The position numbers and the translations under genes are program-made. Positions 1 through 20,000 of a stretch of 20,000 bases of DNA are shown here, piece after piece; positions within the stretch are counted from its first letter, which is position 1, and each line of letters opens with the position of its first letter. The stretch lies in IMG/VR virus record IMGVR_UViG_3300025018_000139; one strand, written 5' to 3'. This stretch comes from an uncultured virus (IMG/VR IMGVR_UViG_3300025018_000139) (Duplodnaviria > Heunggongvirae > Uroviricota > Caudoviricetes). The notes under the pieces are model-generated. The model saw only the letters and a list, made by a program, of their open reading frames with translations. It was not told the origin of the DNA and made no database searches.

Positions 1-1
1 T

Positions 2-763
2 TTAGAAGAAAAATCCAATGGAAGAAATGCAATTAAAAATAAAGAATTGCTTTTAGATGAAGATTTGGCATGGCTATTAGGATTGTACACTGGAGATGGC
101 TCTGGAAAACAAACAGTTTCCATATGTCTAGGTGCTCACGAAATTAAAATAATTGAAAAAACAATAGAAATAGCTAAAAAATTAAAATATAAGACTTCTT
201 TTGGATGTTCTCAAAAAACTGTTTCAGATATAAAATTCGGAGGGCCAACATTGGCAAAAGCATTCAAAAAATGGTGTGGAAGTGGAGCTAAAAATAAAAA
301 GATTCCTGATTTTATATTGCTAAACGAAAATAAAAATATAGTAAAATCTTATCTTCAAGGACTTATAGATAGCGATGGCTATATAGCCAAAAAAAATAAA
401 AACCCAACATATGGAGTAGATACAAGTTCTAAATTACTTGCATCACATATTAGATTATTATTGTCTAAACTTGACATTGGATTCCATGGCCGAACTTGGT
501 ATCAAAAAGATAGATATATAAATAATAAATTTTATAAAGGAGGTACTCCTATGTATAGAACCAATTGGAGCTGGGAGCCTTCTTTTAGTGAAAGAAATTT
601 TTGTGGAAAAGTAATACAATCATATTCACATAGCTGGAAAAACACTTCTGAGGGGATCGCAATTCCAATTAAGTCAATTTCTTCAGAAGAATGGTCGGGC
701 ACCGTTTACGATATAAACACTGATGATAGTTCATTTATCGTAAACGGTGCCCTTGTCCACAAT
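2..763 (+). mobile_element. Intein with LAGLIDADG (DOD) homing endonuclease; C-terminal part only, splice junction HN|C at 763/764
   Basis: Block C LAWLLGLYTGDGS, block D KKIPDFIL, block E YLQGLIDSDGY, block H TSSKLLASHIRLLLSKLDI, block F VYDINTDDSSFIVNG, block G ALVHN followed by Cys+1 (CAC 758-760, AAT 761-763, TGT 764-766). Confidence 0.93.
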
Positions 764-1699
764 TGTGACTTTGCTGTAAATTCCTTAATTGATGAAAGCA
801 GACTCCCGCCAGGCGGACTAATACCAGGAAAATGGAAAGAAGTTTTGCCAGAGCATCGTCACCTATATTCTGCTGATACATTGGATGCTATGGAAAAGTT
901 TCGTAACATGGTTTGCAGTTGGTCCAAAGGAGAATCTGCCGACTGGTATTATGAGCAAATAAATGAAAATAGAGATATATTTGACAAACTAAATAAAGAG
1001 AATGTTCTTGCGTTGTCTGATGATCATGGAAAATGGGAAGAGCTTTCCTCTGAAGAAAAAGAAATTGTTGAAAACAATGTAAATAGAATTACAGAAGAAG
1101 CTGCTGAAACATGCAACAATAGCAATCATTGGGGAAGTGTTTCATCAAAAGTTCGGGAAATTATAAATGAGATACTAAAAGGAAAAATTGATTGGATTGA
1201 TCTTTTAAAGTACTTTGTTGGAAATAGCTTAACTTCGCACCAGCATTCAACCATAAAAAAGATAAATCGAAGATATCCTTATATTCACCCAGGAAAAAAA
1301 AGAATAAGAACAGCCAATATTGCTGTTTGCGTCGATCAAAGTGGCTCTATTGATAATAAGGATTTGGCAAAGTTTTTTTCGGAACTAAATGGGTTGGCAG
1401 ATCATACAGAATTTATTGTTATTCCATTTGATTCGCAGGTAATAGAAGATCAAATTTTTACATGGGAAAAAGGGCAACAGCTAATGCCTGAAAGAGTTGC
1501 ACGTGGAGGAACAGATTTTGATGTTCCAACCAATTGGACTAATGAAAATTCTGACAAGTATGATGCTGTTATTTTTATGACAGACGGATTTTGTTCTAAA
1601 CCAATTGATAGCAAAATTCCAAGATGCTGGGTGATCTCTCCGAAAGGAAGACTTCTTTTTGAAACAGACGAATTAAAAATACAAATGCAAAATAGTTAA
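2..1699 (+). CDS. DUF2201-type putative metallopeptidase / VWA-domain protein, 5'-truncated by the window edge and interrupted by an intein
   Basis: Frame is open from base 2 (LEEKSNGRNAIKNKELLLDED...). After the intein the protein resumes CDFAVNS, matching the NxAxDxAIN motif of DUF2201_N proteins. The C-terminal part has IDWxxLL, RRYP, MIDAS motif DQSGS, GGTDF and FMTDG, typical of the DUF2201 VWA-like domain. Confidence 0.85.
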   Translation, partial: LEEKSNGRNAIKNKELLLDEDLAWLLGLYTGDGSGKQTVSICLGAHEIKIIEKTIEIAKKLKYKTSFGCSQKTVSDIKFGGPTLAKAFKKWCGSGAKNKKIPDFILLNENKNIVKSYLQGLIDSDGYIAKKNKNPTYGVDTSSKLLASHIRLLLSKLDIGFHGRTWYQKDRYINNKFYKGGTPMYRTNWSWEPSFSERNFCGKVIQSYSHSWKNTSEGIAIPIKSISSEEWSGTVYDINTDDSSFIVNGALVHNCDFAVNSLIDESRLPPGGLIPGKWKEVLPEHRHLYSADTLDAMEKFRNMVCSWSKGESADWYYEQINENRDIFDKLNKENVLALSDDHGKWEELSSEEKEIVENNVNRITEEAAETCNNSNHWGSVSSKVREIINEILKGKIDWIDLLKYFVGNSLTSHQHSTIKKINRRYPYIHPGKKRIRTANIAVCVDQSGSIDNKDLAKFFSELNGLADHTEFIVIPFDSQVIEDQIFTWEKGQQLMPERVARGGTDFDVPTNWTNENSDKYDAVIFMTDGFCSKPIDSKIPRCWVISPKGRLLFETDELKIQMQNS

Positions 1700-1727
1700 A
1701 TTTGCTGGGGGCTCTGCATTATGCAAA

Positions 1728-1880
1728 GTGGGAAACGTCGACAAAGAGAAACTATATAAAAAACTAAAGATGTTGCGAGACTTACGTCAAATACAAAAAA
1801 AACAAGAAGAAGAAAAAGATGAGCATGATTACCTTCTCAGTCTCATAAGAAGTGGCTCATTCAACTTTGAAAGACCATAA
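1728..1880 (+). CDS. Small hypothetical protein (50 aa, charged, helical)
   Basis: Read manually and not in the ORF track: GTG start, VGNVDKEKLYKKLKMLRDLRQIQKKQEEEKDEHDYLLSLIRSGSFNFERP*. Fills the gap between the 1699 stop and the convergent GNAT gene. Confidence 0.45.
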   Translation: MGNVDKEKLYKKLKMLRDLRQIQKKQEEEKDEHDYLLSLIRSGSFNFERP

Positions 1881-2285
1881 GATAAAACCTTCTTCTTTGA
1901 ATTTTTTTGGAGCATCAATCCATTCTTTAAATCCACAATCTTTTAGATTTTTGATTGAATAGTGATTATTGACGCTCGTATATGTTACAATTTGCTTAAG
2001 TCCGAGAGTCCTTCCTGCCTCTATTCTTTTTTCTATTAGCATTTTTTGAATGCCTTGGCCTCTTTTGTTAGGAGCAACTCCAACACGTGCTAAAAAATAA
2101 GAATCGCCCATCTTGCAGGCTGATGCATAGCCAATAACCTCTTTGTTTTCGTCATAAGCAAACCACCAAGAATACTTTGGTAAACCAAGAAGCGGCAAGA
2201 GATCTTCAGGAAAACAAATTTTATCTAAATTTCTAAGAATGCAGTGATTCTTAAATGTCTTTCTAACTTTTTTAATCTCGACCAT
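1857..2285 (-). CDS. GNAT-family N-acetyltransferase
   Basis: Acetyl-CoA motif A LARVGVAPNKRGQGIQKMLI and motif B NNHYSIKNLKDCGF. Confidence 0.9.
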   Translation of the reverse strand: MVEIKKVRKTFKNHCILRNLDKICFPEDLLPLLGLPKYSWWFAYDENKEVIGYASACKMGDSYFLARVGVAPNKRGQGIQKMLIEKRIEAGRTLGLKQIVTYTSVNNHYSIKNLKDCGFKEWIDAPKKFKEEGFILWSFKVE

Positions 2286-2290
2286 AAGGA

Positions 2291-2299
2291 ATTATATCA
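2291..2299 (-). promoter_or_regulatory. Extended -10 promoter (TGATATAAT) 5 nt upstream of the GNAT ATG; probably leaderless
   Basis: Minus strand reads TGA-TATAAT-TCCTT-ATG. It overlaps the start codon of the divergent gene at 2299. Confidence 0.55.
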
Positions 2300-2556
2300 T
2301 GTCTACAAAAAAAGAAGAACTAAAATTTAAAATTGGAGATTTAGTAAAAATTAACTATGAACCCGAAATAGGCAGAATATCAAATCTAAATGAACGCCAA
2401 ATTGGTCGAAACATGAGACCTGCACTTATTATCAATATAATTGAAAAAGAATCAATAGGAGATTTTAATTCATTTGATACATTGTATCGATACAATGTGC
2501 TTGTTGGAAGAGAGGTTATTGAAATTGATCAAAAATGCCTTGTTCCTATCGTTTGA
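2299..2556 (+). CDS. Hypothetical protein, KOW/SH3-like small beta-barrel
   Basis: N-terminal FKIGDLVKI motif and beta-rich C-terminus; AAGGA 8 nt before the ATG. Confidence 0.65.
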   Translation: MSTKKEELKFKIGDLVKINYEPEIGRISNLNERQIGRNMRPALIINIIEKESIGDFNSFDTLYRYNVLVGREVIEIDQKCLVPIV

Positions 2557-2580
2557 AAAGAAAACGTGATATTTATAGCC

Positions 2581-3030
2581 ATGGCAACATTTGATACAAA
2601 CGTTGATAATAAAAGCAGAGCAGCAGGAATCATGCCAATTTCTGCCAACTCTGGGCGGTTCCTTCTTGCATTGAGGCACGAAGGGGTTTATTCTACAATT
2701 GGAGGATATCTTCGTTGGGGCGAAAAGTGCGCAGAAGGCGCAATAAGGGAGTTTGTTGAAGAAACCATGTATGATGGCCCTCTTTTGCTTTTAAAGGGAT
2801 ATACTCACCAAAGTCCCGTCAAAAATTTTTCATATGTTAATTTTTTGGGAATATGCCCCCAAGAATTTGAGCCTGTTCTCGATCAAGAAAATATTGAAGC
2901 CGAATGGTTTAGTTTGTCCCAGCTCTATGCCGGAGAATTGCCTCTTCATAAGGATTTTGAGTCCTTTTTGGTAGAAGCGAGGCCTCTTATCGACTCCACC
3001 ATCAAAAGTTTGGGCCTCCTAAACCCTTGA
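2581..3030 (+). CDS. Nudix hydrolase
   Basis: Nudix box GGYLRWGEKCAEGAIREFVEET, plus AAGIM...FLLALR and ENIEAEWF. The ATG at 2581 is preferred over GTG 2566 because of the ATATTTA-N5-ATG motif. Confidence 0.85.
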   Translation: MATFDTNVDNKSRAAGIMPISANSGRFLLALRHEGVYSTIGGYLRWGEKCAEGAIREFVEETMYDGPLLLLKGYTHQSPVKNFSYVNFLGICPQEFEPVLDQENIEAEWFSLSQLYAGELPLHKDFESFLVEARPLIDSTIKSLGLLNP

Positions 3031-3055
3031 CACCCATCCTTCTAGGATCTATGCT
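3027..3055 (+). promoter_or_regulatory. Sigma70-type promoter TTGACA-N17-TATGCT, 6 nt before ATG 3062 (leaderless)
   Basis: TTGACA 3027-3032, 17-bp spacer, TATGCT 3050-3055, then TGGTGC-ATG. It heads a co-directional + strand run extending to about 7290. Confidence 0.75.
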
Positions 3056-3061
3056 TGGTGC

Positions 3062-3367
3062 ATGCACCTGTTCGACCTTCATACGTTCGACCACACCACT
3101 CAGCGCCTACCAATGGATATGCTCCAGAACATGGAGTTACCAGAAGTGCCAGACGAACTAAAAGGTGTTCTTTCTGTAAATTGGAAAGGAAAATACGGAA
3201 TTCCCGCACCTTCGGCTGTTGCTGCTCTGACAAACAAATCGGGCTGGCCGATGGTTGTTTTTTCAATGGTCTGGCATAGTAAAATTATCGAAGAGGAATA
3301 TCCTTTCAAAACGGCCAAAAGCGAGTTTGAAATCTTTTCACAAGTGGCCCAAGAAAATTTGGTTTAA
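3062..3367 (+). CDS. Hypothetical protein (101 aa)
   Basis: ORF begins exactly at the predicted transcription start and tiles with its neighbours. Confidence 0.7.
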   Translation: MHLFDLHTFDHTTQRLPMDMLQNMELPEVPDELKGVLSVNWKGKYGIPAPSAVAALTNKSGWPMVVFSMVWHSKIIEEEYPFKTAKSEFEIFSQVAQENLV

Positions 3368-3369
3368 AT

Positions 3370-3747
3370 ATGTAAGAATTCAATGAAGAAAACTTTAAAG
3401 AAGTTGATGCTTGCTTAAGTTATCTCACTTTTCTCACTCCTTACTTAGTCTCTCAATGGGAAAAGGAAAAAGGAGTTCTTTGGCACCAAAAAACATTTCC
3501 TCCAAAAGGAAAAGTATTCCATATTTTTACAGATGTAACTTGTGCAATTCTTTTAGGGATATTGCTTGAAATAAACAGGCAAGCCTGGAGTTCTCGTTTC
3601 CTATATGTTAAAATGGTAGAAGATGGCACGTGGGAAGTTTGGGACATTCATCATAAAACAGGCATGTGGCAATGGGTAGCATCTGGCCCTACCGAATTTG
3701 AAGCACTTATTGAATCGTTAAAGAAAACAAAAAATGAAAAAGATTAA
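3370..3747 (+). pseudogene. Hypothetical protein with an in-frame TAA at codon 2 (open 3376-3747); alternatively a 61-aa CDS from TTG 3562
   Basis: ATG 3370, TAA 3373, then an uninterrupted frame EFNEENFKEVDACLSYL...GPTEFEALIESLKKTKNEKD*. The ATG lies 2 nt after the upstream stop. Confidence 0.55.
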
Positions 3748-3967
3748 ATTTTATTGGGACTCGCCGCTTTCTCTCTTTGATGTTACCATTGGTGACAATT
3801 GGGAGTTTCGATTTTTTGCACCAGAACACATGCTTAAGTGGTATTGGAATCTCCGAGGTTATGAAGGAATATGGCGAGAATATTCATTTGGAATGTTTGT
3901 TAAGTTGTCAATTGTTGATGAAGAAATGGTAAGCGCCATGGAGGAGTTCATGGACCGTCGAGGATGA
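3734..3967 (+). CDS. Hypothetical protein (77 aa, aromatic-rich)
   Basis: Short overlap with the upstream ORF and tiles the operon. Confidence 0.65.
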   Translation: MKKIKFYWDSPLSLFDVTIGDNWEFRFFAPEHMLKWYWNLRGYEGIWREYSFGMFVKLSIVDEEMVSAMEEFMDRRG

Positions 3968-4019
3968 CCGTGGTCGACTGGACTTAGTTGTTGAAAAATC
4001 AGAAAATGAAGAATAAATT

Positions 4020-4781
4020 ATGCGAAGCGATATGGCAAAAAAGCTGTGTGAACGTCCTCGAACGAATGATGGTTGGGGTCGAATGGACACTTATGTCCGA
4101 AACAATAAAATTCGAGTTCAGGAGCTAGAAGAAGACGAAGATGGTGACGGAAATATCATTCTTGACGTTGATGACAGTGGCCGCTCACGACATCCCATGA
4201 GCATCGGACGAGGCTCAAAGGAGCTTGGAGAAAATTTGGCTCCTCTTTATCGCTTTTTGGACAAACAGGTCGGCCGCCCTTGGGACAAGGTTTATAGCGA
4301 AATTCGAGAACAGGTTAGCGCAAATAGTGCAACTCAAATTCATATTCTTCAGCATGCCGAAACTCATGTTAGCGGATTTCAAGAAACCTTGATTATAAAA
4401 GAAGATGGAAAGATTTATAGTGGAAATTATGGATATGAGCTTTCAAACGATGAGCTTTATATTCATCCTGAAACCAAAATTCTTTGCAAGTACAAAACTG
4501 ATAAAAAAAAGTACCTATACAAATTTTGGCAAAATGTACATAATGTCAAAGAAAAAGACATTTTAAAAATTGAAGATTGTATCTATTTCGCCAAAATGAA
4601 TGGAACCTGGTATGAAATCACTTACGAGCAAAAATGGTCTCATGAAAATTATAAGTTTTCATTTAAGTCCTATTTTTTGAATTTTTGTGGACATCCTTTG
4701 GATTTCAAATACGGATACAAATTGCCATACGAAAAAAGAGCTATTCCAAAAAGCATTTTAAAGAGAATGGGACTAAAATGA
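4020..4781 (+). CDS. Conserved-type hypothetical protein (253 aa)
   Basis: Motifs MRxDMxKxxxERPR and ENLAPLxRFLxKQVGRPWDKVYSEI resemble a bacterial/phage hypothetical family I recall. ATGA-coupled to the downstream CCA gene. Confidence 0.8.
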   Translation: MRSDMAKKLCERPRTNDGWGRMDTYVRNNKIRVQELEEDEDGDGNIILDVDDSGRSRHPMSIGRGSKELGENLAPLYRFLDKQVGRPWDKVYSEIREQVSANSATQIHILQHAETHVSGFQETLIIKEDGKIYSGNYGYELSNDELYIHPETKILCKYKTDKKKYLYKFWQNVHNVKEKDILKIEDCIYFAKMNGTWYEITYEQKWSHENYKFSFKSYFLNFCGHPLDFKYGYKLPYEKRAIPKSILKRMGLK

Positions 4782-6085
4782 CAAAAAATAAAATCATTAA
4801 AGCAATTGAAGATCGTGGCGGAGAAGTTTTTATTGTCGGAGGAGCCGTACGTGATGATTTGCTTGGTCTTGAAAGTAAAGATATTGACTTCTTGGTCAGG
4901 CTCCTTACTTTCGATGAAATAAAAGAATCGATTTCTCACCTTGGAAAGGTTTTGGACCAAGAAGTTGGAGGCAAAGTCTCGATGCTCAAGATTACGATTG
5001 ATGGTGAAGAATTTGATATCGCAATTCCTAGGACAAGCGAAGTAAGTACGGGCTCTGGGCATGGTGATTTTAGCATTGTCATGGATCCTCATGCATCGGT
5101 GGAATCCGATTTATCTCGACGTGATTTTACAATCAATGCGCTTGCCAGGGATGCTAAAGGAAATATTATTGATTCCTTTGGTGGACTAAAAGATATTGAA
5201 GATAAGCTTATTCGAGCAGTTGGAGAGCCCGAAGCTCGATTTATAGAAGATCCTTTGCGAATGCTGCGAGCTTTGCAGTTTGCCGTTCGGTTTGGATTTG
5301 AAATAGAAGAAAAAACTGCAAAAGCTATAAAAAATCTGAAAGGGCTCATTAAAACGATTTCAAGTGAAAGAATTTTCATGGAATTTGAAAAGGCTTGGAC
5401 AAAGGGAAAAAATCAAGAAGCATTTGTAAGAATGCTTCTTGATTTTCAAATTGGAACCGAGTTGTTTGGTTCCAAATTCGAACCTATTGCAATTGAAATC
5501 GAAGGAACAAACCAAGAAAAAGTCCTTTCGGGATTTATTAGTCTTTTTCTTTTTCATAAGCCCGGATTTGTTCTTGAGCCAGGCATTATACAAACTACAA
5601 ATAGAATGGCAAATCACTTAAGAATTGCTTGGGATTTTCTGCATTTAAAATCAGAAATTTGGAAATGGGCAGATCGTTCTCATTTAGCATTCTTTAATAA
5701 ATTCTTTACAGCTTTGAAAAATAGAGAGTGTGACTGCGAAAATGGAGTCATATGGCTTTCCGAATCAGAAATCGTTGATGAATTAACGTCGGCACGAGGA
5801 AATGGGGAATCAATTTCATTTAGCTTTGGATTCGGAGGAAAAGAAAGAACTTGGCGTGATTGTAAAAAATGCAAACCAGACTTTGAAGAAATTGTTAATT
5901 TCATCGAATTTTGCAAATCATGTCCAATGTCAGCAAAAGAACTTGATATTTCTGGGAATGAATTGATGGATTTTGGATTTGAAGGAAAAGAAATTGGAAT
6001 AATCCAAAACAAAATATTGAATGCAATATTTGAAGAAGAAATTTCCAACAAGAAAGAAGAAATATTAAAATGGATTCAAAACTAA
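4778..6085 (+). CDS. cca: Class II tRNA nucleotidyltransferase (CCA-adding enzyme), no HD domain
   Basis: Motif A VGGAVRDDLLG...KDIDF, motif B DLSRRDFTINA, motif C GGLKDI, motif D FIEDPLRMLRA, motif E SSERIFMEFEK, and C-terminal LDISGNELM...GKEIG. Start is the ATG at 4778 overlapping the upstream TGA. Confidence 0.9.
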   Translation: MTKNKIIKAIEDRGGEVFIVGGAVRDDLLGLESKDIDFLVRLLTFDEIKESISHLGKVLDQEVGGKVSMLKITIDGEEFDIAIPRTSEVSTGSGHGDFSIVMDPHASVESDLSRRDFTINALARDAKGNIIDSFGGLKDIEDKLIRAVGEPEARFIEDPLRMLRALQFAVRFGFEIEEKTAKAIKNLKGLIKTISSERIFMEFEKAWTKGKNQEAFVRMLLDFQIGTELFGSKFEPIAIEIEGTNQEKVLSGFISLFLFHKPGFVLEPGIIQTTNRMANHLRIAWDFLHLKSEIWKWADRSHLAFFNKFFTALKNRECDCENGVIWLSESEIVDELTSARGNGESISFSFGFGGKERTWRDCKKCKPDFEEIVNFIEFCKSCPMSAKELDISGNELMDFGFEGKEIGIIQNKILNAIFEEEISNKKEEILKWIQN

Positions 6086-6606
6086 AAGAGAAATATGATG
6101 TTGTTTATCGCAGGATTGGAGGAGTTGGCGTCGCTGTAATTCGACGAAATGAAGAAGATATTCTTTCCTGGCTTCCTCAGCAAAACTTCTCAGGAGAAGA
6201 TGGAAGCCCTATCTCAAGAAAACAATGTCCAGATGCCTGGAAGGTCGCTGATGTTCTTTCTTCGACTCATTTGCTAGTTTATCTTGCTCGAAAAGAAGCA
6301 AGAACTCTTGCAAAAATGTTTGCACGTGATTGCCAAAAGATTCCTAGGGGTTTTACTTCGCTAAAAATAGACGAGCATAATTTATTGCTTTTTTGGGTTT
6401 ATCAATGCATGAAAGAAGAGCATCTTCGAGGAGTTAAAGCAGGAATTAATTTTAAGCATGAAGACTCTCATGTTTCTCATGTCTTTGAGATGTTAAGATG
6501 GGAAGATGATGGAACCGAGGATGAAATATGGGGTGGCTACAAAAAAGGAAAAGAAATCATTAAAAAACTTTGTATTAAGGCAGGAATGAAGGAATTTACA
6601 AAATGA
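6070..6606 (+). CDS. Hypothetical protein (178 aa)
   Basis: Long ORF overlapping the cca stop; no motif recognised. Confidence 0.75.
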   Translation: MDSKLKEKYDVVYRRIGGVGVAVIRRNEEDILSWLPQQNFSGEDGSPISRKQCPDAWKVADVLSSTHLLVYLARKEARTLAKMFARDCQKIPRGFTSLKIDEHNLLLFWVYQCMKEEHLRGVKAGINFKHEDSHVSHVFEMLRWEDDGTEDEIWGGYKKGKEIIKKLCIKAGMKEFTK

Positions 6607-6728
6607 ATATTTTAGCTTGTGGATGTGGTGGAATTCTTGAAATTGCAATTGGTGGATTCGGAATGTTTATGGCATCAGTTGTTGGAGTAATGTTTTGGAT
6701 TCGACAAAAAATAGAGAGATATTTATGA
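6603..6728 (+). CDS. Small single-pass membrane protein (41 aa)
   Basis: Read manually: MNILACGCGGILEIAIGGFGMFMASVVGVMFWIRQKIERYL*. Hydrophobic helix followed by a basic tail; ATGA overlap with the upstream gene. Confidence 0.6.
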   Translation: MNILACGCGGILEIAIGGFGMFMASVVGVMFWIRQKIERYL

Positions 6729-6754
6729 TGACCCTCCCGAAGGAGGAAAATGAA

Positions 6755-7172
6755 AAAAGGAATTAGAAAATGAGCACATTTGATTTTAATGATGGAAAAG
6801 GTCCGGTTGCCGCAAGGCGGCATAGAAATCCTGATGGTTCAATCGGTGGTTGGGTTGCAGATTCAGCTTTTGTTTCTAAAGATGCTTGGATTGGTGAAAA
6901 TGCCAAGGTTTTTGGAAATGCTAAAGTTTATGGAAATGCAAAGGTTTATGGAAATGCTTGGGTTTGGGGAGAAGCTTATGTTTTTGGAAATGCTTGGGTT
7001 TCTGGGAAGGCTAAAATTTTTGGAAATGCTAGAATAAGAGGAAAATCAAAGATAAAGAAAAAGATTTTTCAATTTGATTTCAATTATTCTTTCGTCGAAG
7101 AATTTGAAAAGATTGAAGAAAAGGAATTAGAAAATGAGCACATTTGATTTTAATGATGGAAAAGGTCCGGTT
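6755..7172 (+). repeat. 54-bp exact direct repeat (6755-6808 and 7119-7172), continuing as a diverged repeat for about 100 bp more
   Basis: AAAAGGAATTAGAAAATGAGCACATTTGATTTTAATGATGGAAAAGGTCCGGTT occurs twice, 364 bp apart. Confidence 0.95.
6770..7147 (+). CDS. Hexapeptide-repeat (left-handed beta-helix-like) phage protein
   Basis: About 9 tandem [VI]xGNAx hexads (IGENAK VFGNAK VYGNAK VYGNAW VWGEAY VFGNAW VSGKAK IFGNAR) after a GPVxAxRHxNPDGSxGGWVA cap. Confidence 0.85.
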   Translation: MSTFDFNDGKGPVAARRHRNPDGSIGGWVADSAFVSKDAWIGENAKVFGNAKVYGNAKVYGNAWVWGEAYVFGNAWVSGKAKIFGNARIRGKSKIKKKIFQFDFNYSFVEEFEKIEEKELENEHI

Positions 7173-7358
7173 CCGGCCCATCGGCATAAGAATCCTGATG
7201 GATCGGAAGGCGGTTGGGTTGCTGATTCAGTTTTTGTTTCTAAAAATGCTTGGGTTTCTGGTGGAGCTATGGTTTATGGAAGATCAAAAAAAAGCAGCCA
7301 AATGGCTGCTTCTTTTTCATTTATCAAATATTCGAAGCAATGCCAGCAGCAGCTATGA
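7134..7358 (+). pseudogene. Truncated tandem paralog of the hexapeptide-repeat gene
   Basis: Same N-terminus (MSTFDFNDGKGPV). Similarity ends after about 48 aa, and the frame then reads through a terminator and into the antisense of the convergent gene. Confidence 0.6.
7286..7317. terminator. Probable bidirectional intrinsic terminator
   Basis: A-run, AAGCAGCC-AAAT-GGCTGCTT hairpin, then CTTTTT, lying between convergent transcription units. Confidence 0.8.
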
Positions 7359-7563
7359 GAGTCAGTCCAGCCTCTCGTGCATCATTATCAAGCGGAGGAG
7401 GCAATCTCTCAGCTAATGAGCACAAAACCCAGCCAGGGGAAGAGCCAGTTCCAGACACAATAGAAAAAATCTCTTCGTCAGTAAGTTTTCCAGTCTGGAC
7501 TTCTCTAACAATTACAGAAACTGCATTAGCAATTTCCATTCTTTCATGATGTGACAATTTCAT
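7324..7563 (-). CDS. Hypothetical protein (79 aa)
   Basis: Starts 3 nt after the upstream stop and ends just before the terminator. Confidence 0.7.
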   Translation of the reverse strand: MKLSHHERMEIANAVSVIVREVQTGKLTDEEIFSIVSGTGSSPGWVLCSLAERLPPPLDNDAREAGLTLIAAAGIASNI

Positions 7564-7566
7564 TTA

Positions 7567-7941
7567 TCACCAGCCCATATCTTCGTCGTCATTGTCTGGC
7601 CCGAAATCTTGGCGATCAGCCTCATAATCTTCAATGGCCTGATAGATTTCATCAAAATGAGTCTCGCAAAGTTCGTCAAGTTCAGCTCCAGTGCGCGTGA
7701 ACTTGTCACCAGACACCCAAGCGACGGTCACAGTGACTTCGGCCGGATCTCCTGGGTGGTGGTAAGTGTGAGGGGTTCCAGGCTCAAAGTCCCAGTCTTC
7801 CAAATGTAGCTCAAGAGTGTCCCCAACAATTTCTCCGTCTTCATCGATTTCGATGCCAGGAATTTCCAAGACAATTCGACCTCGGTCCTGTGGGTTGAGC
7901 CGTCGCTTGGGGGTCTCTTTTTTGGTGGTCTTGCGTGCCAT
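7567..7941 (-). CDS. Hypothetical protein with basic N-terminus and acidic body (124 aa)
   Basis: ORF preceded by the promoter-like TGGACA-N16-TAAGTT-N6-ATG. Confidence 0.8.
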   Translation of the reverse strand: MARKTTKKETPKRRLNPQDRGRIVLEIPGIEIDEDGEIVGDTLELHLEDWDFEPGTPHTYHHPGDPAEVTVTVAWVSGDKFTRTGAELDELCETHFDEIYQAIEDYEADRQDFGPDNDDEDMGW

Positions 7942-7947
7942 GACAAC

Positions 7948-7975
7948 AACTTAGTCACTCCAAGGGGCTTGTCCA
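7948..7975 (-). promoter_or_regulatory. Sigma70-like promoter TGGACA-N16-TAAGTT, 6 nt before ATG 7941 (leaderless)
   Basis: Read on the minus strand; same -10-to-ATG geometry as the 3027-3055 promoter. Confidence 0.45.
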
Positions 7976-8016
7976 TAGGGAGTTTTGTAAACGCCAGGTT
8001 ACAAGAGGCATTATTG

Positions 8017-9240
8017 TTAGAGCGAAGTTTTTTTAATCAATTTTACTTTTTTCTTTGACTTTTTCTTTGTTTTTTTCTTTACTGTATAAAGCCGATCATT
8101 TCCAATAATTTTGTTTAGTTTTCTGATTCTCTTTTCAAGATCAACAACCTCTTCAAGAGCCTGCTCCAAGCCAAGAACATTTCTTCTTTTATGGAACTCT
8201 ACAATAAAAGCAATTGGCAATCTCTTTAGTCGATTTCTTGCTTGGTCAGGAATGTCTGGCCCTATCAGCTTATCTACAATTTCATCGTCGAGAGTTTCAA
8301 CTTCAACCATATCATCAAATCTTCCCGGACGGATTACAGCATCGTCTAAGCTTTCAATATGATTAACTGAAACCATTAACAATTGAACATTTTCATTAAA
8401 CTCTTCAAGCTCCGTCAAAAGTTTTGTAGCTCCCATTGAACGATCAAAATCATCAATCATTAAGGTAGAAGGTTTCAAAAGCTCAATTGCCAAAATCATA
8501 TCTTCTGAATTTAGATGTTCAAGATCTCCAACATTAATTCGAAGACTATACTTTCCAAATTCTTTTGCAACGTATCTCATTGCTGAGCTTTTTCCTGTTC
8601 CTGCGGTACCATGAAGCATAACGCTTCTATGATATCCTTTGTCCAAAAACTTTTTAGAACGCTCAAGAATTCCATCAGCGATTGAACTTCGATGAACATT
8701 GTCTTGCCTGTCAACCTTGAAGACAGTAATTCCCCCGCCCCAGTCATCTTCGATGACACCTTTCTTTTTTCCGATCTCGCAAGCAGTTGTCCCAAGGTCG
8801 GCCCAGACCATTTTTCCAAGAGCTTCCATATACTCTTCTCGGCTTACTTCTTTTCGAACAAATGGGCCATGAATCTTTTCACCACCGCCAAAATCTTGCC
8901 ATCCAAAATTTATTCCATTAATATCTATTGATATTGATCTACTGTCTTCAATCTCTTGAAGAACCTTAATTTCATAGTTTCTTTTTGCAATGTCAAAAAG
9001 ATAGTCTTTGTATTCCCAAAGATCAACAAGTGCCCACCCTTTGAAAGGTTTGGATTTTAGCCTTTCAGAATGGTGAAGCCAAGAATTTGCAACCTTTAAT
9101 GAAATTGAAGCATAATCTGATGCGCGCGGAGAATCTCTCAAGTGAATTAAGATATCTCCGGCATCTGATGCAATTTCCAAAAAATGCCGAAGACCTTGTT
9201 TCCAATTGATTTTTTTAATGCTTTCTTTCCACATTGTCAT
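8017..9240 (-). CDS. AAA+ ATPase (classical AAA clade) with uncharacterised N-terminal domain
   Basis: Walker A GTAGTGKS, Walker B LMIDDFD, sensor/SRH SVNHIESLDDAVIRPGRFD, Lys-rich tail. Confidence 0.9.
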   Translation of the reverse strand: MTMWKESIKKINWKQGLRHFLEIASDAGDILIHLRDSPRASDYASISLKVANSWLHHSERLKSKPFKGWALVDLWEYKDYLFDIAKRNYEIKVLQEIEDSRSISIDINGINFGWQDFGGGEKIHGPFVRKEVSREEYMEALGKMVWADLGTTACEIGKKKGVIEDDWGGGITVFKVDRQDNVHRSSIADGILERSKKFLDKGYHRSVMLHGTAGTGKSSAMRYVAKEFGKYSLRINVGDLEHLNSEDMILAIELLKPSTLMIDDFDRSMGATKLLTELEEFNENVQLLMVSVNHIESLDDAVIRPGRFDDMVEVETLDDEIVDKLIGPDIPDQARNRLKRLPIAFIVEFHKRRNVLGLEQALEEVVDLEKRIRKLNKIIGNDRLYTVKKKTKKKSKKKVKLIKKTSL

Positions 9241-9276
9241 TGGCCAATTATACGAAATTGGTCAACAAAAATTCAA
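9240..9276 (-). promoter_or_regulatory. Sigma70-type promoter TTGAAT-N18-TATAAT, 6 nt before ATG 9240, overlapped by an imperfect palindrome
   Basis: TATAAT at 9247-9252 and TTGAAT at 9271-9276 (minus strand). Inverted repeat TTGGCCAATT 9240-9249 / AATTGGTCAA 9256-9265 (9/10). Confidence 0.65.
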
Positions 9277-9283
9277 ACATAAT

Positions 9284-9466
9284 CTATCCCAATAAGATTT
9301 TACTTTCTTTTAATTGGCCAGAAAGGCTATCAATTGTTCTTTTCTCTCCAGAAATCGCATCTTCTGCATATGTTTGATTGTTTTCGCGGTATGCAATTTC
9401 TCCTTGCCCCAAAATGCCACGACTTCTGAGGTTGTTTTGTTCTATCTGATTTAATGGTATTTTCAT
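9284..9466 (-). CDS. Small hypothetical protein (60 aa)
   Basis: ORF fills the gap; ends LKESKILLG; TAAAAT lies 6 nt before the ATG. Confidence 0.7.
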   Translation of the reverse strand: MKIPLNQIEQNNLRSRGILGQGEIAYRENNQTYAEDAISGEKRTIDSLSGQLKESKILLG

Positions 9467-9514
9467 GATATTATTTTATCCTTTTAAATAACTATGTTTA
9501 GAATAGTTATTGTT

Positions 9515-9901
9515 ATGCTAGTATCAAAATATGACCTAAAAAGACTAATAAGAGAAGCAATTGAAGAAGAATTTATCAAAGAAGACTCTATAGACCCAGA
9601 AGGGACTAGATATACCATTGATAAGGCCAAAAGCGGAGAAGAGCCGGGAGTTATGGGAATTGATCCTGATGACATGAAAGATCAAATTCTTGATCAGTTT
9701 TCAGTAACGGCAGGTTCTCTTGTTAATTTTATAAAAGAAGTGCGAGTTATGAGAGAGATGGCAGGAGAAATGAGCCAAATGGAAGCAGAAGGCGCAATTC
9801 CTGGGGATTTTGGAACAAGAATGTGGCATGCAATAAGTTCTGTTGATAGAGCTGCAAGATTGATTGTTAAAAAATGGAATAAGCTCAATAATATTAAATA
9901 A
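9515..9901 (+). CDS. Hypothetical protein, candidate virion/head-associated
   Basis: N-terminus MLVSKYDLKRLIREAIEEEFIKE resembles leaders common on large-phage virion proteins. ATG 9515 is preferred over 9494 because of ATAGTTA-N5-ATG. Confidence 0.75.
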   Translation: MLVSKYDLKRLIREAIEEEFIKEDSIDPEGTRYTIDKAKSGEEPGVMGIDPDDMKDQILDQFSVTAGSLVNFIKEVRVMREMAGEMSQMEAEGAIPGDFGTRMWHAISSVDRAARLIVKKWNKLNNIK

Positions 9902-9918
9902 TTTTTATATTTAGTATT

Positions 9919-10770
9919 ATGTCTCGTTCAAGTTTTACCGATTTTATTAAAAAATATTTGCCACAACCTAAAGTTCCTGAAACAAAAGGAATTCTTCAAG
10001 GCTTCGTTAAGGAGTCTATTGAAAAATTCAAAGATGACGGATTGGACGATGATGATATTGATTCTTTAGAAAAGGTTGCGTCTAAAGAAGGAACAATTAA
10101 TATTGTTCCTAAAGAATATTTATTCATCGACCTGACAAAAGAACCCAGAACAAAAGATCGTGGTAAATCTCAGGGTAAAAGAGATTGGAAAAATGTAAAA
10201 GGCATAACCCTTCATCAAACAGCAGTTGACTTTGGCACAAATCCAATGAGGCTTCTTAATGTGCCTGTTCATGGTGCTACGCTAAAAGATGGAAAGATTG
10301 TTTTGTTGCATACTCCAACGGCATACATGTGGCATGCTCACTCACTAAATAAATATGACGTGGGAATTGAGGTAAGTTGTCGAACTGCTGGGGTTCATGG
10401 TGTCGAAAGAACCTTCTGGAGAAGCAAGAGGGAGATCGACGCAAAAAAAACATATGAAGATCTTGTTGCTGACCCTACAGAAATTCAACTTGAAGCAACA
10501 AAAGAACTATGTCGCTACTATATAAGGCTTGTTGAAGAAAATGGTGGCAAAATTGAATTTATTCATGCCCATCGCCAAGGACACAAAAGCCGTGTTGGAG
10601 ATCCTGGTTCCCTAATCTGGCAGAAGGTTGCAATTCCAATTATGGAAGAATTTGGACTTAGTTGTGGGCCAATTGGATGGAAGGTTGGATCAGGTAATCC
10701 AATTCCTGAAATTTGGGATAAAATTCGAGGAAAAGGAATTTCTTATAGCAGTTCTTTTAAAGGGTTTTAA
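9919..10770 (+). CDS. N-acetylmuramoyl-L-alanine amidase (Amidase_2 family), putative endolysin
   Basis: ITLHQTA (Zn His), WHAHSLNKYDVGIEV, QLEATKEL, HAHRQ...GDPG (Zn His/Asp). Confidence 0.85.
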   Translation: MSRSSFTDFIKKYLPQPKVPETKGILQGFVKESIEKFKDDGLDDDDIDSLEKVASKEGTINIVPKEYLFIDLTKEPRTKDRGKSQGKRDWKNVKGITLHQTAVDFGTNPMRLLNVPVHGATLKDGKIVLLHTPTAYMWHAHSLNKYDVGIEVSCRTAGVHGVERTFWRSKREIDAKKTYEDLVADPTEIQLEATKELCRYYIRLVEENGGKIEFIHAHRQGHKSRVGDPGSLIWQKVAIPIMEEFGLSCGPIGWKVGSGNPIPEIWDKIRGKGISYSSSFKGF

Positions 10771-11282
10771 ACTGAGGCAATTTCATTTGGCATATGTATT
10801 CTAACTTTTTGTTTTTGCATATGCGCTTTTCCATCTTTTCCAATCACCTCAACCTCGCTTATACCATCCTTAGATGCCGGAGGATTTATCTTGGGAGGTT
10901 GCGCTGACTTAATGGGAGCCAAGGGTGGAACTATCTTCTTTTCTATTGATTTTTTAGGCTGCTGAAACAAATCATTTGAAACGTCAGCAGAGCCAAATTT
11001 TTCACTAGCAATTTCCAAAGCATTTTCAACCATCATATCGATGGCCTTGTTTGCATTATCTTTAAGTGCTCTAGCAACATCAGCAGAGTTTGTAAAAATT
11101 TGTCCATTTATTTCTTCCAAATTGTATGGACCTCTTCCTTCGGGATCCATAACCAAGAAATGGGTCTCTTCTCCTTCTATCGTTGTTTTTCTGTTTATTT
11201 CTTGTATTTGAACAGGAACAACCGTATGAGCTTTTGAAGAAATAATGTATAAAACTTGTCCTATTTTGTATAAATCTTGCAT
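10767..11282 (-). CDS. Hypothetical protein (171 aa)
   Basis: YKIGQVLYII beta-barrel-like start, helix, Pro/Lys-rich tail. Shares the TTAA stop palindrome (10767-10770) with the amidase. Confidence 0.8.
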   Translation of the reverse strand: MQDLYKIGQVLYIISSKAHTVVPVQIQEINRKTTIEGEETHFLVMDPEGRGPYNLEEINGQIFTNSADVARALKDNANKAIDMMVENALEIASEKFGSADVSNDLFQQPKKSIEKKIVPPLAPIKSAQPPKINPPASKDGISEVEVIGKDGKAHMQKQKVRIHMPNEIASV

Positions 11283-11301
11283 ATTCTAATCAACTTAAAT
11301 T

Positions 11302-11358
11302 ATATTTGGCAAATAAACCTATCATGAAATTTATCAGGTAGGTTTATTTGCCAAATAT
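11302..11358. repeat. Perfect 20-bp inverted repeat with 17-nt loop
   Basis: ATATTTGGCAAATAAACCTA (11302-11321) / TAGGTTTATTTGCCAAATAT (11339-11358), intergenic. Confidence 0.95.
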
Positions 11359-11378
11359 GTTCCTGACAAATATTATGA

Positions 11379-11567
11379 TTATTTAGGGGTTGGTTGCAAT
11401 GCTTCTGTCAAAACAAGAAAGCTTTGGTTCTTTGGATTCTCTTTTTGCTGATAACCTGAAAGATCCAAACTCTTTAGCTCGTTGATTAGTTTTTTGTTGT
11501 CTTGTCGTCCTCCATGAAGGTCATAGATTCTTACCAATTTATCGATTACTGATTGATGTAGTTTCAT
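11379..11567 (-). CDS. Small hypothetical protein (62 aa)
   Basis: ORF co-directional with its neighbours; extended -10 TGATATAAT at 11624-11632 upstream. Confidence 0.65.
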   Translation of the reverse strand: MKLHQSVIDKLVRIYDLHGGRQDNKKLINELKSLDLSGYQQKENPKNQSFLVLTEALQPTPK

Positions 11568-11632
11568 ACTTTTATTCTCTTATAAAATCCCAAAATGTTA
11601 AGTTCTAATATTAACACATGGATATTATATCA

Positions 11633-12478
11633 CTAATGAACACTACTTGTTGCCTGTCTTTTTCCGCCAGGAAATCTACCACCGCCGGCCGGGCCACTTC
11701 CTTTACCAACCCCAGCTCTTTGAGTCTTTGGATGGGCATTAGCCTTAACTTTGCTTAGGCTATTATTTGCATCAAATGGATTCATTGGGTTTTTATTGAA
11801 TTCAGGTTCTTCTTCGTTGTCCCAGGGAAATTCGTCACCTGTATCAATAACCTTTTCCAAATACTGATCCCAAGTTTCACTCATCGGACTTATAAAAGAA
11901 GATTCAACAACAAGCGCCTTTAAATCGTCCATCAAATGAGACATATTGTAAATTTTTGCTTTTTGAATAAGATTTGGATTTTTTCTTCCTCCCATTATAT
12001 TAGCAATGGCCAAATCTTCATCTTTAAAATTTGTCGCTGATTCTTCTGGTGTTTTGTCTTTTTCTTGATCTATTTTTTCTTCTAATGCAGCAAGAATTAT
12101 TTCAACTTGAAGCTTTGTCAATCCATGTTTTTTTGGATCCCAAAAACCATGCTTAGAACCGTATTTGTAAATGTTGACTCCTCGCTCTTCGAAATCTTCA
12201 ATCATTTCTTGAGGAATTCCTCTGGTAACGTAGATCATTTCATTTAAAAATGCTTTTGTATATTCTTTAATTGACTCTTCAATTGTTTTCAATTTTTGAT
12301 AATACAAAGGATCTTCAGTTAAGTGATCCATTGCAATCTCCCTTGCTACTATTGGATCACTTGTATGTTCAAGTTCAACATCTATTCCAATTTTTAATTG
12401 TTTTGGATCGAAGTCGGATGGAGTAAAGGCATCGGCCAATCCTCCTGGCATAAGATCTTTGAATTCATTATTTGCCAT
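11633..12478 (-). CDS. DUF5661-like domain protein, candidate virion-associated
   Basis: N-terminal PGGLAD...FDPKQLKIGIDVELEHTSDPIVAREIAMDHLTEDPLYYQKLKTIE matches the GxxVExEH...IAxDHLxExxxYY pattern I recall for DUF5661. Gly-rich basic tail. Confidence 0.8.
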   Translation of the reverse strand: MANNEFKDLMPGGLADAFTPSDFDPKQLKIGIDVELEHTSDPIVAREIAMDHLTEDPLYYQKLKTIEESIKEYTKAFLNEMIYVTRGIPQEMIEDFEERGVNIYKYGSKHGFWDPKKHGLTKLQVEIILAALEEKIDQEKDKTPEESATNFKDEDLAIANIMGGRKNPNLIQKAKIYNMSHLMDDLKALVVESSFISPMSETWDQYLEKVIDTGDEFPWDNEEEPEFNKNPMNPFDANNSLSKVKANAHPKTQRAGVGKGSGPAGGGRFPGGKRQATSSVH

Positions 12479-14276
12479 AAACAGAATGCTTCTTTAGAAA
12501 TTTCATAAAGACTTCTTCGGTAGCAGTAGCCTCTCCATCGTCTAGCGGGTCTTCCATTTGAGATTTTGTTTTTTGCTGAGTATGATCGGCATCATAAAAC
12601 TGCCAACCAGTCAACCCCGGATGTCCTTTTGAAGATGGCTCTTCAGGAGATTTTGGATGCATTGTTGGAGTGTCATTTTCACGATACTTTACATTGTAAC
12701 CACCCGGAGTTCCCGTTCTGCGATAAAACCAATAATTTCCATCTGTTCCTTCAACGGTTTCTAGAAGACTTTCAGAGAGTAGTTCTTCTCCATAAAATTC
12801 GATTACAAGTTCTCTCATGGCATCTTCTGGTGTGTCTCCAAATCCTTCTGCTTGAGTGCCCCAGTCACTTCTTGCTGCGGCATACCACCCATCAACATCT
12901 TTCGCCAAACCAAAAACTTCTCCAAAATCATCTTTATATAAATGAAAATCCTCTTCATTTCTGTCTTTGCCCATATATGTCAAAATCACATCATTTACTC
13001 TAATAACGTTTGGAACCATTGACTCATCTTCATCTTCGTCTTCGTCTTCAAAGTAATTGATTTCTTTCATTTCCATAATTGGCTCATGGAATTTTTGGAT
13101 TACTGACTGAATGGCATCTTTTGGAGTGTCTCCAAATCCATTGGTAATAAATCTGAAATTTATAGGATCTACTACATCTACATTAAAATAATCATCGTCA
13201 TCTAACCAAATCTGAAATCTTAAATCTTTATTTTTTTCAGAAGAAACAATCTTATATACAACTTCATACCCTATTCCATCGCCAGTATGGTATTTTGTTG
13301 GGCCTATTTTCCCAACTTTTTTAAGCAAAGTATCTCCAAATCTTAAATTATTTGGATAATCTATAATTTCGACTTCATCCTGATAACCAATATCTATGAT
13401 GTCTTCAGCCGAATTTCCATCATCTTCAAAATCCTTATTATTAGCCTCACCCAAATACCAACGTGACATTGCGTCACTAGCATTCTTATAAGGATTTACA
13501 ACCTCTTTTTTAAATCCGTCAAAGGCCTGAAATCCTGGCCCAATTCCTCCTTGAACCATTGTTTCTCCTTCCATCAAAGAAGAGAGTTCGCTATGATCAA
13601 TATACATATCTGTCTTTCTGTCATAGTATTGGCCTTCTTTTGGATCGTAATAAAGAATACGTCCCTTCATATTGAATGGGCCTTCAAGTCCATTGATTTC
13701 AGGATATTCATCTGGGTCGATTCCTGGTCCCGAATTAAACTGATCCATAACAGACTTATGGTGTTCTCTAGGAGACATTACCTGTCCCATTTCGGAAAGG
13801 ATCGGATTAAAGTTTTCATCAAACTCTGGGAGTTCTTCTTCACGAATAGAACTCATTCCAAAAGCGCCAGGATTACTTTCTGCAATCTTTTGAAATAGTT
13901 TTATTTTTGGACTATCCAAATCTTTCCAGCCCGAATCACGATGATATCCGCCATTTACAATTTGTCCCATTATTTCTGATTGAGATGGAGAATAACGAGA
14001 AGACAAAGCATAGCTTGGAGAGCCTACAAAGCCTGAACCGCCAATAGGCGTTCCTTCATTGAGCATTTTGCCTCCTTCCCATTCGGGAATCTCTTCTTGC
14101 TCGCCAATCATACGAATAAGACGAAGATCATCTTCTTCAACAAAAGAAATGTTTTCGCTTATAAATTTGCGATCTTCTTCAAATTGTTCTTCATAACTTT
14201 CAACAACGCTATGACGAACATTTTCAATGTCATCTTCTTCAATTAGTGCAGCAAGCAATAATGTTCTGTCTTTCAT
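12468..14276 (-). CDS. Large acidic modular protein (602 aa), candidate head-packaged protein
   Basis: Very D/E-rich; contains a GLEGPF...YYDPKEGQYYD module and two related ...GFGDTPxDA domains. Confidence 0.85.
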   Translation of the reverse strand: MKDRTLLLAALIEEDDIENVRHSVVESYEEQFEEDRKFISENISFVEEDDLRLIRMIGEQEEIPEWEGGKMLNEGTPIGGSGFVGSPSYALSSRYSPSQSEIMGQIVNGGYHRDSGWKDLDSPKIKLFQKIAESNPGAFGMSSIREEELPEFDENFNPILSEMGQVMSPREHHKSVMDQFNSGPGIDPDEYPEINGLEGPFNMKGRILYYDPKEGQYYDRKTDMYIDHSELSSLMEGETMVQGGIGPGFQAFDGFKKEVVNPYKNASDAMSRWYLGEANNKDFEDDGNSAEDIIDIGYQDEVEIIDYPNNLRFGDTLLKKVGKIGPTKYHTGDGIGYEVVYKIVSSEKNKDLRFQIWLDDDDYFNVDVVDPINFRFITNGFGDTPKDAIQSVIQKFHEPIMEMKEINYFEDEDEDEDESMVPNVIRVNDVILTYMGKDRNEEDFHLYKDDFGEVFGLAKDVDGWYAAARSDWGTQAEGFGDTPEDAMRELVIEFYGEELLSESLLETVEGTDGNYWFYRRTGTPGGYNVKYRENDTPTMHPKSPEEPSSKGHPGLTGWQFYDADHTQQKTKSQMEDPLDDGEATATEEVFMKFLKKHSVYGK

Positions 14277-14303
14277 ATTGGATCCCTATGACTTAAATAG
14301 GGT

Positions 14304-14831
14304 TCAATCAACTCTTTTATACATAACATCAGTTCTTAGTGCGTATTTTATCCCAGAAAGGACAGGCATGCCTTCGTGCATCAAATGATGCATAAAAAGA
14401 ATAGCTGAACCTGTTTTTGGAGAAAATGTTTCCATTCCAAAAAATTCAGTTTCTCCACCTTCATAATCTTCATTTAAGTATATTAAAATGGTTTGGAAAC
14501 TTCTTTCTTTTTCGTTTCTTATAAAAGAAGCATCTGAATGCAAAGCAAAATTTTGTCCTGGATTGTAACGATAAATTTTAAATCTTTCATTTAGGCCAAT
14601 CGGCCTCCATTTAAGATCATTATGTATCAATTTTGATTTTATTTTATCAAAAAGTTTTTGAGCCAAAACATGATCGTCAAAAATATAGCGATCATTGTTT
14701 CTATAGTTTGTATCAATTTTATCACCGCTTGGTGTGGTAATAGAAGCAATGCTCATACCAGAGTTTTCTGCCAAATCAATAAAATCCTTACATTCTTCCG
14801 GTGTCAGTAAATTTTCTATAATTGTTCTCAT
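14304..14831 (-). CDS. 2OG-Fe(II) oxygenase, prolyl-4-hydroxylase-like
   Basis: LTPEEC start, RYNPGQNFALHSD (HxD), TILIYLNEDYEGGETEF, HEG (distal His), KYALRTD. Confidence 0.92.
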   Translation of the reverse strand: MRTIIENLLTPEECKDFIDLAENSGMSIASITTPSGDKIDTNYRNNDRYIFDDHVLAQKLFDKIKSKLIHNDLKWRPIGLNERFKIYRYNPGQNFALHSDASFIRNEKERSFQTILIYLNEDYEGGETEFFGMETFSPKTGSAILFMHHLMHEGMPVLSGIKYALRTDVMYKRVD

Positions 14832-14836
14832 AAATT

Positions 14837-14974
14837 TTATTCTGATTCGTTTTTTCTAAATGTTGAAAAACTTTCGTGAGTTGATTTTAGCATAGTTTTT
14901 GAACATTTTGGAAGCTCGTCCATGTAATGGGATATCAAATTTTCAACTGGCTCTAGTGCTTTTATTGTATCCAT
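14837..14974 (-). CDS. Small hypothetical protein (45 aa)
   Basis: Read manually: MDTIKALEPVENLISHYMDELPKCSKTMLKSTHESFSTFRKNESE*. Tiles between the 14979 stop and the 14831 start with 4-5 nt gaps. Confidence 0.55.
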   Translation of the reverse strand: MDTIKALEPVENLISHYMDELPKCSKTMLKSTHESFSTFRKNESE

Positions 14975-14978
14975 AATG

Positions 14979-15338
14979 CTAATTCAATCCTTCAGGAGTT
15001 TTTTCTGCATTAGCAACAACTCGTTCAGTTATTTCTTTTCCCTTTTTTGTTGCCTTTTCAAGAGCCTCCAATCCAAACGCTACTCGAACCTGATCCAAAA
15101 GCTCTGGCCCCAATACCTTTTTGGCTACTCCATAATTGAAATAAATATGAATATCTGTATCACAAATTGGAACATCTTCACCAGCCGGTCCAGGCTCAAA
15201 TTCTCCTGTTCGTTTAAACTCCCAAATAAACAATTTGTCGGGAATTGTTTCTCCGACAGGAATTTCAATAAAAGGAATTTCAGAACCTTCTTGGTATGAT
15301 ATTTCAGAATTGCCGTTCCATTTTTTTCTATTAGACAT
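14979..15338 (-). CDS. Hypothetical protein (119 aa)
   Basis: ORF with extended -10 TGATATAAT at 15358-15366 upstream. Confidence 0.8.
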   Translation of the reverse strand: MSNRKKWNGNSEISYQEGSEIPFIEIPVGETIPDKLFIWEFKRTGEFEPGPAGEDVPICDTDIHIYFNYGVAKKVLGPELLDQVRVAFGLEALEKATKKGKEITERVVANAEKTPEGLN

Positions 15339-15363
15339 AATAACCCTTCATAAATGGATTATA

Positions 15364-16536
15364 TCACATAGATTGGATTTTACTAATGCCGACTTGATAA
15401 ATTTTCTGCAATCCGCTAGGCATTTTTGACATTTTTTCTTTTAAGTTCTCAATTGCCATATCTTTAATCCCCTTTTTTGTACTTCCAACAACAAGTTGAG
15501 CTGTTTTTTTTGCGTCACCTTGCCCTTTTTGCTGGATTAGTTCAGAAAATTTTCCCTTTGTTGCCTTATCCAATGCGCTTGTACTTTTAAGGGATTGGAT
15601 ATGTTCCTTTGTAAGGTCGACAACTTCTCTTACATAATCCTTTGCAAGTTCTTCGGCGTCTTTGCGCATGCTTTGTGCCAATTGACTCTGTTCAATTGCT
15701 TTTTCAATCTCTGGAGATTTCTTAAATGCATCAACAATTTTTCCAAGAAAATCCTTGATTCCTTCTTGAATAATTTCTTCTTCTCTAGAAATTGACTCAT
15801 AATGAGTTTTTCCATAAAATCTTTTACTATAATCTTGTCCTTTTGGATCTTTTTTAGGGTTCCACCAACGATGTTGTTTTATCTTTGGCTGAGTTATTGG
15901 CTTTTTTGCACCAACGTCAACTGGCAAAGGCTTTGGAGAAGTTGGTCCACCTCTCATTCGTCCAACGTGTCCAATTCTGCCTGTTACTTCTCTTGCTTTG
16001 TCCGTTAAATTTTTTACTTTTTGATTGCCGCCAGCAAACATATCGATAAGGCTCAAAGCTGTATCTGGAGCAGCTTTCAAAACCCTTCCTGTGACGTAAG
16101 AATGCGGAGCGTACAGAAACGCCATTAGAGCTGCATCGCCTGTAAATAAGTGAGCTTCTGTTCTGGCGAACACTTCTTTATATTTGTCTTTGATAGAGTT
16201 CATTCTTTGATCGAATTCTTTTTCAAATTCATCATAGTCTGCCTTGTATCCTGGAATGTACAGGGCCATAACGTCTTCCGACAACTTACCAGCAAGTTTC
16301 TGAATTTCTGAAGAAAACCTTTCAACAAATGCGGCAGTATGCCTCAAAGGATCAACGAATGCATTGAAGATATCGGTAAAGAATTCATCAGAAACCCCAT
16401 GACCGCCACCACCGCCACCACCGCCATAGCCGCCATAGCCGCCATAGCCGCCATAATCTCCACCATCTCCATATTCATTCAAAAAAACTTCATTTAAGAA
16501 TTCTTTTAGAATCTTATCTTGTTTTGGTTCTAACAT
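15364..16536 (-). CDS. Hypothetical protein (390 aa) with Gly/Tyr-rich N-terminal segment, candidate virion-associated
   Basis: ILKEFLNEVFLNE leader, (GGY)n-Gly run, helical body; ATATTTA-N5-ATG upstream. Confidence 0.85.
   Translation of the reverse strand: MLEPKQDKILKEFLNEVFLNEYGDGGDYGGYGGYGGYGGGGGGGGHGVSDEFFTDIFNAFVDPLRHTAAFVERFSSEIQKLAGKLSEDVMALYIPGYKADYDEFEKEFDQRMNSIKDKYKEVFARTEAHLFTGDAALMAFLYAPHSYVTGRVLKAAPDTALSLIDMFAGGNQKVKNLTDKAREVTGRIGHVGRMRGGPTSPKPLPVDVGAKKPITQPKIKQHRWWNPKKDPKGQDYSKRFYGKTHYESISREEEIIQEGIKDFLGKIVDAFKKSPEIEKAIEQSQLAQSMRKDAEELAKDYVREVVDLTKEHIQSLKSTSALDKATKGKFSELIQQKGQGDAKKTAQLVVGSTKKGIKDMAIENLKEKMSKMPSGLQKIYQVGISKIQSM
16403..16456. repeat. 9-bp period coding tandem repeat (CCGCCACCA x2, CCGCCATAG x3, CCGCCATAA)
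   Basis: Seen directly; encodes YGGYGGYGGYGGGGGGGG on the minus strand. Confidence 0.9.
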
Positions 16537-16553
16537 AATAATAAATATAAGCC

Positions 16554-16985
16554 CTATTTCATATTTCTCATTATAATATTCTTGGCATATGTAGCCAAAG
16601 GCTTTTGATAATGATATATTTCTGGCAAATCCTCAATAGGGAACCAGCAAGCTTCGGAAATTTCTCCACTACGTCCAGAAATGCCATTTTGTGGATTTAA
16701 TTGTTTTGCCAAGAATATGTGAACAACTTTATTTTCATTCTTATTTGAAGAAAAGACAGGGGGAAGCTCATATAAAAGGCGACTGACAACCCCAGTTTCT
16801 TCCCACGTCTCTCTTACTGCACATTCTTCAATGGATTCATTTTTTTCCAAATGCCCTTTTGGAAAACCATATCTGTTATTTTTGTCTTTTTCATGCTTAA
16901 TTAGAAGAAAGTCAATTCCCCCACATTCATTCATTCGAAAGACAACACAGCCAGCACAAACACTATTTCTTTTACGCTGTTCCAT
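16554..16985 (-). CDS. Nudix hydrolase, Ap4A-hydrolase-like
   Basis: CAGCVVFR, FLLIKH, FPKGHLEKNESIEECAVRETWEETG (canonical Nudix box), EISEACWF. Start is either ATG 16985 or ATG 17009. Confidence 0.9.
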   Translation of the reverse strand: MEQRKRNSVCAGCVVFRMNECGGIDFLLIKHEKDKNNRYGFPKGHLEKNESIEECAVRETWEETGVVSRLLYELPPVFSSNKNENKVVHIFLAKQLNPQNGISGRSGEISEACWFPIEDLPEIYHYQKPLATYAKNIIMRNMK

Positions 16986-17022
16986 TTCTACACAATATAA
17001 GTATAGCATAGGAACCTCTAAT

Positions 17023-17562
17023 ATGAAGATATCACTTTACCCGATTTCTGCGAAACCCTATCACTTAGGACATCACATGATGATTCAAAAAGCATCCAAA
17101 GAATGCGATAAAGTTATTGTTATTGTTTCTCTTTTGGACAGAGAAAATGTGACAGGAAGTGATATGGCAATAATTTGGAAAAATCACATATTAAAAATAT
17201 TGCCAGAAAATGTAAGTACAATATTTTTGCAAAGCTCACCAGTTTCCAAAGTTTTTGAAATACTAAAATTAAGAGAACAAAGTCCCTCATCTGATTATAA
17301 GTTTTGCATTTATTCAGATGAAAGCGACATTACAAAAAACTATAGCAATTCAGTGCTTGAAAAGATTTGTCCTAGATTGCTCATGGAGGGTGGACTTGAA
17401 AGAAGGGGTGTTTCAAGAAATGAAACAATTCAAATAAGTGGTTCAGATGTAAGAAAGCATATTTTGAATGGAGATTTTATATCTTTTGAAAAAAGTATGC
17501 CAAAAGAGTTGAATAGTAAAGCTGTTTTTGAAATATTAGCTACTTTGCATGAACATCGCTAA
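17023..17562 (+). CDS. Cytidylyltransferase-like (HxGH superfamily) nucleotidyltransferase
   Basis: MKISLYPISAKPYHLGHH (HxGH), DKVIVIVS, C-terminal ISGSDVRK (ISSTxIR-like). Likely start is ATG 17023; the ORF-track extension overlaps the divergent Nudix gene. Confidence 0.85.
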   Translation: MKISLYPISAKPYHLGHHMMIQKASKECDKVIVIVSLLDRENVTGSDMAIIWKNHILKILPENVSTIFLQSSPVSKVFEILKLREQSPSSDYKFCIYSDESDITKNYSNSVLEKICPRLLMEGGLERRGVSRNETIQISGSDVRKHILNGDFISFEKSMPKELNSKAVFEILATLHEHR

Positions 17563-18777
17563 TGGAATATCGTTTGGATTAGAAGTTCTTTTTTGTTCTC
17601 CATATCTAACCGCAGCAATAATCCTGTTCATAGGGGCATAAGATCCTGTAACCTTATACACTCTTTCGTTAAACTTAAAAACAAGACCCTCTATTGTCAC
17701 CATCCCTGTTCCAATTTTAGGATGCAAATTGTGCAATAGATCAATATGATTTTTATTGCTACCATTTCTAATAATGTCACAGCATCGATTGTATTCTCTT
17801 TTAATTCTCAAGGCTTCTTCTGTAGCCTCGTCAATATATTCTGACTTCATGTTTGACAATAAGAGAGACGAGAACCTATGAACAATGTTTTCAATTGGAT
17901 TTAAAATTTTTGGTAGAACATTGTTTTTTTCTTCATCGATCATGTTTTTTACTAGCGTTCTCATGGTCGAGTCGACTGACGCTAACAGAAACTTGTTTGT
18001 TGGCGCTCCTTGCATTTTTACAAGCGATTTTGAGACACCATTCCGTACGTGCTCAGGAATAAGAGGAAATCGCTGCATATCTTCTTTTAGACGGCTTGCA
18101 GCGAACGATCTAATTGTTGTTGCGTCATCTATTTTATTTTTTCGTTGAATTTCAGTAACTTCAAAACAAGCTTTATCTATTATTGAGTCATCAATTGAAT
18201 TAAGTGGAAAACACCTTGGCTCAATCAATTTCCACAAATCTATTTCTTTATTCATAGAAGGAATAGAAAGTTTTAAAATTTCTAAATTCCTAGGCAATGC
18301 ATTAGATATTGGCTCTCCATCCATTCCAAATAATACTGGCCCATACTCATGAAATACAATTCTTTTATTGCTATAGTGAATTGTATTTGGGAAATCTGGA
18401 TCTATTATTTCAACAGGATACCAAACGGTTCCCATACTTCCAAAGATTTGTGATTTGATATTATATTGTAAAGAACTTACAGCCCTATGAATTACATCAT
18501 AAGCATTGACAAAAAGAGACTCTATTTCTGGTCTATCTCCAAATTTCAAAGATAGGCCATATCTGTCAAGTCCACCATCTTTTATGTTTTGTTTATTTCT
18601 TGCAACTTTTAAAGTTTCTTTATCAAAGTCCCATCCTATAAAGAGATTTTGACCGTCAAGCTTTTCATAAACATCAACATCAGCATATCCAAGCATTTTA
18701 AAGATTGACTTGAGATCTCTAAATCTCAAGTCAAAATCTTCATAAATGTGATTTATATGACCGCCAAGAGCTGTCAA
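17536..18777 (-). CDS. Ligase-fold covalent nucleotidyltransferase-like protein (RNA-ligase-like; possibly DUF6267-related)
   Basis: Motif I YEKLDGQN, Ia VARNK, III-like PVEII, IIIa IVFHE, IV IEGLVFK, V VYKVTG. N-terminal GGHINHIYED. TTG start coupled to the upstream TGA. Confidence 0.7.
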   Translation of the reverse strand: MTALGGHINHIYEDFDLRFRDLKSIFKMLGYADVDVYEKLDGQNLFIGWDFDKETLKVARNKQNIKDGGLDRYGLSLKFGDRPEIESLFVNAYDVIHRAVSSLQYNIKSQIFGSMGTVWYPVEIIDPDFPNTIHYSNKRIVFHEYGPVLFGMDGEPISNALPRNLEILKLSIPSMNKEIDLWKLIEPRCFPLNSIDDSIIDKACFEVTEIQRKNKIDDATTIRSFAASRLKEDMQRFPLIPEHVRNGVSKSLVKMQGAPTNKFLLASVDSTMRTLVKNMIDEEKNNVLPKILNPIENIVHRFSSLLLSNMKSEYIDEATEEALRIKREYNRCCDIIRNGSNKNHIDLLHNLHPKIGTGMVTIEGLVFKFNERVYKVTGSYAPMNRIIAAVRYGEQKRTSNPNDIPLAMFMQSS

Positions 18778-18959
18778 TTTTCAACAACCCCATAGCCTTT
18801 ATTTATAGCTTTTTGAAATGAAATTTTGAAAAATTCTGCAATTTCATGATTAGAGACGGCTTCTTCTTTAGCTTTTCCAAATGCCTCTCTCACCTTATCT
18901 AGAATTGCATCATTATATTCAATTTCTATTCCTTCTCCAAGAACAATTTTATTTTCCAT
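18774..18959 (-). CDS. Small hypothetical protein (61 aa)
   Basis: Tiles between neighbours (3-nt gap upstream, 4-nt overlap downstream). Confidence 0.75.
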   Translation of the reverse strand: MENKIVLGEGIEIEYNDAILDKVREAFGKAKEEAVSNHEIAEFFKISFQKAINKGYGVVEN

Positions 18960-18962
18960 ATC

Positions 18963-19739
18963 CTATCCTATCAAAAGAGATAGGATATGTTGTCTATATT
19001 CTTCAGCTAAACGAGAATTTCTTGGACCAACTTGGATTGGAGGATTTGTATCCTCTGTTCCTCTTGATGTTCTTCCAGGAGAGCCATGGGATGGCTGTAA
19101 GGCTGGCTGGGATGGCTGCCTTGTCATTACTTCTCCCTGATCAACTCTTTCTTGATCTGTCGCATCAATATTTACATTTTCATCACCTGGATCTGGTGCT
19201 TCTTTTGCCGGAGTTCCCGAGGCAATGTCTTGCAATGCGCTTAAGAATGTGGCCAAAGCCAATCTTTCACTGTCATTAAGTTGATTTTCAAAATACTTTT
19301 TAAGTTCTGCTGATATGTCAGGATCTTTAAAAGAACGACCAGCTCTTATCATGTTTAATGTAGAGATTAATCCATCTGATGTAATCTCTCCCAGCTCTAA
19401 GGTTAGTGGAACTGGACGAACATTTACTTTCTCTTTGGCCGGCTCTGCCTTTGGCGCTTCAGGAGCAGCGGGAGCTTCAGGAGCAGCATCTTCGGTACCC
19501 TGATCACCTTCGTCGCCTTTGTCTCCACCAAAAATATCGTCACCACCATCATCGCCTTCACCATCTTCGTCTCCTTTGTCGTCACCACCAAACAAAGGAT
19601 CCTCATCTTCATCTTCTCCCTGTTCAAACAACGAACGAGAAGAAGACGAAGCTGAACTATAAGCATTTTTTACACTTTCTTCAGCAAGAACCCTAAGAAA
19701 CATGCTCAAATCACTTGAATTCATAATTTTAGCTGGCAT
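18963..19739 (-). CDS. Acidic, Pro/Ala-rich hypothetical protein, candidate virion/scaffold-associated
   Basis: GGAGG SD and TAATG coupling favour ATG 19739. Contains a D/G/E low-complexity tract, a PEAPAA repeat and a central folded core LNMIRAGRSFKD...LNDSERLAL. Confidence 0.8.
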   Translation of the reverse strand: MPAKIMNSSDLSMFLRVLAEESVKNAYSSASSSSRSLFEQGEDEDEDPLFGGDDKGDEDGEGDDGGDDIFGGDKGDEGDQGTEDAAPEAPAAPEAPKAEPAKEKVNVRPVPLTLELGEITSDGLISTLNMIRAGRSFKDPDISAELKKYFENQLNDSERLALATFLSALQDIASGTPAKEAPDPGDENVNIDATDQERVDQGEVMTRQPSQPALQPSHGSPGRTSRGTEDTNPPIQVGPRNSRLAEEYRQHILSLLIG

Positions 19740-19936
19740 TATTTCCTCCACCTGGTGCTGTTTCCTGGTCTTTCTGAATATTCTTCAATAAGTTTTCGGG
19801 CATTTTCACCCTTTCCATCACTTTGCTTGATGGACTTATTGGTTGTCTCTTTTATTAAGATTTCATCCATAAACTTGTCAAATTCAAGTTCTTTTTTAAA
19901 ATCTTCTGGTCCTTCGATAAGAAATTCTCCGCTCAT
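19739..19936 (-). CDS. Hypothetical protein (65 aa)
   Basis: GGAGG 8 nt before ATG 19936; ATAGTTA motif at 19960-19966 upstream. Confidence 0.75.
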   Translation of the reverse strand: MSGEFLIEGPEDFKKELEFDKFMDEILIKETTNKSIKQSDGKGENARKLIEEYSERPGNSTRWRK

Positions 19937-20000
19937 AATACTTGCCTCCGTATAACTAATAACTATTTGTAAACAACAGTTATTACACAACTCGTTTGTC

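Follow-up and report, generated by a model that had tools for sequence, protein, structure and literature searches.

Ligase-like and HIGH-motif nucleotidyltransferase genes, fused in most relatives, lie split in an uncultured tailed phage and may serve the processing of broken nucleic-acid ends

Three genes for nucleotide-handling enzymes lie side by side in a 20,000-nucleotide stretch of DNA from an uncultured tailed virus (hereafter, the window), and their arrangement raises the question of whether they form one biochemical system and, if so, what it acts upon. Open reading frames and direct reading of the sequence showed that all three genes, pointed out in a preliminary description of this DNA, are real and placed as claimed: a Nudix hydrolase gene (positions 16554-17009, minus strand, 151 aa), an HxGH gene (17023-17562, plus strand, 179 aa), which has AGGA 9 nt 5' of its ATG, and a ligase-like gene (17536-18777, minus strand, 413 aa), which opens with TTG. 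The KxDG/EG/K, HxGH and Nudix motifs are all present in the translations. The HxGH gene is the sole plus-strand gene from about 11.6 kb to 20 kb. It converges with the ligase-like gene, and the two share the 27-bp overlap already described (17536-17562). On its other side it diverges from the Nudix gene; the 37-bp gap described there holds if the Nudix protein starts at its second ATG (16985), whereas the first ATG (17009) leaves 13 bp. Three further minus-strand open reading frames flank the trio. A gene for a 61-aa protein (18774-18959), whose stop overlaps the ligase-like start by 4 bp, and a gene for a 262-aa protein (18963-19751) lie upstream of the ligase-like gene, while a gene for a 390-aa protein (15364-16536), with a 9-nt tandem repeat at 16402-16473, lies beyond the Nudix gene. 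Promoter and terminator scans of the window returned nothing beyond shuffled expectation.

The 413-aa protein models confidently as a divergent, RNA-ligase-type member of the covalent nucleotidyltransferase superfamily. In its AlphaFold model (pLDDT 90.3, pTM 0.85), residues ~1-160 and ~360-395 make up a nucleotidyltransferase core, interrupted by a helical insert of ~200 aa (~160-360). The predicted fold is the ligase fold that had been supposed: compared with the PDB by VIA-align, the 11 best matches are all ligases (Z 9.1-7.1; 169-206 residues aligned), ten of them RNA or tRNA ligases, including an entry deposited under the name putative DNA ligase, and the remaining one a DNA ligase. These alignments cover model residues 3 to about 400. 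They include TbREL1 (1xdn; Z 9.1, rmsd 4.5, 198 residues aligned), NgrRnl (Rnl5; 5cot, Z 8.8), T4 Rnl2 (2hvq, Z 8.7), the Trl1 ligase domain (6n0t, Z 8.2) and T4 Rnl1 (9do4, Z 7.6), which as a set share the predicted nucleotidyltransferase fold at Z 9.1-7.6 over 177-206 residues. Further DNA ligases and capping enzymes come next, at Z 5.3-6.9. A Z of about 9 is moderate and, according to the tool's own note, near the typical best for models with no clear Foldseek match. The 10 best PDB matches in Foldseek are archaeal-type RNA ligases and 3qwu (titled putative DNA ligase), all at E 0.02-0.055. A structure search of BFVD gave members of the family first, followed by some 20 viral proteins that carry the name RNA ligase.

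The motifs support the same assignment. The protein carries EKLDG at residues 38-42, EGLVFK at 363-368 and YKVTG at 374-378, and Lys39 is its putative catalytic lysine. In an alignment of 96 relatives with a mean identity of about 27%, H10, E38, K39, D41, G42, R60, G69, F112, N131, E363, F367, Y374 and K375 are invariant, and E123, H143 and G364 are nearly so. Thus the KxDG, EG and K motifs named in the preliminary description are retained throughout, and the family resembles ATP-dependent RNA ligases in its invariant motif I (EKxDG), motif Ia arginine, motif IV EG (G364 nearly invariant) and motif V lysine. E123, H143, E363, G364 and K375 all lie on predicted strands; motifs III to V were assigned by order and secondary structure, without residue-level structural alignment. 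Unlike RNA ligases, the protein has the helical insert, which falls between motifs IIIa and IV, and a threonine where the canonical motif V (KxK) has its second lysine. DNA ligases and mRNA capping enzymes carry an OB-fold with motif VI after the nucleotidyltransferase domain. The 413-aa protein, like RNA ligases, does not: it stops ~35 residues past motif V, a stretch made up of one helix and a disordered tail, and no other known C-terminal ligase domain was found in it.

At the level of sequence, the relationship is distant. The protein has no match in Pfam, PHROGs, NCBIfam or PDB sequences; searching the latter with the single protein or with the A2 family profile gave only designed helical repeats, which match the insert and are noise. 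RNA_ligase (PF09414) is the Pfam family matched by most members, 13 of the 96 at E<=1 (best 4.5e-5), and none of the 96 scores above the cut-off of a curated ligase profile (27 bits for PF09414). When aligned by hhalign with T4 Rnl2 and six canonical phage RNA ligases, the A4 family profile gave E 1.4e-4 at 52% probability across 57 columns, pairing K39 with Rnl2 K35 and R60 with Rnl2 R55. The A2 family profile did not match T4 Rnl2 alone. DUF6267 (PF19782) was also considered as an identity for the protein and found no support; it does not match the 413-aa protein and is absent from the 25 families most matched by the 96 members. A search of five phage records with members of the ligase-like family likewise gave nothing for DUF6267 at E<=1, although it was positive in no control genome and shows little. 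We consider the ligase-like protein probably an active covalent nucleotidyltransferase.

The 179-aa protein, judged from its model (pLDDT 91.9), is clearly a HIGH-motif nucleotidyltransferase with a predicted NMNAT/PPAT-like fold. Foldseek returned 117 PDB matches at E<=1e-3, headed by an archaeal NMNAT (4yp6, 5.4e-7), and bore out the HIGH-type fold proposed for this gene; the matches include NMNAT, PPAT, NadD, ATP sulfurylase and NadM-Nudix proteins. With NMNAT and PPAT (PF01467/TIGR00125) it shares the Rossmann-like fold (E 5e-7 to 1e-4, TM 0.53-0.62), the HxGH motif (HLGH, residues 14-17) and ISxxxR (ISGSDVR, about 138-144). P12 and H17 are invariant among 34 aligned sequences, and R144 is nearly so. 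Sequence profiles place it less precisely. A weak Pfam match to Citrate_ly_lig scores 28.6 bits (cut-off 20.9) across 39 residues, CTP_transf_like (PF01467) and TIGR00125 stay below threshold (15.8 against 21 and 27.0 against 27.7 bits), and, unlike NMNAT and PPAT, the protein falls far under every equivalog cut-off, including those of the NMNAT models TIGR01527 (22.8 against 181.2 bits) and NF002243 (24.7 against 127 bits). A tblastn search of cultured phages with the 179-aa protein gave no match.

What ties the two proteins together is their fusion in relatives. The HxGH protein is homologous to a domain that, in most of the family, is part of the same polypeptide as the ligase-like domain: 175 of 259 distinct ligase-like domains are so fused, with the HxGH domain following in 149 and preceding in 26. 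One cultured example is Microcystis phage Mel-JY01, in which a single 640-aa CDS encodes HxGH and then ligase. Where the ligase-like gene stands alone, an HxGH gene was found within 5 kb at 8 of 10 loci. The co-occurrence or fusion in related genomes on which the preliminary description had staked its proposal is therefore seen for these two genes, and we regard it as very likely that they constitute one functional unit. We know of no characterized ligase that carries a HIGH nucleotidyltransferase fusion, an arrangement that is usual in this family. Complex prediction for the two proteins gave 0.21 and 0.27 against a mark of 0.32, with controls not run, and points neither way.

The family is large: clustering at 50% identity gives 2104 clusters, and at least 549 IMG/VR contigs carry a member. 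We found no description of it in the open literature (subscription journals lay outside the coverage), and the only existing family name, 'cytidyltransferase-like', fits just one of the two domains. In the window, the domains are encoded by separate convergent genes, and this split arrangement, together with its conserved neighbours, is new here. A scan of metagenomes recovered only one identical contig. An origin of the split HxGH gene by inversion of a fused ancestor was considered, and no flanking inverted repeats were found. Since the window's 32-member stand-alone clade occupies one side of a midpoint root, the direction of change between fused and split forms is not readable without an outgroup.

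Seven split-form loci were compared, namely the window and loci L086, L087, L089, L090, L069 and L096. Homologues of the 262-aa protein lie upstream of the ligase-like gene in all seven, and homologues of the 61-aa protein lie directly upstream of it in five. The 262-aa protein is acidic and of low complexity in its N-terminal half and conserved in its C-terminal half; Pfam and PHROGs gave no match to it. The 390-aa protein is Gly/Tyr-rich and Lys-rich, and its homologues follow the Nudix gene in L086, L087 and L090. When the p61, p262 and p83 families were aligned by hhalign with conserved neighbours of fused genes, nothing exceeded 50% probability, and jackhmmer searches with p390, p262, p61, p119 and p602 matched none of the additional regions that fused proteins carry. 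A single alignment of p390 with one cluster of fused-gene neighbours (70% across 30 columns) was taken as noise.

The Nudix protein is itself well defined. Its Nudix box is intact at residues 52-74 (G52-x5-E-x7-RE-x2-EE-x-G73; consensus GX5EX7REUXEEXGU), and it matches Pfam NUDIX (PF00293) at 80.5 bits (cut-off 21.1; 1.5e-22). PDB sequence matches include 1vc8 (2.6e-11), 3i7u (3.2e-10) and Dcp2 (3e-7), the nearest solved relatives being Ndx1, Ap4A hydrolase and Dcp2, and NCBIfam adds weak matches to RNA pyrophosphohydrolase models. Its proposed place as third member of the system was upheld only within a lineage. Orthologues adjoin the HxGH gene in the related viral contigs L086, L087 and L090, two of which measure 322-340 kb, so that the divergent pair is kept in four loci; because the whole region is syntenic in these three contigs, the adjacency may simply be inherited. 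In contrast, no Nudix gene adjoins the HxGH gene in the split loci L069 and L096; of 80 fused-form loci, 4 have a Nudix box within 5 kb of the fused gene and 76 have none; and no Nudix domain occurs in 105 family proteins scanned with Pfam. The Nudix gene is a lineage-specific neighbour, and its participation with the ligase-like/HxGH pair can be proposed only tentatively.

What might the pair do? We lean towards the explanation that the 413-aa and 179-aa genes encode two halves of one phage enzyme, a single polypeptide in most relatives, that would process and join broken nucleic-acid ends, probably RNA, during infection. Within this explanation, Lys39 would attack the α-phosphate of an NTP to form a Lys-NMP intermediate, and the NMP would then move from the lysine to a 5'-phosphate end, which could be sealed or left NMP-capped. 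The HIGH half would join NMP, taken from an NTP, to a phosphate-bearing acceptor with release of pyrophosphate, and may thereby serve the same pathway, either by making a dinucleotide cofactor available or by activating a phosphate end. We infer that in the window the two proteins would come together physically. In this lineage of huge phages, the Ap4A-hydrolase/Dcp2-like Nudix enzyme encoded next to the HxGH gene could convert pyrophosphate-linked 5' ends into 5'-monophosphate ends for the ligase. That the substrate is a polynucleotide end is, taken by itself, about an even call.

Rare additional fusions in the family favour nucleic-acid end repair over NAD salvage, and likewise over a signal or a small-molecule modification. 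One 1385-aa member (P0173) ends in a 2H phosphoesterase domain (PF13563 at 2.4e-15) that matches an RNA 2',3'-cyclic phosphodiesterase in the PDB (5h7e, 5e-4). In this it resembles the healing-and-sealing systems of the Trl1 and Pnkp/Rnl types, which combine a ligase fold with an end-healing domain. In some members a PD-(D/E)XK-like module (GPGE...SYD...EVK), and in others a Pol-beta-like module (GSTGKK...GDIDL), takes the place of the HxGH domain, both recognized at motif level only. Unlike in Trl1 or Pnkp/Rnl, the usual partner is a HIGH transferase and not a kinase/phosphatase; a Walker A motif beyond the ligase-like and HxGH domains, as in kinase-like P-loops, occurs in 2 of 271 members. 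To our knowledge, no part in the repair of RNA or DNA has been assigned to a HIGH nucleotidyltransferase, and the logic of the fusion therefore stays unexplained under end repair.

Further observations were counted against end repair. The repair fusions are rare: the Pfam scan of 105 family proteins found the 2H domain in 1. Two relatives' genomes (G001 and G002) each encode three canonical PF09414 RNA ligases besides the ligase-like gene, which PF09414 misses. The neighbours of fused genes are terminase, PhoH/PIN, protease and tail-fibre chaperone genes, and not repair genes.

The strongest competitor to end repair, which we nevertheless judge unlikely, is an NAD+ or dinucleotide module in which the HxGH protein would be a true NMN adenylyltransferase, the Nudix protein an ADP-ribose or NAD pyrophosphatase, and the ligase-like protein a user or sensor of NAD+, together countering host NAD-depleting defences. 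Such a module would accommodate the archaeal NMNATs at the top of the HxGH structural matches, the presence of the bifunctional NMNAT/ADP-ribose pyrophosphatases 2r5w and 2qjo among them, the weak NMNAT matches in NCBIfam and the HxGH-Nudix divergent pair conserved at four loci. Flavobacterium phage proteins with an NMN adenylyltransferase annotation are also among the matches (4e-10) to the HxGH domain of one fused relative. The NMNAT equivalog scores far under cut-off speak against it, however, and by TM-score PPAT and NadD fit the HxGH model equally well. As in NadM-Nudix proteins (2qjo, 2r5w), a HIGH transferase accompanies a Nudix domain in the window, where the genes are an unfused divergent pair, but this Nudix is nearest to Ndx1, Ap4A hydrolase and Dcp2 and not to ADP-ribose pyrophosphatases, and it is no partner across most of the family. 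Phage NAD+ salvage pairs Nampt with NMNAT-Nudix; G001 has no Nampt, and in G002, a 340-kb relative, Nampt adjoins a 444-aa NMNAT-Nudix ORF about 160 kb away from the module, so that the canonical system sits elsewhere. Finally, an NAD+ module leaves the invariant ligase motifs and the 2H phosphoesterase fusion unaccounted for.

T4 RNA ligase 1 also acts as a tail-fibre attachment factor, and the product of the pair could likewise be packed in the particle or used in tail or head assembly, with catalysis secondary. In one clade the fused gene directly follows a tail-fibre assembly chaperone gene (16 loci) and lies about 2.8 kb before the large terminase gene (21 loci), the fused gene of Mel-JY01 lies 2.6 kb before terminase, and one family member has an M23 peptidase domain at its N-terminus. 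A homologous HIGH protein, gp140 of cyanophage S-SZBM1 (hhalign 96%, 1.2e-9), is listed among the proteins of purified virions, where two peptides were detected (PMC9146016, Table 1). That detection, as listed in the table, amounts to two peptides from a distant relative. Around gp140, gp141 weakly matches the ligase-like profile (E 0.03) around a KxDG, and gp139 and gp142 do not match it. No recognized structural gene adjoins the pair in the window, and catalytic motifs as strictly conserved as these speak for the importance of catalysis. We therefore give a virion or assembly role little credence as the main function; it is compatible with the end-repair explanation.

The chemistry of the ligase-type, HIGH and Nudix families is compatible with pyrophosphate-linked 5' ends, which would suit a non-canonical cap at the 5' end of RNA. 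Its NMP-linked group, of the A-cap, NAD-like or NpnN-like kind, would be written by the HIGH enzyme, the ligase-like enzyme or both and erased by the Dcp2/Ap4A-hydrolase-like Nudix. The resemblance of the Nudix protein to Dcp2 and Ap4A hydrolases, with its weak RNA pyrophosphohydrolase matches, is in keeping with such an eraser, and capping enzymes have the same fold as the 413-aa model (Z 5.3-5.8). RNA ligases fit that model better (Z 9.1-7.3 against 5.8-5.3), however, the 413-aa protein has no OB domain, and the Nudix gene is not kept with the pair across the family, all of which makes a cap writer and eraser improbable. Equally doubtful is a two-step relay, used by no system known to us, in which the HIGH enzyme would build or activate a pyrophosphate-linked donor or 5' end that Lys39 of the ligase-like protein takes up and transfers to RNA, yielding a phage-made non-canonical 5' cap or joined RNA, with the Nudix as eraser in this lineage.

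Returning to end repair, a new branch of the ligase superfamily tied to an NMNAT/PPAT-like transferase would, if the explanation is true, represent a new type of enzyme for repairing nucleic acids or modifying their ends, or else a new enzyme tool. The split form in the window provides two small, separately expressible proteins for biochemistry, and Mel-JY01 is a cultured phage in which the genetics of the fused form can be pursued. Uncultured tailed phages carry a great many members of the family, and this frequency would make it relevant to how they cope with host nucleases or nucleotide-depleting defences.

The three adjacent genes that a preliminary description had joined into one candidate nucleotide-transfer system were confirmed by ORF analysis and by reading of the sequence. 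The Nudix gene (16554-17009, -; 151 aa) is followed by the HxGH gene (17023-17562, +; 179 aa) and the ligase-like gene (17536-18777, -; 413 aa). The latter two converge with a 27-bp overlap. The gap between the Nudix and HxGH genes is 13 bp if the Nudix gene starts at its first ATG and 37 bp if it starts at the second. From about 11.6 kb to the window end, the HxGH gene stands alone on the plus strand, while the ligase-like gene closes a tight minus-strand run, encoding 262-, 61- and 413-aa proteins, that includes a 4-bp stop/start overlap. Elsewhere, the window resembles the genome of a large tailed phage and encodes a second Nudix hydrolase (2566-3030, +; 2e-12), a GNAT acetyltransferase (1857-2285, -), a 2OG-Fe(II) oxygenase (14304-14831, -; 1.6e-11), an AAA ATPase and an Amidase_2 domain protein (9919-10770, +), a probable endolysin. 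The DUF2201/VWA-like and metallopeptidase-like protein at 2-1699 (+) seems to be split by an intein that contains a LAGLIDADG homing endonuclease (Pfam LAGLIDADG_3, Hom_end and Intein_splicing). A CCA-adding tRNA nucleotidyltransferase (4685-6085, +) matched the PolyA_pol head domain at 1.3e-22 and the NCBIfam CCA tRNA nucleotidyltransferase at 6e-53, which is below cut-off; it is a further RNA-end enzyme within the same 20 kb as the ligase-like gene.

The 413-aa protein had no match in Pfam, PHROGs, NCBIfam or PDB sequences. Its structure, predicted from an alignment of 21 homologues (pLDDT 90.3, pTM 0.85), was compared with 48,161 PDB representatives using VIA-align. The first 11 entries were all ligases, comprising one DNA ligase (6rce) and ten RNA/tRNA ligases, among which we count 3qwu, deposited as a putative DNA ligase. 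TbREL1 scored highest (Z 9.1, 198 residues aligned), with NgrRnl (8.8), T4 Rnl2 (8.7), Trl1 (8.2), archaeal Rnl3 (7.8) and T4 Rnl1 (7.6) close behind; the remaining DNA ligases and capping enzymes fell below these top entries, at Z 5.3-6.9. The Foldseek top ten in the PDB were archaeal-type RNA ligases and 3qwu, at E values of just 0.02-0.055. Structural alignments cover residues 3 to about 400 except for residues ~160-360, a helical insert that matches helical bundles only. Among 96 diverse sequences, which share about 27% identity with the window protein, residues H10, E38, K39, D41, G42, R60, G69, F112, N131, E363, F367, Y374 and K375 are invariant, and E123, H143 and G364 nearly so. In their order, these residues would correspond to ligase motifs I, Ia, III, IIIa, IV and V. 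The Pfam family matched most often was PF09414 RNA_ligase (13 of the 96 at E<=1, best 4.5e-5), and no member exceeded its cut-off. A profile of T4 Rnl2 and six canonical RNA ligases from related huge phages aligned with the family profile at E 1.4e-4 (probability 52%), pairing K39 with Rnl2 K35 and R60 with Rnl2 R55. Three features of the protein are deviant: the helical insert, a second motif V Lys that is replaced by Thr, and the lack of an OB domain. We conclude that it is a putative divergent ligase-type covalent nucleotidyltransferase.

Sequence matches of the 179-aa protein were weak and confined to the HxGH region. Its model (pLDDT 91.9) matched 117 PDB chains at E<=1e-3, including archaeal NMNAT (best, 5.4e-7), PPAT, NadD, ATP sulfurylase, NadR and NadM-Nudix, and the protein retains the catalytic motifs HxGH and ISxxxR in full. 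In cyanophage S-SZBM1, the gp140 'cytidylyltransferase' (locus L085, 4390-5478, -) is a homologue of the HxGH family (hhalign 96%, 1.2e-9); directly upstream, gp141 (5478-6671, -) has a VKWDG segment with a weak match to motif I (E 0.03).

A search of 1.84 billion representatives with the family profile returned 2104 clusters (50% identity) at E<=1e-3, 1080 of them at E<=1e-30, with a median length of 792 aa in the best 145 clusters; relatives occur on at least 549 IMG/VR contigs. Of 259 distinct placeable ligase-like domains, 149 have an HxGH domain after them and 26 have one before them in the same protein, 30 have something else attached and 54 stand alone. Microcystis phage Mel-JY01 carries HxGH then ligase in a single CDS labelled just 'cytidylyltransferase like protein'. 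An HxGH gene lies within 5 kb of the stand-alone ligase-like gene in eight of ten loci, on the opposite strand in six (the window, L086, L087, L090, L069 and L096) and directly upstream on the same strand in L097 and L098. Fusion in both orders and repeated proximity when unfused are strong evidence that the two share a function.

This part of the proposed system is thus supported, whereas the Nudix gene is a weaker third member, at best a lineage-specific accessory. A clade-specific scan found the window-like layout, a ligase-like gene, an opposite-strand HxGH gene and a divergent Nudix gene, in the close relatives L086 (47% identity) and L087 (54%, 322-kb contig) and in the distant L090 (~27%, 340-kb contig). 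In L090 the ligase-like and HxGH genes are about 0.9 kb apart, yet the HxGH and Nudix genes still adjoin. Wider synteny in these three loci takes in 83-, 262- and 61-aa genes upstream and 390- and 119-aa genes downstream, so Nudix adjacency may be inherited rather than selected. In L069 and L096 the HxGH gene has no adjoining Nudix gene. A Nudix-box pattern, imperfect in that the second Nudix of the window itself escaped it, occurred within 5 kb in just 4 of 80 fused-form loci, and a Pfam scan found no Nudix domain in 105 family proteins. Related huge phages encode three Nudix proteins apiece; the nearest relatives of the Nudix beside the HxGH gene are Ndx1, Ap4A hydrolase and Dcp2. Upstream of the stand-alone ligase-like gene, homologues of the 262-aa protein (18963-19751, -), one half of which is acidic and Asp/Glu/Gly-rich, occur in all seven split-form loci and those of the 61-aa protein (18774-18959, -) in five; neither matched a known family. 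The 390-aa protein (15364-16536, -) contains a (GGY)n/poly-Gly run, which a tandem repeat of 9 nt at 16402-16473 encodes.

A few uncommon additional fusions suggest a link to nucleic-acid ends. Family protein P0173 carries a 2H RNA 2',3'-cyclic phosphodiesterase domain and P0156 a GIY-YIG domain, which may be a homing element. In the P0088-P0169 and P0027/P0086/P0105 groups, two alternative modules (C-terminal ~450 aa) take the place of HxGH after the ligase-like domain; at motif level only, one is PD-(D/E)XK-like (GPGE...SYD...EVK...RPGTEG) and the other Pol-beta-nucleotidyltransferase-like (GSTGKK...GDIDL), and PDB sequence searches found nothing. Kinase P-loops are rare (2 of 271 sampled). 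P0069 is fused to an M23 peptidase and P0142 (2009 aa) to DUF5661, which is present in 38% of one fused cluster in the Atlas; the window's 281-aa DUF5661 protein (11633-12478, -; 6.4e-14) may thus be a further part of the ligase-like/HxGH system that has become separate. A DUF6267 label was not reproduced for the window branch of the family, and a 591-aa protein of S-PM2 matched structurally.

One clade has the fused gene flanked by a tail-fibre chaperone gene and the terminase gene. The homologous HIGH protein of S-SZBM1 is reported from virions (PMC9146016, Table 1), so a particle-carried enzyme is possible. The core role is unlikely to be NAD salvage: Nampt is absent from the related huge phage G001, and in G002, a 340-kb relative, a canonical Nampt adjoins a 444-aa NMNAT-Nudix ORF (C1:45746-48369) far from the ligase-like module. 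Those two G002 genes form a canonical NAD+ salvage pair.

G001 and G002 each encode three canonical PF09414 RNA ligases, so the ligase-like protein is not their sole ligase. Processing and joining of nucleic-acid, probably RNA, ends is the likeliest role, at about even odds. To our knowledge, involvement of a HIGH domain is unprecedented in known repair pathways, and a literature search found no description of the fused ligase-like/HxGH family. This analysis adds the convergent split form, the 262- and 61-aa partners conserved upstream of it and the lineage-specific Nudix. We read the pair as a ligase-superfamily enzyme whose obligatory partner has no precedent.
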